From IMG/VR virus record IMGVR_UViG_3300019752_000001: DNA of 64,000 nucleotides; one strand, given 5' to 3'. The stretch is from a virus. The position numbers were made by a program, and so were the translations under genes. Shown here piece after piece: positions 1 to 64,000 of this stretch (positions within the stretch are counted from its first letter, which is position 1; every line of letters starts with the position of its first letter). The notes under the pieces are model-generated. The model saw only the letters and a list, made by a program, of their open reading frames with translations, ran no database searches and was not told the origin of the DNA.

Positions 1-2
1 AT

Positions 3-485
3 AGTGACTGGACGATAGTTCACTTGTTCACAGCATACTGACAAATACCGCTCATCGTCAACAGGTTTGTGATGTGTATGCCCGTAGATATTTTTAGCAC
101 CTCTCAACTCACAAGGGTGAATTGGACAGTGACTTAACCAAAACCCCTTATACTTAACTAAAGAGTGAATCTTAGCTGTCTGAGCCATGATACGTAGGTT
201 TTGTTGCCTAACAGGTCTGTCTGTACAGTGATTACCTAGCACAACTTGAATATTCTTACAAGCCTTACTATAAGCCTCCCAATATTTCATACTATCTTCT
301 GTAAAGAATAGATCTCCAAGCAACCACAAAGTGTCTCTCTTGCCAACACCACTAAGAATTCTGTCTGACAAGATTTCATCGTGTTCCTCTACCGAGGTTA
401 TTTCTTGTCCAGCAATGTGTGTACGAAACTTACAGATGTTTGTGTGGCCATGGTGGAGGTCTGAGATGAACTTAACTTGACTCAT
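3..485 (-). CDS. Calcineurin-like metallophosphoesterase (runs off window start)
   Basis: Manual translation from ATG at 485: MSQVKFISDLHHGHTNICKF...LWLLGDL...VLGNH...WLSHCPIHP...NIYGHTHH, i.e. the DxH, GD, GNH, H and GHxH motifs. Not in the ORF track because it is open at the edge. Confidence 0.85.
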   Translation of the reverse strand, partial: MSQVKFISDLHHGHTNICKFRTHIAGQEITSVEEHDEILSDRILSGVGKRDTLWLLGDLFFTEDSMKYWEAYSKACKNIQVVLGNHCTDRPVRQQNLRIMAQTAKIHSLVKYKGFWLSHCPIHPCELRGAKNIYGHTHHKPVDDERYLSVCCEQVNYRPVT

Positions 486-687
486 ATTTATAACCTATCT
501 CATTTACTCGTTCAATTTTACAGAGTTCAACACACAAACCATTATCACAAAGGACATATGTGTCATCTACATCAACCACTGTGCCGAAAGATTTAGTGTT
601 AGGTACTATATCACTACTGTCGAACCTTATGAAGTCACCTACCAAAGGAGCTGGGCTTGTACGGAATCCCTGGAGAGTCATAAACAA
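472..687 (-). CDS. Hypothetical phage protein
   Basis: 71 aa ORF overlapping both neighbours in a tightly packed minus-strand operon. Confidence 0.55.
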   Translation of the reverse strand: MFMTLQGFRTSPAPLVGDFIRFDSSDIVPNTKSFGTVVDVDDTYVLCDNGLCVELCKIERVNEIGYKYESS

Positions 688-1019
688 TACTCCTCAAATT
701 CCTCATCAGTCATCTTCTCAAGCACTTCTGCTAAGTACAGGCACAGACGCTTGCGAGATGCTCCATACTCACCTTCCCAGAGGTCATATATGTCAGTATA
801 AGCTTGTTCTGCTCCACAAGGACTAGGTACAGGATACTCTGTATTTCCTGAGAACTCTTTCCACTCTGAACAATAAGATACTACAAAGCGAGAACTAATT
901 TTACAACATAAGAATAGATTTCGACAAATACCTTGGTAACACTTAACTCCAACAGTCCCCTCAGCCAGACCACGAAGATGTTCTATAGTGTTTTGTTTAC
1001 GTTCTGTAATATTCATCAT
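678..1019 (-). CDS. Hypothetical protein, paralog of 11878..12267
   Basis: Shares YPVP.P.G......LW.GEYGA.RKRLCL.LAE with the ORF at 11878. Confidence 0.75.
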   Translation of the reverse strand: MMNITERKQNTIEHLRGLAEGTVGVKCYQGICRNLFLCCKISSRFVVSYCSEWKEFSGNTEYPVPSPCGAEQAYTDIYDLWEGEYGASRKRLCLYLAEVLEKMTDEEFEEYCL

Positions 1020-1246
1020 TAAGCCTCTACAAAGGTTTCATAAAATTTACTCAATACTACACTATCATCCAGCTCATTGTAGAAATCCATGTACGTGCCT
1101 ACATAAATTTCCGTAAACTCTGCGGGAAGTTCGTCCCACAAAGCCTGACCGAAACGAAGACCTGGTGAGCTTTCCTGTTCAGAACGTACACGATTGATAA
1201 GAGTTTGAGCATCTGTATATGAAAGTTTCTGGTAGGTAGTCATCAT
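1019..1246 (-). CDS. Hypothetical phage protein (LRFGQ motif)
   Basis: 75 aa ORF coupled to its neighbours; PGLRFGQAL motif. Confidence 0.65.
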   Translation of the reverse strand: MMTTYQKLSYTDAQTLINRVRSEQESSPGLRFGQALWDELPAEFTEIYVGTYMDFYNELDDSVVLSKFYETFVEA

Positions 1247-1557
1247 AGGGTCTCCAACAAGGTTACAATTAAAGATACAGCTTTACTCATCTCATCTTCC
1301 GAAACAATAAAGATAGTGTAGCAGAAACTTTTATCGGTATCTACAATGGTGCAACCTTCACTCAATAAGGTGTCAACATGTTTTTGGAAACTGTACCAAT
1401 ACTGTGTGTTAGGGAAGTTTATCTCCAAATTTACCAGCCCTTCATCTGCTGTCATAACAATCAAGTTAAAATCTTTACCCAGGTTGTAGGTAATCTCTTG
1501 ACAACCAGGCAGTTTGTTAATGTCTAAAAGATCCTGTTCGTTGTCTACCATATTCAT
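1243..1557 (-). CDS. Hypothetical phage protein
   Basis: GAGGA RBS upstream; first gene behind the promoter at 1602-1630. Confidence 0.65.
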   Translation of the reverse strand: MNMVDNEQDLLDINKLPGCQEITYNLGKDFNLIVMTADEGLVNLEINFPNTQYWYSFQKHVDTLLSEGCTIVDTDKSFCYTIFIVSEDEMSKAVSLIVTLLETL

Positions 1558-1601
1558 TGTGTAGTCCTCTACAATGTTGTGTTTCTTAGTTGATGTTGAG
1601 A

Positions 1602-1630
1602 AGTGTAGGTGAAGGGGATTGTCTTGTCAA
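1602..1630 (-). promoter_or_regulatory. sigma70-type promoter
   Basis: TTGACA-17nt-TACACT on the minus strand. Confidence 0.7.
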
Positions 1631-1740
1631 TAACCTTAGAGACAAATACCTTAGTATTTCCTGTATAGCTCTGTGGCCTTGTGAGAACCTCTGTAAGGAG
1701 TTTTAATAACTCCCTATATAATCACATTACTAGAACGCAA

Positions 1741-1787
1741 AAAGACTCCACAGCCCTGTTTAGGAAGGCTGTGGAGTCTTTGTTTTA
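1741..1787. terminator. Strong hairpin / intrinsic terminator
   Basis: AAAGACTCCACAGCC / GGCTGTGGAGTCTTT inverted repeat flanked by A/T runs, downstream of ORF 1839..2327. Confidence 0.7.
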
Positions 1788-1838
1788 GTGGTTGTCGTCT
1801 AACCAACGTTTAGATCATTTACATTTATGTACCTGTTC

Positions 1839-2327
1839 TCACATACGTCCTGTCAGAAAATACTTCAGTCGCTTACCAAATCCTGCTGAAGCAATTTCTA
1901 AGTAGGTTTTATCTACCGTATCCTTCTCAGCACAAATGTCCTCTCGCAATTCATTGATAACCTTCTGCTGTTCATCTACCTGTGCAGTAAGTCCATCGAT
2001 TACAGTGTTACGCTCAGCGAGACGCAGGTCTGTGTGTGAGGCTGAGTATTCATGAGCTGAAATAAGACTCTTAAGGTTATCTAAGTAGAAGTTTACACCT
2101 CCTAACATCTGATCAACCTCTTCTGTAAAGGCTACGCACTTAGATTCCTCCTCTCCTTGAATATCCACACCGTACACTGCTTCAGGTTCACCACCTCGGA
2201 ACAGTTTCCAACTCATAGCATCACCTCGTGGGATATCCACTACTTGCGTAGTGATACCTGTGACAATAGTCATTTCTGTTGTGTTGTTAGTATTAGTCTT
2301 AATAGTCATCTTCTCATCCTCTCTCAT
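1839..2327 (-). CDS. Hypothetical protein with C-terminal coiled coil
   Basis: 162 aa ORF; heptad-like C-terminal half. Confidence 0.65.
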   Translation of the reverse strand: MREDEKMTIKTNTNNTTEMTIVTGITTQVVDIPRGDAMSWKLFRGGEPEAVYGVDIQGEEESKCVAFTEEVDQMLGGVNFYLDNLKSLISAHEYSASHTDLRLAERNTVIDGLTAQVDEQQKVINELREDICAEKDTVDKTYLEIASAGFGKRLKYFLTGRM

Positions 2328-2608
2328 TAAAATGTATGTACAATATCAACCCAGTGTGCTTGAGTTCCGTCATTGTACAGGATACAAATCTGTTTACTTG
2401 TTTGTCCAATCTTGTTCATTAGAAACGGAACATGATAGTTTGTCAATGGAAATGACATACGAAACTCAGGAGGTAGATGATTCACATGTAAACGTCTCAC
2501 CTCAATGTGTTTGTCAGCTGCTCTGATGATTAGTTGTTTCTCAAACTCTTCTGTCAAGGAGAGCATCGCTTTGCTCTGCTTGATAGGTTCTCTTATGAAG
2601 TTGTCCAC
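2327..2608 (-). CDS. Hypothetical phage protein
   Basis: 93 aa ORF in operon. Confidence 0.6.
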   Translation of the reverse strand: MDNFIREPIKQSKAMLSLTEEFEKQLIIRAADKHIEVRRLHVNHLPPEFRMSFPLTNYHVPFLMNKIGQTSKQICILYNDGTQAHWVDIVHTF

Positions 2609-2621
2609 ACTTTACCTTTTA

Positions 2622-2969
2622 TCATTTCACTGCCTCATACACAAAGATAGTTTTCTCTACTTCCTGTACTTGGAAGCAATCCCCTTCAGACCAATCTGTA
2701 CCCTCCCAACTACTGTAGAAAGCCGTGTGCATCCAGTACTCTTCACAGCCTAACTTTTTATCTTTAATTAGAAGTACAACGTGGTAGTTCTCTCCTTCCC
2801 CTTCCCCACCTTCCTGCTCCGCACTGCATATAGTGTACTTTCCATCCTCTGTTTCGTAGGAAGAGGTACACTCTAGTTCTGAAAACATACTACCAAGTTC
2901 TTCCTCAAAACCTGCGGAGATAGCAACATCGTTAATATCAATAACACTGTCAGTGTTTTTAGTAGTCAT
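2622..2969 (-). CDS. Small acidic phage protein (GGEGEG motif)
   Basis: EQEGGEGEGENY...YSSWEGTDW...QVQEVEKTIFVYE; overlaps the stop of the upstream 257 aa gene. Confidence 0.7.
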   Translation of the reverse strand: MTTKNTDSVIDINDVAISAGFEEELGSMFSELECTSSYETEDGKYTICSAEQEGGEGEGENYHVVLLIKDKKLGCEEYWMHTAFYSSWEGTDWSEGDCFQVQEVEKTIFVYEAVK

Positions 2970-3739
2970 AGTAATTCCTTTATCTTAGTTATGAAATGTT
3001 TATCTAAATCTTTTCTCTTCTTCATTACAGTTACAGCGTTCTCTATTACATAAGTGTTCCACCACCCTTTTGACAAAGAAGTTATTAACAAGTCTAAAGC
3101 CTTACTCTTAGCTACTGACAGCGGTAATTGTTTTTGTTTGTCCACAAACACCCATCGTTCAGCAGCTATAACATACAACTCTTCAAACACTGTTAGAAGT
3201 TTTTCCTCTTGAGACAAACCGCAGAACAACACCTCACTACAAATAGGTTTATCTTTATCCTGTCTGATAAGATTGTGTACAGGTTCTTCTCTAAAAGCTA
3301 GAAGTTTGTGCAGCTCGTCATGATCAAACCTCCTAGTAATTACATCTTTAAAGAAAGTTTGATTATTCTTATCAGAGAACGATGCGCACTTTTTCCCAAA
3401 CTTCCTTTCCCACAGAGACGTTAATATACTGTGAAGGTGTTTATCCAACCTAGCTCCGCACCTTTTCATAATATCAATATCTTTTAGGTGTTGTATCCAT
3501 TTCCCATTCTTACCTTTCCAAGGGCAATGAGAAACCTTAATTGTATAAAGATAGTCCAGGTCTACGTACAGAGGGTGGTTATTATTATCTACGACATATT
3601 GAAATGCCTCATCCCAATGTACATCTACACCAAGTTGCTTTTCTGTTGTACTTGACAGGACATCTAAATCAGAAGGAACACGACCTAGCGTACCTCTTCC
3701 AACCCAATAATCAAGAGCTGTTGATCCAAAGATTAACAT
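2966..3739 (-). CDS. Putative nucleotidyltransferase-like phage protein (DUF7275-like)
   Basis: N-terminal GS.AL...PSDLDV (GS...DxD) motif, then LYTIKVSH, FFKD...FDHDELH and ITSLSKGWW. Confidence 0.6.
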   Translation of the reverse strand: MLIFGSTALDYWVGRGTLGRVPSDLDVLSSTTEKQLGVDVHWDEAFQYVVDNNNHPLYVDLDYLYTIKVSHCPWKGKNGKWIQHLKDIDIMKRCGARLDKHLHSILTSLWERKFGKKCASFSDKNNQTFFKDVITRRFDHDELHKLLAFREEPVHNLIRQDKDKPICSEVLFCGLSQEEKLLTVFEELYVIAAERWVFVDKQKQLPLSVAKSKALDLLITSLSKGWWNTYVIENAVTVMKKRKDLDKHFITKIKELL

Positions 3740-3767
3740 AAGCTTTTTTAATTTCCTACTTTACCTT

Positions 3768-4763
3768 TTATAGGGTTCCTACTCCAGTTGCTGCCTGCTC
3801 CATACGCTGCTTCTCAGCCTTATCAAGAACAGCTTTCTCAGCCCAATATTCAGGGTTATTGACCTTCTTACTAGGCTTCTTAGGGCCTTGTGGAGGCGTC
3901 TGTACAGCAGGCTTCTTAAGTCCACCTGCAATAGTAAGTTTATAACTGTCATCGAAAGGAACACTAACAACTTCACCATTAACCTTATACAGGATAATCC
4001 CAGCAAGATGTTTTACAGGAACATTTACAACATTTGTACTGTTTACTGAGAATGTGTCTGTATTAGTGGTTGGTGATTGCACATACTCAACATAGCGATT
4101 ATCAACCTGATCATCACCTCCACCTTCTACGCTTCCCTGAACACCGTTCCAAGTAGTGATCTGAGTAGCTGTGAAGGTTGAAGCTTCCTCCCCTTTATCA
4201 TCGCCCTCCTCAGCCTTGTAGATGAATGTTACTTTGTGTACCAGAGTTGCTGGGCAATGAACGAGAGGCTTCATCAAGGATTCCTTCTTATTTTTGGTAG
4301 AGGTGTTATTCCTACCTTTCATCGAACTCTTACCCCGGAGTGTCCCTTGTTCAGCTTCATTCTTAGCCAGGAGGAAGGCAACTGGGTGTATTGTTAGAAG
4401 ATGCTTAACATTTACATAATGCCAATCATTTCCCTCAGAATTTAAAACAGCGATCTCATTATCCCTGTCAACCCCACGATCACTGGTACTCCGAATGCTA
4501 CCTTCTACGAAAATACTAGGGTGTTCCTCTTCTCCAACCAAGAACTTATTAAATGTCTTAGCGTCAGAAGCAAACACATAAACCTTATCACCTCGCTCCC
4601 AACCTAACTGTTTGTTATAGTGCTTTCCTTCCACCAATTGCTCAGTGAATGAGAATCCAATCTGACCTGCTGCAGCCTTACGTTCCTCCTTAGAGTAATT
4701 ATCAAGGATTGACAAATCTTCTACGTAGTTCTCTGCGAAGTTTTTCTCATTAAATGTGGTCAT
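3768..4763 (-). CDS. Hypothetical protein
   Basis: Long ORF; likely start ATG 4763 after AGGAG RBS, behind the promoter at 4824-4852. Confidence 0.7.
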   Translation of the reverse strand: MTTFNEKNFAENYVEDLSILDNYSKEERKAAAGQIGFSFTEQLVEGKHYNKQLGWERGDKVYVFASDAKTFNKFLVGEEEHPSIFVEGSIRSTSDRGVDRDNEIAVLNSEGNDWHYVNVKHLLTIHPVAFLLAKNEAEQGTLRGKSSMKGRNNTSTKNKKESLMKPLVHCPATLVHKVTFIYKAEEGDDKGEEASTFTATQITTWNGVQGSVEGGGDDQVDNRYVEYVQSPTTNTDTFSVNSTNVVNVPVKHLAGIILYKVNGEVVSVPFDDSYKLTIAGGLKKPAVQTPPQGPKKPSKKVNNPEYWAEKAVLDKAEKQRMEQAATGVGTL

Positions 4764-4823
4764 TGTGTTCTCCTGTTGTATAGTTTGTTGAGGTTTGTTA
4801 AGTTTTGTTGAGTCGATGAAGAG

Positions 4824-4852
4824 AGAATAATACACCCACTTCTCTCTGTCAA
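4824..4852 (-). promoter_or_regulatory. sigma70-type promoter
   Basis: TTGACA-17nt-TATTCT. Confidence 0.65.
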
Positions 4853-4862
4853 CGTTTATTTC

Positions 4863-6230
4863 TCAGGCATTCAAAGCTTTCTCTTTCATCATATTGTAAA
4901 ACTCCATGACATCTTCATCAATGACAATATCCTCTCTCCGTATCTTCCTGACAAGGTGAAGGTTCTCTACATTGGTCAGACGAGAGAGTGCTACATAGGC
5001 TTGCCCTGCTGCAAAACATTTCCAACCTAAGTCAATAACAGCTCCATCTCGTATGGTGCTTCCCTGTACACGATGAACTGTCAATGCATCAGCCTGCAAC
5101 ACAGGAAATTGTGTCCAGCTCCCTACTACAACCTGATCAACTCTGTTACGTGCAGGGGTATCATCTGTGGCTGCTACAGCTGTTGTTACATAGTCTCGCT
5201 TCTCCCACTTAAATGGCTCAATCAGCACCTCCTCTCCTGTTGAGGCAAGCTTCACAACAATCTCAGTTACAGATAGATATGTAATCACTCCTGTAGATCC
5301 ATTGTTGTATTGTCCGTTTACATCATTGGCTGTCAACAACACATTCAAACCTACCTTCAAGGCTAAGGTTTTAGGTGCTGGTTCCTCAGTCTTCTTGAAT
5401 GTCCCCTTCACAACAGCTGGGTAGATGTGTTCCTCACTCCGATTCAAACTGTAATGCTTAGCGTTCTCAGCCTCAACCTTTGCATTAGTTGTGACAATTT
5501 TCAATGTATTTGTTGGAGGTCGAGTTGTGTAACAGTTTTGATTGAACCATGGAATAGCTATATCTAGTTCATGTCCGAAACGAATACGTTCAAGGTTTTC
5601 TTTGAACACAGGATCAGAAGTACGCTCTACTTTATGGAGAATGATATAGTCAAAGTTTAGTTCATCCCACACATCACAATGGAAAGGGTATTTCCCTCCA
5701 AAGTGATCCATTACAAGTGTATGTTCTTTAGTCTTGGGTTGAAGGACAGGTTCAAGCTGGAACACATCTCCCATAACAACTACTTGTAACCCCCCAAAAG
5801 GTAGGTTATTATTTTTAAGTTTACGTAGCTTCTGATCAATAGCCCAAAAACTATCTACTCTGTTCATGAATATTTCATCAATGTAGACAGTTTTTATAAC
5901 GTTTCCGCTGAACAGTTTCTTAGTTTTAGGGGATACCTTAGCCAACCCTTTCTCTGTAGGATACCCAATAGGGATACCAAACACAGAATGACATGTAGAA
6001 CCTCCAATATTGATAGCAGCCTTACCAGTAGGAGCTACGAAGATGGCACTGTCAGCTTGCAACAGTTTCATGTGATTGAGTAGCCAACTCTTACCACAAC
6101 CTCCTGATCCAGATATGCAGACATTACTTCCAGATAGGATAGCATCACGGGCAGCTGCTTGTCCTTCGTTAAGAGGGAACTGCTTATCGGCTTCTTGTGT
6201 AACGGGGTTTACAGGTGTAAATAGTTTCAA
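4863..6230 (-). CDS. PIF1/RecD-like SF1B DNA helicase
   Basis: Walker A GSGGCGKS, APTGKAA, IDE, PFGGLQVVVMGDVFQLEPV, TVHRVQGST, GQAYVALSR. Confidence 0.92.
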   Translation of the reverse strand: MKLFTPVNPVTQEADKQFPLNEGQAAARDAILSGSNVCISGSGGCGKSWLLNHMKLLQADSAIFVAPTGKAAINIGGSTCHSVFGIPIGYPTEKGLAKVSPKTKKLFSGNVIKTVYIDEIFMNRVDSFWAIDQKLRKLKNNNLPFGGLQVVVMGDVFQLEPVLQPKTKEHTLVMDHFGGKYPFHCDVWDELNFDYIILHKVERTSDPVFKENLERIRFGHELDIAIPWFNQNCYTTRPPTNTLKIVTTNAKVEAENAKHYSLNRSEEHIYPAVVKGTFKKTEEPAPKTLALKVGLNVLLTANDVNGQYNNGSTGVITYLSVTEIVVKLASTGEEVLIEPFKWEKRDYVTTAVAATDDTPARNRVDQVVVGSWTQFPVLQADALTVHRVQGSTIRDGAVIDLGWKCFAAGQAYVALSRLTNVENLHLVRKIRREDIVIDEDVMEFYNMMKEKALNA

Positions 6231-6757
6231 TTATGCAAGCCCTCTAAAGTTTTATTAAGCTCTGCTTCAGTCAGAACATACACAATCACCTTCCAACCTT
6301 TATCACACAGCTCCTCTTCAATAATCTTTGACACAACTCGCCAGTCTCCTCCAGCCAATCCACAACCTATAAGAGGAAGGCCAATCTTAATATCCTCTCT
6401 TTCTCTGAATACATCAAGACATTGTTGCATACCTTTAAAGGAACTACGTAGGGCTGTGTAGTCTGTATCTAGTTCACCACGTTGACGACCATTCCAATGA
6501 TACTGTCCGTATAGTCCAAAGACTGCAGGGTTATTGTGCGGAATAATGTCTGCAACAATAAACGTACCAAGCTTCTCTTTATCACCCCTCTCTGTGTCAT
6601 CATCAGCTTCACCCATTAAAGGAAAAGCCTTATCAATAAGAGGAGCAATCCCACTTTTACGTGTACAGAAACAGTTGAGCTGTTGAGCAATAACATCTAC
6701 CTCACCAACCTTTGCAGCTTCTATTAAGTCACCTACTTTGTATTCTATCTTTGTCAT
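6227..6757 (-). CDS. Macrodomain protein (ADP-ribose binding/hydrolase)
   Basis: VGDLI, IAQQLNCF...GIA, PLIGCGLAGGDW motifs. Confidence 0.9.
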   Translation of the reverse strand: MTKIEYKVGDLIEAAKVGEVDVIAQQLNCFCTRKSGIAPLIDKAFPLMGEADDDTERGDKEKLGTFIVADIIPHNNPAVFGLYGQYHWNGRQRGELDTDYTALRSSFKGMQQCLDVFREREDIKIGLPLIGCGLAGGDWRVVSKIIEEELCDKGWKVIVYVLTEAELNKTLEGLHN

Positions 6758-6945
6758 TAGTTGTTCCTCTTGATTAATAGTGTGCAGTCCTATCAGCAGC
6801 CTGTCTATCCTCGTGCATACAGCGTTTTATCTCTTCAGTCATACAATCACACCACTTAATAGAAAGCCTATCACAGAGCCTTACAGACGCTGTGAGAGGC
6901 TATACTGTTTATCTTATCTCAAATAACTATTACATCACACAAGAT

Positions 6946-8658
6946 CTACATAACACCAAGCTTACTACGGATCTCAGATAGAGTGTATTGGTTGTAGAGT
7001 TCACCATCCTCAAACACAACCTTCAGCTCCCCTTGAGCTTCCTGTTCAACAGTTTGGTTATCATATGTCACATACATCTCCTGTCCATCTTCTCCCTTCT
7101 CAAGCTCAACACGTAACAATCCTTCACGAGAAGCCTTAGACATATCGGTCTTAGGAGTTTTGTTCATACCAAAACCTTCACCACCTACTACGGAGTAACC
7201 TCCCTTCAACGCAATACCATAAGAATCTCGTGAGGAGTTTTTCAGCTTAGCCCAACTACCAACACCAAGCAATAGGTTTGTTACACAGAATCCTAATTCT
7301 TCCATACGGCTATAGATAGCTTCTTGCATCTCCATTGTAATAGCTTCTCCGTAGATCAGTCCAACAGAAGGATGCAACACTTTATAACCTTTCTCGTTAA
7401 CCACCCCTCCAAACACTTCCCAGAGTATTTGTAAACTACCCTTCACTTCTTCTTCTGAGATTTCCTTGTAACTGAGGTTTCCATCAACTTCATAATATTT
7501 ACCTGAAGTTTTGCACCGGAACACCTGATAACCTCGTTGTATTAATGATGGGGTGATGAGGTTGTTAAGACCCCGTCCTTGTAGGTAAGGTCTGAAGTTA
7601 GGAATATCTTTATACCGTTCACCACAAATAACTTCTAGTGGGGTTTTAGGGCTGCTATCAGGACGGAACACAAGCTTACCAGGCAAACCTAAAGAGTCTG
7701 GCTCACGGGACACAATTACAGGTTCAAGCTTAGCAGCTAGCTCTGAGATAACGTAATAGTAATCTTTACTATCTGCTACATAACTCAGAATGCCACGTGG
7801 GTAAACATCTGTCAGGAGACGCTTAAGACTCTCTTCTTCACTTCCGTAATAATGGATACCTTGTGTGGTTGTTGCGTGTTCAGTTGCATTAACAGAGACG
7901 CCAACCCATTCCTTATCACTATCTGCACCATAATATTGTTCAAGTCCATCAATAGCCCATAAAGTGTCTGTTCCAACACCAAACATAAGGTGTGCTACTC
8001 CAGACATCATAGCATCCTGATCACCACGCAGACCACGAGCTGAGAAGTCATGGTTAGCAATAGGCAACCAAGCAGCAGCTGCTTCTGGAGTAGCAGTCTT
8101 CTCAGCCCAGCGCTTACTTGTCAGGAAATACTGTTGAGCTACGGATGCAGAGTTACACATTGACCACACCATACAACTCAGGAATGTCTCACAATTGTTT
8201 GTCAACCAGAAGAAGCGATCATCTGTATTAACTACTGTGAAGAATGGTGTGTTCTTATTAACCAAACTACCTTCAGGGAGGGACTTAATACGCAGAGGAA
8301 GATAACCTAGATCATGTAGGTCAGCCATAGCAGCAATCTGTACATCTCCGTTGTCAGGGCCTACACAGTTTTTAACCCGACGACGATAGGCATTGATAAC
8401 TTTTTCTTTAGGCTGACTGAAGAATGTAGCATTCCAGTTATCCTTCAACATGTGTACAGCCAACTGAACACCCACCATCACCATCTTATCGGTGTTGTTC
8501 TGAGGGATTGTGTGAGCCAGTCTGAAGTTACGAGCTGTACAGCTGCTGTACACTACCTCTGTTCCAGGGACATACTGTTCAATATGACCTAGTTTATAAG
8601 CATCTGTCTTGTGAGCTTGAGAGATGGCGAAAATTGAATTGTTCATTGTGTTAATCAT
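6946..8658 (-). CDS. nadV: Nicotinamide phosphoribosyltransferase-like protein; probable NARP1 Namat
   Basis: TDAYKLGH, HDFSARG, SVNATEH, SYVADS, FRPDS, GLIYGE, GVGS motifs; near a Prs homolog. Confidence 0.9.
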   Translation of the reverse strand: MINTMNNSIFAISQAHKTDAYKLGHIEQYVPGTEVVYSSCTARNFRLAHTIPQNNTDKMVMVGVQLAVHMLKDNWNATFFSQPKEKVINAYRRRVKNCVGPDNGDVQIAAMADLHDLGYLPLRIKSLPEGSLVNKNTPFFTVVNTDDRFFWLTNNCETFLSCMVWSMCNSASVAQQYFLTSKRWAEKTATPEAAAAWLPIANHDFSARGLRGDQDAMMSGVAHLMFGVGTDTLWAIDGLEQYYGADSDKEWVGVSVNATEHATTTQGIHYYGSEEESLKRLLTDVYPRGILSYVADSKDYYYVISELAAKLEPVIVSREPDSLGLPGKLVFRPDSSPKTPLEVICGERYKDIPNFRPYLQGRGLNNLITPSLIQRGYQVFRCKTSGKYYEVDGNLSYKEISEEEVKGSLQILWEVFGGVVNEKGYKVLHPSVGLIYGEAITMEMQEAIYSRMEELGFCVTNLLLGVGSWAKLKNSSRDSYGIALKGGYSVVGGEGFGMNKTPKTDMSKASREGLLRVELEKGEDGQEMYVTYDNQTVEQEAQGELKVVFEDGELYNQYTLSEIRSKLGVM

Positions 8659-8996
8659 ACTTTGTTCTCCTGTTTTACGAAAATAGCGTGGAAATAATTA
8701 CAGAAATCATAAGCTTCTGAGTTTACTACACCGGAAGAGGAACTGCTTAGTGTATACCCTTGAGCTAATAGTTCATTACACTCCTTTTCAAACTCTGCTG
8801 GTGTTAATACGTCTACAACTTTTACAGAAGGTGTAGTTATGTCTTCCTGAACCTTCTCCTCAAAAACTGTTCCATCCTTAACCCACTCCCAAGTTATATA
8901 TCGGGGATTAACAGCTCCACAGTCACAAACCCAACCATTACGCCCTTCCATTACAGAACTCTTGCAGACATCACAAGAAATAACTGAATGCCCCAT
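8655..8996 (-). CDS. Hypothetical Zn-ribbon protein inserted between the Prs-like and Nampt-like genes
   Basis: CDVC...CDCG; AGGAG RBS. Confidence 0.6.
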   Translation of the reverse strand: MGHSVISCDVCKSSVMEGRNGWVCDCGAVNPRYITWEWVKDGTVFEEKVQEDITTPSVKVVDVLTPAEFEKECNELLAQGYTLSSSSSGVVNSEAYDFCNYFHAIFVKQENKV

Positions 8997-9007
8997 AACT
9001 TTCTCCT

Positions 9008-9865
9008 TTAATATGTGTAGTTTAATTTCATCAGTTTGATACGTTCATCTTTGCAGTAACCAAACAAACTATCTGTTGTCCAGATGTCATCAACTCCTCC
9101 CTCAAAGATGTGATCAACTCCGTTAGGGAATATACCATGTACAACACAAAGTACAACCTTTGCAGCTCCCTTTTCCTTAAGCTTCTTTGCCAGAGCTATA
9201 AAGGTTCCTCCGTTATCACAGATGTCATCAAAGATATAACATGTTCGTCCCACCACTTCATCATCTTTACAATACACTTCTGTAGATGTGATTGCACCAG
9301 ATACTACATCTCGCACTTTAGCTGCTTGTACTACACGGGATATACTGAGCTTCTTACAAACTTTCAAACTCTTCTTGCTAGCACCTGCGTCAGGGATAAC
9401 CACAACGTCCTGATCAGAAATGATGTTATGGAAAGGTCTAAACACTTCTTCTTGCTTAACTTCAATGCAGCGAGCTAAGCAGGCTGTTGCCACATCTGAG
9501 TGGCTATCCACCACCATAACCAAGTCAAACTGCATAGCGTTGATTGCTTCACAGAATACCTTAATAGATAATGCTTCTCCATTGTCCATAACACGATCCT
9601 GTCGAGCATATGGAATGTAGGGCATACGAAGCTTCATATGAGAGGGACGACACATACGAACTACAGCATCCTTCAGCATCATAAGGATAATTAAATCCTC
9701 TGGCTTAGACATCTTAGCTTCAATCGTACAAGCCTGTCCACAGAAGACAGTAAAAGGAGGAAGAAGTTTTACATTAACCTCTCCTCCACTAAAGACTGAA
9801 TAGGTGAACGGGATAGTTTGTGTCCCATATTGAATATCGAATCGTTCATTAACTCTTGTCATCAT
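9008..9865 (-). CDS. prs: Ribose-phosphate pyrophosphokinase-like protein; probable NARP1 Adps
   Basis: FSGGEVNV, MPYIPYARQDR, DSHS, PDAGA, DDICDNGGTF, HGIF motifs. Confidence 0.92.
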   Translation of the reverse strand: MMTRVNERFDIQYGTQTIPFTYSVFSGGEVNVKLLPPFTVFCGQACTIEAKMSKPEDLIILMMLKDAVVRMCRPSHMKLRMPYIPYARQDRVMDNGEALSIKVFCEAINAMQFDLVMVVDSHSDVATACLARCIEVKQEEVFRPFHNIISDQDVVVIPDAGASKKSLKVCKKLSISRVVQAAKVRDVVSGAITSTEVYCKDDEVVGRTCYIFDDICDNGGTFIALAKKLKEKGAAKVVLCVVHGIFPNGVDHIFEGGVDDIWTTDSLFGYCKDERIKLMKLNYTY

Positions 9866-9873
9866 TTGTTCTC

Positions 9874-10437
9874 CTATTTATGTTTTTCTTTCTGCCTCAA
9901 CCACTCATCACGAGCAGCCTCATGGTCTAGTTTTTCCTGCAGGTTGTCAAGCCAAACTTGTTTATATTCTTCTTCTTCCTTCTCAAGAGTTGATACAGTT
10001 AGCATCTCAGAGAGAGGAACAATATGACAGATGAACACACTTGTATCTGTATGCTTACTGAAACCTTCCTCTACATTTAAATACATAATACAGGGGTACT
10101 CTGACCACACCCCAGTATCAAGCTCCAAAGAGTCTTGTGAATACAAATTCCAGGTAGTAGAGATATAAGCCTTCTGATCCACAAAAGCAAGGTAAGGGTT
10201 ATTATGGAAGGTTGGTAACGTTACTGCGTGGTGTCCATAGATGTTCTCTTCCTCGTCGTTGAAAGAGGTGTCTTCTTTAACACCCACTCCACAGGTGTAC
10301 ATACTCTCTTCATCCATACCTGTCTTGCTGAAGAACTTCCTCACCTCTTCTTCACTATTGAACAAGAACATCTTCCCAGTAGGAATTCCCCAAAAGATTG
10401 GCAGGTCGTTTAGTGGTTTGTTTTCTTTATCAGTCAT
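9874..10437 (-). CDS. Hypothetical acidic protein
   Basis: 187 aa ORF in operon. Confidence 0.65.
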   Translation of the reverse strand: MTDKENKPLNDLPIFWGIPTGKMFLFNSEEEVRKFFSKTGMDEESMYTCGVGVKEDTSFNDEEENIYGHHAVTLPTFHNNPYLAFVDQKAYISTTWNLYSQDSLELDTGVWSEYPCIMYLNVEEGFSKHTDTSVFICHIVPLSEMLTVSTLEKEEEEYKQVWLDNLQEKLDHEAARDEWLRQKEKHK

Positions 10438-10651
10438 TCACCAACTCCATATTTTCTTCAAACTCTTCCTTAGTGAAGTAAGTTGTAGAGTTTACTGCCA
10501 CATATGGTTGATCCCCTTCAACATACCATTTATCTCCTGACCAGAAACCCTCTACACCTGTTGTTAGTATGTGTGGCCAATATTCTAAGAAGCAATGCCC
10601 TCCAAAGACTGTAGCCTCTAACTGTGCAGCACTTTTCGCTCTAGCTTTCAT
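10430..10651 (-). CDS. Hypothetical phage protein
   Basis: 73 aa ORF with overlapping start/stop. Confidence 0.6.
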   Translation of the reverse strand: MKARAKSAAQLEATVFGGHCFLEYWPHILTTGVEGFWSGDKWYVEGDQPYVAVNSTTYFTKEEFEENMELVND

Positions 10652-10908
10652 TCTTCTTCTCCTGCTTTGTCCAGAAGAGCTTCCAACATAAGCCCTGCCT
10701 GTAGTGCATGATTATCAAAATCCCCACGAATCTTACTACGTTCAGCCTCCTGTAAGGCTTCTTGGTGCTCAAGAATCTCTTCCATATAGGAATACAGATC
10801 TTCTGCTAAACTGTGCATACCAATTGTATCAAGTGCTCGTGATTTAGACTGTAATGCACTTGCAACTCTGATAAGCCCTGTATGTGCCTGTTCTGTAGCT
10901 ACACTCAT
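10648..10908 (-). CDS. Hypothetical phage protein
   Basis: Start reassigned to ATG 10908 (AGGAG RBS), downstream of the promoter. Confidence 0.65.
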   Translation of the reverse strand: MSVATEQAHTGLIRVASALQSKSRALDTIGMHSLAEDLYSYMEEILEHQEALQEAERSKIRGDFDNHALQAGLMLEALLDKAGEEE

Positions 10909-10948
10909 ATCCGTTCTCCTGTGAAGGTGTTTGAAGTTGATGACTAGA

Positions 10949-11019
10949 ATAGTAATAGAGCTTCCTCTTCCTGTCAACACAAACATTTATATTGACAACA
11001 TTAAACATTCAGTTACTAT
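10949..11019. promoter_or_regulatory. Back-to-back divergent sigma70 promoters
   Basis: Minus: TTGACA(10977-10972)-17-TACTAT. Plus: TTGACA(10992)-16-TACTAT(11014). Lies at the strand switch. Confidence 0.75.
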
Positions 11020-11053
11020 GAGGGCATCACTTAGACAACGAGGTAAACGCACA

Positions 11054-11701
11054 ATGAAGACTAATAATCCTGGTAACAACAATCCCCCTAAGTATGTCAA
11101 AGGAGAAGCCCCTCAGTTCAATGAAACATCATTGAACAAGGTTTGGAATGAAGCGACTAGCATGACTACTGATCAGCTAATTGCTAAGATCCAGAAGCTG
11201 CACACTGCTGTAGCCAAGAAGAATAAAGGCTGGCACCGTGCTGAGAAGGCTCTCCCTATGTGGAAGTTTGTAGCAGATAAAAGTGGAGTGGTGTGGGAAG
11301 GAGAGGATGATAAAGCTTTCCAACAAGTTGTAGATGCAGAGTTAATTCTTGCGCAACAATATAGTAAGAAAAGTGAACGAGCTAAACAACGATCTGTTGA
11401 ATGGAAGTTGACATTTGCTCAGTTTAAGAAGATCATGTCACGACGTACCTGTGCATATACGGGAAACAAGTTTACAGAGGTTAACTTTCCAACACTAGAT
11501 AGACTTGATCCAGGAAAACCTTACATTGTAGGGAATGTGTATAAGGTGGGTAATGTAGCTAATCAGTTAAAGAATACTCTGTTTGAGAAGCCTAGTAATC
11601 AACCTGCTAATCTGAGTATGCGTATCAAGTTTGAAGATATGGAGAAGTTGATGGCAGGACTGAAAAAGGTAGGGTTTGATAAAGTAGTTGTTGAACGTTA
11701 A
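11054..11701 (+). CDS. HNH-like/Srd-like (putative anti-sigma) protein
   Basis: AKQRSVEWKLTF...CAYTG...TLDRLDPGKPYIVGNV...ANQLK resembles T4 Srd/HNH-fold proteins; ATG 11054 after GAGG. Confidence 0.6.
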   Translation: MKTNNPGNNNPPKYVKGEAPQFNETSLNKVWNEATSMTTDQLIAKIQKLHTAVAKKNKGWHRAEKALPMWKFVADKSGVVWEGEDDKAFQQVVDAELILAQQYSKKSERAKQRSVEWKLTFAQFKKIMSRRTCAYTGNKFTEVNFPTLDRLDPGKPYIVGNVYKVGNVANQLKNTLFEKPSNQPANLSMRIKFEDMEKLMAGLKKVGFDKVVVER

Positions 11702-11877
11702 TTTAAGTCCGTAGTAGGAGAGGGATGTGAAAAACTTTTATGGGAAAGCTCTACAAGCTAAACGTGTACGACAGCTTATGGATGCTACTGAACAAGAACA
11801 TCCCAGGGATGTAAACTGGGAAGAAGTGAATGAAGAGATTGATAAAATTAACCTGACAGTTTTGGACATGGAGTTAT

Positions 11878-12267
11878 ATGAAGATGACTGAACAAGATAA
11901 GAAAGATGTTGCAGAGTTTTTAGGAAATAAGGATAAGAGGTCTTTATATCATTGTAGTAAAGACCTTAAGCTCTTAGCTACAGAAACAGGAAAAGGTAAT
12001 GTACTATCAGAAGGAGACCTTATGTTTGGGATATGTAACGCTATACCAGACAGTAATATTGTTTGTGTTTTAAGCCTGTACTGGTTAGAGTTCTCTGGAA
12101 AAATCGCTTACCCGGTTCCTCACCCAACAGGTGCCCGCACTGGATTCGATAATTCTGACAACCTCTGGATAGGAGAATATGGAGCAGCCCGAAAACGTCT
12201 CTGTCTATGGCTGGCTGAAACAATTGACAACTTCTTAATAAAAATAGGGGTAGAAGATGTCCAATAA
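11878..12267 (+). CDS. Hypothetical protein, paralog of 678..1019
   Basis: Shared YPVP/LW.GEYGA.RKRLCL motif. Confidence 0.75.
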   Translation: MKMTEQDKKDVAEFLGNKDKRSLYHCSKDLKLLATETGKGNVLSEGDLMFGICNAIPDSNIVCVLSLYWLEFSGKIAYPVPHPTGARTGFDNSDNLWIGEYGAARKRLCLWLAETIDNFLIKIGVEDVQ

Positions 12268-12520
12268 TTCCTCCTCCTGTACACCTTGTTTGAGAAGCGC
12301 ATTCAAAAACACTTCTGAAAGCACCTTGAACATTGAGAACGGTGATAGTTTCATTCGTCAACTACGTTTGAAGTTGGCTGCTGAGTTTTATATCACAGAG
12401 CAGAATAAACCGGGGGATAAGAAGATTCCTGGCATTGCATGTGCGAAACAGTCCTTGACTTTGGCTGATACTTTGATTAAAGTTGAGGAAGAAATTTACG
12501 GAACAGGAGAGGATGTATGA
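12257..12520 (+). CDS. Hypothetical phage protein
   Basis: 87 aa, overlapping neighbours. Confidence 0.6.
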   Translation: MSNNSSSCTPCLRSAFKNTSESTLNIENGDSFIRQLRLKLAAEFYITEQNKPGDKKIPGIACAKQSLTLADTLIKVEEEIYGTGEDV

Positions 12521-12816
12521 ACAACACAACTACAGCCAAACCACCTTGTAAACTCATCTTCGCAGACTTCAAGAACAAGGTGAAAGTTGGTGAGCGTTAT
12601 GTAACTCAAACTCCATGGATGTGTAATGTCTGTGGACACAGCTACCTGTACACACCAGAAGTTGATCGTAAACCTGGGCAGAAGGTTATGAAGTATCTAC
12701 CTCTTACTGTGAATATTCCAGTAGCTAATAAAATGAATAAGGTAGAGATGAAAGATACGGTAATAAACGTTTGTGAGAAGTGTGCTGATCAAGTACACTT
12801 GGCATTCCAAGAATAA
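12517..12816 (+). CDS. Zn-finger hypothetical protein
   Basis: CNVC...CEKC. Confidence 0.65.
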   Translation: MNNTTTAKPPCKLIFADFKNKVKVGERYVTQTPWMCNVCGHSYLYTPEVDRKPGQKVMKYLPLTVNIPVANKMNKVEMKDTVINVCEKCADQVHLAFQE

Positions 12817-12827
12817 GGAGAAATACT

Positions 12828-13484
12828 ATGAAACCTACTAAGAAAACCAAAGCTTACAAAGCTACGATGAAAAAGATTAAGAAGCTACCTATAAAGGTGA
12901 TGAAGGCTAAGGATGTCCCTGAGGGTGCCGATGTTATAGATGAGGAAGGAGACTTCCTAGCACTTCACTCAGATGGTAAATTAACCTTGTGGAGTTTAAA
13001 AAGTCAATGGTCTGATATTAAAGGTTTCCATAGTTTGCAGGACTTGTTCGGTGCTAAACGGATCAAAATCAAGCGTAAGAAGAAGGCTAAGCCAGTTATT
13101 ACTCCAGACCTTACTCCAGACCTTACTCCAGCAGAACTACCCAGTTTTCCTTTTAAGCTGACATGCGGAGATCGTCCTGAAGTGAGGGCGTGGCTGGAGA
13201 GTAAAGGGTGTAATTGGGTTAGCGGGAGATATTTAACTGGTTGGAAAACAGAGGAGAAAACAATCTATGTATCTGGTTCCTCCGTGTACCTTTCGGTTGT
13301 TGAAGTAGGTAACTATCCAGAGATTAACCTTGCATTTCTTGGCGGTGTTGTAGTTGATTGGAGTTGCTCACCCTCTAACAAAACCCGTTTACAAGAAGCT
13401 CTGGATAGTTTAACCTCTGCAAACAATCAAGCACAAGAAGCTGCTAACACTGTTCAGCAGATTATCGATACTATGGAAGAATAA
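12828..13484 (+). CDS. Hypothetical protein sharing a domain with 46369..46983
   Basis: PFKLTCGDRPEVRAWLESKGCNW versus PFKLSCGDRPEVRQWLKDNGCKW; AAGGAG RBS. Confidence 0.7.
   Translation: MKPTKKTKAYKATMKKIKKLPIKVMKAKDVPEGADVIDEEGDFLALHSDGKLTLWSLKSQWSDIKGFHSLQDLFGAKRIKIKRKKKAKPVITPDLTPDLTPAELPSFPFKLTCGDRPEVRAWLESKGCNWVSGRYLTGWKTEEKTIYVSGSSVYLSVVEVGNYPEINLAFLGGVVVDWSCSPSNKTRLQEALDSLTSANNQAQEAANTVQQIIDTMEE
13099..13131 (+). repeat. 12-bp in-frame tandem repeat (TTACTCCAGACC x2.75)
   Basis: Encodes the TPDL-TPDL-TPA linker. Confidence 0.8.
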
Positions 13485-13494
13485 GGAGAGGAGT

Positions 13495-14589
13495 ATGACT
13501 AAACTTGAATTATCCATCGACCCAGAAGGACTTCCTGGTTGGGGAGTTTGGGAGGCTGTACGAGAGTTTGTACAGAATTGGGCAGACAATACTGAAGATA
13601 GTGATTGGTTCTGGAATGACAACTATGATGGACGTGGAGGTTATCTTTACCTGAGTAACAAAAACACATCACTACCTCGTAAGTCGCTTCTCGTAGGCAA
13701 TAGTACAAAACGTGAGGATAACACTACACGAGGTCGTCATGGGGATGGACTTAAGTCTGCTATGGCTGTATTGTTACGTCAAGGAAAAGAGATTAGAATT
13801 CATAACGATAATGTTGTGTGGACTCCAACTCTCTCTCATTCTGACATATACGGTTGCGAGCTTCTAACTATTGTTGAGCAGGAAGTTGATAGTACAGGGC
13901 ACTTAGAAGTTTTCATTACTATGACCTGTGAAGATTTTGAAACTGTTATAGCTAACTGTCTACTCCTCCAAGAAGATGGTCGTAAGCTACATTCAACAGA
14001 TAAAGGTGACATCCTTCTTGACGAAGAGTACAAAGGTAAGATATTCTGTGGAGGGATCTATGTAAACACTCTTCAGCAGCTTGAGTATGGATATGACTTC
14101 AAACCTGAAGTGTTGTCCCTTGACCGAGACAGACAAGCTATAGACTCCTTTGATATTAAGTGGATCACTAAGGAGATGTGGCGAGAGATCGGAACAGACC
14201 CTGACAAAGCTTCTGATGTAGCTGAGATGATCCATGATGAGATTGAAGATACTAAGTACTTAGTAAGTCACGCAAGTCCTTCTACCTCCCTGAAAGAGGC
14301 AGCTATGGAGATCTATAGAGACAATTACCAAGGGAATATGCTTGCTGAGAGTTTTGTAGAGGCTGAGGAGCTTAAAGCTGCAGGCAATGATAATGTTGTC
14401 TACCTGGGCAAAGAAGACTTCACGAACCTTGTGAAGTCTTCTGACAAGTATAAGACTATTGACTTTGGGATCGTACAGACTGTCAAAACTTCTCCCAAGG
14501 AAAAGGTTGAAAATTGGCTTGAAGAATGGCAAGATGAAATCACAGAAGAGGTGTACATCTCACTGCAAGACTTGATCAATACTTTATAA
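13495..14589 (+). CDS. GHKL (HATPase_c) ATPase domain protein
   Basis: EAVREFVQN..D, GNSTKR, GRHGDGLKSA Bergerat-fold motifs. Confidence 0.8.
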   Translation: MTKLELSIDPEGLPGWGVWEAVREFVQNWADNTEDSDWFWNDNYDGRGGYLYLSNKNTSLPRKSLLVGNSTKREDNTTRGRHGDGLKSAMAVLLRQGKEIRIHNDNVVWTPTLSHSDIYGCELLTIVEQEVDSTGHLEVFITMTCEDFETVIANCLLLQEDGRKLHSTDKGDILLDEEYKGKIFCGGIYVNTLQQLEYGYDFKPEVLSLDRDRQAIDSFDIKWITKEMWREIGTDPDKASDVAEMIHDEIEDTKYLVSHASPSTSLKEAAMEIYRDNYQGNMLAESFVEAEELKAAGNDNVVYLGKEDFTNLVKSSDKYKTIDFGIVQTVKTSPKEKVENWLEEWQDEITEEVYISLQDLINTL

Positions 14590-14640
14590 ACCATCTCACA
14601 AACTACTTTGTAATTAAGATAAACCTAAGAGGAAACAGAC

Positions 14641-14934
14641 ATGACTACTAACAACACCACTACACGTACCATCCGTAACATTGTCCTGCTTGATGAAGAT
14701 TCAAAGCTTCCTGTGGCTGATTCCATTGTTCATAACTTTGGAGATATTGTGACAGAAGATTGTGATCAAGCTACTCTGATGCAGCTTATGGTTGATCACG
14801 ATATTAAAGGTATTATTGATAAACACAACAGTGTGCTAGCTAATCGCGCTAATCAGACAGTGTTGGAACGTACAGGTAAAAGGGTAATGCTACCTCCTAT
14901 CACTATTAAGGACTTGTCTTGGAAGATTAAGTGA
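14641..14934 (+). CDS. Hypothetical phage protein
   Basis: GAGGA RBS, 97 aa. Confidence 0.65.
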   Translation: MTTNNTTTRTIRNIVLLDEDSKLPVADSIVHNFGDIVTEDCDQATLMQLMVDHDIKGIIDKHNSVLANRANQTVLERTGKRVMLPPITIKDLSWKIK

Positions 14935-15014
14935 CCGAAAGAGATATATTGAAATAATAACTAGACAGGAGAGATTATACCTTCTCTCCTTCACCATTTT
15001 ATGTAGGAGGTGTT

Positions 15015-16859
15015 TTGGGAGATATTGTAGTAAGGCATAAGGAGTGTATAAATCCTTCTTGTGAGTCAAGTGACGCACTCTCAGTGTATGAAGAAGAGTT
15101 AGATAATGGTGATGTTGAATACAATGCCACTTGCTATAGTTGTGAACAATTCTTTACACAGAAACAATTAGCAGCCTCCTACTTAGGTGAAGAACTAGGT
15201 ATAACAAGTGAAGGAGGATACACATCAGGAGGTAGGAATAAATTGGTTGTCAAAGCAAAACCTAAAAAATATATTACAGATGAACAAATTCAGCATGTAA
15301 AAAATATTAGTGTTACAGATAAGACTAAGTATCGTACACTTGTCCCTGGAGTTAATTCTAAGTATAAGGTGTTGTCTGAGTTTAATAAAGATGATGATCT
15401 TATTAAACGATACTATCCTGTGTATGATATTGAAGAAGCTAAACTTTGTGGTTATAAGATCAGAGTTGTGGCTACAAAGGATTTCTACTCAGTAGGTCAC
15501 ACAGGAGACTCTACAGCCCTCTTTGGACAACATGCTATGAAGCCTGGAGGTAAGTATGTGGGGTTGTTTGGTGGTGAAGAGGATGCGTTAGCTGCCTACT
15601 CAATGTTGGCTAAGGACCAAGCTGCTAAGGGTTATGACCCTATAGCTTGTGTTTCTCCATCTACATCTGAAACAGCCTCTATCAAGAATGTTAAGCAGAA
15701 CTATGAGTGGCTTGACACCTTTGAGAGAATTATCATTGGTTTTGATGATGATGCTAAAGGTAAAGAGTATGCTGTGAAGGTAGCTGAGGTATGCCCTCCT
15801 GGTAAAGCTTACCTTATGAAGATGCCTGTCCCAAAAGATCCTTGTGATGTTAAGATTGCAGGTAAAGAGAAGGAATTTGTTCGGGCCTTCTACTGGGAAA
15901 GTGTTAAGTATAAACCTCAAGGTATTGTTGGTAGTGGTGAACTAGAAGATGCTGTATTTGAAGAGTTGATGGTTGAGAAGATACCCCTACCACCCTTCAT
16001 GTTAGGTCTTCAGAATAAACTCGCTGGAGGGATACCATTAGGTGTTATTGTAAATATTGGAGCAGCTTCAGGATGCGGGAAGACTAGTATTATCAATGAG
16101 ATGATCTATTATTGGTTGTTTCACAGCCCTCACAAGGTAGGTGTAGTTAGCTTAGAGTTGTCTAAAGGCCAGTATGGTATGGCTATGCTATCAAGACACC
16201 TTGGTAAGAAACTACAGCTATTTGAAAAGCCACAAGATGCAGTTGACTTTGTAAGATTACCAAAAAACCAAGAAGCTCGGTCTAAATTGTGGAGGGATGA
16301 AGAAGGAGAACATCGATGGTATCTTGTTGATGAACGTGAAGGTAGTGTTGAAGATATAAAGAACCTTATTAGTCAGCTTGTCATCTCATGTGGTTGTAAA
16401 GTTATAGTTCTTGATCCTCTACAGGATATTTTAGATGCTATGTCTAACGAAGATCAGGCCAACTTTATGAAGTTCCAGAAGAGCATGATTAAATCTGGTA
16501 TCACCTTCGTTAACATAAACCATGTAAGGAAGAGTGGTAGTGGGGAAAAGGCAGGCAGTCAAGGTAAGGACTTGGTAGAAGAGGACTTCGCAGGAAGCAG
16601 TACCATCTTCAAATCTGGTGCTATCAATCTACTTATGATGAGGGATAAGGAAGCTGAAGATGAAATTATGAAGAACACTATAATACCTAAGCTTAGTAAG
16701 AATCGTGGTCCTGGTTTTACAGGTTATGTAGATCCTTGGTATTACGACTTTAAGACACACACAATACATGACAAGAAAACTTACTTCGAAAACAATAGTA
16801 TAGAAGGTGCTGTAGCTTCTGATGATAAAGATGACTTCGTAGGAAGTTTTAAAGAATGA
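15015..16859 (+). CDS. DNA primase-helicase (T7 gp4-like)
   Basis: N-terminal Cys Zn ribbon, TOPRIM (GEEDA, FDDDAKG, KDPCD), Walker A GAASGCGKT, SLE, LDP, HVRK, KNR; TTG start after AGGAGG. Confidence 0.93.
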   Translation: MGDIVVRHKECINPSCESSDALSVYEEELDNGDVEYNATCYSCEQFFTQKQLAASYLGEELGITSEGGYTSGGRNKLVVKAKPKKYITDEQIQHVKNISVTDKTKYRTLVPGVNSKYKVLSEFNKDDDLIKRYYPVYDIEEAKLCGYKIRVVATKDFYSVGHTGDSTALFGQHAMKPGGKYVGLFGGEEDALAAYSMLAKDQAAKGYDPIACVSPSTSETASIKNVKQNYEWLDTFERIIIGFDDDAKGKEYAVKVAEVCPPGKAYLMKMPVPKDPCDVKIAGKEKEFVRAFYWESVKYKPQGIVGSGELEDAVFEELMVEKIPLPPFMLGLQNKLAGGIPLGVIVNIGAASGCGKTSIINEMIYYWLFHSPHKVGVVSLELSKGQYGMAMLSRHLGKKLQLFEKPQDAVDFVRLPKNQEARSKLWRDEEGEHRWYLVDEREGSVEDIKNLISQLVISCGCKVIVLDPLQDILDAMSNEDQANFMKFQKSMIKSGITFVNINHVRKSGSGEKAGSQGKDLVEEDFAGSSTIFKSGAINLLMMRDKEAEDEIMKNTIIPKLSKNRGPGFTGYVDPWYYDFKTHTIHDKKTYFENNSIEGAVASDDKDDFVGSFKE

Positions 16860-16891
16860 TATAACACTTATTAATATAATAGGAGATACTA

Positions 16892-19306
16892 TTGGCAATC
16901 CCTAATAACTACAAAAACAGAGTATTCTCTGGAGACATTGAAGCCAATGGACTCCTAGAGACAGTTGATAAAGTTTGGTGTATTGTAACTGAGGATATTG
17001 AGTCTGAAGAGATGTACACTTTCCACGACTACCCTGAATTGTGTGGTCAAGAGGTTGTAGATCCTCATGATAATATAACCTACACCATCCCAGAGCGCAC
17101 TGGGAGCCTTGTGGAGGGTGTTCGATTCTGGTACTTAGCAGGACGCAATGGAAGTAAACTTGCTGTACACAACTGTGCAGGATATGACAAGCTGCTTGTT
17201 GAGAAGTTCTGGCCTAAGTGTGTTATTCCTGATGAAGCTTGGGATGACACATTAATATGGAGCAAGATTCAGTGGTTTGAACGAGGAACCCCTAAAGGTG
17301 CTAAAGGTGTACATGGTCTTCAAGCATGGGGTTGTAGGTTTGGTATCAATAAACCTGATATTGTAGACTGGACAGTGATGGACGCTTTCATGCTGCATCG
17401 TTGTATAGAAGATGTTAAGATTCAAACTAAGACGTACAACTATTTATTGAAGGAAAGGAAAGCTGTAAAGTCTAAACTTAACATTGACTTCACCGAAGGC
17501 TATCAATTAGAGTTTAAAGTCAGACAGGAAGATACTTGGCAGGAACTTAATGGAGCTAATATAGACAAACCTGCTTGTGAGGACTGCATAGTAGAGCTTG
17601 ATAAGCTATCTAGTGAACTTAGAAATGAAATTGAACCACAACTCCCACAACATGTTAAGGCTAAAACTCAGAAAGTGAGTTTGTCTGAGTTAGGTGAATT
17701 GTTAGGGTTGAAAAGAAAGCTTGTGGATGAAACTGAAAGGGTTGTTGTTAAAGGTGAGTGGGTGGAGAAGGTTAAGAAGCCTTACCACAAACCTTCTGTT
17801 AATTACACTTCTAGGAAAAAACTTCTCCAATACTCTGGCGAACATGTAGTATATGGTAAGACTTTAACCTATGAAAAACGTGCACAATTATCTACATGGA
17901 TAAAAGAAACCTTCCCAGACACTAAGCAGAAAGATTGGAATATTAAGAAGGTTGAAATTGAGTACGAAGTGTTGAATCATCACACAGTTAATCATTTTGA
18001 ATGTGATCCAACTGATACAGAGTATGTGTGTGGGCCTCATACACGTGTTGAATGGCTTGATACTAAGATGAGTCAGCATGACAAGGTTAAACAGTTCTTG
18101 TTGAAGCTGGGATGGGTTCCTGATGAATGGAACTATAAGAAAGATCCTATCAAGGGTGGGTTGATGAAGGATGATGACAGGAAACCTATTCCAACATCAC
18201 CGAAGTTAACAGAGAGCAGTTATGAAACTCTTCCGCCTGGCTTAGGTATGCAGATTGCTGAGTACAACACATACATGCACCGTAGGCGCTTTCTAGCTAA
18301 CCCAGAAGATGATGAGAAAGGTATCCTTAACATGCTGCGTGAAGATGGAAGGTTGTCCTGTGGGCTTAACAACTTTGCTACAGCTACTGGAAGGTATATA
18401 CAGAGTAAGTGGGTGAATGCTCCTGGTGAAGGTGCTCTGTATGGAGAGAAGATTCGTAGTCTGCTAATCCCTTCTCCTGGGTGGGAGTTGGTTGGGGCTG
18501 ATATGAAGAGTGCTCAGTTGAGTATTGCTGCATACTATGCTAATAATTTGGAGTATTACAACGCTGTTGCTGATGGACAAGAAGAGATAGAATTACCAGA
18601 TGGAACTAAGAAGTATCTTGGGGAAAGTGGTCACTGTGTAAATGCTCGTGCATTCACCTTGGTAAGTGATGCTGAGTGGAAAGAGGCTGTACGTACACAA
18701 GATTCAGTGTTATTGAAAAGTATTATGCTTCGTCGTAAGAAGAGTAAAGGTGGTAGTTTTAGTACTATCTTTGGAGCATCTGGTAGGAAAGTTGCACAGA
18801 CATTAGGTATTCCTGAGTCATTAGGGGAAGCTAAGAAGAATGCCTTCTTGAAGAACATTGGTCTTGACAGGGTGATAGAAATCCTTAAAATGATGACCAC
18901 AGCTAATGCAAGAGCAGGTGGAGGGTACATTGAACTACCCTTTGGTTATCATGTTTGGAGTAACCAGCAACATAAATACTTCAACTATCTTGACCAAGGA
19001 ACTGAAGCTGCTTGTCAGAAGTTTGCTACTCATTACTTTGAAGATCAGTTGAAGGAAAGAAAACTTGACTCTCAAGCGATGAGGGTGTTAAATATACATG
19101 ATGAGTATTTGGTAGATTGTCATCCAGATATTTCTAAAGAGGTTGGTAAGCTCATGTGTGAGTCTTATGAAGTTGCTAGCTACGAATGTTGGGAATGGCA
19201 TAAGAAGAACAGCAAATGGTTTACGGGAGATGACCTACCAACATTCATGTTTAACTTGGATGGTGGTTGTAAGATCTCTGCTAACAATTACCTTGAAACA
19301 CATTGA
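16892..19306 (+). CDS. polA: Family A DNA polymerase with 3'-5' exonuclease
   Basis: ExoI DIEANGL, HN..GYD, ATATGR, motif A GADMKSAQL, motif B RRKKSKGGSFSTIFGA, motif C NIHDE; TTG start. Confidence 0.95.
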   Translation: MAIPNNYKNRVFSGDIEANGLLETVDKVWCIVTEDIESEEMYTFHDYPELCGQEVVDPHDNITYTIPERTGSLVEGVRFWYLAGRNGSKLAVHNCAGYDKLLVEKFWPKCVIPDEAWDDTLIWSKIQWFERGTPKGAKGVHGLQAWGCRFGINKPDIVDWTVMDAFMLHRCIEDVKIQTKTYNYLLKERKAVKSKLNIDFTEGYQLEFKVRQEDTWQELNGANIDKPACEDCIVELDKLSSELRNEIEPQLPQHVKAKTQKVSLSELGELLGLKRKLVDETERVVVKGEWVEKVKKPYHKPSVNYTSRKKLLQYSGEHVVYGKTLTYEKRAQLSTWIKETFPDTKQKDWNIKKVEIEYEVLNHHTVNHFECDPTDTEYVCGPHTRVEWLDTKMSQHDKVKQFLLKLGWVPDEWNYKKDPIKGGLMKDDDRKPIPTSPKLTESSYETLPPGLGMQIAEYNTYMHRRRFLANPEDDEKGILNMLREDGRLSCGLNNFATATGRYIQSKWVNAPGEGALYGEKIRSLLIPSPGWELVGADMKSAQLSIAAYYANNLEYYNAVADGQEEIELPDGTKKYLGESGHCVNARAFTLVSDAEWKEAVRTQDSVLLKSIMLRRKKSKGGSFSTIFGASGRKVAQTLGIPESLGEAKKNAFLKNIGLDRVIEILKMMTTANARAGGGYIELPFGYHVWSNQQHKYFNYLDQGTEAACQKFATHYFEDQLKERKLDSQAMRVLNIHDEYLVDCHPDISKEVGKLMCESYEVASYECWEWHKKNSKWFTGDDLPTFMFNLDGGCKISANNYLETH

Positions 19307-19421
19307 TAGGAAGAGAACTTTGAACTATCACACTTTATCCGTATTAGAAGTTCAAGAACTTAGGCAGGACTTGAAGAGTAGTTTGATTAAACTTGAAGAA
19401 ATTATCGAAGAGGAGAAAACC

Positions 19422-19799
19422 ATGACTAACACAAAATACAAGCTATACAATGTTTATAAAGTAGTTGATGACGAGAGAAAAGAATTAGTGGAAACTTACA
19501 TATCTTATCGAGGAGCTTATAATCAAGAGTCTGGAGCTTTTTACTTCGACGAACTAGGTGTTGATGACGATGATATTGTAGAATATCCAAGCAATACGTT
19601 CTATTGGGAAGAAGAACCTGATAAGAACAAAACTATTCAATCCCTATTTTCACACTCTTATTTCCGAGGTACACAGAACCCTCATGAGTGTTTTGCTCAC
19701 TTGTTAGGTGTGTCTCGTAACCGAGCTAAAGAGTTGGCTGTAGCTATTAGTTATTATGGAGTACAAGCTACTACTCCTCCTGCACATACACTTTACTAA
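19422..19799 (+). CDS. Hypothetical protein, tandem paralog 1 (PolA-fingers/HTH-like C-terminus)
   Basis: Start reassigned to ATG 19422 after GGAGAAAACC; homologous to the next ORF. Confidence 0.7.
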   Translation: MTNTKYKLYNVYKVVDDERKELVETYISYRGAYNQESGAFYFDELGVDDDDIVEYPSNTFYWEEEPDKNKTIQSLFSHSYFRGTQNPHECFAHLLGVSRNRAKELAVAISYYGVQATTPPAHTLY

Positions 19800-19810
19800 G
19801 GAGAAAAACC

Positions 19811-20209
19811 ATGACTAACACAACTACAAAGTACAACGTTTACAATATCTACCGTAAGTTAGATAACGGTAAGAAGAAGCTTGAAGAGTGTTATGTGACT
19901 GATAATATCCACACAGCACATGATAATAAATTCTGGTTAACAGCTGTGAACATACCCGCAGAACCTAACTATAAAGTGTACGACCCTGATCAGTATCTTT
20001 GGGAGATTGAAACCAGAGAGCATCGGAAGTTGATGGAGTTCTACTTAAACTCTTATTTCTACGGAGAGAGTAAAGACCGTCACGGTAACTTCGCAAAGCT
20101 TTTGGGGATTTCTCGACGAGAAGCTAAAAATTTAGTTTATATGATTACCTACAGAGGGGTTACTTCTTACCTTAAAAACAACAAAGAAGGGTATGCCACA
20201 GATGTCTGA
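19811..20209 (+). CDS. Hypothetical protein, tandem paralog 2
   Basis: Identical RBS/start GGAGAAAACCATGACTAACACA; shared KYNVY and H..FA.LLG.SR..AK.L motifs. Confidence 0.7.
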   Translation: MTNTTTKYNVYNIYRKLDNGKKKLEECYVTDNIHTAHDNKFWLTAVNIPAEPNYKVYDPDQYLWEIETREHRKLMEFYLNSYFYGESKDRHGNFAKLLGISRREAKNLVYMITYRGVTSYLKNNKEGYATDV

Positions 20210-20432
20210 TATGAAGATTCTACCGAACAAAGTTGTTGCACATTTCGATGGAAATGATATTATGTGTACTGCACATACTATTTGCGAAAACGGAGTTGAA
20301 GTGTTAACATTTACCATGGAGGGTTGGGACGAGAACAATGAATCATTAGCTTCCAGTTTGAAGATGCCTACAGAACACCTTGAGAAGTTTGAAGGTTTTA
20401 TTGGTAAGCTTGTTAAGTTGATGGAAGATTAG
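20193..20432 (+). CDS. Hypothetical phage protein
   Basis: 79 aa ORF in operon. Confidence 0.55.
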   Translation: MPQMSDMKILPNKVVAHFDGNDIMCTAHTICENGVEVLTFTMEGWDENNESLASSLKMPTEHLEKFEGFIGKLVKLMED

Positions 20433-20507
20433 TGTATATTACTATAAATGGCTGTAACAACTGAAGAGGAAGATTATGTAATGACTGCACAAGCTTGATG
20501 AGAGAAT

Positions 20508-20551
20508 GGATATATATATATATATATATATATCCTCCTACACACACACAC
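20508..20551. repeat. Microsatellite GGA(TA)11TCC palindrome followed by (CA)5
   Basis: Directly visible in the intergenic region upstream of SSB. Confidence 0.85.
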
Positions 20552-20589
20552 GAACAACTGTTTATAATTTAATAAGGAACTACTAAACA

Positions 20590-21336
20590 ATGACTACTAT
20601 GACTACAGAACAAGCTAACACTATCTACGACAACATCAAAGGTTCTATGGTAGATAACCTACCTAACCTTACCAAGAAGTTCGGTGAAATGGTGTTGGCT
20701 GGTGAAGTGTACCGTTGCAACACAGATCGCAGCAAACTATCTAAGGATAACAATAAGTACTCTCTATCGCTAAAGATTGACAAGCCTACCTTCGTAGCGT
20801 TTAAGAAGTTTGTTAGTGAGAATGGTAAACTTACAGGGCTGAAGGCTGTTGAAGTAAAGGTGAAGGAGCTGGATGAAGAAGGTAATCCTGTCAAGCGCGA
20901 TGATAAGTTTGTCTTTGTAGAAGATGATATGGGTGATGTGGTTAAAGAGTTCTCTCACTACCAGATTAGCGTTTACCAGAACCCAACTATCAAGGGTGAG
21001 GATGTAGAGGTAAGTGTTACAGATGTTCTTACTGGAGAACCTGTCACAGGTGTGCTGGCTGAGGGTAGTCGAGTGGCAGTGAATGTATCTGCATATGACA
21101 CAGTGTTCCGTGACAACCCTGCACGAGGTCTTAACCTTGGCCAGATTAAAGTGTTTGAACATGTAGCGCTGTCTGGTGGAGGTGGTAGTGACCCTTGGGC
21201 TGCATTTGGTCTTAGCAAGGCAGATATTGCAGCATCAGCTCCACCTCCTCCATCTGCTCCTGCGCAGGGACCTTTCAAGGAGGCTATTTCTCCTGAGCTG
21301 CCGGAAGATGAAGAGGACGATCAGATCCCATTTTAA
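20590..21336 (+). CDS. ssb: Single-stranded DNA-binding protein (T7 gp2.5-like)
   Basis: KYSL, LAEGSRVAVNV..Y, LGQIKV, Gly/Pro linker and acidic tail EDEEDDQIPF; located in the replication module. Confidence 0.8.
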   Translation: MTTMTTEQANTIYDNIKGSMVDNLPNLTKKFGEMVLAGEVYRCNTDRSKLSKDNNKYSLSLKIDKPTFVAFKKFVSENGKLTGLKAVEVKVKELDEEGNPVKRDDKFVFVEDDMGDVVKEFSHYQISVYQNPTIKGEDVEVSVTDVLTGEPVTGVLAEGSRVAVNVSAYDTVFRDNPARGLNLGQIKVFEHVALSGGGGSDPWAAFGLSKADIAASAPPPPSAPAQGPFKEAISPELPEDEEDDQIPF

Positions 21337-21369
21337 AATAGTTACTAAAAATAAGTGATACCTTAGAAG

Positions 21370-21398
21370 AAGGGCTGCTTCGGCAGCTCTTTTTATTT
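21370..21398 (+). terminator. Intrinsic terminator with cUUCGg tetraloop
   Basis: AGGGCTGC-TTCG-GCAGCTCT followed by TTTTATTT. Confidence 0.9.
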
Positions 21399-21426
21399 GC
21401 CTAAAATTTACACAAGGAACTAATAC

Positions 21427-22044
21427 ATGCCTGCTAATAAAACCTCTGTAGGAAGCCACATAGATCTCTACTGCGAGGTGATTGAAGAATACCCCTCAAC
21501 AAAAGGACAGCCTAAGTTCATCCTCATCAAGAGCCTTGACAAATCTTCTGAAGGAGAGATGTCACAACTCTTCTCAGATCAGCAACATAAGTTTTGTGGA
21601 CAGACACTAAAAGTTGGTGATAAGTTTGGAGCTGTAGGTGAGGTTACAGCAGACAACCAGGGAACTCTTGTCCTGTGTCTGTCAAAGTTTAAGAAGATGT
21701 ATGGACAGGAACCTGCAAAGGGGAAGGTGTATAAGAAAGATAACTCTGGTATGGAAACAGGTCATGCACTGAATGCTGCTTTCTTCTGGGGAGCCTCTCC
21801 TGCTCAACTGTGTGAGAAGGCTAAACAGATGCACTCATCAACTGTAAAGGTGAAGGAACGCTATGCAGAGCATATGGATAAGCCAGCCACAGACTATGGA
21901 ATTGGAGCTGCAACAGGCAATGCTATCCACCTTGCTTGTCGTTATAAACAAGGAGCCTCTCAGGAAGTTGTAGAGAACACTGCTTGGGCTATACTGACAA
22001 AGATTGTTCCAGATGTTACAGAGTTTGTTAAAGAGAACTGTTAA
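21427..22044 (+). CDS. Hypothetical protein, possibly OB-fold nucleic-acid binding
   Basis: 205 aa, AAGGA RBS; beta-rich N-terminus (LKVGDKF), helical C-terminus; fold is a guess. Confidence 0.6.
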   Translation: MPANKTSVGSHIDLYCEVIEEYPSTKGQPKFILIKSLDKSSEGEMSQLFSDQQHKFCGQTLKVGDKFGAVGEVTADNQGTLVLCLSKFKKMYGQEPAKGKVYKKDNSGMETGHALNAAFFWGASPAQLCEKAKQMHSSTVKVKERYAEHMDKPATDYGIGAATGNAIHLACRYKQGASQEVVENTAWAILTKIVPDVTEFVKENC

Positions 22045-22275
22045 GGAAAGTGTTAAATGCGGAAGCTAAAAACTCGTAAGAAGGTATGTAAGCGTGAAAG
22101 GTTGCGTAGGCAGGAGCAATCGTTTGTAGACAAAGGAGGAAGGTATTTAGGTGACTTTGAAGGAGGAAGTATTAAAACTCCTACGTTGAAAGTAATTTCG
22201 GGAGGATAAGGTTTACAACCTCGAGGGATTAGACTAAAATAAACATCTAAGTTAACTATTGAAGGAGAAGAAGAT

Positions 22276-22659
22276 ATGAACTATACAGGCCAGGTCAAAA
22301 CGGTAAAGGAAGTAGTTGTGGTAAAAGGGAAGGAACACACTGTTGAGATCTCCCCAGACAAGTGGGAGAAACATAAAGAGCAGATCAGAGCTTATATACG
22401 AGGATCGGATATTGAGGTAGATGTAGGAGGTAGATGGTGTCATGTATACAATCCTCAATGGCTCATGCATCAGCAATACCGTGCGAAGGTGACTAATCAA
22501 CCAGAAGCTGCTCAGATTTGGAAAGACAGGAATGGAACCCATTACGTCTACTCTTATGAGCAAGGGATGGTTAGTTTAGATACAGGAGAGGTTTACCATG
22601 ATTACGACCCAGGAGATGTCATTTATGTATGTGACCATTACACTAAAATACCTCGATAA
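22276..22659 (+). CDS. Hypothetical phage protein
   Basis: AAGGAG RBS, 127 aa. Confidence 0.65.
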   Translation: MNYTGQVKTVKEVVVVKGKEHTVEISPDKWEKHKEQIRAYIRGSDIEVDVGGRWCHVYNPQWLMHQQYRAKVTNQPEAAQIWKDRNGTHYVYSYEQGMVSLDTGEVYHDYDPGDVIYVCDHYTKIPR

Positions 22660-22673
22660 GGAGAGCTTACAAC

Positions 22674-22925
22674 ATGAACACGTACACTAAAGACTCTACC
22701 GCTAGTGATCCTTGGTCTGCATCTATCCTCAAGAACTACTCAGATGTTACAACCAGTGAATTATTGAGGGATATTCACAAGCTACAGGAGGAGGTTAAGC
22801 TTGCACAGGAACAGGCCGAAACCTTTAAGGAATTGGCTATAGGTTATAAGGAGCTTTTCTGGCGCAGTCAGAATCTAATAGAGGAAACACTAACAAGTAA
22901 TAAAAAATCTGATCAATCATCTTAA
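22674..22925 (+). CDS. Coiled-coil hypothetical protein (repeat copy 1)
   Basis: ELLRDIH.LQ.EVKLAQEQAETFKELAIGY shared with 23502..23690. Confidence 0.65.
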   Translation: MNTYTKDSTASDPWSASILKNYSDVTTSELLRDIHKLQEEVKLAQEQAETFKELAIGYKELFWRSQNLIEETLTSNKKSDQSS

Positions 22926-22945
22926 TAGTATTTAAGGAGCCCCTT

Positions 22946-23377
22946 ATGAAAACTTTTGTAGAACAAGATTTCACTCGGTGTCCTATATGCAGCTCTGATA
23001 ACTGCGGAGTGTATCCTAATGATGACGGAACTAAATGGATATTTACAGCAGGATGTTTAAATTGTGGAAAGGAGGTTGGTACGTATAAAGATCTTACGGG
23101 AGCAGGGGTTGGTTGGGAACATTGGGTTAAAGTGTACGTACTGGAAGAACATGTGGCTGCTCAGGAGTCATTTATTTTGACATTACAAAACTGTTTAGCC
23201 AACTCTGAAGACAGAGAGCAGAGAATGTTTGAACGTCTGTGCAGTAAAAACTCAGAAGTTGAAGAACTAAAAAGTAAATTGGAAGAGGTTAATGAGGAGT
23301 TTACTGAACTATCGGATGTACTGGATGGACTACCTATTGACTTTGAAGAGTTATTAGATAAGTATCCATTGAGTTAA
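22946..23377 (+). CDS. Lar-like Zn-ribbon plus coiled-coil protein
   Basis: CPIC...CLNCG...W pattern of Lar-family zinc ribbons, then a coiled coil. Confidence 0.55.
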   Translation: MKTFVEQDFTRCPICSSDNCGVYPNDDGTKWIFTAGCLNCGKEVGTYKDLTGAGVGWEHWVKVYVLEEHVAAQESFILTLQNCLANSEDREQRMFERLCSKNSEVEELKSKLEEVNEEFTELSDVLDGLPIDFEELLDKYPLS

Positions 23378-23501
23378 GCAGGGTGGGGTATATTACAGAA
23401 GGTACTGTTGGTTGGGAGGCTAAAACCTGAACACGTACACTAAATACGCGTACAGCGTAGGTAATCCATTCAACAATTTTATATTTAAGAACAGAGAGCG
23501 T

Positions 23502-23690
23502 GTGACAGAGGATGAGTTGTTGAGGGATATTCACGAACTGCAAGCTGAGGTTAAGCTTGCACAGGAGCAGGCTGAAACCTTTAAGGAATTGGCTATAGGT
23601 TATACAGAACTTTTATGTCGCAGCCAGAATCGAACAGATGAATTACTAACAATCAATAAAGATCTGATCAATCGCCTGAATAGCATATAA
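23502..23690 (+). CDS. Coiled-coil hypothetical protein (repeat copy 2)
   Basis: Paralog of 22674..22925. Confidence 0.6.
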   Translation: MTEDELLRDIHELQAEVKLAQEQAETFKELAIGYTELLCRSQNRTDELLTINKDLINRLNSI

Positions 23691-23716
23691 GGTTAATTCC
23701 ATAACTCCTAAACAAC

Positions 23717-23760
23717 AAAAGCCCGACAGGAAACTATTAAGTCTCTTGTCAGGCTTTTCT
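23717..23760. terminator. Bidirectional terminator between convergent modules
   Basis: AAAAGCCCGACAGGA...TCTTGTCAGGCTTTT. Confidence 0.7.
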
Positions 23761-23789
23761 GTGTCTGTTGTTTATTACTTAATTATTAT

Positions 23790-24137
23790 TCAGTTCTCCA
23801 CTCCGCTGGCTGCAACCGTCAGCATAGCTTGTACTACCTCTAACCTAATCCTCTGACTAAAATCTACCAAATTCTTAAGCTCAATAGTCAGGAAGTATCT
23901 CCCTACCGGAAGGAGAGCTGTCTCTTCAGGTTGTAGGTAGAATACGAAGGAGGTGTTATCCACACTCTTACCTAACAGTCCTTGCATTTCAATATCACCT
24001 GTAATAGTCTCATTACGTAATGTATAAGTTCCTATCCAATTTGCTGATGAGATGTCATCAAACTCTGTGAATCTGAATATCTCCTCACTAGAGTTATCTC
24101 CTTGTACCAATGAAATACTGCTTATTAAACTTTGCAT
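23790..24137 (-). CDS. Virion/fibre-associated protein (BppU N-terminal-like)
   Basis: QGD...L.PEETALL.VGRY pattern; start ATG 24137 after GGAG. Confidence 0.55.
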   Translation of the reverse strand: MQSLISSISLVQGDNSSEEIFRFTEFDDISSANWIGTYTLRNETITGDIEMQGLLGKSVDNTSFVFYLQPEETALLPVGRYFLTIELKNLVDFSQRIRLEVVQAMLTVAASGVEN

Positions 24138-24156
24138 ATTATCTTCTCCTCTCCCT

Positions 24157-24342
24157 CTAACGAGAAACATCTTGTCTGTTACATAAGGTATACTGTGTTC
24201 TTGTAACACTTACAGTGTGTGTATTAGTCTGTAAGCTAATTATATGTGGCCTGGATTCCCTCAGCACAGACAGATCGTACAACACTATACCTGTAGGACT
24301 AACAATTCCTCTTCCCAAACCAAACGTGATTAAGTTTGACAT
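24157..24342 (-). CDS. Small protein downstream of the tailspike
   Basis: MSNLITFGLG, GGAG RBS. Confidence 0.55.
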   Translation of the reverse strand: MSNLITFGLGRGIVSPTGIVLYDLSVLRESRPHIISLQTNTHTVSVTRTQYTLCNRQDVSR

Positions 24343-24357
24343 AAACTACTCTCCCTA

Positions 24358-26979
24358 CTAAACAGGTTCTCTTCTTAGAATGTTCATATTAGTTGGTTGC
24401 CCTGCTTCATCAAACAGATTGAATGTTCGCAACACGGTTGTATTATCAGCTTCATACATGATTAGTTGAGTTCCTACAATCTCCCACCTACCGAGCAGCC
24501 CATTCTTAATATCTACTACATCCTGTGTCAAAGTGTTTAAGTCTGGATTAGTAGGAGCTACATAATCAGCTGCTAACAGGGCATTGTCTGTGCCTCTCAT
24601 ATTCCTGGCATCCACTGTATCTGTGCTTGCGTCAAACTCACTACGAGAACTAACTGTTGTATCCAGATTAGCTAGGCTATCAAGCCTAGTGTCAGCAGAC
24701 TGTAGAAGACTGGACACATCAGCTTGGTAATCGCCTTTATTCATGTAACTATCCAGTGCTGTGTGTATATCTGTGTCAGATGTATTGCTGAGAGCCTCTA
24801 GAGCCGTCCTATCAGCAGAGTTGAAGGCTGAGGTAGGTAATGTACTAACTGTTGTAGAAAGGCTGTCTATGGAGGTCTGAGAGGCTCTGGAGGCTACAGT
24901 GGCTTCCTTAGCTACTACGGAGGAACTTTCCACCTCGGTTACAACCCCTGTTACAACATCAGCTACAGAGATGTTATTGAGTGCATCTATCGCAGCTGTA
25001 AGAGAAGTTGTAACTGCAGCTACTTCAGTAGAAGAGGCTCTTGAACTTATCACTTCGTCTACACGATCATTAATCAGACTTCTTAAGGCTGACCATTCCA
25101 TTCCAACAGATCCCGGCAAAGTGAACTCTGAAGTCTGTGCATTCCATACATCCTGCGATGACACAAAGTTAGCTAACACAGCCTGTAAAGGTTGTCCATT
25201 CTGCCAGAAGCTAAAGTCACCTACATTTACAGGGTTTGCAACAGGAGCTACTACATCATCTATCCAGACACTTCCATCATCACTCTGCGCACTGAATGTT
25301 AGAGTTAGTACACCATCTACACCAGATGTTTGAGTACCTGATACAGTGAACTGTTGGAACACATCATCAATATCCTGTATAGTGAATGAGCTAGGTGTTA
25401 TCCCTAACCCTGATAAAGTTGCTGTTGGAAGATTAGTACTACCATATGCACTACTTTTTCTTATGTAGCCTGATACAACTACTGGAGTGTTTGTTGGTGC
25501 AAATATATCCAGGGTAAAAGTGAAGGGTGCTGAATCATCATTTAGATCTATTCTTGCTGAAGGTGCTGAAGTCCTTGCTATGGTATTATCTCTGAATAGG
25601 CTACCAACTCTCCTATGTGTCTCCTGGTTCCTGGGGTTTCTATCTCGGTTGCTTATCATTATTGCAGCGGACTCAGAGGCATTTTCTATATTAGCTATAA
25701 AGTTTGTTGATGTCCCGAACAAACAATCAGTACACAAAACCTCACTCACTGCATTATTGTTAACTAGGAAAGGTCTTAGTAGTTCTGTACCAGTGGGACC
25801 AAACACACTATCTATTACTCTATGAGCTGATCCAAAACCTAAGGTAAAACCATTATCTGATGACCTAAACTCACAATCTCTTATCAGGAAAGAGTTACCA
25901 GTACCTATCGATATACACTGTAAACTTCCCGAGAATACACACCTGTTGAATACCGGATTAACCCCGCCTTGTGAGAAACCTGACAACACTGCAATCTCTG
26001 TTCTATGGAAAAGGGAGTCCTCAATCGTACAGGTAGACCCTTGCCTTATAGTAACACCATTACCTTCTACATCGAATGCTAAGTTAGAAGCTACTACTCT
26101 TGACCCTATAGAAAAGAAGTCAACTCCATAGTCACCATTAAAATCTGTAAAGGTGCAATCTCTAAAGGAGTTTACAGCATCTTGTGTTGTAGATCCGAAT
26201 GCAGTGAACCCTAAACCTGCTCTAGTAGAGCCAGATACATAACTAATATGATTAAATTCCGTTTGAACAATATTCTTTATACGTGCACTAAGAGTGTGTA
26301 TACTTAACTGTACAAACGTTACAAAGTTTTCATCTGTAGCTTTCACCACAACACTCTTACTCATATTAGAGAGGTATTGTCCTTGTGGATGCACCTGGGT
26401 TAAAGCTGAAGATAGGGTTATTGTATTACCTGACACCCCACTTATAACAACCCTTTCCTGTCCTGTTCTTAACGGAGTTGGAGACATGAGGATTAGGTTA
26501 TCCCCTACCATCCAACCTGTGGCGTCCTCTACTTCAAGTGTTGTACTTCCTAATGCCGCTACTGCAGTAGTTTGTGTGTTAGTGGTCTTATCAGCTCCTT
26601 GAAAGGATATGTTAGTATCTCCGTCTGTCCACATACCCCACTTGCCTGATGCTAAGGTATCAGAATTGTTAAGGTTTATTGTTGCAGATACAGTCAGAGG
26701 TATTGGATCAGCTTGTGTTCCATAGTCAAAAGATCCTGTGCCTTCTACTCGCAGATCTCCCTTTACAGTTAGGTTTGAAGTAACACTCCTGCTAGCCTTC
26801 AAAGTTCCTCCTGTGAAGACTACAACACCTCGGTTTGTATCATCCCCCCAATTATACACACTGTCTATTGTACATTCATGTCTAATCTCAACACTGTCAT
26901 CTTCAACAGGAACAACACCCCCAACCCATGTAGATGTGGCAGAGGCTAGCCCGTCTTGCGCTGTAACTATTGTAGCCAT
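24358..26979 (-). CDS. Tailspike/fibre protein with G8-like domain and parallel beta-helix
   Basis: N-terminal ATSTWVGGVVP..DDSVEI.H (G8-like); repeated CTF/CVF/CEF/CLF beta-helix rungs; helical C-terminus. Confidence 0.7.
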   Translation of the reverse strand: MATIVTAQDGLASATSTWVGGVVPVEDDSVEIRHECTIDSVYNWGDDTNRGVVVFTGGTLKASRSVTSNLTVKGDLRVEGTGSFDYGTQADPIPLTVSATINLNNSDTLASGKWGMWTDGDTNISFQGADKTTNTQTTAVAALGSTTLEVEDATGWMVGDNLILMSPTPLRTGQERVVISGVSGNTITLSSALTQVHPQGQYLSNMSKSVVVKATDENFVTFVQLSIHTLSARIKNIVQTEFNHISYVSGSTRAGLGFTAFGSTTQDAVNSFRDCTFTDFNGDYGVDFFSIGSRVVASNLAFDVEGNGVTIRQGSTCTIEDSLFHRTEIAVLSGFSQGGVNPVFNRCVFSGSLQCISIGTGNSFLIRDCEFRSSDNGFTLGFGSAHRVIDSVFGPTGTELLRPFLVNNNAVSEVLCTDCLFGTSTNFIANIENASESAAIMISNRDRNPRNQETHRRVGSLFRDNTIARTSAPSARIDLNDDSAPFTFTLDIFAPTNTPVVVSGYIRKSSAYGSTNLPTATLSGLGITPSSFTIQDIDDVFQQFTVSGTQTSGVDGVLTLTFSAQSDDGSVWIDDVVAPVANPVNVGDFSFWQNGQPLQAVLANFVSSQDVWNAQTSEFTLPGSVGMEWSALRSLINDRVDEVISSRASSTEVAAVTTSLTAAIDALNNISVADVVTGVVTEVESSSVVAKEATVASRASQTSIDSLSTTVSTLPTSAFNSADRTALEALSNTSDTDIHTALDSYMNKGDYQADVSSLLQSADTRLDSLANLDTTVSSRSEFDASTDTVDARNMRGTDNALLAADYVAPTNPDLNTLTQDVVDIKNGLLGRWEIVGTQLIMYEADNTTVLRTFNLFDEAGQPTNMNILRREPV

Positions 26980-27001
26980 ATATCTCCTTATTACAGATAC
27001 T

Positions 27002-27030
27002 AAAAAGCCCCAACTAAGGGGCTTTTTTGT
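27002..27030. terminator. Intrinsic terminator
   Basis: AAAAAGCCCC-AACTAA-GGGGCTTTTT. Confidence 0.75.
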
Positions 27031-27403
27031 TTATTCTTGTAAAGGTTGAGAATGTAAGAATTATAAGTGTAGCTTCTATAAGCAGTGTGTTCATAAAGGT
27101 GTAGTGTATGTAGAATACATTCTGCCATGCATCAACCCAGACAAACAGGTTTAGGAAAATACTATACATTGCTACGCAAATCAACAACCACCTTTTATGA
27201 CCTTCGAGCTTCATATATAGGAGAATGTTAAACATCTCTCCTATACAGACACTTACATATATAGTTAGAGGTGTTAGGTTCCAAACCCACGTTGTAAATA
27301 ACATAACGAACAGTAGTCCAAGTAGAACACTCCCTTCTGTTTCCTCACTGAAAGGGATTAGAAAGGATATAACTACACAATAGTATATCAGGTTGTCATA
27401 CAT
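27014..27403 (-). CDS. Multi-pass membrane protein
   Basis: 4-5 hydrophobic segments; GGAG RBS. Confidence 0.65.
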   Translation of the reverse strand: MYDNLIYYCVVISFLIPFSEETEGSVLLGLLFVMLFTTWVWNLTPLTIYVSVCIGEMFNILLYMKLEGHKRWLLICVAMYSIFLNLFVWVDAWQNVFYIHYTFMNTLLIEATLIILTFSTFTRINKKAP

Positions 27404-27499
27404 TCTCTCCTCCGTATACGTTAACGGCTTAGTGTGCTTCCTCGTGGTGGCTTACGATCTTTATCCTTGCTGCCATTATTACCTGGGTATCCGCTCATG

Positions 27500-27850
27500 T
27501 CAAGTATTCCTTTTATAGTTTGTTTGTGTTTGTGATAGTATCTGTTTAATATCTTTAGCTGACTCAGTGGATGTGGCTTCTATGTTATCCATTTTAGCCT
27601 CTAACACAATTACCTTATCTTTCACCGTGGACAGTTCATCTATCTGAGCTGCCATCTCCGTCTGCTGAGCTTCTTGTACAGCATATCTCCTTGATATTTC
27701 CGTTATGGTTTTTTTATTATCCTCTATAATTTTATTCCTATCATTCAAAACCTTTATACCCAGCCCTATGAATAGTCCGAACAAGGCTGTTAGGATTTGC
27801 CACAGCTTGGCTGCTGAGAAGATCCCTACTTCCAGACCCCCTGCTGACAT
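27500..27850 (-). CDS. Single-TM plus coiled-coil protein (holin-like)
   Basis: Start MSAGGLEVG at 27850; one TM helix then heptads; same architecture as 54930..55214. Confidence 0.55.
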   Translation of the reverse strand: MSAGGLEVGIFSAAKLWQILTALFGLFIGLGIKVLNDRNKIIEDNKKTITEISRRYAVQEAQQTEMAAQIDELSTVKDKVIVLEAKMDNIEATSTESAKDIKQILSQTQTNYKRNT

Positions 27851-27851
27851 A

Positions 27852-28463
27852 TTAAGGCTTCCTTCCAATAGCCATAATATGTACAGTAAGTACTTCAGAT
27901 CCTGACACGTTACTCCCAATAACTCTGTTGGCATCTACAGTTACAGTTGTAGCAGATGTTGCAGCTACTCCTGTTAAAATCTCTGTACCTTCCAAACCAC
28001 CCTCTGCTACATTCCTATTTGTAAGTTGAACTTGGAGAGGGGCGCTTGCAAGTGCAGGTGATAAGGTTGCTGTTCCAGAAGCAACAGACCCTATATCATT
28101 TGGAACCACTAAATCGATAGTTGTGAAAACTATTCGAAGATCTCCTATATCAACATGAGCAGAATTTAAATCTACCACGCTATCTATCTCATCAACCTTA
28201 GTTTCAAGTGTTGTTACGGTATCTGTAATGGTTTGCAAATCTGTTACTAAAGTATTTACACGTTCATCATTATACCCTGTCCATCTGTATACGTTATTCC
28301 TCCATGCGTTTTCTTCTTGTGCTGTGGGTAGCTCTAGGTAATCAACCCCTATCTGCCTTAAGGTTAAACTAGGAGCCACTTTATTAACTCCTTGCCCACT
28401 AGGGAGATTTACGTCAGTAGTAGCCCATTCTGGTAGTTCTGTGGGTCTTGTCATTGTAGTCAT
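27852..28463 (-). CDS. Baseplate-anchored short tail fibre protein
   Basis: N-terminal RPTELPEWA...NKVAP...EENAW typical of myophage fibre anchors; follows the wedge genes. Confidence 0.7.
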   Translation of the reverse strand: MTTMTRPTELPEWATTDVNLPSGQGVNKVAPSLTLRQIGVDYLELPTAQEENAWRNNVYRWTGYNDERVNTLVTDLQTITDTVTTLETKVDEIDSVVDLNSAHVDIGDLRIVFTTIDLVVPNDIGSVASGTATLSPALASAPLQVQLTNRNVAEGGLEGTEILTGVAATSATTVTVDANRVIGSNVSGSEVLTVHIMAIGRKP

Positions 28464-28491
28464 TTATTAGTCCTCTCCTTCTTCTTATTTA

Positions 28492-29346
28492 TTAATCCAA
28501 TACTCTGAAAGGGTTATCTTGTAGTCTGTTAAACTCGGAAGTAACTTCTTTGTTACCTATAGAGATGATTTCACCAGCAGAAGTAGTAGTCCTATTATCA
28601 GTCCTTACCGTTTGATATCCCCGTAAGAACTCTGTACCCTCCGCAGTCTCTGTACTACCATAACCAAAGGCGTAACGTGGATCATCTGAGTTAGCGAAGT
28701 CCCTATCTACACGAGATATGTGGGAACTCATACGTCCTGGTTGCTCATCATTGCTTATGTTTACACTGCCATAGCCTCTGATATAAGGATGTGTAGCTTC
28801 TCCTGTCACACTCCCATAACCAAACACTTTCTCGTTGTGTATGTTAAGCCATTGAACATTACTCATTATAGGAAGTGCTCTACTCACAGCATCTATAATA
28901 TCTTGATTATTAACACAAGTAGGGTTAAATCCTAGCTGCAGGTAGTAACCATACCCTCTATAATGATGTACAAGTCTTATCCCTGTTAAGTAGTACAGAA
29001 GTTCGAGTATCTCATCAATAGCCCCACGGGATTGCCTCTGCAAGGAGCTTACACGTAAAGCTGCTCTGTAAGCCTCATCACTTCTCCCCTCCCGAGGAAC
29101 ACTAAGCCCTACACCAATATTGTCTAGATTAACTCCTTCAGCTCTAACTAGGGTTCTTTCATACAGAAGAGGGATAATTGCATCTGATTCCAACTCTTGA
29201 AGTTCTTGAGAGAACAACCCTAAGAATTTGTTTAGGTTCTCTGAGTCACAAAACTGACCTAGCAAATGACTAGGTAATGTCTCAGATATATTAAGCTTTT
29301 CTTCAATAACGTTTACAGAGGATTTACCATCAAGTAAACTTGTCAT
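28492..29346 (-). CDS. Baseplate wedge subunit (DUF2612-like)
   Basis: AEGVNLDNIG...PR.G.SDE.YR motif; follows the J-like gene. Confidence 0.8.
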   Translation of the reverse strand: MTSLLDGKSSVNVIEEKLNISETLPSHLLGQFCDSENLNKFLGLFSQELQELESDAIIPLLYERTLVRAEGVNLDNIGVGLSVPREGRSDEAYRAALRVSSLQRQSRGAIDEILELLYYLTGIRLVHHYRGYGYYLQLGFNPTCVNNQDIIDAVSRALPIMSNVQWLNIHNEKVFGYGSVTGEATHPYIRGYGSVNISNDEQPGRMSSHISRVDRDFANSDDPRYAFGYGSTETAEGTEFLRGYQTVRTDNRTTTSAGEIISIGNKEVTSEFNRLQDNPFRVLD

Positions 29347-29355
29347 ATCTCCTCC

Positions 29356-30822
29356 TTAAATTCTTCGGAATGTTATGTTGTCACTTCCCCAGTTGAATAT
29401 CTCAAACACCCCAGCTGATAAGTTCACTTCTTGATAAGCACTATCTGGTTCACCTTCTGGCTTGGTTTCTACAGTGAGTATGATGAGGTCATTTACATTA
29501 CACAGTACAGGACGCTGTAGTTGGAGAGTTGTAAGCCCCTCAGCAATATCCACTCTTGTCAGAAGGTTTAAGAACCCAGATATAACCTCTTGCTGTTCAT
29601 CTGCAGTTAACTCTGTTCCATCCTCTTTACGATAACTAACTCGGATATCTATATCCCTCACAGTAGCTTCTGTGAACCTCTGAGGAGATATACCTCCACC
29701 GAAATTCATCACATTAACAATAGTAGAGCCGTGTTGAGCAACATTAAGAGGTCCATAAGTATGCAACACCTCTCCAATCTCCTCATTCACGCCTCCAGCC
29801 ACAACAACATGATAAGCCCAGCTCTGAGGAACCTGAACAGTAGGTACGTTTGTAACGTTCTTATAAACCCGTACAGAGCGTACACCACCAAGCATACCAA
29901 TCTGTTGAAGTAGTGCGTCTTCTGTTCCTATAGCTTCTGAGCGTAACTGTGTAGCCCCTCTTATACGAAACTCTGCATCTGTCTCTACATTTCTACCAGG
30001 GTTGAAATCCTCGTAAGTGAAGGCGTCTGAATAACCGGGGAAATTAGGTGTAGCTCTGAACTGTGAACCTCTGGCTACCAGTTGCCTGCCTGGTTCAATA
30101 GCCTCTATGTTTACTATGCCATACCTCAGTCCTACTAAAGGTGACAGGTTAAAGTCATGAGAGGATAATAGGATATTGTAAGTGGTGTCTGGGTTAATAC
30201 CTACCAGAAGTGTGTCAGCTGTTACAGAAGTTTTACCAACAGATTCAGCTACATGGGTATTCCAGAACAATGCCAACGCATTCAGGTATGATCTTTTCTC
30301 TGCATCATCAGCTAATGATGTACTTGGGAGTGTCTGTACGGCACCTGCATCATCTACTAGCGTGGCTGTATAAACCTGTCCAGTTACTAAATCAGATAAT
30401 GCTAGTCGATAAGCGTAAGTGTTAGATGCCCCAACTCCTGTTGTAGTGGACATAAACCTTGCACCATTAGCAAGACTAAACCGTCTACTAGACAGAGTTG
30501 TTAACGCTAACCTATTATCTGTTTCTAAGAGGATTGGCCCGTTAGCAGCAGCCTGATCGAGCCTTGTAACACCTAACAAATTAAAGTAGTTATCTAGGTG
30601 AACACCTTCGGCTCCTTGTCTAGTATAGGCTGCATAACTTTCCTCTGTAGCCTGCCACAGCTCATCAACTTCTAACGCAATGCTTCCTGCAATCTGGAGG
30701 AACACACTGTCATCGGAGGTGTTAAAATCTTCTCCGAAAGCTTCTCTGGCCCTTTGTCGTAAACTGTCAAGTATTCTAGGTAGTGTCTTTCTGTCAAACC
30801 CACTTGATGTGAGTCCTGCCAT
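29356..30822 (-). CDS. Baseplate J-like wedge protein
   Basis: MAGLTSSGF, AEGVHLD, GRNVETDAEFRIR, VVVAGG. Confidence 0.88.
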   Translation of the reverse strand: MAGLTSSGFDRKTLPRILDSLRQRAREAFGEDFNTSDDSVFLQIAGSIALEVDELWQATEESYAAYTRQGAEGVHLDNYFNLLGVTRLDQAAANGPILLETDNRLALTTLSSRRFSLANGARFMSTTTGVGASNTYAYRLALSDLVTGQVYTATLVDDAGAVQTLPSTSLADDAEKRSYLNALALFWNTHVAESVGKTSVTADTLLVGINPDTTYNILLSSHDFNLSPLVGLRYGIVNIEAIEPGRQLVARGSQFRATPNFPGYSDAFTYEDFNPGRNVETDAEFRIRGATQLRSEAIGTEDALLQQIGMLGGVRSVRVYKNVTNVPTVQVPQSWAYHVVVAGGVNEEIGEVLHTYGPLNVAQHGSTIVNVMNFGGGISPQRFTEATVRDIDIRVSYRKEDGTELTADEQQEVISGFLNLLTRVDIAEGLTTLQLQRPVLCNVNDLIILTVETKPEGEPDSAYQEVNLSAGVFEIFNWGSDNITFRRI

Positions 30823-30858
30823 ATTATTCTCCTTAGTGTGCTACATCCGTGTGTTGTG

Positions 30859-31284
30859 TTAAGGGATTTTACAAACAATGGGTTGGAGTGTATTAGGGTC
30901 AGGGTATATGTAACGGTCAGGGTTAAATCTCCTACCTACCATTAACTCTCCTTCTGTTGTTCGTAAGTTCATTTCAACTATTGAGTATGTTCGTCTAACC
31001 CTATCAAACTCGCTTCTAAAACTTACAAGTTCTTCTACTCCGTCAACTGCCAAGATCCTTGTAAGGAAGATATCATCAACAAGTGTTTGAGTTTCAACCT
31101 TCTGGAATATCTCTTGTAAATAAGGGATTCCGAAAGCTTCATTAAGCAGCCATTCTCCTTGCCAAGCACGGATAGTGATCAGTACACGCTGCCTAACATC
31201 TTGAGAGTTTAAAGAGGTAAATGATAAGTCTCCGTTTACAATAGCGAGGTCATCATTGTTTTCATTCAATAAGAAGTCTGTCAT
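30859..31284 (-). CDS. Baseplate wedge/sheath initiator (gp25/gp46-like)
   Basis: GDL...QR......GEWLLN..FGIPY. Confidence 0.8.
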   Translation of the reverse strand: MTDFLLNENNDDLAIVNGDLSFTSLNSQDVRQRVLITIRAWQGEWLLNEAFGIPYLQEIFQKVETQTLVDDIFLTRILAVDGVEELVSFRSEFDRVRRTYSIVEMNLRTTEGELMVGRRFNPDRYIYPDPNTLQPIVCKIP

Positions 31285-31928
31285 TAGTTAGGCACCGATG
31301 TACTTGATGTTCCACTACGAACACCACCATGTGTATGATCATCTCCAACATTAACTCCGTTGTGTGTGAAGCTCCCACCATTAGCAGAGAAGTTTCCATT
31401 AACAACAGTATTACCGTTAACGATGAGTGTGTCTGAGGGAGTGATTATAATGTTTCCATCTTCATTCATACGTATTGTAGAAGATCCTGCTTGGATAACT
31501 ACAGCATCCGATGCAACTTCTGTGGGGTTAGTGTGTGTGAATAAACAAGGAGTGACGAATACAGGATTTGACTGATGAGCTAAACCTGAGAAACTATCTA
31601 CTACTGTCTTACCATCACTTCCATAAAACTCGAATAAGTCTCTTTGAGAGTAATGAAGCATCACTGTATCATTTACACGAATAGGAAATGTTATTTTAAA
31701 CTTCCCTACATCTCCACTTAGTATCTGGAAAGGTACATCGTAAACTTCTGGAAGAGTGGTTTGTTTCTCATCTCCCCCTTTGCTACGTATAAGGGGTTGA
31801 ACATCTACACAGTTCCTGTCTAAATGTACTGCTGTAACTACTGCTGGAATACCTGTGTAAACATTCTGTAATCTTGCTTCAATAAAGTTTGTTAACGTAT
31901 CTGTAAAACTATCTGTAGGTTGATGCAT
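31284..31928 (-). CDS. Baseplate central spike (Gp138-like)
   Basis: VDVQPL, FPIRVND.V, C-terminal HTHGGV apex motif. Confidence 0.9.
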   Translation of the reverse strand: MHQPTDSFTDTLTNFIEARLQNVYTGIPAVVTAVHLDRNCVDVQPLIRSKGGDEKQTTLPEVYDVPFQILSGDVGKFKITFPIRVNDTVMLHYSQRDLFEFYGSDGKTVVDSFSGLAHQSNPVFVTPCLFTHTNPTEVASDAVVIQAGSSTIRMNEDGNIIITPSDTLIVNGNTVVNGNFSANGGSFTHNGVNVGDDHTHGGVRSGTSSTSVPN

Positions 31929-32926
31929 TATATAGGATTACCTCCTTCATCAAACTCACCAACATCAAAGAAAGAGAGTGCTGGGTTTCGAACATCAGTA
32001 ACTTTTAATGCTTCACATTCTGTGTACCACCCATTCCCACGCCAATCCCCAGAGTGGTTAACTTTGGATATTCTGAAAGTACCTTCGAAGTCTCTACTGT
32101 TTATAATTACTAACGAGTCTACTGTAAGGTTTCCATCAAGCAACACCTTAAACCTAATACCTGTAGGTGACTCAGAAGATCCCTGTTTAATACCTTGAGA
32201 TTTATCAAGTATAGCAGGACTACCTATCAGTCCACTACGCTCGTTATACTCAGCTACCTCTGTCAAGTTAACCCTGTGTCTATCTACAAAGTTAACCTTA
32301 CCATCAGTTATATTAAACCTATAGTTAATCTCTTTAGCTACTCGTCTTAGTCCATCAACAGTAGGACCATCGTAACTCCAAGGAGCTTTAGCAACCATCA
32401 ACAAGGGAGGCTCATCAAAGATCCCTGTAGGAAGCTTCATATCAACCAGGAGACGTTCTATAATACTCTTGTAGGTTTCATTAGCTAAAAAGGAAACACT
32501 ACTCACAGCTTCTTTAGCGGGCGTATAACCATCTCCAAGTGTTAGCTTAGTGATCCTATCAACACCTTCAAATCTATCTGTTAGACTGACAATAGTACCT
32601 AAGAAGATTACTTTTAAAGGTTCTTGATTTGTTGCAGCCTCTAATTTAACATAAACTTCTTGACCTGCAGAGGCTTCTATAAACCCCTTCATGTCATCAT
32701 TTATATTAGTAAGTGTTATAGATCCTTTGTTCTGATCTGCGGATGCAGTCTTTTCAATATCAAACTGTATCCTGTGTCCTGTGTCTGTAGAGAGAATACG
32801 AGACTGAACAGACAAACCTCTATCTGGTACAAACACTTGGAGTTCTTCTAATTCTTCTATATTCGACAGGTTTAAGGCTTTACCAAACTCTAGCCTGTAT
32901 CTTCTATTCAGTCCTTGTAAGGCCAT
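31928..32926 (-). CDS. Baseplate hub protein
   Basis: RIQFDIEKT, SGLIGSP, HSGDWRGNGWYT; gene order. Confidence 0.85.
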   Translation of the reverse strand: MALQGLNRRYRLEFGKALNLSNIEELEELQVFVPDRGLSVQSRILSTDTGHRIQFDIEKTASADQNKGSITLTNINDDMKGFIEASAGQEVYVKLEAATNQEPLKVIFLGTIVSLTDRFEGVDRITKLTLGDGYTPAKEAVSSVSFLANETYKSIIERLLVDMKLPTGIFDEPPLLMVAKAPWSYDGPTVDGLRRVAKEINYRFNITDGKVNFVDRHRVNLTEVAEYNERSGLIGSPAILDKSQGIKQGSSESPTGIRFKVLLDGNLTVDSLVIINSRDFEGTFRISKVNHSGDWRGNGWYTECEALKVTDVRNPALSFFDVGEFDEGGNPI

Positions 32927-32947
32927 TCTACTCCACCTTTGTATTTT

Positions 32948-33292
32948 CTATATAAGCTCTGTAGTCTTTAAATACACTAACTGGAACCTTCCGTTGTCCT
33001 CTCTTAATCCAAACCTATCAACTCTTCCATAGTCCCTTTCTACGTCCACGACATAGAAGTTACCTGGAGCTACTCCTGTCAGGTATTTAAAACCTTCTGT
33101 AATGTCTAGCCCGTTTGTAACTTTTCTCTGTATAGAAGGAGGGAATCCTGAAGCACCTATTGAGAAGTACCAAGCACCATCCCCTGTAGTAGTTCTCATT
33201 GGGTTATATTGAAGTCGTATATCGTAAGAGGTTCCTTCTAAACTAACTGTTTGTGTGTAATCTGCCAGATTATCAAGAGGTAATACTATCAT
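32948..33292 (-). CDS. Baseplate plug/adaptor protein
   Basis: QTVSLEG.SY.IRLQYN...WY pattern; synteny. Confidence 0.7.
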   Translation of the reverse strand: MIVLPLDNLADYTQTVSLEGTSYDIRLQYNPMRTTTGDGAWYFSIGASGFPPSIQRKVTNGLDITEGFKYLTGVAPGNFYVVDVERDYGRVDRFGLREDNGRFQLVYLKTTELI

Positions 33293-33341
33293 AACAAATA
33301 ATCCTTATATATCAAGGAGAAGGCTTATTTATAAGCCTTCT

Positions 33342-33968
33342 CTATCCACCTATTATAGTTTCTCCAGCATCTGTAATAACCCTTGTAGTTTCTCCGAAGT
33401 TATCGCTGAAGAAACTACCTATGCTACTGAACAGTCCTTCGTCAGCTTCAGAGTTTCCCTCATTCTCTGCATCCTTAGCTTCCTTACTACCTACCTTCGT
33501 AGGTCTTAATAGCCTATCTAGTAGCTCAGCGCTAGTAATAACAGCTTCAGGTTCAACAATCTGGACTTGTTCAAGTGTGATACTAAACTGTAAACTGTCT
33601 CCTACTTGAGCTGTACGTGGAAAGGATAGAGAGGTGATTACACATTGATCAAATGCTTGTAACTCTGACCTTACAGATATAAACTCCCTATTTTCTTTTA
33701 ACCTGACCAGTTGTCTATATTGCGCTCTAACTCTATTTGGTCCGGCATCAATAGCATCTCTTATCGGGTAGTTAACAATACATCCTTGTATGTCTATTAC
33801 AGTGTTCTGCCTGAATACATGATCAGATATATTGTTACCACCTTCTGTCGGGTGAGCTGTTACAGTGTTTGTAAACTTTGGTGTTACTGAGGTAGCTGCA
33901 TCAATATGTATAATTGATTCGTTAGTTATTAAACTTTGCCTACCTCCAGCAATTATAGTGAAACTCAT
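33342..33968 (-). CDS. Tail tube initiator / Dit-like baseplate protein
   Basis: VTAHPTEGG..ISDH, ITSLS, FSITLEQV; follows the tape measure gene. Confidence 0.8.
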   Translation of the reverse strand: MSFTIIAGGRQSLITNESIIHIDAATSVTPKFTNTVTAHPTEGGNNISDHVFRQNTVIDIQGCIVNYPIRDAIDAGPNRVRAQYRQLVRLKENREFISVRSELQAFDQCVITSLSFPRTAQVGDSLQFSITLEQVQIVEPEAVITSAELLDRLLRPTKVGSKEAKDAENEGNSEADEGLFSSIGSFFSDNFGETTRVITDAGETIIGG

Positions 33969-33979
33969 AAAGTGTCTCC

Positions 33980-35839
33980 TTATTGGCTGCTGTTAGAGGC
34001 CATAGCACTCTGCAGGCTATTTAAGTTGGATGATGCACCTTGAGAGATTCTGGCATCCAACATATCACTCTTCAGGTCAACCTCTACAGCAACACTATTA
34101 TTAACTGATACACTCTGAGCAGCGCTACGTACAACTGCAGCTCCTACATCACCACCTGTAGCAGACCCTGTTGCGGACACATTAAATTGATCTCCTGAGA
34201 ATAGAGATGCAATATAGTCATAAGTTTCTGTAGCAAACTTCTTAATATCATCCCAGAAGTAATAGATAGCTGAAAGTGCTGTAATAACTGCTGTAACTAC
34301 TAATGCAGGGAAGCTTACAATACCTCCGATTACACCAGCCATCAACGCACCTATTCTACCTAACCATAAGGCGACGGCTCCACCGCTAGCTGCTAATGAT
34401 CCCATACCTTGTAAAACTGGCAGGACATGCTTAGCAATAGCTTTTAGTCTCCAAACCCATAAACCCCATGTTGCAGCTACACCAAGAATAGTCCCTGCAA
34501 ATTTACTAACAACACTTTGACCATCTACTCCAAGCAGGTTCATAATGTCTACTAGTAGACTAACTGCCAACCTTAGCGGAAGAGTGAGTAATGTAAAGAT
34601 TGTGTTCAAGGCTCTACCTAAGATGAATGCTAAAGGGGTGGCTGCTTTCATCCCGTTAGCTAAAGATTCGAACAGTTTGGTAGTTAAGTCTCCAAATCCA
34701 CCACGGAAGAATTGATTCTTCAGATCTTGGAATGTGGATATCATCCTGTTCATAGCTGTTTGGTTACTATGCAGGGCTTTGTCTAATGACCCACCAGTCC
34801 TAGCCATCTTAGCCATGGACTTTGTAACTTTAGGAAGTACTTCAGCGGATAACAGTTTCCCGGTTTCCATCATCTTGAGAAACTCGTCGTTGCTTACACC
34901 AAGTGCATCAGAGAATAATTTTAACCCTCCAGGGATACTTTCTGCGAACTGGTTTTTAACATCATCTGCTTGCAATGTACCTTTGTTAAGCATCTGCTCA
35001 ACAGCTCTCATACCGAGCTTCATACGCTCTGTGTTAATCTTAGCTGCAACACCTAACTCACTAAAAGCTGTAAAGAAGTCCTCAATTTGCGTAGGCTCCA
35101 TAACACCTTTAGCTGCAATACTTAACCTAGCAAAGCCATCCTGCGCAGTTATTAGATCTAAGCCTAACCTAGTTACCTGACCCCTTACATACTTAATAGC
35201 CTCAGCAGCCTTCTCAGGACTACCTGTACCAATAAGCATCTTAGCTTCTGTAGCCTCAAACTGTTGACCAGTTCGGACTACTTCACTACCTGCTTCAAAC
35301 CCTGCATAACCAATACCGCCCGCAACTAACATTGTACGCCATTCACGGAAGCGCTTATTAAAACTCTTCATCTCTCTGTTAGCTTTAGACATATTAGCTT
35401 GTACATTAGAGATACGTGCAGAATATTCTCGTGTGGTGATTGCTCCAGACATAAACTTCTGATTGATTGCTGCAATCTGTCTGTTAAACTTCTCCATTTG
35501 CTCAGGCTTCAAATTACTCCTGTCAAAGAAACCTCCAGCACCACTAGTCCTTATTTTCCTAGCGTCCATCATATCTTGACGACGAGCAATAACTTTTAAA
35601 TGTTTCTCACGAGCTTTTACTTGAGCATCTTGTGCAGCTGGCCTAGAAGACCTACCTCCACCTCCTGTTCCTCTTCCACCTCCACCAGTAATCCTACCAA
35701 TATTGGTGTTACCAATCCCTTGGAGTTGCTTCTTAAGCTGACCAATACGTTTCTGGTATCTGTCTAGGTTCTTCCAACTAGGTCGGTCTATTGTAAAACC
35801 AACCTTGTTATCAATTCTTCCTATTGTCTGTACAGCCAT
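33980..35839 (-). CDS. Tail tape measure protein
   Basis: EQMLNKGTLQADDVKNQFAESIPG tape-measure domain, hydrophobic segments, synteny. Confidence 0.9.
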   Translation of the reverse strand: MAVQTIGRIDNKVGFTIDRPSWKNLDRYQKRIGQLKKQLQGIGNTNIGRITGGGGRGTGGGGRSSRPAAQDAQVKAREKHLKVIARRQDMMDARKIRTSGAGGFFDRSNLKPEQMEKFNRQIAAINQKFMSGAITTREYSARISNVQANMSKANREMKSFNKRFREWRTMLVAGGIGYAGFEAGSEVVRTGQQFEATEAKMLIGTGSPEKAAEAIKYVRGQVTRLGLDLITAQDGFARLSIAAKGVMEPTQIEDFFTAFSELGVAAKINTERMKLGMRAVEQMLNKGTLQADDVKNQFAESIPGGLKLFSDALGVSNDEFLKMMETGKLLSAEVLPKVTKSMAKMARTGGSLDKALHSNQTAMNRMISTFQDLKNQFFRGGFGDLTTKLFESLANGMKAATPLAFILGRALNTIFTLLTLPLRLAVSLLVDIMNLLGVDGQSVVSKFAGTILGVAATWGLWVWRLKAIAKHVLPVLQGMGSLAASGGAVALWLGRIGALMAGVIGGIVSFPALVVTAVITALSAIYYFWDDIKKFATETYDYIASLFSGDQFNVSATGSATGGDVGAAVVRSAAQSVSVNNSVAVEVDLKSDMLDARISQGASSNLNSLQSAMASNSSQ

Positions 35840-36150
35840 TATCGGCTCCTTGACATACTATTCTGTTGCTGTTGTTCCTTCTCTGCTTTAGCTCTCTGTA
35901 GCTGATCTTCAGCATATTGTTTCATATCTAAAGCTTCGGATAGTTTCATAACATACGACAGAGGAGCTTCTTTAAGGCTGGAGTAGTTTTCATTACTATT
36001 CAGTAACACTCTGGTGTATAACTGATCCCACCAATCCAACCCTGTTGTGCTGTTTATATATTTAACAATTCCAGGCTTAAGAGTTATTTCTGTGCCAATG
36101 CTACTTTTGTGATTCCTGTCATTTGCGTCATCAGGGACGCTAAACCTTTT
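35839..36150 (-). CDS. Tail assembly chaperone, -1 frame extension
   Basis: The -1 frame is open from the slippery site into ORF 35839..36039. Confidence 0.75.
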   Translation of the reverse strand, partial: KRFSVPDDANDRNHKSSIGTEITLKPGIVKYINSTTGLDWWDQLYTRVLLNSNENYSSLKEAPLSYVMKLSEALDMKQYAEDQLQRAKAEKEQQQQNSMSRSR

Positions 36151-36533
36151 CCCTGATAAAGACTCCCATAATTAACCATCAAACTCTCAGCGGCAATTTG
36201 ACACAACACTGACAAGTCTGTCCCACAAACCTCTTCCAGGTTGATTGCACTATTCTGATAGTATACATCCTCACAAATCATCTTGAAAAACTCTACAGCA
36301 TCGTTAGCTTCAAGCTCATCAAATAGCATTGCTAGTGCGAGGGGGATAGCATTCTGCCATTCATCACCTTCAGACATAAGGATTGATAAAGGCTGTGCAA
36401 TTACTCGTCCTACCTGAGGAAACCGGGACATTGCCTTAAAAACTCCCCAAGGCATAACCATCAAATCTTTCTTTTCAGTGGAGCCGTCTGGCTGTAATAC
36501 TTCTACAGTGAATTTCTTTTGTACTTCAATCAT
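36084..36533 (-). CDS. Tail assembly chaperone
   Basis: Between tube and tape measure genes; contains the slippery site. Confidence 0.8.
   Translation of the reverse strand: MIEVQKKFTVEVLQPDGSTEKKDLMVMPWGVFKAMSRFPQVGRVIAQPLSILMSEGDEWQNAIPLALAMLFDELEANDAVEFFKMICEDVYYQNSAINLEEVCGTDLSVLCQIAAESLMVNYGSLYQGKGLASLMTQMTGITKVALAQK
36147..36153 (-). other. Programmed -1 ribosomal frameshift site G GGA AAA
   Basis: CAG GGA AAA GGT (QGKG) near the end of the chaperone; lambda G/GT-type heptamer. Confidence 0.8.
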
Positions 36534-36550
36534 GTTTGTTATTCTCCTTT

Positions 36551-36576
36551 GAAGGGGCTTTACACAGCCCCCTTCT
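36551..36576 (-). terminator. Hairpin after the tail tube gene
   Basis: GAAGGGGCT-TTACAC-AGCCCC inverted repeat. Confidence 0.5.
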
Positions 36577-36624
36577 TAATGTTTAGTTATTATGTGTGGG
36601 TGTTGTTAACCAATAACAAACCTA

Positions 36625-37107
36625 TTAAGTAATTACCCCACGGAATACAGCTTCTACTGCAACACCCTGTTCCTGGGCATCCTGAGACACTTCATAGGAA
36701 ATGTTGGCAACTCCAATCACCCAGTCCATCTGCATAATTTCCTGAGCCATACTGAGTGTAGGTTGTGTCTCAATCCAACCTTGAGTCTGTAGAACAATAC
36801 CAGATGAAGGATCTATGAAGGATACATCGAACCAAGGGATACCAGTCTCTTCTTGAGCATAGAAGTTAACTAGGCTTCGGTTTGTACGTGAAGTGTTCTT
36901 AAGTGAGATAGTAATCATACCTACCTCGTTCCTGTTGCGGGCAATTGCCACTGCACCATCTACACCAACTTTAGGGAGAATCCTGTCCTGTTCCTTACTG
37001 ATTTCAATAGCTGTATCTTCAGCGTAATCAACTGGTTCAATACCACCTAACAGGAGTGTCACATTCTTAGGGTCGTAATACCCTGTTGCAACGTTACGAA
37101 TTTGCAT
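36625..37107 (-). CDS. Tail tube protein (DUF3277-like)
   Basis: YDPKNV, VGVDG, G.ITISL.NTS..N. Confidence 0.85.
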   Translation of the reverse strand: MQIRNVATGYYDPKNVTLLLGGIEPVDYAEDTAIEISKEQDRILPKVGVDGAVAIARNRNEVGMITISLKNTSRTNRSLVNFYAQEETGIPWFDVSFIDPSSGIVLQTQGWIETQPTLSMAQEIMQMDWVIGVANISYEVSQDAQEQGVAVEAVFRGVIT

Positions 37108-37188
37108 ATACTATCTACCTTTACCTTTACAAATGATTATAGAGGCTCCCTTTACAGAAGCCTCGTGGACGGACTTTATAGTTACTGA

Positions 37189-39696
37189 TTAGATCAGGAT
37201 AAACACACGTGCAAATACCTGCTGAATAGCACCTGAGTAAGTAAACTCAACAACCACATCCCGCAGTGTACGGTTTGCAATGTCATTGTCAGGGATCTCA
37301 CTACGTGCTGGAATCCTCACTACGGCTGCATCTACTCCGTCTTGTGGAGTGAGTATTGCATTACGACGGATGGCTACGTTAATAACCTGACCGTAAATTA
37401 CTTGACGGATTTGTTCAAATCCTGTATCTCCGAAAACCACTTTTCGTCCCAGATCACTCTCTCTTTTAAGCAGACCAAACACAGCCTCTGCAATTCGAGC
37501 TTTCATCCACAGACCAAACCTCACATCATCGAAGAACAGACCACTCTGGTTAACACCATTGTCGTAAACAGCTACTCCATTTACTAAAGGATAGATGTTA
37601 GAGTTTTTACCTTGAATACGGTTTTGCTCAGTAGAACTAAACTCTGTAACGCTGACACCAGGCATACTCTTGAACGCTAGGATACTTTCACCAGGGTTGA
37701 TTGATGCAATAGCCCCGATAACTCCACCTTCAGCTTGTTCCTCAAGTCGCTCATCAGGAACTGTCAATGTGTGTGTGTTGTCTAGTTGTGCATTCATCAA
37801 CTGACTAGCAATATCATCATCTGCAGTAGAGGCTACAGTAGATGCAGGGATAGTGGTGATGTACATTTTATCATTTGCTTGAGCATAACGACCAAGAGCA
37901 AGCTGTGTAGTTGGAGTTTTATCTTCAGCTGACAAGAAGAACCAAGAGTCATCTTCACCAGCTGCCTCTGCAAGAGCTTCCTCTGTAGTTTCAGCTCCTA
38001 TGACAGTGTTCATCAGGTTATCTGTGAGAGAGGATAGAGACACATCCTGATTCAGGTTTGGTGTAATACTTAGAACATTTCCATCTACACCAGCTACAAG
38101 CGCTGTATTAAACACACCTGAGTTATTGATCTGATCAGACAGTCCTTGCAAGATCTCTGTGACAGTTGGTGTGGTATCTGATGTATACTCAATAGTCTGA
38201 GATACAGATGCTGAGGTTGCTTCTAAGTCGAAAGCGTATCGTACACCACCCCCTCCTGTTGTAGGGTCTACCACAAACTTATCAAAAGAGCTTGAAAGGT
38301 TTGAAGAAACGTTAGTGATGTTTACCGTAGTACCTCCTGTCGGGTCAATAAGTAATTGCCCTCCTGAAACACTGGCTGTAACAACTCCCAATAAGGCAGC
38401 AGTTCCTGTAATATCTGCTGCAAGGGCATCAAGGATTTCTGATTCAGGGGTGAAATTTGTGCCTGTTGCAGAGATAGTTGAAGTAATCCCTTCAGAACTT
38501 ATGTCAAAGGAGAAGGTTGATGGACTGTCAACCAAGTTCAACAAGTAATATCCGTTATAACCTTGCGCTCCTAGATCTACAGAAGAAACAGAAACTTGGG
38601 TAGTTCCATCAATAGGTTTTATCAACAACCTTAGAGCTGTAGCTCCAGTGGCTGTTGACCTCTCTCCTACCAATTTACCAGTGTAATCTGGGTCATTGTT
38701 TATTTGTGAAGTTATACTAGCTATATCTCCTGTGAAAGTTTTTTGGGCTACCCCTGAAACATCGAGAGTTACTGATAGGCTCGTACCAGCAAAAGTAGAG
38801 GTAATTACAGAACCACTAACATAGGTTACATCTATATTAGGACTACCAGTTAATTCATCACCAGCCAATGTGACTACAGTACCATCAGCGTTAGTCCCTA
38901 TGCGTTGCTCAAATACATAAGCAAAACCATCTGAAGGTGTTATAACTTCAGTCAACCCACTATTTACATCTTCAACCTCATAAATAGCTGGAATGTTACT
39001 ACCTGAGAGAGGCCAAGTAGTCTGCAGTGCAGCTAGTAACCCTGTTTCTACTTCTAATTTAGTAGGTGTGGTATCTGAAGTAAACGTAGATGTAGTACTA
39101 TCGAAAGTTATAGAGTAGTCTTGGGCACCAACCCCAGAGGTCACATCAATAGAAAACTGATTAATATTCCCTTGCAAGTTTGCTGACAAACCTGTTACAG
39201 TTACTACGTTGTTTCCTTGAGGTGTGATTTCAAGATTGTCATTAACATTAGCAGCTACTACAACACCTGTTAACAGGCTATTGCCTGTAATAGCTGCCAC
39301 CAATCCATCTACAACAGCTTGTTCGCTAGTAAGCTCTGTACCTGTGAATGTGATAGTCTGAGGCGCTACACCTACAGCGATAATAGTGAGGAAATACTCA
39401 ACACTACCTGGCAATACACTTACCTCAAACCGTGTAAAACTCTTCTTACCAATCATTACAGTTTGAGGACGGAATGTACCAGAGAATACATTTGTAGCAA
39501 ACCGTACAGCTGCTGACGTAGGACTCCAACCATCACCAGTCATCTCATCTACATCATTATATGTACGGATACGCTCATTAGCATCAAACAGGTTTGTTTC
39601 AGTTAGGAATAATGGGGTGTTAAAATTTGCTGTATCAATTGGACGAGTAGCCCGGCTGACAATAACGTCAACATATTTACGAATATTAGTTGTCAT
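37189..39696 (-). CDS. Tail sheath protein (DUF3383-like) with large repeated-domain insertion
   Basis: N-terminal FNTPLFL..ERIRTY; C-terminal AFKSMPGV, FFDDVRFGLW, YSGAIQ. Confidence 0.88.
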   Translation of the reverse strand: MTTNIRKYVDVIVSRATRPIDTANFNTPLFLTETNLFDANERIRTYNDVDEMTGDGWSPTSAAVRFATNVFSGTFRPQTVMIGKKSFTRFEVSVLPGSVEYFLTIIAVGVAPQTITFTGTELTSEQAVVDGLVAAITGNSLLTGVVVAANVNDNLEITPQGNNVVTVTGLSANLQGNINQFSIDVTSGVGAQDYSITFDSTTSTFTSDTTPTKLEVETGLLAALQTTWPLSGSNIPAIYEVEDVNSGLTEVITPSDGFAYVFEQRIGTNADGTVVTLAGDELTGSPNIDVTYVSGSVITSTFAGTSLSVTLDVSGVAQKTFTGDIASITSQINNDPDYTGKLVGERSTATGATALRLLIKPIDGTTQVSVSSVDLGAQGYNGYYLLNLVDSPSTFSFDISSEGITSTISATGTNFTPESEILDALAADITGTAALLGVVTASVSGGQLLIDPTGGTTVNITNVSSNLSSSFDKFVVDPTTGGGGVRYAFDLEATSASVSQTIEYTSDTTPTVTEILQGLSDQINNSGVFNTALVAGVDGNVLSITPNLNQDVSLSSLTDNLMNTVIGAETTEEALAEAAGEDDSWFFLSAEDKTPTTQLALGRYAQANDKMYITTIPASTVASTADDDIASQLMNAQLDNTHTLTVPDERLEEQAEGGVIGAIASINPGESILAFKSMPGVSVTEFSSTEQNRIQGKNSNIYPLVNGVAVYDNGVNQSGLFFDDVRFGLWMKARIAEAVFGLLKRESDLGRKVVFGDTGFEQIRQVIYGQVINVAIRRNAILTPQDGVDAAVVRIPARSEIPDNDIANRTLRDVVVEFTYSGAIQQVFARVFILI

Positions 39697-39729
39697 TCGA
39701 TTTTGGTTTCCTTGTGTTTTATTTTATTA

Positions 39730-40395
39730 TTATGGAGGAGCTGGAATAATTGGATCTGAAGGATCACGTGGAGGGTAACTAACAATCTCATCTTCACAAG
39801 TTATTGTTGTGCTTCCGTCATGTCCTGTTGTATCGAATATAACTGTCTGAATAAACCCGTCAATATCCTGGTCAAATGGTTCATCTGTCCTGACATCTTC
39901 TATGATCATGTGGAATGTCATAGTCCCTACAGAGCGTTGTTCCCAATTCACCCCATCAAGAGGTACAGGACGATCTTCTACTACAGAGTTTTTATGATGA
40001 CCTGCACCATTCTGCCAGAAGTATTTATATGCAACCCCTTTATTCTCAATCCTATGCATAATTGCCGAGATAACATCTTGAGGTAGGATAGGGATTATCA
40101 GGGAAGGGTCTGGAGCAGCCTTATCGTAAAACTCTTTATAGCAGCTTACTTCTACATCAATTATATAGTTAAGAGAATAAATTGAGTTACCCTCAGAATC
40201 AAACCGTCTAAAACTTCCTCTATCCATGGGGTTTGTTATTCGTGGTCTATATGTTACATATTGCTCCTTTGGTCTAGCGAAGTTAGTCATTGCATAATAA
40301 ACTCTATCATGACCAACAACACTTTTAACAAACTCTTGAAAGTTTATAGAGAAATCATAAAAAGCTTCTCCCTGTGAGGTTTGCTTTAATGTCAT
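39730..40395 (-). CDS. Neck/tail terminator protein
   Basis: RP...Y, WEQRS motifs; upstream of the sheath gene. Confidence 0.7.
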   Translation of the reverse strand: MTLKQTSQGEAFYDFSINFQEFVKSVVGHDRVYYAMTNFARPKEQYVTYRPRITNPMDRGSFRRFDSEGNSIYSLNYIIDVEVSCYKEFYDKAAPDPSLIIPILPQDVISAIMHRIENKGVAYKYFWQNGAGHHKNSVVEDRPVPLDGVNWEQRSVGTMTFHMIIEDVRTDEPFDQDIDGFIQTVIFDTTGHDGSTTITCEDEIVSYPPRDPSDPIIPAPP

Positions 40396-40421
40396 AGTCT
40401 CTCCTTATATTTGTTTCCCTC

Positions 40422-40838
40422 TTATTGATCATTCTTACGTACAACTAAAAGGTGATAATGTGGAACTACCTGGTTTCTCCACGCCTTCCTCTGCATCACA
40501 ATGAACCAGCCAGGGTCTGATGCAAGCTCTCCTGAAGAAATCCCCATATCCAGGAACACCTCATCAGGATTTGAATTAGTTCCTTCTATTGCAGGGTTTG
40601 CATTAGTCGCTGTGAAGATGTTGTAAGCTTCAACCTCTTTATAACCCTCTCCAAGTGTTTCTAGTTCTTCACCAGAAGCTGGCTGAATAGTGCAGGCCTT
40701 TAAGGTGAACTCATTAAACTCAACCATATCATCAGAAGAATAACCATTAGGAAGGAATTGCTGAGTAACTGTACGAGCTGTTAAGTTTAACCTGGGTAAT
40801 GCACTCCTTGTTGTTCTTGTCCAACGTCTTACTGCCAT
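40422..40838 (-). CDS. Head closure / head-tail joining protein
   Basis: IQP....LETLGEG...YNIFT, HYH; synteny. Confidence 0.7.
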   Translation of the reverse strand: MAVRRWTRTTRSALPRLNLTARTVTQQFLPNGYSSDDMVEFNEFTLKACTIQPASGEELETLGEGYKEVEAYNIFTATNANPAIEGTNSNPDEVFLDMGISSGELASDPGWFIVMQRKAWRNQVVPHYHLLVVRKNDQ

Positions 40839-40882
40839 GTATACTTAGTCTCCTTGTTGATGTATCTATTATAATACTCTCG

Positions 40883-41335
40883 TTAACTGTCTTTTCCTGT
40901 CTTACTCCAACGCCTAACACTTTGAACCATTTCTAATGTGTCTAGTAGAGGCGTAGGGTTGTTGGTTACAACATAGTTGCCAGAGGTTATAGAGTAAGGT
41001 ATGTTGTCAGCTATACGCCATGACAACTTGTTTAGAAGAGGACGGAGAGGCTTCTTGTTGTACAGGTGTTGCTCAATAAGATCAGCTCTATCCTTGAGAG
41101 TTATGTGATCTCTGTCATGCTGAGCAGCCTGTGTCATAAATGGACGAGGAACAATATACTTAGTTCCGTGCTCATGGATGTATGCGATAGTTGCCATCCC
41201 TGTACCAGAGTCAGCATGTTTATCAATATCATCAAACCCTGCTGAGGCTTCTGCACCATCGATGTTCTTAAGCTTCTTCATGAAGTTTGTGAGGTTGTTC
41301 TTTGATGTCACCTTGTTTGTAAACTTAGGACACAT
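40883..41335 (-). CDS. Neck / tail completion protein
   Basis: IAYIHEHGT..IVPRPF, PLLDT. Confidence 0.78.
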   Translation of the reverse strand: MCPKFTNKVTSKNNLTNFMKKLKNIDGAEASAGFDDIDKHADSGTGMATIAYIHEHGTKYIVPRPFMTQAAQHDRDHITLKDRADLIEQHLYNKKPLRPLLNKLSWRIADNIPYSITSGNYVVTNNPTPLLDTLEMVQSVRRWSKTGKDS

Positions 41336-41336
41336 A

Positions 41337-41843
41337 TTAGAAGCTCCCTACACCACGAAGCCTAAACCCTCTGTCTCGTGCGTTACGATTACCTCGTGTA
41401 CCTACAGCACGGCTACCACCACCAATATTGGAGTTAGTGTCCCTGAACAGGTAGTTCTGCTGATAACCTGGGCCAACACTTTCAAGGTCATCCTCCACTC
41501 TAACAACTTCTGTACGGACAACACCACCAATAATAATATTAGCTGAACGTGAAGCAAACTCTTTCTCAAGTTCATCAATAAGATCTTTCAGGTTATCAAA
41601 TAATTGATTACCATAAACCTCAATTAGTCCTTCTCGTTCACGTACATACTGAGCAGACCTAGCCATAATGGTTCTAGCAGCCGCCAACGTAGCAATACCC
41701 TCATCATTCCCGTTAGCAGATAGCAAGTATTCCAGCTCAGCGTCTTTTAAAAACTCCTCTTCCTCATTATCCCAGACATCTTGAAGTCTAAACCTGATAC
41801 GGTAGATGGGGACAGACATTAATAAGTTAGGATCATAAGACAT
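41337..41843 (-). CDS. Head-tail adaptor protein
   Basis: RIRFRLQD...FLKDAELEYLL; start ATG 41843 after GGAGG. Confidence 0.72.
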   Translation of the reverse strand: MSYDPNLLMSVPIYRIRFRLQDVWDNEEEEFLKDAELEYLLSANGNDEGIATLAAARTIMARSAQYVREREGLIEVYGNQLFDNLKDLIDELEKEFASRSANIIIGGVVRTEVVRVEDDLESVGPGYQQNYLFRDTNSNIGGGSRAVGTRGNRNARDRGFRLRGVGSF

Positions 41844-41844
41844 A

Positions 41845-42213
41845 TTACAAGCCTCCTCCTTTCCATCTGGCTGGACCATTTGTACGAGAGTCGATATGTA
41901 CAAAGGTTTTGTATAGTCCGAAACCGTATTGGTCTGGATACTGATTGCAAAGGTAGTTGTATAACCCCTCAGGATCTAGTGTAGGAAGATCCATAGCACG
42001 ACCTTTAAGGTGTTGAGAGTGCTTTGTACCCTTCTCAGCTGCGTTGTGAACTGCGCAACGAGCACCAGAGGTAGGTTTGATAGGGTGACGTACAAAGTCC
42101 CTGCATTCATCAGCTAGAGCCAGTGTAACCCCATCCATTGTGTCAAACCCGCAGCCACACTTACAGGCTACTTCGTGACGATAGAAATGTTTACTAATTT
42201 TTTCTTTAGGCAT
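41845..42213 (-). CDS. Endolysin, peptidase M15A family
   Basis: HF...E.ACKCGCG, TSGARC..HN, SQHLKGRAMD, FVHIDSR. Confidence 0.9.
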   Translation of the reverse strand: MPKEKISKHFYRHEVACKCGCGFDTMDGVTLALADECRDFVRHPIKPTSGARCAVHNAAEKGTKHSQHLKGRAMDLPTLDPEGLYNYLCNQYPDQYGFGLYKTFVHIDSRTNGPARWKGGGL

Positions 42214-42326
42214 AATTTTCCCTTCATTGTTATAAAGCCTGAGAAACAAGCCTTATAAGGATGAAAAGTGATGAATAGAAAAGGTAATGTTATGATGTAA
42301 AGTTATAATACGTAAGATACGAAAAT

Positions 42327-42371
42327 GCCCAAGCTCCTACGTAGAGGGGAGGCTACGAAGAGGCTTGGGTC
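42327..42371. other. Imperfect hairpin at the distal end of the tRNA transcript (possible terminator or processing site)
   Basis: CCCAAGC..CGTAG...CTACG..GCTTGGG. Confidence 0.5.
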
Positions 42372-42430
42372 TTATTTAAGTATTACTACTTGTTAATACT
42401 TGCATATAAATATACTTGTATAAATACCCT

Positions 42431-42519
42431 TAGCAGCCTCATGGTGAATCGAACACCTCCGCTCCATCCGTCTGCTGTAATGCGACAGGCTTAGAAGGCC
42501 CGTGACGGAAAATGAGGCT
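42431..42519 (-). ncRNA. Non-canonical tRNA-like RNA, anticodon TCT (Arg), no classical D-arm
   Basis: AGCCTCAT/ATGAGGCT acceptor (extends to 13 bp), CGGGC-CTTCTAA-GCCTG anticodon arm, GGTG-TTCGATT-CACC T-arm; ends GCTA rather than NCCA. Confidence 0.75.
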
Positions 42520-42639
42520 GCTAAAAATACTTACAAAAATACTTAGTGTTGTTTATTTAATAATGAAGACTGGAAGATGAATATCTACACCTTATACATG
42601 TGTAGTGGGATCTTTACACAATCTTCATTGTTAAATATT

Positions 42640-42727
42640 TGGAGGCCCTACGGTGAATCGAACACCTTGACATCCTTCCCTCTGTTTTGTGTCGCAAGCT
42701 TAGGAGGCTTGTGAGGGGAGTAGGGCC
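42640..42727 (-). ncRNA. Non-canonical tRNA-like RNA, anticodon CCT (Arg), no classical D-arm
   Basis: GGCCCTAC/GTAGGGCC acceptor + T-CCA, CAAGC-CTCCTAA-GCTTG anticodon arm, identical 4-bp T-arm. Confidence 0.8.
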
Positions 42728-42731
42728 TTGT

Positions 42732-42805
42732 TGGAGCAGGCGACGAGAATCGAACTCGCATCTTCTGGTTGGAAGCCAGAAATTCTACCATTAAACTACA
42801 CCTGC
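42732..42805 (-). tRNA. tRNA-Gly(TCC)
   Basis: GCAGGTG acceptor, TAGTTTAATGGTAGAA D-arm, TCTGG-CTTCCAA-CCAGA, GTTCGATTC, TCCA end. Confidence 0.95.
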
Positions 42806-42806
42806 T

Positions 42807-42881
42807 TGGTGCCTCCGACTGGTAACGATCCAGAGTCTTCCCGGTTATGAGCCAGGCCGCTTTACCTTAAGCTACAAAGGC
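42807..42881 (-). tRNA. tRNA with CAT anticodon (Met or Ile2)
   Basis: GCCTTTG/CGGAGGC acceptor, CCTGG-CTCATAA-CCGGG, atypical T-loop ATCGTTA, ACCA end. Confidence 0.85.
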
Positions 42882-42890
42882 TACTTCTTA

Positions 42891-43136
42891 TTACACTACT
42901 TCAGTAAACTCCAAAGTCCCTTTCTCAAGATCCTGCTTAGTTTCTCTTAGTAGGTGAGATGATATTGTAGATCTTACCACATCAACCTTTACTATTTCAA
43001 CAAGTTTATCAGGATTGTTTTCAACCTCTTCATAGAATAGATCCAGCATCTCTACAGAGGCATATTCAGCTGCTTGTTTAAAGACTACTGTCTGTCCCAC
43101 TCTTAGCTCGAAACAGGATTTAACTCCATCCCTCAA
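42891..43136 (-). CDS. Hypothetical phage protein
   Basis: 81 aa, GAGG RBS, TTG start. Confidence 0.55.
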   Translation of the reverse strand: MRDGVKSCFELRVGQTVVFKQAAEYASVEMLDLFYEEVENNPDKLVEIVKVDVVRSTISSHLLRETKQDLEKGTLEFTEVV

Positions 43137-43275
43137 GAGAAGACCTCACCACCTTTATTATACTTCTTCTCAAGGTATGTTACAGCCTCTGTGTGTCCAT
43201 TCTTCAATAACACTTCCTTCCACAAATCGCGCATACCTGTTAGTAACATTTCAGCTTTCTCGTATTCAGAGTTTT

Positions 43276-43458
43276 TCATAACACCTGTTCCTTGTTACTG
43301 ATTATAAACTTACGTTTGTCTTCTCTTGACAACCCACAAGGAATCGAGATAGTAGACTCGCTATTTAGCTTAGCCTCCACTACAACCTCGATAGCTCGCT
43401 CAAGACCTATGATGTCTACAGCTTCCTTCAAAACTTCACTTAGTTTTTGGTATATCAT
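43276..43458 (-). CDS. Hypothetical phage protein
   Basis: 60 aa, GAGG RBS. Confidence 0.55.
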   Translation of the reverse strand: MIYQKLSEVLKEAVDIIGLERAIEVVVEAKLNSESTISIPCGLSREDKRKFIISNKEQVL

Positions 43459-43513
43459 AGTCTACCTCAAATTCATTAAACATTTGTTCTCTCCAGTAAA
43501 TTCCTAGAACGCC

Positions 43514-43545
43514 ATATAACAACGCGCTTAGCGCAAAGGTTATGC
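43514..43545 (+). other. Collapsed attC remnant A
   Basis: ATATAAC-AACGCGCTTAGCGCAAAG-GTTATGC. Confidence 0.6.
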
Positions 43546-43845
43546 GAATGCGCTTTGAGCCTTTCCGCGTAGGCGCATAATTAATGTGTCATCCATATAG
43601 TCGTAATCATCAGGTATATTCCATACCTGCATTTTATGACTATACCCTTTATATTTTCTTCTCAGTTTGCTTCTATGGTGGTTCTCCATGCAAACAATTA
43701 TGTCAGCCCAATCCATCTGCTCTTTAGTTATAGGTCTATCTGCATCTCTGTCGGTGCCAGCATAATCCTTTTCAAATCCCCCTAGACTTTGCGCTGCCGT
43801 TTTACTCCTAAGTCTAGCCATACTACATATAAATAAGACTCTCAT
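43540..43845 (-). CDS. Low-molecular-weight protein tyrosine phosphatase-like protein (cassette gene)
   Basis: VLFICSMARLRS (CX5R P-loop), WADIIVCME, IPDDY. Confidence 0.85.
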   Translation of the reverse strand: MRVLFICSMARLRSKTAAQSLGGFEKDYAGTDRDADRPITKEQMDWADIIVCMENHHRSKLRRKYKGYSHKMQVWNIPDDYDYMDDTLIMRLRGKAQSAFA

Positions 43846-43903
43846 AACAATTCAATCAAAGCGGAACTCCGCTTAGCTCCGTCCGTTTATCTCTGGGTTA
43901 TAC
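43842..43903 (+). other. attC site B (62 bp)
   Basis: TCATAAC-AATTCAATCAAAGCGGA...TCCGTTTATCTCTGG-GTTATAC. Confidence 0.8.
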
Positions 43904-44045
43904 CTCTCAACTCTCGTACCTAGGAGGTACAACTATGGATCAGCACCAACTAAAAAGATTTACTTAACCTGCACCTTAAAAAAAATCACCCAGAATATGA
44001 AGAATGGATGCAATTTGATGAGGTCGTCTCTGGCGACTAGTCCTG

Positions 44046-44210
44046 CTACCTTACGGTGTAGTTAAGGGCTAAGTCTGTAGCCTCTTCTTGTGTGAGTCTC
44101 CCTTCCTTTACAGATTCGAGGAAGAACTCCTTCTTAGCCTTAGCTACACGTACCTTGTGCTCGTAATTTTCTATCAAGGAGTTAAAATGTTCTTCAATGA
44201 GGTTCGTCAT
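44046..44210 (-). CDS. Small hypothetical protein (54 aa)
   Basis: Manual translation MTNLIEEHFNSLIENYEHK...NYTVR; GGAG RBS. Confidence 0.55.
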   Translation of the reverse strand: MTNLIEEHFNSLIENYEHKVRVAKAKKEFFLESVKEGRLTQEEATDLALNYTVR

Positions 44211-44254
44211 TAATTATTCTCCATAATCCGTGTTATAAAAGTAAACCAAAGAGG

Positions 44255-44290
44255 TTATGACACACCTCGGCTTTATTAAAAATGTTACAA
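44255..44290 (+). other. Degenerate attC remnant C
   Basis: TTATGAC...GGCTTTATTAAAAAT-GTTACAA; GTTACAAGCTCTTT is complementary (13/14) to AAAGAGCTTATAAC at 44737-44750. Confidence 0.5.
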
Positions 44291-44442
44291 GCTCTTTATC
44301 TAAATGTGCACTCCAGAACTTGACCATTCTGTGCACGATTCACTCAGTCCAGCAAGGAGGTGGGCAAGCACACAGTCTTACTGAAATTCACCCTCTGGTG
44401 GTTGTGACTGGCAGACGCCATACAAACACTGGAGACGATTCC

Positions 44443-44598
44443 ATGATCGAATTGACCATTGTCTTACAGGTTGCCGGTAGTATTGTCCCTGTAAGCTTGG
44501 TTCAGGTTGCAGTTGAAAATGCTGCTGCGATTAAGGATCTGGCCGCTGCCGCGTATTTGCTGTCCAAGGCAAATAAGATCTTTCGCAAGAAAACCTAA
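44443..44598 (+). CDS. Small hydrophobic peptide with basic tail (cassette gene)
   Basis: GGAG RBS; MIELTIVLQVAGSIVPV...KIFRKKT. Confidence 0.5.
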   Translation: MIELTIVLQVAGSIVPVSLVQVAVENAAAIKDLAAAAYLLSKANKIFRKKT

Positions 44599-44743
44599 CC
44601 AATAATTCTCTAAGCTTTTCTGAAGCTTCCAGAACCAAACTGATCAAATTGGAACATAGAAAATAAATCTCAAATTAGTAGCGTCTTACCCTCACATGAC
44701 TGTTGAGTTTGGCGCTCACCAAATAGTTAGTACAACAAAGAGC

Positions 44744-44802
44744 TTATAACAAAGCAATCCAACCGGACTGCGCTTCGCTTGCCGCTGTTTGCGGCGTTAT
44801 GT
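44744..44802 (+). other. attC site D (59 bp)
   Basis: TTATAAC-AAAGCAATCCAACCGG...CGCTTCGC...CCGCTGTTTGCGGC-GTTATGT. Confidence 0.85.
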
Positions 44803-44845
44803 TTATCTAGTTCTATTCCTAACCGTTAAGAAAGGAGTTCTTATT

Positions 44846-45058
44846 ATGTCTGAATTAAACGTCTCTCTTGGAACTTACAAATGTATCAAGTGCGGTAATG
44901 AAGAGTTCCCACTCTCCAGTGACTTCCAACTTAGTGACGAGGTTTCCTGCCTCAATTGTGGATTCACTGCTCGCTACGAAGAACTCAGGCAAGCCCACGT
45001 CGAGCAAACATTTGAAGAATCTGCGCAATTCGTTAGGGACTTCCTCAGAATTAAGTAG
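44846..45058 (+). CDS. Small Zn-ribbon protein (cassette gene)
   Basis: AAGGAG RBS; CIKCG...CLNCG. Confidence 0.7.
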   Translation: MSELNVSLGTYKCIKCGNEEFPLSSDFQLSDEVSCLNCGFTARYEELRQAHVEQTFEESAQFVRDFLRIK

Positions 45059-45133
45059 CTCTTTTAGACGAGAAAGTTCTTTAGTGTAATCCTCTGTGTC
45101 GAAAAGAATTTTCCCTGTTCTTTGTTTTTCCAT
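44855..45133 (-). CDS. Antisense ORF overlapping the Zn-ribbon gene
   Basis: 92 aa open frame with GAGG RBS 5 nt before ATG. Confidence 0.45.
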   Translation of the reverse strand: MEKQRTGKILFDTEDYTKELSRLKELLNSEEVPNELRRFFKCLLDVGLPEFFVASSESTIEAGNLVTKLEVTGEWELFITALDTFVSSKRDV

Positions 45134-45170
45134 AAAAACCTCATACGGTGGATAGTTAGTCAATTTTAAA

Positions 45171-45189
45171 ACATAACAAAGTGTTACAT
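45171..45189 (+). other. Collapsed attC remnant E
   Basis: ACATAAC-AAAGT-GTTACAT; AAACATAAC is perfectly complementary to the cassette start GTTATGTTT (44796). Confidence 0.6.
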
Positions 45190-45255
45190 GTTCACCTGCA
45201 CTCCTACAACCAAGCTGGAGCGCTCTTTAACACCAAGTCCAAGGAGGACTTATTT

Positions 45256-45477
45256 ATGTCTGATTACCACTTTAAACAGGGTTTTAACCCTAAATGCCTG
45301 TCTTGCGAAAAAGAGAATATCAAGATTTCTCTAAGCGAACACCTATACGGACCTTGCAATGGCCAGTACGAAGTTATTTACTGTGGAGATTGTAAAACAT
45401 TCTTAGGTGCCCACCCAATTGTAGTCAGTAATTTATTTAAAAACTTGCCTACAGATTTGGAAATTAATCACGGTTAA
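45256..45477 (+). CDS. Small Zn-ribbon protein (cassette gene)
   Basis: AAGGAGG RBS; CLSC...YCGDC..FLG. Confidence 0.7.
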   Translation: MSDYHFKQGFNPKCLSCEKENIKISLSEHLYGPCNGQYEVIYCGDCKTFLGAHPIVVSNLFKNLPTDLEINHG

Positions 45478-45676
45478 GTAGTGCAATCTTGATCTTTTCC
45501 TTTTCAATATTGAGATGGTGGATAATCTCTTCTATCATCTCAATCTGATACTGCCCGTTGGAAGAGAAAGTGTTGAGTCGCTTAACCTCGTCGCTGAGGT
45601 TATTAAAGGTCCATTCATTTTTCAAAAGTTTACTCACAATAAAATTACCCCATTCTAATTTGAATATACGAAACAT
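45464..45676 (-). CDS. Hypothetical protein convergent with the Zn-ribbon gene in the same cassette
   Basis: Open frame; its ATG lies in the attC inverse core site (CATAAC); start uncertain. Confidence 0.45.
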   Translation of the reverse strand: MFRIFKLEWGNFIVSKLLKNEWTFNNLSDEVKRLNTFSSNGQYQIEMIEEIIHHLNIEKEKIKIALLNRD

Positions 45677-45746
45677 AACAAGCGTAAACACAGGACAAGC
45701 CTCATTCGCTACGCTCAATCGTTTGCCCGTGTTACGGGCGTTATTA
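45673..45746 (+). other. attC site F (74 bp)
   Basis: ACATAAC-AAG-CGTAAACACAGG...CCGTGTTACG-GGC-GTTATTA with two extrahelical bases. Confidence 0.85.
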
Positions 45747-45838
45747 CTAGGTGCTTTATTTCTCATTAGTGCAATCAGCCACCAACTCATTCAATTGTTT
45801 AGTTAGGACCGATAGAGCTATCTCCAACACTTTAATTA

Positions 45839-46039
45839 TCAGTGAGCTTCAATCAACCTCTTAATATCTCGGTAAGCCTCTTGATGCCCAACCTTCACAC
45901 CATACTCATAAGAGTCATCAAGGTTTCCATTATCCCAATGATCTACCTCAAAGTCAAAGTTATCATTAATAAGGTTGTCTAGTGAGTCGAGTAGTTCTTG
46001 CATCTTGTTATCCATTGTAGTCACCATCTCCTGTTTCAA
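45839..46039 (-). CDS. Hypothetical acidic protein
   Basis: Behind the promoter at 46056-46084; true start probably slightly downstream. Confidence 0.6.
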   Translation of the reverse strand: MKQEMVTTMDNKMQELLDSLDNLINDNFDFEVDHWDNGNLDDSYEYGVKVGHQEAYRDIKRLIEAH

Positions 46040-46055
46040 AAATTAAACATTCCCT

Positions 46056-46084
46056 ATTATAAACCTAGCAGTCTGCATAGTCAA
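46056..46084 (-). promoter_or_regulatory. sigma70 promoter pointing into the cassette array and tRNA cluster
   Basis: TTGACT-17nt-TATAAT. Confidence 0.8.
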
Positions 46085-46274
46085 CAGAGGAAGGTTTCAT
46101 TTGTTAAGATCTTTATTAGCGATCACCTCATTCACTGCAGACATCACGTTTATGTAACTTCCAGCCCACCACAGAGGACTAGTGTAAGACTTGTACATCT
46201 TGTGGTAAAGGGAGGGTGTAAACATATTCTTCTCCTTGTACTGTTTAGTATGTCTTAGAGCTTCTGTAAGCCGT

Positions 46275-46337
46275 CTAGGAGAGGCGTTACCTTATAGGTA
46301 TACAATCACACTACCTGCTTAGTAAAACCTCTCCTAG
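46275..46337. repeat. Dispersed palindromic intergenic element (family member)
   Basis: CTAGGAGAGG/CCTCTCCTAG arms; loop with TGTGATTGTATACCT on the minus strand. Confidence 0.65.
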
Positions 46338-46368
46338 TCGCGTTTAACTCCTGTGTAGTAAGGAGCTC

Positions 46369-46983
46369 TTATGCTTCTTCCTGCTCAAGCTTAGTCAGTT
46401 CCTTCTGAAGCTTCTTGATAGCCTTTTTCAGCTTCTTACGCTTACGGGATGGAGAAGGAGATTGTGTAGTAGCCTCTTTCTCTTCTTTTACAAGCTCCCA
46501 TGAGCATACAGCTGCAGGGATTGGGTCTGAGAAGGAGAGGATTAGTTCTGGTAGTTTTCTATCAATGTATCTCTCTTTATTCTTATGATAAAGTACCTTG
46601 TGTTGCTTATCTATAGACAAAAACTTCTCAGAAAGCATCTCTTCTGTTAAATCTTCACTACTTTGCCACTTACAACCATTATCCTTCAACCATTGACGCA
46701 CCTCAGGACGATCCCCACAGGACAACTTAAAAGGTGTTTGTGGGAATGACTGTGTAGGGTTGTTCATTGTATTGTCCTCTGGTAGTTGTGTTAGTCGTTT
46801 TTCGAAACTCAAAAGGTGGGATTCTCCTTCTTTTGAGATAAAATGTATCCACTTTCTGTTGTCATCACGTTCAACCTTTACTTTATCTCCTAAGAAGAAA
46901 TTTTTGTAGTATGCGCTTACAACCGTAAACACTCCTTTTGGGTCAAACCCTTCATCTTCACACCACTTCTCAAACTTAGTCAT
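46369..46983 (-). CDS. Hypothetical protein sharing a domain with 12828..13484
   Basis: CGDRPEVR.WL...GC.W domain; basic C-terminal tail. Confidence 0.7.
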   Translation of the reverse strand: MTKFEKWCEDEGFDPKGVFTVVSAYYKNFFLGDKVKVERDDNRKWIHFISKEGESHLLSFEKRLTQLPEDNTMNNPTQSFPQTPFKLSCGDRPEVRQWLKDNGCKWQSSEDLTEEMLSEKFLSIDKQHKVLYHKNKERYIDRKLPELILSFSDPIPAAVCSWELVKEEKEATTQSPSPSRKRKKLKKAIKKLQKELTKLEQEEA

Positions 46984-47022
46984 CTGTATTCTCCTTGGTT
47001 ATGTAACGGTAGCAACAAGAGC

Positions 47023-47051
47023 ATTATTGCATAGGCTAACCACCTAATCAA
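47023..47051 (-). promoter_or_regulatory. Probable sigma70 promoter (extended -10)
   Basis: TTGATT-17nt-AATAAT with TG at -15/-14. Confidence 0.5.
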
Positions 47052-47070
47052 CACCCTGTATAAAGATTTC

Positions 47071-47556
47071 TTATGATATTTCCTTCTCTTCATCTTCTCC
47101 ATTCTTACCTTCCCAATAAGCTGTAGAACCAAGTTCAACAACCGCTGTGTAATAAGACCATGCTATACGTCTACGCACATAGGTAGTTAACCGATAACTA
47201 TCCTTTTCAGCCTGGATGATACGTAGCATATTATTAAGAAACACTCGGTCAGCTTCTTCCTTATCCTTGTATGTAACACCTACCAAGTACATGTAGTCGT
47301 GTATATTCCCAGCTTCAGACATATCCAGACCGAGAAAGGTGTTTGGAATAAACGGACTAAGAAGGCTATCCTTAGCCCCCATACCATTACATACTACAGA
47401 CTTCTCCTCTTCAGACATTTCCCAATATCCGACAGGGGCATACAGCTTAGTGCAAGGGCTTAATCCGTCCTTATTTAAATTTAACAAACTATTCACTCCT
47501 CTATAACCAATAACGTTTATTATTACTACGTCTATACTTTGTCTTGCTTGTTGCAT
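47071..47556 (-). CDS. Conserved phage protein with HD motif (phospholipase A2/DUF1353-like)
   Basis: CNGMG...IHDYMY..G......ADRVFLNNM...YY.AV; start likely downstream of 47556. Confidence 0.6.
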   Translation of the reverse strand: MQQARQSIDVVIINVIGYRGVNSLLNLNKDGLSPCTKLYAPVGYWEMSEEEKSVVCNGMGAKDSLLSPFIPNTFLGLDMSEAGNIHDYMYLVGVTYKDKEEADRVFLNNMLRIIQAEKDSYRLTTYVRRRIAWSYYTAVVELGSTAYWEGKNGEDEEKEIS

Positions 47557-47665
47557 TAGTTATTTCAGTGTGCTCACCAACATGCCTGACAACACCATTC
47601 TTCTTACCTGAACGGCTACGTTCCTTGTTAAGCCACTGCCGAGTACTCTTATCAGCTTTCATGGG

Positions 47666-48319
47666 TTATTCCTGCCCGTCCTGCTCAACACAATCTTCTA
47701 TAGTATGTAGCTTCTCAACAACACTGTCAAACCTTGCACTAATACCTTGAGGACTTAATGCTGTAATATTGCAAGCAGCTACCTCATACATAAACGAACT
47801 AATCTCCCAAGCAGTTGCAGTAGGAAACCTGTCCACATACATCTTCTCAATCTCCATCAGACAATAATGAAGTGTTTCAGCAGCACTAAATAGCGTCTGT
47901 TTAGACACCTCGCAGTTGTGTACATCAACCCATTCAGGTACGTACAAAACTCTTTCTCCACGCTTCTTACCAAGGGCTGTGGCCTTCCTCTTGATAGTGT
48001 TCTTGTCCTTCTGAGACAAGGCCAGTTCATGCTTCTGTGTTGTGTCATCAAAGACTGTTCCAAAGATGCTGTAATACACCTCAATAATCTCTGATGGTTT
48101 CACTCCACAACTTCTGATAGCTAACTCACAAACTTGTGTTGCAGCTTTGTCTATGGCAGTTTCTTCCATAACAACTCCTTTACATACACGTTTAACCCAC
48201 CAATCAGTGGCTCCGTATTCTAGCAATTCTTCAAGTATAACCTTGTAAGATTTACCAGATTTCCTCAACTCAATAGCTTTATCTTCTACCTCAACAGGCA
48301 GCACTAGTGGCTTGCTCAT
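47666..48319 (-). CDS. Hypothetical protein with N-terminal HTH-like segment
   Basis: AIELRKSGKSYKVI; start MSKPLVLP after AAGGA RBS. Confidence 0.6.
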   Translation of the reverse strand: MSKPLVLPVEVEDKAIELRKSGKSYKVILEELLEYGATDWWVKRVCKGVVMEETAIDKAATQVCELAIRSCGVKPSEIIEVYYSIFGTVFDDTTQKHELALSQKDKNTIKRKATALGKKRGERVLYVPEWVDVHNCEVSKQTLFSAAETLHYCLMEIEKMYVDRFPTATAWEISSFMYEVAACNITALSPQGISARFDSVVEKLHTIEDCVEQDGQE

Positions 48320-48953
48320 GGCAGTGTCCTTATTTTCAGTTTTAAAGGTATTTACAACACCAACTACATAGATACTTCTAAACACTCTCCGAAAATTACC
48401 TTAAATATATATAGAGTAAAGATGGGAGAGTGTACATGAAAACAATGTGTAAATATTGCAGTCAGCACTACTGTGTAGTTTTTGTGTAGCAACTATCCCG
48501 TAGGGATGAACACATACACAGATTGACATAGATCCTGTACAGACAACCTAATAGTAACACACATAACAAAAAGAGCAAACATAAAATCACATATTAAGTA
48601 GACGTTTTAGTAGCTTGTTCAAGGTGTTAATTTTAACTTGTCTTTTGTTATTACTTGTTGTTTGTACAGTGGAGACTAAGTAGCTTGTTAAGTGTCTATG
48701 TAATCTATGATCCCGAAGGGATAGTTCCTACATAGTTGCTAACAAGACAACTTCATAGTCTACTCAAACCGAAAGAGGGTAATAACAGTGGAACACAAAA
48801 CCCTCTCTCCTTGTAAAAGAAGCTATTAAGCAACCACTTAGTTGTTGTAATAGGTGTCTGAGCTGTAAGCTCTACTACTATTAAGGTGGCTAAGTAGTTG
48901 GCTCTTTCTTTTGATCTTATTCTTATTTCTCTTTTGTTCTTATATTATTCTTA

Positions 48954-49030
48954 TAGTGGCGCATTTTGACACATATATTGGTTGCATTTTGCAACCTATC
49001 CATCATTTATTGGTTGCATTTTGCAACCAA
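48954..49030. repeat. Iteron-like palindromic direct repeats (candidate origin)
   Basis: TATTGGTTGCATTTTGCAACC at 48976 and 49008 plus a degenerate copy at 48954, next to a T-rich tract at 48903-48953. Confidence 0.7.
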
Positions 49031-49031
49031 A

Positions 49032-49484
49032 CTAAAAAGGTAATGTGCATGTATCACACAGACAATCTTCCGTACCTGTACAGCTAGACTCTAACGTAAC
49101 CCCTTTCATGTCATGGTTAGTACCAAAGAAACTACTACTTCTCTCATTTGTAGTCCACTCCACTATCACATCCTCATAATACTTTGTAGTATAACTGTTA
49201 TTCTTTCCTTCACGGTTTACACTTATCAACCCTATTGATTCTAATTTAGTTACACTCCTGAGAACTGTCGCTTTGTTGATACCGAGATCTATGGTCATCT
49301 GGTAGATAGTCATGTAAACCTTATTACAGCTTCTGTCCCAGCTTCTTAGGTATGAATACAATTCTTTATCGTTAGCAGTTAATGAGACTAATGAGTCATT
49401 AATCCCTCTAACCTTAACCATTCTTCTAAAGCTATTGTAAATCTTTGTGAAGTTCTGGTCTTCCTCTTTTGTTACTCGTGCCAT
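49032..49484 (-). CDS. Winged HTH protein resembling phage replication-initiator N-terminal domains
   Basis: LTANDKELYSYL...DLGINKATVLRSVTKLESIGLISV. Confidence 0.7.
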   Translation of the reverse strand: MARVTKEEDQNFTKIYNSFRRMVKVRGINDSLVSLTANDKELYSYLRSWDRSCNKVYMTIYQMTIDLGINKATVLRSVTKLESIGLISVNREGKNNSYTTKYYEDVIVEWTTNERSSSFFGTNHDMKGVTLESSCTGTEDCLCDTCTLPF

Positions 49485-49638
49485 GTTGATCCTTAAAAAG
49501 TGTTGCTGAAATATCAGCTAAAGTGTTGGGATTATCTCTTAGAGCTTTAAGAAGAAATAGAATGAAAGCTTGTTGGCTTCTACTTCCTCTATGTTCATCT
49601 ATGAATCTAATGACTGAGGGTGGTAATTTTATATCCAT
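49432..49638 (-). CDS. Small RHH-like DNA-binding protein
   Basis: IKLPPSVIRFIDEHRGSRSQQAFI. Confidence 0.45.
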   Translation of the reverse strand: MDIKLPPSVIRFIDEHRGSRSQQAFILFLLKALRDNPNTLADISATLFKDQHGTSNKRGRPELHKDLQ

Positions 49639-49702
49639 CGATGTACCCTTATCGTTTCGGTTTCATAGAATCTTACAACTACTATTGTTGTTAGTCCACC
49701 TC

Positions 49703-49921
49703 TTATTTAAGTTTGAAGTAGTTCACATTACCTCCTCGTTTCTGCTTACTCATGTAGCCTTTCTTGACAAGTTCATTAGTGAACATTCTCATGTAAGGTC
49801 CATTACAATCCCAGAGAGAGATAAGCTCACTACTCTTCCATTCAGTTTCCTCAGCTTCTTCAAGAAGCTTTAAAAACCGGTATTCACTATTTGACAAGTT
49901 TGTGTCTGCAGCTTTAATCAT
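49703..49921 (-). CDS. Small winged-helix protein
   Basis: LSNSEYRFL...ELVKKGYMSK...NYFKL. Confidence 0.55.
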   Translation of the reverse strand: MIKAADTNLSNSEYRFLKLLEEAEETEWKSSELISLWDCNGPYMRMFTNELVKKGYMSKQKRGGNVNYFKLK

Positions 49922-49955
49922 GTATCTTTCCTCGGAATGTTATTGGTGAATCCTT

Positions 49956-50017
49956 ATAGTACGGTGTAAATATATTATTGTCAACCACTTTACATACCTT
50001 TAAAGCTCTACTAAGAT
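49956..50017. promoter_or_regulatory. Back-to-back divergent sigma70 promoters
   Basis: Minus: TTGACA-17-TACTAT (49984-49956). Plus: TTTACA-17-TAAGAT (49989-50017). Confidence 0.7.
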
Positions 50018-50050
50018 ATCACTTCATTAATCACCTAACGAGGAACAATT

Positions 50051-50302
50051 ATGAAGATTATTGATAAAGCTGCGGTAGCTATTGCAGTGTGTATAATTGG
50101 TAGTATTGGTGTTATGGCTATTGTTAAGGTGTTCACATACATAGTAGCTGACCTTGAAGAACGTCGTCGTAAGAACACTACTATCCAATCCTCTGTAGGA
50201 ACTCACCACAGCATTAAGTGTATTGATGGAGTGAACTACCTGACAAAAGTTGGCACTGTCAAGATAGACAAAGTAACTTTACTCCCGGAGACTTGCGAAT
50301 GA
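50051..50302 (+). CDS. Small membrane-anchored protein, related to 54214..54438
   Basis: N-terminal TM; CIDGVNYL...LLPETC. Confidence 0.65.
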   Translation: MKIIDKAAVAIAVCIIGSIGVMAIVKVFTYIVADLEERRRKNTTIQSSVGTHHSIKCIDGVNYLTKVGTVKIDKVTLLPETCE

Positions 50303-50509
50303 CTACACAACATACTACTCCACCTACAACTTCCTCTCCTACAGGCGACACTGAAGCGTCCTTCACAGACAACACCTCATTCACCTGTCCGTACAAACCT
50401 AGACAGAAGATTGATGTAGTGTATGTGTCAGCAGAAGGAACAAAACCTTTTCAGCACAATGGAATAATGGCTATGTTCTGTGACTTCTCAGAAACAGCTG
50501 AGAATGTTA

Positions 50510-50538
50510 TTGACAAGAGTCGTGTAAGTGTTTACTGT
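50510..50538 (+). promoter_or_regulatory. sigma70 promoter
   Basis: TTGACA-17nt-TACTGT. Confidence 0.6.
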
Positions 50539-50588
50539 TGAGTTACTTAAACAGGACAAATAGAAACTAACTAATAAGGAAAAATAAG

Positions 50589-50780
50589 ATGAACTCAATG
50601 GTGACAGGGTTTATTTGTGGATTAGTAGATGCCTACATGACAACTGCTATGGTGTCAGCAGAAACTCAGCGCAATATATCTACTTATTGTGCTTCTGTTA
50701 ATAGTTCAGTTGAAGCTAAGCAGGTTTGTAAACAAGATTTGAAAGGCATCACCAGTAAAGCTTGGAAAATGGAGAAATAA
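50589..50780 (+). CDS. Hypothetical phage protein
   Basis: AAGGA RBS, first gene after the promoter. Confidence 0.5.
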   Translation: MNSMVTGFICGLVDAYMTTAMVSAETQRNISTYCASVNSSVEAKQVCKQDLKGITSKAWKMEK

Positions 50781-50781
50781 A

Positions 50782-51135
50782 ATGAAACCTGAAAACTATA
50801 ACGCAAAAATTATTGATGAGCCTACATACTTCAATCATCTACTTCTAGAGAGTGAAGGCATCCGAGATGTGGTAAAGGCAAAGGACTTCGACCCAGATCA
50901 TATGGAAGTTGTCCTCACTATTAATGGTGTACAGGTGTCTGTTCAAAACTTCAACAACCTTATGAGTGCTTGGGGTAGTCGAGTGGAAGCTCAGATAAAG
51001 AGAGAGGCTGATTACTTCGATAAGGAGGAGGCTGTAAAGGAGAAAGCATTATCCATGTTGAAGGATAAAATAGGAAATGCTTATGAGGTATTAAATATTA
51101 TTGAAAATAGTACATATTTGTTGGAGGAAGATTGA
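50782..51135 (+). CDS. Hypothetical phage protein
   Basis: GGAG RBS, 117 aa. Confidence 0.65.
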   Translation: MKPENYNAKIIDEPTYFNHLLLESEGIRDVVKAKDFDPDHMEVVLTINGVQVSVQNFNNLMSAWGSRVEAQIKREADYFDKEEAVKEKALSMLKDKIGNAYEVLNIIENSTYLLEED

Positions 51136-51512
51136 TGAACGGACTGTTTACGCTGTATGAACACGAAGAGTTAGAGATCCGAAAGATAGTTGAAGATGCT
51201 ATCGCCAACAACCAACCTAAAACTGAACTACACACGTACTTAGTAAGAAGCTTGCTATTCACTATTGACAACCTTCGTAGCCAGCTAACTCTTCCTGAAA
51301 AGGAACACTTCAACACGATCACAGGGGCACCTCTTCCTCCTGTTGGTGTGTGGCTACATATCAAGGATGAACGTACTAAGTTGTTTGGGGAAGGTAGCTT
51401 TAAAGCTAAACGAACTAAGCATGTTTCAGGCAGCAATCGAGGGAAGTGGGAGATGGAGCTGGAAAGCGGAGTTGTTGAGATGATTGATGTTGTGGAGTGG
51501 GCACATGTGTAA
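51132..51512 (+). CDS. Hypothetical phage protein
   Basis: Overlapping start/stop, 126 aa. Confidence 0.6.
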   Translation: MMNGLFTLYEHEELEIRKIVEDAIANNQPKTELHTYLVRSLLFTIDNLRSQLTLPEKEHFNTITGAPLPPVGVWLHIKDERTKLFGEGSFKAKRTKHVSGSNRGKWEMELESGVVEMIDVVEWAHV

Positions 51513-51744
51513 TAAAGATAAAAGAGTTAATACTGTTCATGCAGAGATTGAATATCTCACAAGAGCAGAAATGTGTAATAAGGTTCACTCGGATATCTGC
51601 CCACCAGGTTGCAGCTCTGCTAACATGGACGATGAAAGTTGGAGGAAGTTTCTGCATGAATGTTTGGATGAGTGGCTTGATACATCAGACGGAACAGGAG
51701 GTTTTTACATCAAGCAAGAGGGTTATAAATTTGATTTTCAATAG
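51484..51744 (+). CDS. Hypothetical phage protein
   Basis: In operon; start probably at MCNKD. Confidence 0.55.
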   Translation: MMLWSGHMCNKDKRVNTVHAEIEYLTRAEMCNKVHSDICPPGCSSANMDDESWRKFLHECLDEWLDTSDGTGGFYIKQEGYKFDFQ

Positions 51745-51755
51745 GAGAGATTCAT

Positions 51756-52055
51756 ATGTTTAAATGGTTATTTGGTGGGTACGAAACCAACAAAGAAGAA
51801 GAAGAGGTTGACACACAAACCATTAGAGGTTATGTACAAGTTAGTAAGACAATTTGCCCTTACATGGGGTGTGTTAGCTACAAGAGTAGAAGCCTAGTTA
51901 GTGAGTACAATGGAATATTCATATCTATCACGACTGACTGGGCAGAAATAACAAAGGAGCAATATGATAGCTTCTTGTTTGTTTATGGTGGAGAGATAAC
52001 TAAAAAAGTAGATTTGCTTAGTTTTTCTTTCAAGGAGGTTGAGAGCGATGTGTGA
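51756..52055 (+). CDS. Hypothetical phage protein
   Basis: AGGAG RBS. Confidence 0.6.
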   Translation: MFKWLFGGYETNKEEEEVDTQTIRGYVQVSKTICPYMGCVSYKSRSLVSEYNGIFISITTDWAEITKEQYDSFLFVYGGEITKKVDLLSFSFKEVESDV

Positions 52056-52290
52056 TGTAATTGAAGAGATAATGAAGAAGAAGTGTGAATGGTATATGAA
52101 TAACAATCCAGGATCTTCAACAAACCCTGTGTATGTTTATCTAGGATACGATACTTACTATCTCCTTAAAGCTCAAATTAATAGTCTTGCAGTGTATTCG
52201 CTAGAGGATCGTACAGGAGGTAGCGATGAGGTGTGTGGACTGCAGATACTTATTGTCAATATTCCTGATTACATTGGTGTTGGGAACTAA
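52039..52290 (+). CDS. Hypothetical phage protein
   Basis: AAGGAGG RBS. Confidence 0.6.
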   Translation: MRAMCDVIEEIMKKKCEWYMNNNPGSSTNPVYVYLGYDTYYLLKAQINSLAVYSLEDRTGGSDEVCGLQILIVNIPDYIGVGN

Positions 52291-52305
52291 TAAATAAGGA
52301 GAATT

Positions 52306-52686
52306 GTGGTGGAAGATACAAAGAAAACTTTGAAAGAACACTTAATACTCTGTGTAGAAGGTAGTACTGTGTATGACAAATCAAGCAATGAAGATCTGTT
52401 TGAGTGGTTTGAACTGTATAGCTCAGAAAAAGAAAGAGTATTGTTTCACGAAGGTGAACGTGCTTATGAATGGATGACTGTAGTTAGTCTTGTCATTGAC
52501 GGAAAAGAAAGGTACTTCAGATACGTTGATGTAGTTCCTAACAACCCTGACCGTGATGACCGAGAAGATTGTGGAGGTTGGACTGTCCCAGATATTGATG
52601 ATATTGTTGAAGTGTTTCCACAGGAAGTTGTTACTACGATAACTAAGTATGTGCCTTTAACAGAACATTTAGAAACTGACAAATAA
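52306..52686 (+). CDS. Acidic hypothetical protein, tandem paralog 1
   Basis: TKKTLKEHL...LFE...RYF.Y.D...W..P...DI.EV...EVVTT. Confidence 0.75.
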   Translation: MVEDTKKTLKEHLILCVEGSTVYDKSSNEDLFEWFELYSSEKERVLFHEGERAYEWMTVVSLVIDGKERYFRYVDVVPNNPDRDDREDCGGWTVPDIDDIVEVFPQEVVTTITKYVPLTEHLETDK

Positions 52687-52704
52687 ACAACAAGGAGAGA
52701 TACT

Positions 52705-53043
52705 ATGACAGATGTAAAGACGAGCACAAAGAAAACTCTGAAAGAACACTTGACAGGAGTTTGTGAATCTAATGGTTATGATACAGATAATGATAACCTG
52801 TTTGAACTTCTTGAGGAAGACTATAAAACTGTTGTTGAAGATGATCACGATGAGCATCGCTGGTATACGAACTTTCGAGTTGTGAAGGAGGTTTGTATTG
52901 AGGAGGAGCTTCGTTACTTTGAATACTGGGATATGTCTACACACGGAGATGGCAGTAAGTTTGATAACGACTGGGAGATTCCAAAGGTAGAGGATATCTG
53001 CGAAGTGTATGCACGAGAAGTTGTTACTACAATTTATAAATAA
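52705..53043 (+). CDS. Acidic hypothetical protein, tandem paralog 2
   Basis: Same motifs as 52306..52686. Confidence 0.75.
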   Translation: MTDVKTSTKKTLKEHLTGVCESNGYDTDNDNLFELLEEDYKTVVEDDHDEHRWYTNFRVVKEVCIEEELRYFEYWDMSTHGDGSKFDNDWEIPKVEDICEVYAREVVTTIYK

Positions 53044-53054
53044 GGAGAAATACA

Positions 53055-53387
53055 ATGACTATTACGTCACGCAATTCAGGATCTTCAACAAACCCTGTGT
53101 ACGAAACTCTCAGAGATGGTACAAAACAACTATCAGAAACAGGGCTTAGTAAACGTGAACATTTCTGTCTGCATATGAAAGTTCCAGACACAGGGGATGA
53201 AGTGTTGGATAATATCATCCGTGCAGGTGCTGAACGAGAGTTTGCGGAGAAGATTCTTGCACATACATTTATTGATCACATAAGCACCCTATCTTTTGCT
53301 ATGGAAGGAAACTCTATAGAAGATTCAGTAAAGATGGCTATTGCAGCCAGAAAGGATTTTGAGGGGGTTATTTCAGCCTCCGAATAA
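53055..53387 (+). CDS. Hypothetical phage protein (GLSKREHF motif)
   Basis: AAGGAG RBS; GL[ST]KRE.F motif common in small phage proteins. Confidence 0.65.
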   Translation: MTITSRNSGSSTNPVYETLRDGTKQLSETGLSKREHFCLHMKVPDTGDEVLDNIIRAGAEREFAEKILAHTFIDHISTLSFAMEGNSIEDSVKMAIAARKDFEGVISASE

Positions 53388-53398
53388 CAGGCGTTAAA

Positions 53399-53485
53399 AA
53401 GCCCTGTGAGAAGCTTTGTACAAAGACATAAAAACGTAGCAGTCTAAGTGGAAAACCTCTCACAGGGCTTGTAAGGAGTTTACAG
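53399..53485. repeat. Dispersed palindromic intergenic element
   Basis: AAGCCCTGTGAG...CTCACAGGGCTTGTAAGGAGTTTACAG; near-identical arms at 54445-54532. Confidence 0.8.
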
Positions 53486-53515
53486 ACAGTATTAAGGAGG
53501 AAGGATGAGTGAAGC

Positions 53516-53812
53516 GTGTATGATAAAGGGGGTAAACGTTGCACATCTTGCTGTAAGGTTGTGCATATATCAAAACCTTATGAAGTGATTATCTGGAAAT
53601 GTAGTGATAAGTTTAACCTACAAGACAAGGAGTATATCAGAAAGAATTGGGTTAGAGTTTCTAAGCGTCGAGCTAAGAAGATAAACCCTCATATGTTCAA
53701 GTTATCAACATCTAGTTGGGGGCATATGTCATTCTTCACTTGCAAGCAGCTAACTGAAGAAGGTTGCGGTGACTATGAAAATCGTCTTCTTGTCTGTAGT
53801 AGGTATGGGTAG
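53516..53812 (+). CDS. YkgJ-like cysteine-cluster protein (5' end possibly frameshifted)
   Basis: CTSCC...CKQL....C..YENR...C..Y. Confidence 0.7.
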   Translation: MYDKGGKRCTSCCKVVHISKPYEVIIWKCSDKFNLQDKEYIRKNWVRVSKRRAKKINPHMFKLSTSSWGHMSFFTCKQLTEEGCGDYENRLLVCSRYG

Positions 53813-53985
53813 AGTATGCAGCAAGTACTACATATTCGCCATATTGCAATTTAATAGGTAAGTTTAAAGAGGATGAATGAACAATTAGTGATTAAACTAG
53901 ACTCACAGAGTCTTACATTAGTGCTAGTTACACAGTTGAAGGTTGGGCTGATAGTGATGGTTGTTTCGACTATTACTATCTATCA

Positions 53986-54192
53986 ATGATAGTGGATGAT
54001 ATGAGTGGAAATATTAACAATAGTCAAGTATATGCACAGCAAGCACAAGATAATTACAGGAAGATGTCACGTGACAATCTGACCTTAATTAAGGAAATCA
54101 AAGATTTATATCTTGATGAAGTACTTGGTTATGATAACCGTGACAGTAATATTGCAAAACTTCATTCACTAGTTCACAATCATCATTATTAA
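53986..54192 (+). CDS. Hypothetical phage protein
   Basis: 68 aa ORF. Confidence 0.45.
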   Translation: MIVDDMSGNINNSQVYAQQAQDNYRKMSRDNLTLIKEIKDLYLDEVLGYDNRDSNIAKLHSLVHNHHY

Positions 54193-54213
54193 AGTTTAAA
54201 TAGGGGATGTAAT

Positions 54214-54438
54214 ATGTTAAGTGTAAAGTCTAAGGTGTTAATTGGTTTAGTGTGTAGCGTCCTTCTGCTTGGGTGCAATGGAAACAGTGACTTTAAAGAA
54301 TCTGTAAAATCAGGAACAAGAAATTATCCTACGGTGTGTATAGAGGGGGTGCTATATATCCGAGGTTACAGAAGTATCTCTCCTAAGATAAATGAAGGGT
54401 CTCTTATGCCAGAGAGATGCACACCTTCTAATCCTTAA
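54214..54438 (+). CDS. Small lipoprotein
   Basis: Signal peptide with lipobox LLGC; CIEGVLY...LMPERC. Confidence 0.7.
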   Translation: MLSVKSKVLIGLVCSVLLLGCNGNSDFKESVKSGTRNYPTVCIEGVLYIRGYRSISPKINEGSLMPERCTPSNP

Positions 54439-54444
54439 CTAAAA

Positions 54445-54532
54445 AAGCCCTGTGAGCGGTTTTCTACATTACTTGTTGTGATTATATACCTGTAGTGTAA
54501 AACATCTCACAGGGCTTGTAAGGAGCTTACAG
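54445..54532. repeat. Dispersed palindromic intergenic element at the convergent junction
   Basis: AAGCCCTGTGAG...TGTGATTATATACCT...CTCACAGGGCTTGTAAGGAGCTTACAG. Confidence 0.8.
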
Positions 54533-54568
54533 CAGGGTGTTTAAATCCATCTGTACAGTCAGCTTTTG

Positions 54569-54778
54569 TTAATCACCATCACACTTGATTGATACAGCGT
54601 GAGGGCTTACAGCCTTTCCTACAACAGCTCGATTAATCTGTCTAGCTTTCTGAGGAGCTGAGCAATAAAGGTTTGTAGCGACACTCATTGCGCTCCCTGC
54701 TGTTCCTATGACTGAGCAGCCTGACAGCAGAGATGCAAAAACTAGGGTAGTGATTGCATACACCTTATTAATATTCAT
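54569..54778 (-). CDS. Small lipoprotein (possible o-spanin-like)
   Basis: Lipobox LSGC; near a holin-like gene. Confidence 0.6.
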   Translation of the reverse strand: MNINKVYAITTLVFASLLSGCSVIGTAGSAMSVATNLYCSAPQKARQINRAVVGKAVSPHAVSIKCDGD

Positions 54779-54929
54779 TCGGTATTTCCTTGTGTTATTT
54801 ATCTACTTCTAACAGTGGTGGTTGAGGCAGGCTTATTAGTAACCTTTTCTTAGGCTTACTACCTCTCTGGGTGGAGCTATTATTCTGACTACTCTGTAGT
54901 TCAAAACTTCCTTTCCTACTTGTCATACA

Positions 54930-55214
54930 TCACCTCATCCCTCTAGCTAGTAGAGTTTTAATATCACTTTTCATTTCTCTCATATCCTCCTGCATACTTT
55001 CATACTTACTATTCATCTGCTCTTCTGTAACAAACTTAGTCTGCATCTCATAGATCTTATCTTCTAAGCTGGTCATCCTGGCTGCTTGTGCAGTAATGAC
55101 AGCATCCTGATCAGCACTCTTCTTATCTTGAGTTTTAATGATAAACCCAACCCAACCGAGCACACCAAGTATTACAAGCTCTCCAGCCTTCCATACAGTC
55201 ATACTTTCTAGCAT
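54930..55214 (-). CDS. Single-TM plus coiled-coil protein (holin/XhlA-like)
   Basis: LVILGVLGWVGFII then heptads ending EMKSDIKTLL. Confidence 0.55.
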   Translation of the reverse strand: MLESMTVWKAGELVILGVLGWVGFIIKTQDKKSADQDAVITAQAARMTSLEDKIYEMQTKFVTEEQMNSKYESMQEDMREMKSDIKTLLARGMR

Positions 55215-55216
55215 GT

Positions 55217-55951
55217 TTATAGTCCTTTTAAAACTCGGATATAAATCCCATTAAAAACCACATCTAAGGTGTCATCAGTAGCTACCTGAATCTTTGCTGG
55301 ATTATCTCTTGTATTAGTGTCTCCGATATACAATCCCATATACTTTACAAGGTGGTAAGAGTTAGGACTTTTATACATGTTATCGTTGAATGGGAGGTCA
55401 TATGAAAACCCTCCATCGGCTAGTAACAGACGTGTAGCAACTTCTTGGTTATTTGAGGATGTTGTAATTGTTAGGTCAAGGCGTATATCTACTGTATCTC
55501 CTACATTAAGCTCAGAGAAATCTAATGAGTTTGTTGTAGTATTCCATAATGCGGTTACTCCGGGTGGAGCAAACAATAGGTTAGTATACGAACCTGCTCC
55601 ATCGTTAGACAGGTTTGTGTACACATTCGTGCCGGGTATTGAGAGTGGGGTTATTGCAGTAGCTGCATCACTATAGGCCATCCATCCGTGCCTGATCATT
55701 GACTCAGAGGAACCTATAGTTGTTCCATCCTCAAAACCTATGCTAGAATTAGCCACTTTTAAACTAAAGTTACCTGCATTATCTAGTATTGCAGTTTGCT
55801 GGTTATCTACTTGGAACTCGATATTATCTGCATTCGTAGTAACCTTTACAACTCTTGCAGAATCAGTTAAAGTTTTAACAGAAACCTCCTCAGCTTCTGT
55901 GACATCAAAACCCTCAGTGTACAAATCTGTTTGTTGTATATGTAGCGGCAT
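55217..55951 (-). CDS. Putative virion fibre-associated protein
   Basis: Beta-rich, T/S/D-rich; in the fibre gene cluster. Confidence 0.6.
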   Translation of the reverse strand: MPLHIQQTDLYTEGFDVTEAEEVSVKTLTDSARVVKVTTNADNIEFQVDNQQTAILDNAGNFSLKVANSSIGFEDGTTIGSSESMIRHGWMAYSDAATAITPLSIPGTNVYTNLSNDGAGSYTNLLFAPPGVTALWNTTTNSLDFSELNVGDTVDIRLDLTITTSSNNQEVATRLLLADGGFSYDLPFNDNMYKSPNSYHLVKYMGLYIGDTNTRDNPAKIQVATDDTLDVVFNGIYIRVLKGL

Positions 55952-56030
55952 ACTTGACTACCTTTGTTGTAATTGTGTGTACAGCAGGAGGCTATAATAA
56001 GACCCCTGCTTCTATACTTTTGATGAAGAA

Positions 56031-59000
56031 CTACACAACCTGTGTTGTTGATAAAGCACCCACAGTGTTAACTTCCAACCTCCACCTTGAATTGTCTGTA
56101 GCTACTAAGATAGTCCCCTCCCCTACGTTAACTACATCTCCTTGACTATTCCTAACAGTTAGTTGTGTGTCCAGATCAACAATAGTAGAGTGAGTGTACT
56201 TAGTACTGAACAGACCAAACTGAGGAAGTGTTGCATGGTTCTCAAGGTCAGTTATAGTAGAGCTGATCGGGTCAAAGTCTTTGTAGTTGAGGAATGTATT
56301 ACCTTCTCCTGTAGCTACTAGGTGCCCCCCTTCTGAGCCACCAAACAAAGTTGTGTATGCATAACCTGTATCAACCTCCGTTCTATCACCAACAAGGACT
56401 AAGGTGTCAGTTGTACTAGGTTTAATAGCAAAGACTTGACCTTGTGGATGCTCAAACTCAAGAGGAACCTTCCTGACAGTAGCAGGTGTAGAAGGTACAA
56501 CCCTTGTCTGAGAGAATGACAGTATAACCTGAATATCATCGATAGTAGGGAGTCCTGTACGTACACTCTCTGTTACACTGACACGTATTTCTCTACTAGA
56601 AGCTCTCCACAAGACCTCTACAGTGGCAATCTCTCCGCCATCATCCAGAGTGAATGTTGTAGAAACCTCACTCCCACCGCCCACACCAGTTAAGGTTGTA
56701 GAGGATGTACCAAAGATGTTACCATTCGAATGTCCTCTGTATGCAATGTTCAGAGTTGTAGTAGAGGTTGGAATATTCCTTGTGAAGAAAACTTCATCAG
56801 CCTCTGGAACTGGAAAGCCACTCTGTGTAGTAAGAGTTGGAACTGTCTGCCAAATACCTGCACCACTTACACGTGTAGGCTGAGCTGGATAGATAGTATC
56901 GACAGTAGAACCTGAAGGTATTGCAGGTACAAACACTTTAGCATTGAACACACCATTAACGTACTCAATCAGATCTCTCGATGTAGCTCCGTCAAAAGCT
57001 GATAGGTAGGTAGAGTTTGTATAGGTTGTTCCAGCAGGGAAGTAGAGGAGCTTACGTCTAACCTGATCACCAGACAAATCACTGATAGGTTTAGAAGTTG
57101 TTACACCTGATCCAGGAGTGTTTGGGGAAGGTTCATAAAAGACTGTCTGAGATGTGTTAGAACTACCAGCGAGTTGCTTGTTATAATCTGTAGCGATTAT
57201 AGTAGGAGTTGTTTCTTCAGTCACCTCTACTTGGTTTTCAAGGACATGAACAATAGCATCTGGTAAGTTCAATATCCCATGTTCAAGCTCAGCATCAATC
57301 CTGGAAATATCATCTTCAAGATTATTAATGTCATCAGGCCATGCTACAACTCTCTCGGAAGTTATACGATCAACTTCATACACATCACCAGAGATGAGTC
57401 CTGTAACACGATAAACAAAGTAAGTGTTAGTTCCATCAGTCAGTGACTCACCAAGATCAACAGTAACCTCAGAGTCTTGTAGAGGGGTTGAGGTATCTTG
57501 TGTGATGTTGTTCAGTGTGTATGAGGCCCCCGCCACTGTGGCTACATACAGTGCTATATCCCCTCCTGTGAACCTCGGATTATCAACACTAACCTGAGTA
57601 AGATCTGTCAAAGCTGCTGGGAATGTATCTGATCCTGTACTATCAAGGAAGAGAGCTTCACTATCAGGAAATACCTGTGTGACCTCTTTGTAAGGTGAGA
57701 TACGCTGCTGAATAGACTGGAGTGAAGCACCATCATTATCGATATCCTCAGCCAGAGAACCAATCTTAGCATCAACCCTAGACTCCGCTAAAGAGGCTTC
57801 TTGTTGAGCTATAAAACGTACAGCATCATTAAGCCTACCTTTAGTATTGTTAACCCACCCATTGATTGTGTAGGAGCCATTATAAGAAGCTCCTCTAAAC
57901 TGATAGTTGAGAACAAGGTTTGCATTCGTATTAATAGAGGTTGTGTAATCATCAGATGGAATATCAATTGTTACAAGGGCAGCCCCAGAATCAACACTAA
58001 TTCCTGTAAGAGGGAATGTAAAAGATTTATTATCAAGCTCAATAACAAAATCTATAAGCTCTGGTAGAGAACCTGAGGAATTGATAGTAGAGAAAGAAAT
58101 ACTCAAGGTCATTTGTCCGCCGACGATATCAGCAAACTGTACAGGTTGGTCATTATACCTCAAGCTTCTGGCGGTATTACCACTACTACTACCTCCTATT
58201 AACACCTGCCTTGTAAGAGGTAGCCCTGTAGCTCCTGATGTAGTCTCTGCGACGTTTGCTGGGTCAACCTGAACATTCCTACTACCGTTAAACCTGATCC
58301 CATCCTGCACGAAGTTATCAAGGAATGCAGCCTGCTTAGAATTGACTCGTGGGTTGTCTAGCAGTAACCAGTCCTCATTAACTACTTCATCAACAAGAGA
58401 GGCATTATTAACAAGGGCTACTAAGATAGATCCAGAAGGTATTGTAGAGTCACCTGAATACTGTCCCCAATCACCTCCTGTCTCAACCAAGTAAGCATCA
58501 CCAGCTACAATGGTCACACCAGCAAGCTCAGTAGTTGTGGTTGTGGCATTACTGATCGGAGTGTCAACTTTTAGATTAAATATACCAGTAGGTAGGATTG
58601 TATCATTAGGGTCGAATGTACCAGAGGAGAACTCATAATCCTGACCAACACCTTCCTTAGTAATAACTGTGACTTGATCCCTAAGAATAGATCCTATCTG
58701 AGTCCCTTCAAGAAAGAACCTTACAACATTCCTGTCAGTGAATACACCACTACCACCAAGATGTGTAAATTCGAAGGTGATTGGGTAGGATTCACCAGAT
58801 GTTGCTATCTGATCTTCCGTAGGTAGATTAACATCTGGCCTGGTAGCACCATCAAGAGCTTTATCATTCCTGGCTGTGTAGATTATATTCTTATCTTCAA
58901 AGGTAGCCAGGTTTGTATCATCAATAGTAAACCCGTCATTGAAGCGTAGGAAAGATCTTCCACTGTTGAAAGCTGTATTCTGAAGGGTTGCTACCTCTTG

Positions 59001-59207
59001 TTGTAACACCCCTACACTATCATCAGTTTCACTCTTATTCGCAGCGACAACACCAGCTAATGTATTTACTTCAGAAAAGCCTTGTTGCGTGTTTGAGACG
59101 GAGGTTGCTATATTTGTAAAAGTAGAGTCATCAACACTTATCTGGTCAGAACTTGTTAATGTTCCTGCAGAGTTCCTTAATTCAAAAGGGAGTAACCTTG
59201 TTGTCAT
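56031..59207 (-). CDS. Large virion fibre/spike protein
   Basis: 1058 aa, T/S/G-rich beta segments with short coiled coils; C-terminal RWRLEV...GALST. Confidence 0.65.
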   Translation of the reverse strand: MTTRLLPFELRNSAGTLTSSDQISVDDSTFTNIATSVSNTQQGFSEVNTLAGVVAANKSETDDSVGVLQQEVATLQNTAFNSGRSFLRFNDGFTIDDTNLATFEDKNIIYTARNDKALDGATRPDVNLPTEDQIATSGESYPITFEFTHLGGSGVFTDRNVVRFFLEGTQIGSILRDQVTVITKEGVGQDYEFSSGTFDPNDTILPTGIFNLKVDTPISNATTTTTELAGVTIVAGDAYLVETGGDWGQYSGDSTIPSGSILVALVNNASLVDEVVNEDWLLLDNPRVNSKQAAFLDNFVQDGIRFNGSRNVQVDPANVAETTSGATGLPLTRQVLIGGSSSGNTARSLRYNDQPVQFADIVGGQMTLSISFSTINSSGSLPELIDFVIELDNKSFTFPLTGISVDSGAALVTIDIPSDDYTTSINTNANLVLNYQFRGASYNGSYTINGWVNNTKGRLNDAVRFIAQQEASLAESRVDAKIGSLAEDIDNDGASLQSIQQRISPYKEVTQVFPDSEALFLDSTGSDTFPAALTDLTQVSVDNPRFTGGDIALYVATVAGASYTLNNITQDTSTPLQDSEVTVDLGESLTDGTNTYFVYRVTGLISGDVYEVDRITSERVVAWPDDINNLEDDISRIDAELEHGILNLPDAIVHVLENQVEVTEETTPTIIATDYNKQLAGSSNTSQTVFYEPSPNTPGSGVTTSKPISDLSGDQVRRKLLYFPAGTTYTNSTYLSAFDGATSRDLIEYVNGVFNAKVFVPAIPSGSTVDTIYPAQPTRVSGAGIWQTVPTLTTQSGFPVPEADEVFFTRNIPTSTTTLNIAYRGHSNGNIFGTSSTTLTGVGGGSEVSTTFTLDDGGEIATVEVLWRASSREIRVSVTESVRTGLPTIDDIQVILSFSQTRVVPSTPATVRKVPLEFEHPQGQVFAIKPSTTDTLVLVGDRTEVDTGYAYTTLFGGSEGGHLVATGEGNTFLNYKDFDPISSTITDLENHATLPQFGLFSTKYTHSTIVDLDTQLTVRNSQGDVVNVGEGTILVATDNSRWRLEVNTVGALSTTQVV

Positions 59208-59237
59208 ATAATACCTTTTAGTTTTATTATAGGTACA

Positions 59238-59280
59238 GAAAAGCCCCTCAGAAGCTGAGGGCTAAAGAGGGGCTATTTTA
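59238..59280 (-). terminator. Intrinsic terminator-like hairpin
   Basis: AAAAGCCCCTCAG-AAG-CTGAGGGCT. Confidence 0.6.
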
Positions 59281-59288
59281 TTTACGCC

Positions 59289-61001
59289 TTATGAAACACT
59301 AATTGTAGTAGCTAGTGTTGCTGTAGCGCCTGAGTTATTCTGATGAACATAAGAGTCATACTGTTGACCACCTATGGTTCTGACATTATCAACTTTTGTA
59401 AAGTCTGTCAGAATAGGAGCTGAGAATGTCCTTTCTGTTATCATATTCAATTCCCTATCTGCTGGAGATAGAATTACAGCATAGTGTGTATTATCTAAAT
59501 CAAAGTTAGCATCAAAGGTTGTTCCTGCAAATACATCCTGCATAGTGAGAGTTGACACATCTACACTAGCTGGAATGTTTGTATCTATAGTTCCGTAGTA
59601 CAATGTCTCAGCAGGTGTCCTAGCCCTTACTGTAAAGCTTCTGGTAAGGTTTCCTCCTGAGGTTATAGGGAACGTAATGGTGAAGATAGAAGACTCTCCA
59701 GCGGCTAATGTAGCGTCTGTCACGGGCAGATCTATAGAGGTTTGTGTAGGATCAACAGAGGCTGATAATGTTCCTGTAGTACCTCCTGCGGACTGTGTGA
59801 TACTACCTGTACCCACCTGGTCAGCATTAACCACACCATACTGAAACGTCTTGTTCCCCGTTAATGTTGTTCCTGCATCTACAGAGGTAGCTTGACCTTG
59901 TATCCTGAACTGAGATATTGAAGGTGTCTGAGGAACTGGAGCAGGGATCTCACTAACATAAGCTAAGTCTGTCAGAGAGATAACATTCCTGTCCACTGAA
60001 ACAGCTGGATTGTTACTAGCATCTCCAAGGATACTTCCTGAATCTATTTCATAGTCAATCTCTAGAGTTTGTGCTTCAAACACAACAAGAGGTGCAGAGA
60101 TGATATCCAATCTAATTGTGTTAGGGTCATTCCCTGTATCTGCGAAGTCAGCCCCTGTTCCCTCTTCATAGTCAGCTCTAGTCGGGTAGTAATAGAATGG
60201 TTCAGTCATCCCCTCTATACGCGCCCTAAACCGCAAAGCTGTTACAGAGGTTCCTGGAGCTAGTGTGAAGTACAGGTCTGTCAGGGCCTCACTAGCAGTT
60301 GCCTGCATAGAGAATGTACCAGACAAGGGTATAGTTGTTGATGTATCTGTCTGTGCATCCACTCTCTCAGATGGCTCCAGGGTTATTTCCCTAGTCCTCT
60401 CTGTACCTGCAGCTTTACTCCAGTATGTGAAGGGTTGTATTAGTCTCCTGCCAGAGATATAGCTTCGTATCTGAGGAACAGCGCCAAACGCTGATAGGAT
60501 ACCTGAATATCCTATCTGGATACTTTCCTGGGGGAATACAGAGGTTTCATCGAACTCGTAAGGACCAGTACCGCTATTAGTACGTCTAATACCTGAGTGA
60601 ATAGGTTCGCTGTTAGGTCCGATCATAACTACTTCATAAGGGTCAAGACCGGAGAAGGTTACTCCTCCACCATCTGCCCCAGGAGTACCTACAAGGTTTG
60701 TTGCTACAGCCTCCCAAGTACCGTTAAGACGTATGTAAGCCGCTGTTATCGAGGTTACTTGATTTCCTGTGTTTAGTGTCCCTACAGCAAACACTGTGGT
60801 AGCTGAGGTTGAAGAGGACACATTAATATTAGCTGCGTCAGTTGTTCCGTCTGGTGTTGCTGTGTACGTTTCTAACGCTGCAAAGTCTGCAAACACTGCG
60901 GGGTTGGAATTGTCAGTACGAGTGGCAACTATTAAAGCGCCACCACCCCCTGAACCACTTCCTTCACCAGAACCTGATGAAGGTCCAAAATTAGCTGGCA
61001 T
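59289..61001 (-). CDS. Putative virion fibre protein
   Basis: 570 aa; Gly-rich N-terminus, short GXY stretch, Ig-like C-terminal segments. Confidence 0.6.
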   Translation of the reverse strand: MPANFGPSSGSGEGSGSGGGGALIVATRTDNSNPAVFADFAALETYTATPDGTTDAANINVSSSTSATTVFAVGTLNTGNQVTSITAAYIRLNGTWEAVATNLVGTPGADGGGVTFSGLDPYEVVMIGPNSEPIHSGIRRTNSGTGPYEFDETSVFPQESIQIGYSGILSAFGAVPQIRSYISGRRLIQPFTYWSKAAGTERTREITLEPSERVDAQTDTSTTIPLSGTFSMQATASEALTDLYFTLAPGTSVTALRFRARIEGMTEPFYYYPTRADYEEGTGADFADTGNDPNTIRLDIISAPLVVFEAQTLEIDYEIDSGSILGDASNNPAVSVDRNVISLTDLAYVSEIPAPVPQTPSISQFRIQGQATSVDAGTTLTGNKTFQYGVVNADQVGTGSITQSAGGTTGTLSASVDPTQTSIDLPVTDATLAAGESSIFTITFPITSGGNLTRSFTVRARTPAETLYYGTIDTNIPASVDVSTLTMQDVFAGTTFDANFDLDNTHYAVILSPADRELNMITERTFSAPILTDFTKVDNVRTIGGQQYDSYVHQNNSGATATLATTISVS

Positions 61002-61013
61002 GTTAGTTACTCC

Positions 61014-61838
61014 TTAACCTAAACTATATTGATATATCCTAGCAGAAATACCCATAATATAAACCCTTGTTCCATCATTATTGAAAGCAAGAGCGAATGG
61101 GTTTCCTTCTTGTGAAGATACAGGATCACTAGAGTTAACAAGTGTTAAAGTGGATGTATCAAAAGGGGCGCTTAGACTATATTGATGTATCTTCTCAGAA
61201 ATATTACCTATAATAAAAACCCTTGTTCCATCATTATTGAAAGCAAGAGCGAATGGGTTTCCTTCTTGTGAAGATACAGAATTACTAGAATTAACAAGTG
61301 TTAAGGTGGATGTATCAAAAGGGGCGCTTAGACTATATTGATGTATCCTATCAGAAGAATTACCTATAACAAAAACCCTTGTTCCATCATTATTGAAAGC
61401 AAGATCGCGTGGTGCCGATTCTTGTGAAGATACAGAATTACTAGAGTTAACAAATGTTAAGGTGGATGTATCAAAAGGGGCGCTTAAACTATATTGATGT
61501 ACCCTAGCAGAAGAATTACCCATAATAAAAACCCTTGTTCCATCATTATTGAAAGCAAGAGAGAGTGGGTTTCCTTCTTGTGAAGATACAGAATTACTAG
61601 AATTAACAAATGTTAAGGTGGATGTATCAAAAGGGGCGCTTAAACTATATTGATGTATCCTATCAGAAGAATTACCTATAATAAAAACCCTTGTTCCATC
61701 ATTATTGAAAGCAAGATCGAAAGGGCCTCCTTCTTGTGAAGATACAGAATTACTAGAGTTAACAAATGTTAAAGTTGATATATCAAAAGAATTACTAGGT
61801 GTAGATCTCATAGATGCAAGGAGGAGTAACTCGTGCAT
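61014..61838 (-). CDS. Five-repeat beta-propeller protein (putative fibre-tip adhesin)
   Basis: Five 52-aa repeats LAFNNDGTRVF..GN....IHQYSLSAPFDTSTL. Confidence 0.85.
   Translation of the reverse strand: MHELLLLASMRSTPSNSFDISTLTFVNSSNSVSSQEGGPFDLAFNNDGTRVFIIGNSSDRIHQYSLSAPFDTSTLTFVNSSNSVSSQEGNPLSLAFNNDGTRVFIMGNSSARVHQYSLSAPFDTSTLTFVNSSNSVSSQESAPRDLAFNNDGTRVFVIGNSSDRIHQYSLSAPFDTSTLTLVNSSNSVSSQEGNPFALAFNNDGTRVFIIGNISEKIHQYSLSAPFDTSTLTLVNSSDPVSSQEGNPFALAFNNDGTRVYIMGISARIYQYSLG
61021..61790 (-). repeat. 156-bp tandem repeat x5 (coding)
   Basis: ACCCTTGTTCCATCATTATTGAAAGCAAGA at 61063, 61219, 61375, 61531, 61687. Confidence 0.95.
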
Positions 61839-63904
61839 TAGCTAAATACCCCCTCTCCAACATGGATTGCATCCCAAGAAGTCCCACCATCACTTGTAGT
61901 AAATACAAAAATATTCCTACCGTCATCAATAGTAGGTGCATTCCCACCAGGCCATCGTGTAGTAGGGAATGTAACTGCAGCTCCACCACTAACTGTCAAA
62001 CCCAGTTTAAAAGTTATACTGCCAGGGGGGACATTATTGAAGGATAGAGTTGTGGCTGATGAAACCACTACCTCAAAAGCTCTGTTAGTAGTTAAATCGA
62101 TTGTCTGAGTGGAAGATTGTGTTAGTGTTGTTACATCAGTATTTTCACTGACCACGGGGTTTGCTGTGTCTGAACTATCAACACTAATACCTGTACCAGC
62201 TACAACAGTCTCTACAAAAGCACCATCTACGGAAATAACCGGATTCAAACTATCTGTATTATCTACAGAGATATTGTCACCTGCAACAACACTCTGAAGC
62301 AAGCTAGTATTAGTAAGCTCTGACACATCTGTAGGGATATTAGGTATAGTAACTGTTACATTATCTCCAGCAGCTGTTGCTACACCACCACCTACAAAGT
62401 TTATACTAGACACATCTGCTGTAAGCTGCGTCCCCTCCCCAGAGATTGCTACGGCATTAACAGGGGCTGCAGGGATACTTGAAGAGTCGATGTTAATCGT
62501 AACTTCACCAGATCCTGCGTCTGAGGCAGTTACCAAGTCACCTGTATAGTTAAATGTAGTAGCTGAAGCTGTACGTTCAATACCTTCATCTTCTACACGT
62601 ACACCAGAAATAGCTGTGGTACTAATACGAGGCTGACGAGGGTCGGTATTATCAACAGAGATACCCGGAGCTACACCAATAACAGAGGTAACAGCAACAT
62701 CATTAGTGAGGTCAGATAAAGCTGTAGGGACGGTAGGGATAGTTAGAGTTACATCTGTTCCATTTGCCGTCACTGTACCACCACCGACAACATTAATCGT
62801 ATCCACGGCAGTTGCTACAGTACTTCCTTCTTCTTGTACAGTGATCGGAGCTGAGAAGGTATTGATGAAGTTAGATGTATCAATGTTTACAGTGGCCTCA
62901 CCAGACCCTGCATCTGTTACTGTAACACCATTACCTGTGTAGTTTGTAGCTGTAGATGTAGCTATTACCTGTGTTCCATCTTTCTCTACACGTATACCTT
63001 CGATAGCTGATGTGTTCAGCACAGGATTAGCTGGATCAGAGTTGTCCACTGTAAGGTTTGTAGCACCTACTGTTACACTCTCTACAAAAGTATTGTCATT
63101 AGTTAGCTGAGAAGCTAGAGTGGGGATAGATGGGACAGTAAGGGTCACATTACCAGCTGAACCAGTAGCTGTGATACCACCACCTACACAGTTAAGCTGT
63201 GCAAGGTCTGTAGTAACTGCTACTCCTTGATCTTGCACTGTGATTGGGTCAGCAAATGTCCCAGCAAGAGATGCACTATCGATTGTCACAAGTGCTGTAG
63301 CACCACCTGCATCGGTGGCAGTTACCAAATCACCTGCAAAGTCAACACGCACAGTGTCAGTGGAGACATCACTGCCTTCATCTGCTACAGAGATAGAACT
63401 GATTGCTGTAGATGAGATAATAGGGTTTTGTGGGTCAGTATTATCTACTGTGACTGGACCAGTCCCTGCTGTAACTCCCTCTACGAAAGTTAAGTCGTTT
63501 GTAAACTCTGATAATGCTGTAGGTTTATTCTGGATGAATGAGCCTTCACCAGCATCTGTTTCATCCCAATTACTTTGAACTGTCACGGGTGTACCTCCAC
63601 CTCCGCCGCTTGATGCTGTACCTACCTGAACATTCACAAGTGTTGAACGAGAAGATAGAGATTTAAGCCATACTGTATTCTCACCAGCATCGACTGTAAT
63701 AGTTGATAGTGGGTTTGGTGAGCCATATACTTGAGGACCATTAACATCATCTGCAGCAGGCTTTACTGAGTTGATTGCTAAGAGTATTCCTTCATCACCT
63801 TTATTTTGAATGATAAGAGCTGTACCAGTCGCCAGGGTGGTTTTATCTTCTACACTCACCCAATCATCTGGTGGAACAATAAAGTCTGGTAATGTATCAG
63901 CCAT
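61838..63904 (-). CDS. Long repetitive fibre protein
   Basis: About three ~133-aa modules with VDNTDP.NP and I.VQDEG motifs; C-terminal TIDL...WPGG.APT...FTT.DGG.SW domain. Confidence 0.75.
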   Translation of the reverse strand: MADTLPDFIVPPDDWVSVEDKTTLATGTALIIQNKGDEGILLAINSVKPAADDVNGPQVYGSPNPLSTITVDAGENTVWLKSLSSRSTLVNVQVGTASSGGGGGTPVTVQSNWDETDAGEGSFIQNKPTALSEFTNDLTFVEGVTAGTGPVTVDNTDPQNPIISSTAISSISVADEGSDVSTDTVRVDFAGDLVTATDAGGATALVTIDSASLAGTFADPITVQDQGVAVTTDLAQLNCVGGGITATGSAGNVTLTVPSIPTLASQLTNDNTFVESVTVGATNLTVDNSDPANPVLNTSAIEGIRVEKDGTQVIATSTATNYTGNGVTVTDAGSGEATVNIDTSNFINTFSAPITVQEEGSTVATAVDTINVVGGGTVTANGTDVTLTIPTVPTALSDLTNDVAVTSVIGVAPGISVDNTDPRQPRISTTAISGVRVEDEGIERTASATTFNYTGDLVTASDAGSGEVTINIDSSSIPAAPVNAVAISGEGTQLTADVSSINFVGGGVATAAGDNVTVTIPNIPTDVSELTNTSLLQSVVAGDNISVDNTDSLNPVISVDGAFVETVVAGTGISVDSSDTANPVVSENTDVTTLTQSSTQTIDLTTNRAFEVVVSSATTLSFNNVPPGSITFKLGLTVSGGAAVTFPTTRWPGGNAPTIDDGRNIFVFTTSDGGTSWDAIHVGEGVFS

Positions 63905-63930
63905 TTATTAGCTTCCTCCTTACAAATACG

Positions 63931-63972
63931 AAAAAAAAAAAAAGGGGAAACCACTTAATAGTAGTTTCCCCT
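63931..63972 (-). terminator. Intrinsic terminator upstream of the fibre genes
   Basis: AGGGGAAAC...GTTTCCCCT stem followed by a long T run on the minus strand. Confidence 0.8.
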
Positions 63973-64000
63973 GAGGAATCATTTACACCCTGCTATTAAC

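What the first reader, a model, noticed from the sequence alone, without database searches (positions are those of the whole stretch)
42431..42727. Pair of rewired tRNA-like RNAs: no D-arm, 8/4 acceptor/T geometry, Arg anticodons, covarying pseudoknot
Seen on the minus strand. RNA-2 = GGCCCTAC tcccctca CAAGC-CTCCTAA-GCTTG cGACAcaaaacaGAGGGaaGGaTGTCaa GGTG-TTCGATT-CACC GTAGGGCC T CCA. RNA-1 = AGCCTCAT tttccgtca CGGGC-CTTCTAA-GCCTG tCGCattacagcaGACGGAtGGaGCGga GGTG-TTCGATT-CACC ATGAGGCT gcta. Both have an 8-bp acceptor stem, a 4-bp T-stem and only 8-9 nt where a D-arm belongs. That short segment is complementary to the loop of the long variable arm in both copies with different sequences (TCCGTC/GACGGA versus CCCTC/GAGGG). 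The variable-arm stem also covaries (CGC/GCG versus GACA/TGTC), and a GGA follows the pairing strand in both. Inference: the D-stem is rebuilt as a pseudoknot and the G18G19 equivalent that docks on the T-loop comes from the variable arm, giving a topologically rewired L-shape. The anticodons UCU and CCU read AGA/AGG, which are rare codons in many gammaproteobacteria but are used in this phage (e.g. CAG AGG ATT AGG TTA near 23850). They could be translational tRNAs resistant to anticodon nucleases, or decoys for tRNA-targeting defences. 8/4 allo-tRNAs are known, but they keep a D-arm; I do not know a description of this fold.
Basis: partly seen in the sequence, partly recalled or inferred. Interest (0 to 1): 0.9.

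Follow-up and report, generated by a model that had tools for sequence, protein, structure and literature searches.

The report
Rewired D-armless phage arginine tRNAs
Two genes in this phage's small tRNA operon very probably encode arginine tRNAs (for AGG and AGA) that cannot form the textbook cloverleaf, because half of the D-arm sits after the anticodon arm and pairs back across it. They belong to a large, almost purely viral, unannotated family that I found in no paper.

Summary
Window 42727-42640(-) carries anticodon CCU and 42519-42434(-) carries UCU. Each has an 8-bp acceptor stem, a 4-bp T-stem, a canonical T-loop, an argU-like anticodon arm and no D hairpin. ARAGORN and Rfam miss both.

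They are not oddities. A covariance model finds at least 60 distinct relatives in viral contigs, and blastn finds about 340 cultured phage records. The listed records annotate them as nothing or as "hypothetical protein".

The long-range helix S1 (5' segment with variable-region strand) is paired in 99% of cells, with four Watson-Crick pair types at two positions. This holds even in an alignment whose model did not contain that helix. The crossing helix S2 also covaries, so the pseudoknot is supported.

Several facts favour real decoders over decoys:
- AGA and AGG make up 52% of the phage's arginine codons.
- The window has no canonical tRNA-Arg.
- Relatives with a rewired UCU gene never also carry a canonical one (0 of 13 against 6 of 17).

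Expression, charging and the 3D fold are untested. This scan has reported the same family many times on other phage DNA. What is new here is a CCU/UCU pair in one operon.

The parts
42807..42881 (-). Canonical tRNA(CAU), first gene of the operon. Called Met; a tRNA-Ile2 (AUA) identity is not excluded.
   Evidence: ARAGORN; Rfam RF00005 at 42.4 bits. It starts right after the stop codon of the 81-codon ORF 42891-43136(-).
42732..42805 (-). Canonical tRNA-Gly(UCC), which reads GGA.
   Evidence: ARAGORN; Rfam at 69 bits. GGA occurs 24 times per 1000 codons in the window's ORFs.
42640..42727 (-). RNA-2: rewired tRNA-Arg(CCU), 88 nt with encoded CCA. It begins 4 nt after the CCA of tRNA-Gly.
   Evidence: Sequence. 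Models R1/R2/R3 give 104/93/92 bits. Not called by ARAGORN or Rfam.
42713..42717 (-). RNA-2, helix S1, 5' strand CCCTC. An A and then the anticodon stem follow directly. Equivalent to D-stem 22-25 and position 26.
   Evidence: Pairs with GAGGG at 42678-42682. The minimum-free-energy fold forms this helix. Family covariation.
42695..42711 (-). RNA-2 anticodon arm CAAGC-CTCCTAA-GCTTG; anticodon CCT at 42702-42704.
   Evidence: This helix is 99% paired in the family.
42690..42693 (-). RNA-2, helix S2, 5' strand GACA (variable-arm stem).
   Evidence: Pairs with TGTC at 42669-42672 and crosses S1, which makes a pseudoknot. Covariation.
42673..42682 (-). RNA-2, S1 3' strand GAGGG followed by AAGGA. 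Proposed equivalents of D-stem 10-13 and of A14, G18, G19 and A20/21.
   Evidence: GG-A follows the strand in 54 of 57 Arg members but in none of the 3 non-Arg members. GGAWGG was part of my search patterns.
42669..42672 (-). RNA-2, helix S2, 3' strand TGTC.
42520..42639 (-). 120-nt spacer between the two rewired genes. It folds into a long imperfect hairpin.
   Evidence: Fold energy -26.5 kcal/mol, z = -4.1 against shuffles. Function unknown.
42434..42519 (-). RNA-1: rewired tRNA-Arg(UCU), 86 nt up to discriminator G. CCA is not encoded (CTA follows).
   Evidence: Sequence. Models R1/R2/R3 give 74/67/69 bits. Not called by ARAGORN or Rfam.
42504..42508 (-). RNA-1, helix S1, 5' strand CCGTC.
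   Evidence: Pairs with GACGG at 42468-42472. The minimum-free-energy fold forms it.
42486..42502 (-). RNA-1 anticodon arm CGGGC-CTTCTAA-GCCTG; anticodon TCT at 42493-42495.
42460..42484 (-). RNA-1 variable region core: S2 5' strand CGC (42482-42484), A-rich linker, S1 3' strand GACGG (42468-42472), ATGGA (42463-42467), S2 3' strand GCG (42460-42462).
42325..42372 (-). Terminator-like hairpin followed by CAUUUUCG, closing the tRNA operon ahead of the peptidase M15 gene.
   Evidence: Fold energy -22.9 kcal/mol, z = -4.0. Peptidase_M15_3 ORF at 41845-42249(-). The consensus scanner did not list this hairpin.

Best explanation
RNA-2 and RNA-1 are working arginine tRNAs for AGG (anticodon CCU) and AGA (UCU).

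Proposed route to function (inferred): they are transcribed with tRNA(CAU) and tRNA-Gly(UCC) as one operon and cut out by the host tRNA-processing enzymes. RNA-1 receives its CCA from the host. Host ArgRS then charges them through C35, U36 and the A that follows the conserved GG.

Proposed fold: the body is not a cloverleaf. After an 8-bp acceptor stem and a 2-3-nt linker, a 5-nt strand runs directly into the anticodon stem. Its partner strand lies after the anticodon arm, in the variable region, and is followed by a minimal D-loop (A-W-GG-A). The D-stem (helix S1) therefore closes around the anticodon arm and stacks on it. A short second helix (S2, 3-4 bp) joins the start of the variable region to the nucleotides after GG-A and crosses S1, which makes a pseudoknot.

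Shown here: the sequence anatomy, the family, covariation of both helices, codon use, and the complementary distribution with canonical tRNA-Arg(UCU).

Inferred, not shown: the L-shape, GG docking on the T-loop, processing, arginylation and use by the ribosome. Why phages keep this wiring is unknown.
For: 1. It is a real family. About 57 of 112 pattern hits in viral contigs score 40-104 bits with model R1, against 30 bits or less for ordinary tRNAs. A second pattern added 18 more. Alignments A4 and A5 hold 60 distinct sequences.

2. Helix S1:
- Without any alignment, 40 of 42 sequences were scored as a perfect 5-bp duplex, with 16 different 5' strands (20 distinct duplexes). The other two scored 3/5 because my script took the last GGAWGG-like motif; read by eye from the first motif, both pair 5/5 (not re-run). 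Non-cognate combinations mostly give 3-4 pairs.
- It is 99.3% paired, with CG/UA/AU/GC all present at two positions.
- It is still 99.3% paired in alignment A5, made by model R3, which holds no S1 pairs.
- A structure-blind, APC-corrected mutual-information scan ranks S1 pairs 1st and 3rd.

3. Helix S2. The core pair is paired in all 58 sequences that have letters there, with four pair types. Another S2 pair ranks 4th in the blind scan. Cognate helices are 4-5 bp against 2-3 for non-cognate ones.

4. tRNA hallmarks are kept. The acceptor plus T branch is 12 bp, the T-loop is TTCGATT, the anticodon loop is C-U-NNN-A-A, and 44 of 60 members encode CCA.

5. Arg identity. C35 and U36 are present, and an A follows GG in 54 of 57 Arg members but in none of the 3 Tyr/Ile members. 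Bacterial ArgRS determinants are A20, C35, U/G36 and N73 (PMC9976931).

6. Demand. AGA is 28.8% and AGG 23.6% of Arg codons in the window's ORFs. Several large ORFs reach 60-82% AGR, while the tail sheath has 19%. Together with GGA, and possibly AUA, the four genes resemble a rare-codon supplement set.

7. Gap filling.
- The 64-kb window has no canonical tRNA-Arg.
- Among viral loci with at least 5 canonical tRNAs, 0 of 13 with a rewired UCU gene also have a canonical UCU gene, against 6 of 17 without one. My one-sided Fisher estimate is about 0.02.
- In the large clusters L071, L106 and L128 the rewired gene is the only UCU gene. In L128 and L200 the rewired GUA gene is the only Tyr gene.

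8. Operon context, with canonical tRNAs upstream and a terminator-like hairpin downstream.
Against: - There is no expression, processing or charging evidence.
- ArgRS normally reads A20 inside a normal D-loop. Whether the A after GG is presented in the same way is unknown.
- S2 is only 3-4 bp, and its outer pairs hold in only about two thirds of sequences. One-nucleotide linkers make the 3D geometry tight. I could not model the RNA in 3D.
- Members were collected with patterns that require GGAWGG and TTCGAWT. The invariance of those motifs is therefore partly circular. Only the covarying positions are free of this bias.
- The host is unknown, so 'rare in the host' is an inference from codon heterogeneity.
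- Later checks in this scan priced the 'working non-cloverleaf tRNA' reading at only 30-55% on other members.
Confidence: 0.6

Rival explanations
1. tRNA mimic or decoy. The RNAs fold as described but are not used in translation. They might bind or absorb a host factor that targets tRNA-Arg, such as a nuclease, a modification enzyme or a defence sensor. They might instead serve another tRNA-like role for the phage.
For: The body is unlike any tRNA known to work on bacterial ribosomes, and standard models reject it. The anticodon stem-loop is an exact argU-type copy, as a decoy for an anticodon-loop reader would need. Phage tRNAs that counter tRNA-targeting defences are established (my knowledge, not retrieved here). 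No charging data exist.
Against: A decoy would be expected alongside a canonical tRNA-Arg(UCU). Instead the rewired gene replaces it: 0 of 13 loci against 6 of 17, and it is the sole UCU or Tyr gene in large clusters. Features a decoy would not need are kept: the 12-bp acceptor/T branch read by EF-Tu, the encoded CCA, and an Arg-specific A after GG. The phage's AGR codon load gives a direct translational need.
Confidence: 0.2
2. Working tRNA, but no pseudoknot. Only S1 forms in the mature molecule, giving an extended anticodon helix with a 12-13-nt bulge. The S2 complementarity is transient, a folding aid, or an artefact of relatedness.
For: Minimum-free-energy folds form S1 and leave the S2 strands open. 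S2 is short, its outer pairs fail in about a third of sequences, and its register shifts between subgroups. The geometry looks tight.
Against: The S2 core pair is paired in all 58 sequences that have letters there, with CG, GC, AU and UA. Another S2 pair ranks 4th among all column pairs in a structure-blind scan. Cognate S2 helices are clearly longer than non-cognate ones. The two window copies use different S2 sequences, GACA/TGTC and CGC/GCG.
Confidence: 0.12
3. Mobile-element accessory. The genes persist mainly as cargo or insertion-site mimics of homing-endonuclease cassettes, as earlier notes of this scan reported for other members. They would not persist because the phage needs them.
For: Earlier notes describe HNH genes next to other members. 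One Acinetobacter phage locus has an HNH gene about 60 nt downstream. The 120-nt structured spacer between the two genes is unexplained.
Against: No endonuclease ORF lies beside either gene here. The flanks are tRNAs, an 81-codon ORF and an endolysin-type peptidase. Cargo status would not explain covariation of the RNA helices or the complementary distribution.
Confidence: 0.05
4. Decayed tRNA pseudogenes or a chance resemblance.
For: tRNA finders do not call them. RNA-1 lacks an encoded CCA.
Against: Sixty distinct homologues in unrelated phages keep every helix through compensatory changes. The two window copies are only 65% identical, yet both fold the same way.
Confidence: 0.01

Closest known systems
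Canonical bacterial and phage tRNA-Arg(UCU/CCU) (E. coli argU and argW type; Rfam RF00005)
   Same: Same anticodons. Same anticodon loop C-U-UCU-A-A with a similar stem. Canonical T-loop, a 12-bp acceptor/T stack, CCA, and a position inside phage tRNA clusters. Probably the same job.
   Different: No D hairpin. The D-stem strands lie on either side of the anticodon arm. The stem split is 8/4 instead of 7/5. The 24-33-nt variable region carries the GG motif. There is no RF00005 hit even at E up to 10.
(8/4) allo-tRNAs and (8/4) tRNA-Ser and tRNA-His of bacteria and phages (Mukai et al. 2017, PMC5389517)
   Same: 8-bp acceptor plus 4-bp T-stem and a long variable region. Some of those are also phage-borne.
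   Different: Those keep a normal D-arm and an ordinary variable hairpin and carry Ser or His identity. Neither 'UCU' nor a D-arm-less form was found in that paper's main text; its supplements were not searched.
D-armless mitochondrial tRNA-Ser(AGY/UCU) (mammals; Ascaris suum; reviewed in PMC7609411)
   Same: No D hairpin, only a short connector between the acceptor and anticodon stems. One example even shares the UCU anticodon.
   Different: Those are organellar, truncated and flexible, with reduced T-arms or lost elbow contacts, and they need specialised partners. The phage RNAs are longer than normal tRNAs, keep a canonical T-loop and a GG motif, and rebuild a D-stem.
Class II tRNAs (Leu, Ser, bacterial Tyr) with a long variable arm
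   Same: The stem that begins 1-2 nt after the anticodon stem and ends 2-3 nt before the T-stem (S2) sits where a class II variable stem does.
   Different: The class II variable loop is 3-5 nt and free. Here the 'loop' is about 17 nt and supplies one strand of the D-stem and the D-loop equivalent.

Membership tests
Canonical cloverleaf tRNA (Rfam RF00005; ARAGORN) | Reaches the family score or is called by a tRNA finder | tested here: not met
   No RF00005 match for either gene at the gathering score or at E up to 10. ARAGORN calls only the Gly and Met genes.
Canonical cloverleaf tRNA (Rfam RF00005; ARAGORN) | D hairpin between the acceptor stem and the anticodon stem | tested here: not met
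   Only 8 nt (RNA-2) or 9 nt (RNA-1) lie there, and they pair with the variable region.
Canonical cloverleaf tRNA (Rfam RF00005; ARAGORN) | 5-bp anticodon stem, 7-nt loop with U33 and a purine at 37, and a TTCRANY T-loop | tested here: met
   Loops CTCCTAA and CTTCTAA; T-loop TTCGATT in both. These helices are 99% and 97% paired in the family.
(8/4) allo-tRNA group (PMC5389517) | 12-bp acceptor branch split 8 + 4 | tested here: met
   Both genes have 8 acceptor pairs and 4 T-stem pairs; a fifth T pair is not possible (A.G and A.A). The family figures are 99.4% and 97.1% paired.
(8/4) allo-tRNA group (PMC5389517) | Normal D-arm plus an ordinary long variable hairpin (Ser-type body) | tested here: not met
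   There is no D-arm, and the variable 'loop' is engaged in S1. The anticodons are Arg.
Mitochondrial D-armless tRNA-Ser | Organellar origin, truncated body, loss of the canonical elbow motifs | tested here: not met
   Phage tRNA operon, 86-88 nt, canonical T-loop, and a GG motif in all members sampled. The GG invariance is biased by my search pattern.
Rewired phage tRNA family (defined here by models R1-R3) | Scores far above ordinary tRNAs with the family model | tested here: met
   RNA-2 scores 104/93/92 bits and RNA-1 scores 74/67/69 bits. Ordinary tRNAs score 30 bits or less.
Rewired phage tRNA family (defined here by models R1-R3) | 5-bp S1 enclosing the anticodon arm, crossing S2, and A-W-GG-A after the S1 3' strand | tested here: met
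   RNA-2 has CCCTC/GAGGG, GACA/TGTC and AAGGA. RNA-1 has CCGTC/GACGG, CGC/GCG and ATGGA.
Substrate of bacterial ArgRS (identity set from PMC9976931) | C35 and U/G36; discriminator A/G73 or U73 | tested here: met
   Anticodons CCU and UCU. The discriminator is U in RNA-2 and G in RNA-1.
Substrate of bacterial ArgRS (identity set from PMC9976931) | A20 presented from the D-loop | tested here: inconclusive
   An A follows GG in both genes and in 54 of 57 Arg members, but in none of the 3 non-Arg members. Its equivalence to A20 is an inference.
Substrate of bacterial ArgRS (identity set from PMC9976931) | Actual arginylation and use on the ribosome | not testable with these tools
No biochemical data were found in nine literature searches.

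The most novel reading that the evidence does not exclude
Bacterial ribosomes, EF-Tu, RNase P and ArgRS routinely accept natural tRNAs that are not cloverleaves. In these phage tRNAs the D-arm is assembled from strands on either side of the anticodon arm and is locked by a pseudoknot. This phage decodes both AGR arginine codons only through such molecules. The rewiring would be an adaptive alternative tRNA architecture, for example invisible to a host factor that reads the normal D-arm or core.
Probability: 0.5. Interest if true: 0.9.

Novelty: new variant of a known kind. Interest (0 to 1): 0.8.

Why it matters
tRNAs used by bacterial translation are taught as invariably cloverleaf-shaped, and the exceptions are organellar. 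A widespread phage family with a different strand topology would matter in several ways if it is charged and decoded.
- It would show that the L-shape can be reached by another wiring, and would redefine what ArgRS, EF-Tu, RNase P and the ribosome actually require.
- It would give tRNA engineers a natural non-cloverleaf scaffold that might prove orthogonal.
- It exposes a blind spot in annotation. About 340 cultured phage records carry members, and every record I listed shows them as nothing or as 'hypothetical protein'. Phage tRNA repertoires and codon-adaptation analyses therefore miss their AGA/AGG decoders.
- Members exist in phages of tractable hosts (Escherichia phage Av-05, Salmonella phage Arash, Acinetobacter and Vibrio phages), so the question can be tested directly.

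Tried and rejected
- Own genome and close relatives. No genome is held for this window. Megablast of 6 kb found nothing in the phage collection. The tail-sheath protein finds only 30-35% relatives. A same-locus comparison with a sister phage was therefore impossible.
- Canonical fold. No D hairpin can be drawn, and no Rfam family matches even weakly.
- Circular permutation or an intron as an explanation. Rejected, because both acceptor strands are in their normal places and no excision restores the canonical order.
- Bacterial reservoir. In viral contigs about half were true members. The family is virus-enriched, but the bacterial count is not exhaustive.
- Tertiary covariation. I looked for U8-A14-like and Levitt-like pairs by mutual information and found nothing convincing beyond the helices. 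A frequent A-U opposite pair flanks the anticodon stem in the 26:44-like position (39 of 60).
- Whether tRNA(CAU) is an AUA-reading tRNA-Ile2. Acceptor-stem determinants were ambiguous, so this is left open.
- Literature. Nine searches and five papers read gave no description of this fold.
- HNH association reported by earlier notes. Not seen at this locus.

Full report
**Observation**

On the minus strand the window holds a compact tRNA operon. In order it contains:
- tRNA(CAU), 42881-42807
- tRNA-Gly(UCC), 42805-42732
- RNA-2, 42727-42640, which begins four bases after the CCA of tRNA-Gly
- a 120-nt spacer
- RNA-1, 42519-42434
- a strong terminator-like hairpin, 42372-42325
- a peptidase M15 gene

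Both RNAs have an 8-bp acceptor stem, a 4-bp T-stem (GGTG/CACC), the T-loop TTCGATT and a 5-bp anticodon stem. The anticodon loops are CTCCTAA and CTTCTAA. Only 8 or 9 nt lie where a D-arm belongs, and the variable region is 28 nt. RNA-2 encodes discriminator U plus CCA. RNA-1 has discriminator G and no CCA. ARAGORN and Rfam report neither gene, even at E up to 10. No ORF of 50 codons or more overlaps them.

**Not an isolated oddity**

blastn found unannotated relatives inside the tRNA clusters of Acinetobacter phages (Bestia, CRR8, AM24 and others). It also found two tandem copies (CCU and UCU) in the T5-like Aeromonas phage AhSzw-1.

I built a covariance model from six sequences. About 57 of 112 pattern matches in viral contigs scored 40-104 bits with it, while ordinary tRNAs in the same loci stayed at 30 bits or below. 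A second pattern that left the anticodon free added 18 members.

The final alignments hold 60 distinct sequences: 53 UCU, 4 CCU, 2 GUA (Tyr) and 1 UAU (Ile).

blastn with two other members hits about 340 cultured phage records. About 300 are Vibrio phages and 32 are Acinetobacter phages. The rest include Aeromonas phages, Escherichia phage Av-05 and Salmonella phage Arash. Every listed row is annotated 'none' or 'hypothetical protein'. The Av-05 and Arash copies score 91 bits.

The family is therefore essentially viral.

**Structure**

Helix S1 joins the 5-nt strand before the anticodon stem to a strand in the variable region.
- Without any alignment, 40 of 42 sequences were scored as a perfect 5-bp duplex, with 16 different 5' strands (20 distinct duplexes). 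Two scored 3/5, which I traced by eye to my script taking the last GGAWGG-like motif; from the first motif both pair 5/5. Non-cognate combinations mostly give 3-4 pairs.
- On the model-made alignment S1 is 99.3% paired, with CG, UA, AU and GC all frequent at two positions.
- To avoid circularity I built a third model that contains no S1 pairs. In its alignment S1 is still 99.3% paired.
- A structure-blind, APC-corrected mutual-information scan puts only proposed helix pairs in its top 15. S1 pairs rank 1st and 3rd, and S2 pairs rank 4th and 15th.

Helix S2 joins the nucleotides just after the anticodon stem to those just after GG-A.
- Its core pair is paired in all 58 sequences that have letters there, with four pair types.
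- Its outer pairs are weaker, and the helix is 81% paired overall.
- Cognate S2 helices are 4-5 bp against 2-3 for non-cognate pairings.

S1 and S2 cross, so the covariation supports a pseudoknot. One caveat applies. My collecting patterns required GGAWGG and TTCGAWT, so the invariance of those motifs is partly built in. The covarying positions were not constrained by the patterns.

**How I read the fold (inference)**

The 5' strand of S1 continues through one A into the anticodon stem, so it occupies the place of canonical positions 22-25 and 26. In 39 of 60 sequences that A faces a U that follows the anticodon stem, which resembles the 26:44 pair.

The 3' strand of S1 usually begins with G, as position 10 does. 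It is followed by A-W-GG-A, which reads like positions 10-13, then A14, G18, G19 and A20/21.

In this reading the D-stem and a minimal D-loop are all present but threaded in a different order. S2 sits where a class II variable stem would. The stack of anticodon stem plus S1 has about the normal length, and the 8/4 split keeps the 12-bp acceptor/T arm. I could not model the 3D fold. The one-nucleotide linkers around S2 look tight.

**Function**

Several independent observations favour real decoders.
- **Codon demand.** AGA and AGG are 28.8% and 23.6% of arginine codons in the window's ORFs (12.0 and 9.8 per 1000 codons). Several large genes reach 60-82% AGR, while the tail sheath has 19%.
- **Gene set.** With GGA at 24 per 1000 codons and AUA at 17.7, the four operon genes look like a rare-codon supplement set.
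- **No alternative.** The window has no canonical tRNA-Arg.
- **Complementary distribution.** Among viral loci with at least five canonical tRNAs, none of 13 with a rewired UCU gene also has a canonical UCU gene, against 6 of 17 without one. My one-sided Fisher estimate is about 0.02.
- **Gap filling in large clusters.** In L071, L106 and L128 the rewired gene is the only UCU gene. In L128 and L200 the rewired GUA gene is the only Tyr gene.
- **Arg identity.** C35 and U36 are present. The nucleotide after GG is A in 54 of 57 Arg members and T or C in the three Tyr/Ile members. That pattern fits an A20-like ArgRS determinant (identity set from PMC9976931).

A decoy would more naturally sit beside the canonical gene. 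It would not need the EF-Tu-sized acceptor branch, the CCA or an Arg-specific A. Even so, nobody has shown that these RNAs are made, charged or decoded.

The anticodon stem-loop is unchanged from the argU type. Escape from a nuclease that reads the anticodon loop is therefore not explained. Any evasion would have to concern a factor that reads the D-arm or the core. Why the rewiring is kept remains open.

**The two copies**

The two genes are only 65% identical. RNA-2 is closer to UCU genes of Acinetobacter phages (76-77%) than to RNA-1. They are old paralogues or separate acquisitions, not a recent duplication. Both keep the same fold with different S1 and S2 sequences.

**Comparison with what is known**

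- Canonical tRNA-Arg shares the anticodon arm, T-loop and context but not the core.
- (8/4) allo-tRNAs and phage (8/4) tRNA-Ser and tRNA-His share the stem split but keep a D-arm (PMC5389517).
- Mitochondrial D-armless tRNA-Ser lacks the hairpin but is truncated and organellar (PMC7609411).

Nine full-text searches found no description of this topology.

This scan has reported the same family repeatedly on other phage DNA, including Ile and Tyr versions. Its later checks kept the observation at about 85-93% and priced the 'working non-cloverleaf tRNA' reading at 30-55%. My tests were run independently and agree.

This window adds three things. It has a CCU/UCU pair covering both AGR codons in one operon with canonical tRNAs. 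Its codon usage demands those tRNAs. It also supplies a quantified complementary-distribution test.

**Verdict**

The most likely function is decoding AGG and AGA (confidence about 0.6). A mimic or decoy role is the main rival (about 0.2). The finding is a new variant of a known kind, of high interest, and directly testable in E. coli, Salmonella, Acinetobacter or Vibrio phage systems.

Noticed in passing
window 42520-42639 (-): The 120-nt spacer between the two rewired genes folds into a long imperfect hairpin (-26.5 kcal/mol, z = -4.1). It could be a processing signal, an internal terminator or a relic of an inserted element.
   Followed up: partly
window 42807-42881 (-): The tRNA called Met(CAU) might be a lysidine-type tRNA-Ile2 that reads AUA, which occurs 17.7 times per 1000 codons here. 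Its acceptor stem has U4-A69 and U5.G68 and does not settle the question.
   Followed up: partly
window, whole (for example 24358-26979, 56031-59207 against 37189-39696, 6946-8658): AGR codon use is strongly heterogeneous between genes. It is 60-82% of Arg codons in several large ORFs but 8-24% in the tail sheath and some other large ORFs. This may reflect expression level or a mosaic origin.
   Followed up: partly
L074, L113, L085, L063, L007, L044 (viral contigs): A subgroup has a 10-nt 5' segment (G-T/C/A-A-G, then the S1 strand) and an A.C mismatch at the first T-stem pair. It can also be drawn as 7/5 with a free U8. The rewired core is therefore not tied to the 8/4 split.
   Followed up: partly
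L128 3907-4001, L200 8182-8276, L188 8732-8830: Family members with GUA (Tyr) and UAU (Ile) anticodons. In L128 and L200 they are the only Tyr genes of clusters with 20-30 tRNAs.
   Followed up: partly
L088 2807-2897, L147 8988-9079, L071 155-245 and 9154-9243: ARAGORN-92-nt tRNA-Ile(UAU) genes here. In L088 there is a small D hairpin plus a long ordinary variable hairpin, so this is a class II-like tRNA-Ile and a different oddity from the rewired family.
   Followed up: partly
L020 798-890: ARAGORN does call one rewired member, as a 93-nt tRNA-Arg(tct). Detection by standard tools is therefore erratic rather than nil.
   Followed up: no
L230 388-476 (Anaerolineae MAG contig CAKZJX010000007.1): This is the only true family member among 120 pattern matches in bacterial and archaeal genome contigs. 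ARAGORN finds no canonical tRNA in the 8-kb locus. It may lie in a prophage or a mis-binned viral contig.
   Followed up: no
L345 1479-1568 (Escherichia phage Av-05) and L346 1501-1592 (Salmonella phage Arash): Unannotated family members scoring 91 bits occur in cultured phages of laboratory hosts. In Av-05 the gene sits between tRNA-Thr and tRNA-Cys. In Arash the record's feature table shows it in the gap between two hypothetical-protein genes (the search summary had listed 'hypothetical protein' under the match).
   Followed up: partly

What the first reader, a model, noticed from the sequence alone, without database searches (positions are those of the whole stretch)
43514..45746. Integron cassette array (attC sites, no integrase) embedded in a lytic phage next to its tRNA cluster
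Seen: three complete TAAC...GTTA imperfect palindromes of 62, 59 and 74 bp (43842, 44744, 45673) with attC-style inner arms and extrahelical bases, all in the same orientation, plus remnants at 43514, 44255 and 45171. Cassette ends are complementary, as expected for units integrated from circles: GTTATGC/TCATAAC, GTTACAAGCTCTTT/AAAGAGCTTATAAC, GTTATGTTT/AAACATAAC. Established: attC sites are substrates of IntI tyrosine recombinases. No intI is present in this window. Inference: the phage acquires or shuffles genes using a host integron integrase in trans, making this a phage accessory hotspot and a possible route for cassette spread.
Basis: partly seen in the sequence, partly recalled or inferred. 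Interest (0 to 1): 0.85.

Follow-up and report, generated by a model that had tools for sequence, protein, structure and literature searches.

The report
Integron cassette array inside a phage
A 2-kb stretch of this large lytic-type phage is a genuine integron gene-cassette array with no integrase of its own; such arrays in phages were already described in 2023, and here one cassette and one recombination site are also found in two other phages.

Summary

I built an attC covariance model from 85 attC sites lying beside IntI genes.
- 45673-45746, 34.8 bits
- 44744-44802, 29.0 bits
- 43842-43903, 20.4 bits

Background tops out at 12 bits. Held-out real arrays score 19-55 bits, and published phage attCs (TJE1) score 32-44.

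The cassette ORF 45256-45477 has homologues named from Vibrio. It sits as a canonical attC-ORF-attC cassette in a 9-attC metagenomic array and in two other phage contigs. One of these has an attC 89% identical to the site at 44744. The other is a complete 140-kb phage with three attCs and no integrase.

No IntI is in the window. The three "remnants" are not supported by the model.

This is a CALIN (a cluster of attC sites lacking an integrase). Qi et al. 2023 (PMC9892861) already described CALINs in virulent phages, and this scan has noted similar arrays on other DNA. It is therefore a new member of a known kind. Use of a host IntI in trans is inferred, not shown.

The parts
43514..43545 (+). 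Weak attC-like site S0 (ATATAAC...GTTATGC around a GCGC-TTA-GCGC hairpin). It may be a collapsed attC, or simply the terminator of the phosphatase-like gene.
   Evidence: R1 gives 12.4 bits, E 1.5, the 4th hit in the window but at background level. It is terminator-like on the - strand.
43540..43845 (-). Small LMW-PTP-like phosphatase gene (CX5R motif). Its ATG overlaps the R'' core of the next attC. It is probably phage backbone rather than cargo.
   Evidence: Pfam PF01451 at E 2e-4. 35 homologues found. 14 phage loci carry homologues, with no attC in 188 kb.
43842..43903 (+). attC site S1, degenerate: R'' TCATAAC, L'' AAAGCGGAAC, R' GTTATAC.
   Evidence: R1 gives 20.4 bits, E 0.023. Its first 15 nt after the core equal an aadA-type attC in L058.
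44046..44210 (-). 54-aa ORF with a Shine-Dalgarno site, inside cassette 2, on the phage-sense strand.
   Evidence: no family hit
44248..44298 (+). Imperfect palindrome S1b with 14-nt arms (AAAGAGGTTATGAC / GTTACAAGCTCTTT). It is a possible collapsed attC but is not supported by the model.
   Evidence: Inverted repeat I6 and direct repeat D4. Not reported by R1. Fold z -0.5 to -1.1.
44443..44598 (+). 51-aa hydrophobic ORF in cassette sense.
   Evidence: no family hit
44650..44722 (+). Conserved non-coding element just upstream of attC S2. The same element lies upstream of an attC in phage contig L173.
   Evidence: blastn 83% identity over 41 nt; alignment A7
44744..44802 (+). attC site S2.
   Evidence: R1 gives 29.0 bits, E 2.6e-4. 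It is 89.5% identical over 57 nt to attC4 of L173.
44846..45058 (+). Zn-ribbon ORF Zn1 (CxxC...CxxC), in cassette sense.
   Evidence: NCBIfam NF047912 at E 9e-6, below the family cut-off. Weak tblastn hit inside a cassette of the chromosomal array L163.
45169..45192 (+). Mini-palindrome S2b (AAACATAAC-AAAGT-GTTACATGTT). It is a possible collapsed attC but is not supported by the model.
   Evidence: repeat D18; not reported by R1; fold z -0.6
45256..45477 (+). Zn-ribbon ORF Zn2, the best-documented cassette gene.
   Evidence: 14 homologues, some named from Vibrio metschnikovii and V. parahaemolyticus. Flanked by attCs on the same strand in L171, L173 and L179.
45464..45637 (-). 57-aa ORF convergent with Zn2, overlapping it tail to tail by 14 nt.
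   Evidence: The same convergent, overlapping arrangement is seen in L173 (17 nt) and L179 (17 nt). Sequence similarity is only marginal.
45673..45746 (+). attC site S3, the best site, with canonical R''-spacer-L''...L'-spacer-R' geometry and a bulged A in GGAC.
   Evidence: R1 gives 34.8 bits, E 1.3e-5.
42732..42881 (-). tRNA-Gly and tRNA-Met genes adjacent to the array (context only).

Best explanation
Positions 43.8-45.75 kb of this roughly 140-kb myovirus are a CALIN: a short integron-type gene-cassette array without its own integrase. Three attC sites in one orientation bound two multi-gene cassettes of about 0.9 kb each. The array lies antisense to the flanking phage genes, about 1 kb from the tRNA genes. 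The cassettes and sites come from the integron cassette pool of low-GC marine Gammaproteobacteria, probably Vibrio-like hosts.

Shown: site identity, orientation, end complementarity, cassette homology, and absence of IntI in the window.

Inferred: the cassettes were joined at G|TT by an integron integrase supplied in trans by an infected host, and the same enzyme could still excise or add cassettes through the folded bottom strands of S3 and S2.
For: 1. Model R1 was trained only on attCs beside IntI genes. It ranks the three sites 1-3 in 64 kb, all on the + strand, at 34.8, 29.0 and 20.4 bits against at most 12 bits for background.
2. Held-out real arrays score 19-55 bits on the top strand and at most 12 on the reverse. 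The published phage CALINs TJE1 (three sites, 32-44 bits) and MW202573 are recovered. 188 kb of other phage DNA gives no hit.
3. Low-GC chromosomal arrays use the same cores, ACATAACAAG...GGCGTTATGT.
4. R' of one site is complementary to R'' of the next: S2 to S3 9/9, S1 to S2 6/7. The same holds in L173 (7/7, 9/9, 9/9) and L179 (8/8, 8/9).
5. Zn2 homologues lie as attC-ORF-attC cassettes in L171 (9 attCs), L173 and L179, and some are named from Vibrio.
6. S2 is 89.5% identical to an attC of L173, a phage whose core proteins are only about 45% identical to this one and whose array lies at a different locus.
7. There is no IntI in the window. There is none in the complete, terminally repeated 140,374-bp phage behind L179, which has exactly three attCs.
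Against: - The canonical hairpins are thermodynamically weak (-4 to -12 kcal/mol). The minimum-energy fold gives the full attC hairpin for none of the three; S2 pairs its R box but then branches into a Y.
- S1 is degenerate, with a long 3' spacer.
- R1 is my own model, not IntegronFinder's, and its E-values are rough.
- About 76 kb of the contig outside the window could not be searched for intI, because no genome is held.
- No close relative of this phage was found, so cassette-precise gain or loss at this locus could not be tested.
Confidence: 0.8

Rival explanations
1. Fossil fragment. A piece of a host chromosomal integron array was picked up once by illegitimate or homologous recombination and is now decaying. 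The sites are no longer substrates, and the genes persist only if they are useful to the phage.
For: S1 is degenerate and S2 folds non-canonically. There are possible collapsed sites at 43514, 44248 and 45169. The array begins and ends with an attC, not with the hybrid G|TT junction expected from insertion into a secondary site.
Against: End complementarity is kept across sites (9/9 for S2 to S3). S3 scores like functional attCs. A near-identical attC and a homologous cassette occur at a different locus in a phage only about 45% identical in core proteins, which argues for recent movement of cassettes rather than one old capture.
Confidence: 0.3
2. The cassettes are moved by a phage-encoded recombinase outside the window, for example a Xer-like tyrosine recombinase as in integron-like arrays of Bacteroidota phages, and not by a host IntI.
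For: Only 64 of about 140 kb were visible. Earlier notes of this scan describe phage arrays that use their own recombinase.
Against: The sites match the bacterial IntI-type attC model in sequence as well as structure. The complete 140-kb phage with a homologous array has no hit to the integron-integrase model at E up to 0.01, a model that picks up ordinary tyrosine recombinases in all 14 control genomes.
Confidence: 0.07
3. These are ordinary phage regulatory hairpins (bidirectional terminators, or promoter-terminator 'PeSL'-type motifs as in T4-like hyperplastic regions) that merely resemble attC sites.
For: Terminator-like sites are enriched in 42.5-46.5 kb (11 found against 2.4 expected), and five of them lie inside the sites. 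TTGTTA-N18-TAGAAT on the - strand at S3 looks like a sigma-70 promoter.
Against: Promoter-like sites are not enriched (7 found against 8.0 expected), and only one site carries one. The elements match attCs trained on bacterial integrons at 20-35 bits. They share cores and loop motifs with chromosomal attCs. They flank a gene family that is a cassette in a 9-attC array. attCs are known to act as weak terminators, so the two readings are compatible.
Confidence: 0.03

Closest known systems
[quoted passage not shown] MW202573 (Qi et al. 2023, PMC9892861)
   Same: A few co-oriented attC sites bound small genes of unknown function inside a lytic-type phage, with no intI. Site scores are comparable (TJE1 32-44 bits, here 20-35). 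In that paper IntI1 recombined 5 of 6 tested phage attCs in trans.
   Different: This is a different, much larger phage (about 140 kb) with no DNA match among 50,697 phage records. The cassettes hold several ORFs on both strands. The same cassette family and a near-identical attC recur in two other phage contigs. No assay was done here.
Sedentary chromosomal integrons of Vibrio and other marine Gammaproteobacteria
   Same: The same core sequences (RYATAACAA ... GCGTTATRY), the same R''/L''/L'/R' geometry with a bulged base, cassette-end complementarity, and small cargo of unknown function. One cargo family has members named from Vibrio.
   Different: There is no IntI, attI or Pc promoter. There are only three sites, which are heterogeneous and short (59-74 nt) rather than a long homogeneous array.
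PeSL promoter-terminator cassettes of T4-type hyperplastic regions (Arbiol et al. 2010, PMC2839356)
   Same: Small genes of unknown function in a plastic phage region near tRNA genes, bounded by hairpin-containing repeats thought to mediate shuffling.
   Different: PeSLs work by homologous recombination between a conserved early promoter plus stem-loop. The sites here lack a shared promoter and instead match the integron attC model.

Membership tests
CALIN / integron cassette array | At least two attC sites detected by an attC covariance model, less than 4 kb apart | tested here: met
   R1 gives 34.8, 29.0 and 20.4 bits, E 1.3e-5 to 0.023 in 128 kb searched, with spacing of about 0.9 kb. The model is my own, validated. 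IntegronFinder's model was not available.
CALIN / integron cassette array | attC architecture: R''(..AAC)-spacer-L'' ... L'-spacer-R'(GTT..) with a bulged base, able to fold as a hairpin | tested here: inconclusive
   The model alignment gives full-length matches (positions 1-69) for all three sites. S3 has canonical geometry. The free minimum-energy fold gives the full attC hairpin for none of the three; S2 pairs its R box but then branches.
CALIN / integron cassette array | All sites in the same orientation | tested here: met
   All are on the + strand. Real sites score at most 12 bits on the wrong strand.
CALIN / integron cassette array | R' of site n complementary to R'' of site n+1 (cassettes joined at G|TT) | tested here: met
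   S2 to S3 9/9, S1 to S2 6/7, S0 to S1 6/7. The same holds in L173 and L179.
CALIN / integron cassette array | No integron integrase nearby | tested here: met
   31 IntI queries and an IntI HMM against six frames of the window gave nothing above noise. The rest of the contig was not searchable.
CALIN / integron cassette array | Cargo genes that occur as cassettes in other integron arrays | tested here: met
   Zn2 homologues are flanked by co-oriented attCs in L171, L173 and L179. Zn1 has only a weak hit in L163.
CALIN / integron cassette array | Sites are recombined by IntI | not testable with these tools
   Needs an attC x attI or attC x attC assay.
Complete integron | intI gene with adjacent attI and Pc promoter | tested here: not met
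   No IntI in the window.
PeSL-type phage regulatory cassettes | A shared early promoter plus stem-loop motif at each boundary | tested here: not met
   Only one of the sites has a sigma-70-like match, and promoter-like sites are not enriched.

The most novel reading that the evidence does not exclude
Large virulent phages of integron-bearing marine bacteria keep and exchange their own pool of integron cassettes, using host IntI. These cassettes have short AT-rich attCs, are inserted antisense between phage genes, and often carry a cassette-sense gene overlapping tail to tail with a phage-sense small ORF.

The evidence not excluding this: three distinct phages carry the same Zn-ribbon cassette, and two phages about 45% identical in core proteins share an 89%-identical attC at different loci.
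Probability: 0.35. Interest if true: 0.7.

Novelty: new member of a known kind. Interest (0 to 1): 0.45.

Why it matters
It adds a well-documented case to the short published list of phage CALINs. It goes a step further than a single-genome prediction, because the same cassette family and a near-identical attC turn up in distinct phages and in a bacterial-type array. That is the kind of evidence needed to argue that phages take part in integron cassette traffic.

It also hints at the host: an integron-bearing, Vibrio-like bacterium. And it supplies concrete sites (S2, S3) for a recombination assay.

Tried and rejected
**Searches for relatives that found nothing**
- megablast and blastn of the region against 50,697 phage records matched only the tRNAs.
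- Rfam matched only the tRNAs.
- Flanking proteins (204 aa, phrog_1732, tail sheath) found no close relative of this phage in IMG/VR.
- tblastn of Zn2 against named phages and plasmids found nothing.

**Tools or data not available**
- No genome is held for the window.

**Attempts to place Zn2 in a named bacterial integron**
- 10 IntI-bearing genomes, 401 genomes of one order and 401 of one family gave no hit.

**Other dead ends**
- The k-mer homologue search for Zn1 found nothing.
- attC-derived DNA patterns in IMG/VR gave one unrelated high-GC contig and nothing else.
- The AlphaFold model of Zn2 (pLDDT 70.5) had no significant PDB match, only generic Zn-ribbon folds.
- PADLOC had no convincing hit.

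**Readings rejected**
- My first reading, that the sites are back-to-back terminators plus a TTGTTA -35 box, was dropped.
- I do not treat the phosphatase-like gene as cargo: its homologues in 14 phage loci have no attC nearby.

**Provenance note**
One of the 31 IntI queries (L112) comes from the unpublished genome G043. The negative result does not depend on it, and no attC training site comes from the unpublished genomes.

Full report
**What is there**

The window is part of a large myovirus. It encodes a tail sheath, tape measure, Neck1-type protein and DNA polymerase. The gene caller's copy of one of its proteins sits on a 139,819-bp contig. The phage has no DNA match among 50,697 phage records and only about 35% protein identity to rV5-like phages.

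From about 24 kb to 50 kb the genes run on the - strand. Two tRNA genes lie at 42732-42881.

**First impression, later dropped**

Unconstrained DNA folds did not give long attC-type hairpins. Terminator-like hairpins were enriched in 42.5-46.5 kb (11 found against 2.4 expected), and several lay inside the sites. One site also overlapped a sigma-70-like promoter on the - strand. I therefore first favoured back-to-back terminators.

**The decisive test**

No attC model is in Rfam, so I built one.
1. I took IntI1 from plasmid pEC958 and fetched 80 IntI loci from bacterial genomes.
2. I found IntI in 150 of 401 further genomes and fetched 40 array-side regions.
3. I collected 287 palindromic RYYYAAC...GTTRRRY sites in the orientation set by intI.
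4. I reduced these to 85 non-redundant sites and aligned them (A3).
5. I derived 21 consensus pairs from their folds and built model R1.

Four low-GC arrays were held out of training.

| Search with R1 | Result |
|---|---|
| Whole window, filters off, hit 1 | 45673-45746, 34.8 bits, E 1.3e-5 |
| Hit 2 | 44744-44802, 29.0 bits, E 2.6e-4 |
| Hit 3 | 43842-43903, 20.4 bits, E 0.023 |
| Hit 4 | 43514-43545, 12.4 bits |
| Best hit elsewhere in the window | 12.0 bits |
| Held-out real arrays, top strand | 19-55 bits |
| Held-out real arrays, reverse strand | at most 12 bits |
| Published CALIN of Tetrasphaera phage TJE1 | three sites, 32-44 bits |
| Published CALIN of MW202573 | five sites |
| 188 kb of unrelated phage DNA | no hit |

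The low-GC chromosomal arrays use the very cores seen here (ACATAACAAG...GGCGTTATGT) and similar TCGCTNCGCTC loop motifs. R1's E-values are rough, but the ranking, co-orientation and clustering are unambiguous.

**Cassette hallmarks**

R' of each site is complementary to R'' of the next:
- S2 to S3: GTTATGTTT / AAACATAAC, 9/9
- S1 to S2: 6/7, plus a shared AGAG
- S0 to S1: 6/7

This is what is expected if the units were joined at G|TT.

The short elements at 44248-44298 and 45169-45192 keep core-like arms. However, R1 does not find them and they fold no better than shuffled sequence. I treat them as unproven remnants. S0 is at noise level for R1.

**Cargo**

The + strand ORF at 45256-45477 is a CxxC...CxxC Zn-ribbon with a strong ribosome-binding site. 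It has 14 homologues at 55-88% identity, several named from Vibrio metschnikovii and V. parahaemolyticus. Fetching their relatives gave three informative loci.

- **L171.** A 9.9-kb metagenome contig with nine co-oriented attCs (25-53 bits). The homologue sits between two of them, on the same strand.
- **L173.** A 5.9-kb contig with four attCs and the homologue as a cassette. Its flanks are phage genes: nicotinamide phosphoribosyltransferase, an NMN adenylyltransferase-Nudix protein and a phrog_6077 protein. The last is about 45% identical to window gene 13495-14589.
- **L179.** Part of a complete 140,374-bp phage with terminal repeats. It has exactly three attCs in the whole genome, the homologue lies between two of them, and there is no integrase hit. 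It is not a close relative of the window phage.

Attc4 of L173 is 89.5% identical to S2 over 57 nt. A further stretch of about 70 nt upstream of S2 is also conserved. This is far above the divergence of the two phages, and the arrays lie at different loci, which points to recent cassette movement.

The second Zn-ribbon ORF (44846-45058) has weak hits to NCBIfam NF047912 and to a cassette of the chromosomal array L163.

The phosphatase-like gene at 43540-43845 is probably phage backbone. Its homologues in 14 phage loci have no attC nearby.

**Integrase**

No IntI is present in the window. The remaining 76 kb or so of the contig could not be searched.

**How it most likely works**

The array is a CALIN. 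The most economical account is that cassettes entered the phage genome by IntI-catalysed recombination while the phage replicated in an integron-bearing host. Phage replication gives abundant single-stranded DNA for attC folding, and damage-type signals could induce the host intI. S3, and probably S2, would remain substrates.

This step is inferred, but it has precedent: IntI1 recombined 5 of 6 tested attCs from virulent phages (PMC9892861).

A fossil capture from a host array is the main rival. It is supported by the degenerate S1, the non-canonical minimum-energy folds and the fact that the arrays start with a full attC.

**Novelty**

CALINs in virulent phages are published. This scan has also noted phage attC arrays on other DNA many times. 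This is a new member of a known kind. The added value is the cross-phage sharing of a cassette and an attC.

**Limits**

- The attC model is my own.
- The Vibrio homologues could not be placed in a superintegron.
- The function of the cargo is unknown.
- One IntI query came from an unpublished genome (G043). No claim depends on it.

Noticed in passing
window 44650-44722; L173 3575-3645: A non-coding stretch of about 70 nt just upstream of an attC is conserved between two distantly related phages (41 nt at 83% by blastn, with an exact 18-nt core TCAAATTAGTAGCGTCTT). The ORFs before it are unrelated. It could be a small RNA, a promoter or another cassette-borne element.
   Followed up: partly
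window 45256-45637; L173 3719-4163; L179 5980-6367 and 4862-5301: In all three phage arrays the cassette-sense Zn-ribbon gene overlaps tail to tail (14-17 nt) with a small helical ORF on the phage-sense strand that starts next to the attC. The partners are not demonstrably homologous (E 0.033 at best). The bacterial-type array L171 has no such partner.
   Followed up: partly
window 43842-45746; L173 2056-4257; L179 4763-6454: All three phage CALINs lie antisense to the flanking phage genes, in intergenic gaps. In two of them the first attC overlaps the start codon or ribosome-binding site of the adjacent phage gene.
   Followed up: partly
window 43540-43845: A family of very small (about 100 aa) LMW-PTP-like proteins with an intact CX5R(S) motif is widespread in phage contigs: 35 relatives, and 14 IMG/VR loci.
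   Followed up: partly
window 43922-43968: A strong Shine-Dalgarno site (TAGGAGGT) is followed by a 10-codon micro-ORF on the + strand, just after attC S1.
   Followed up: no
L171 3129-3338: The Zn-ribbon homologue in the 9-attC array has an in-frame TAA at the conserved Gln of PxNGQYEV, so that copy may be a pseudogene.
   Followed up: no
window 42500-46500: Terminator-like hairpins are enriched (11 found against 2.4 expected), and five of them lie inside the attC-like sites on one strand or the other. The attCs may double as bidirectional terminators between convergent genes.
   Followed up: partly
window 6946-8658 and 13495-14934: tblastx against L173 shows a nicotinamide phosphoribosyltransferase-like gene and a phrog_6077-type gene pair in the window. 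This marks L173 as a distant relative whose array sits at a different locus.
   Followed up: partly
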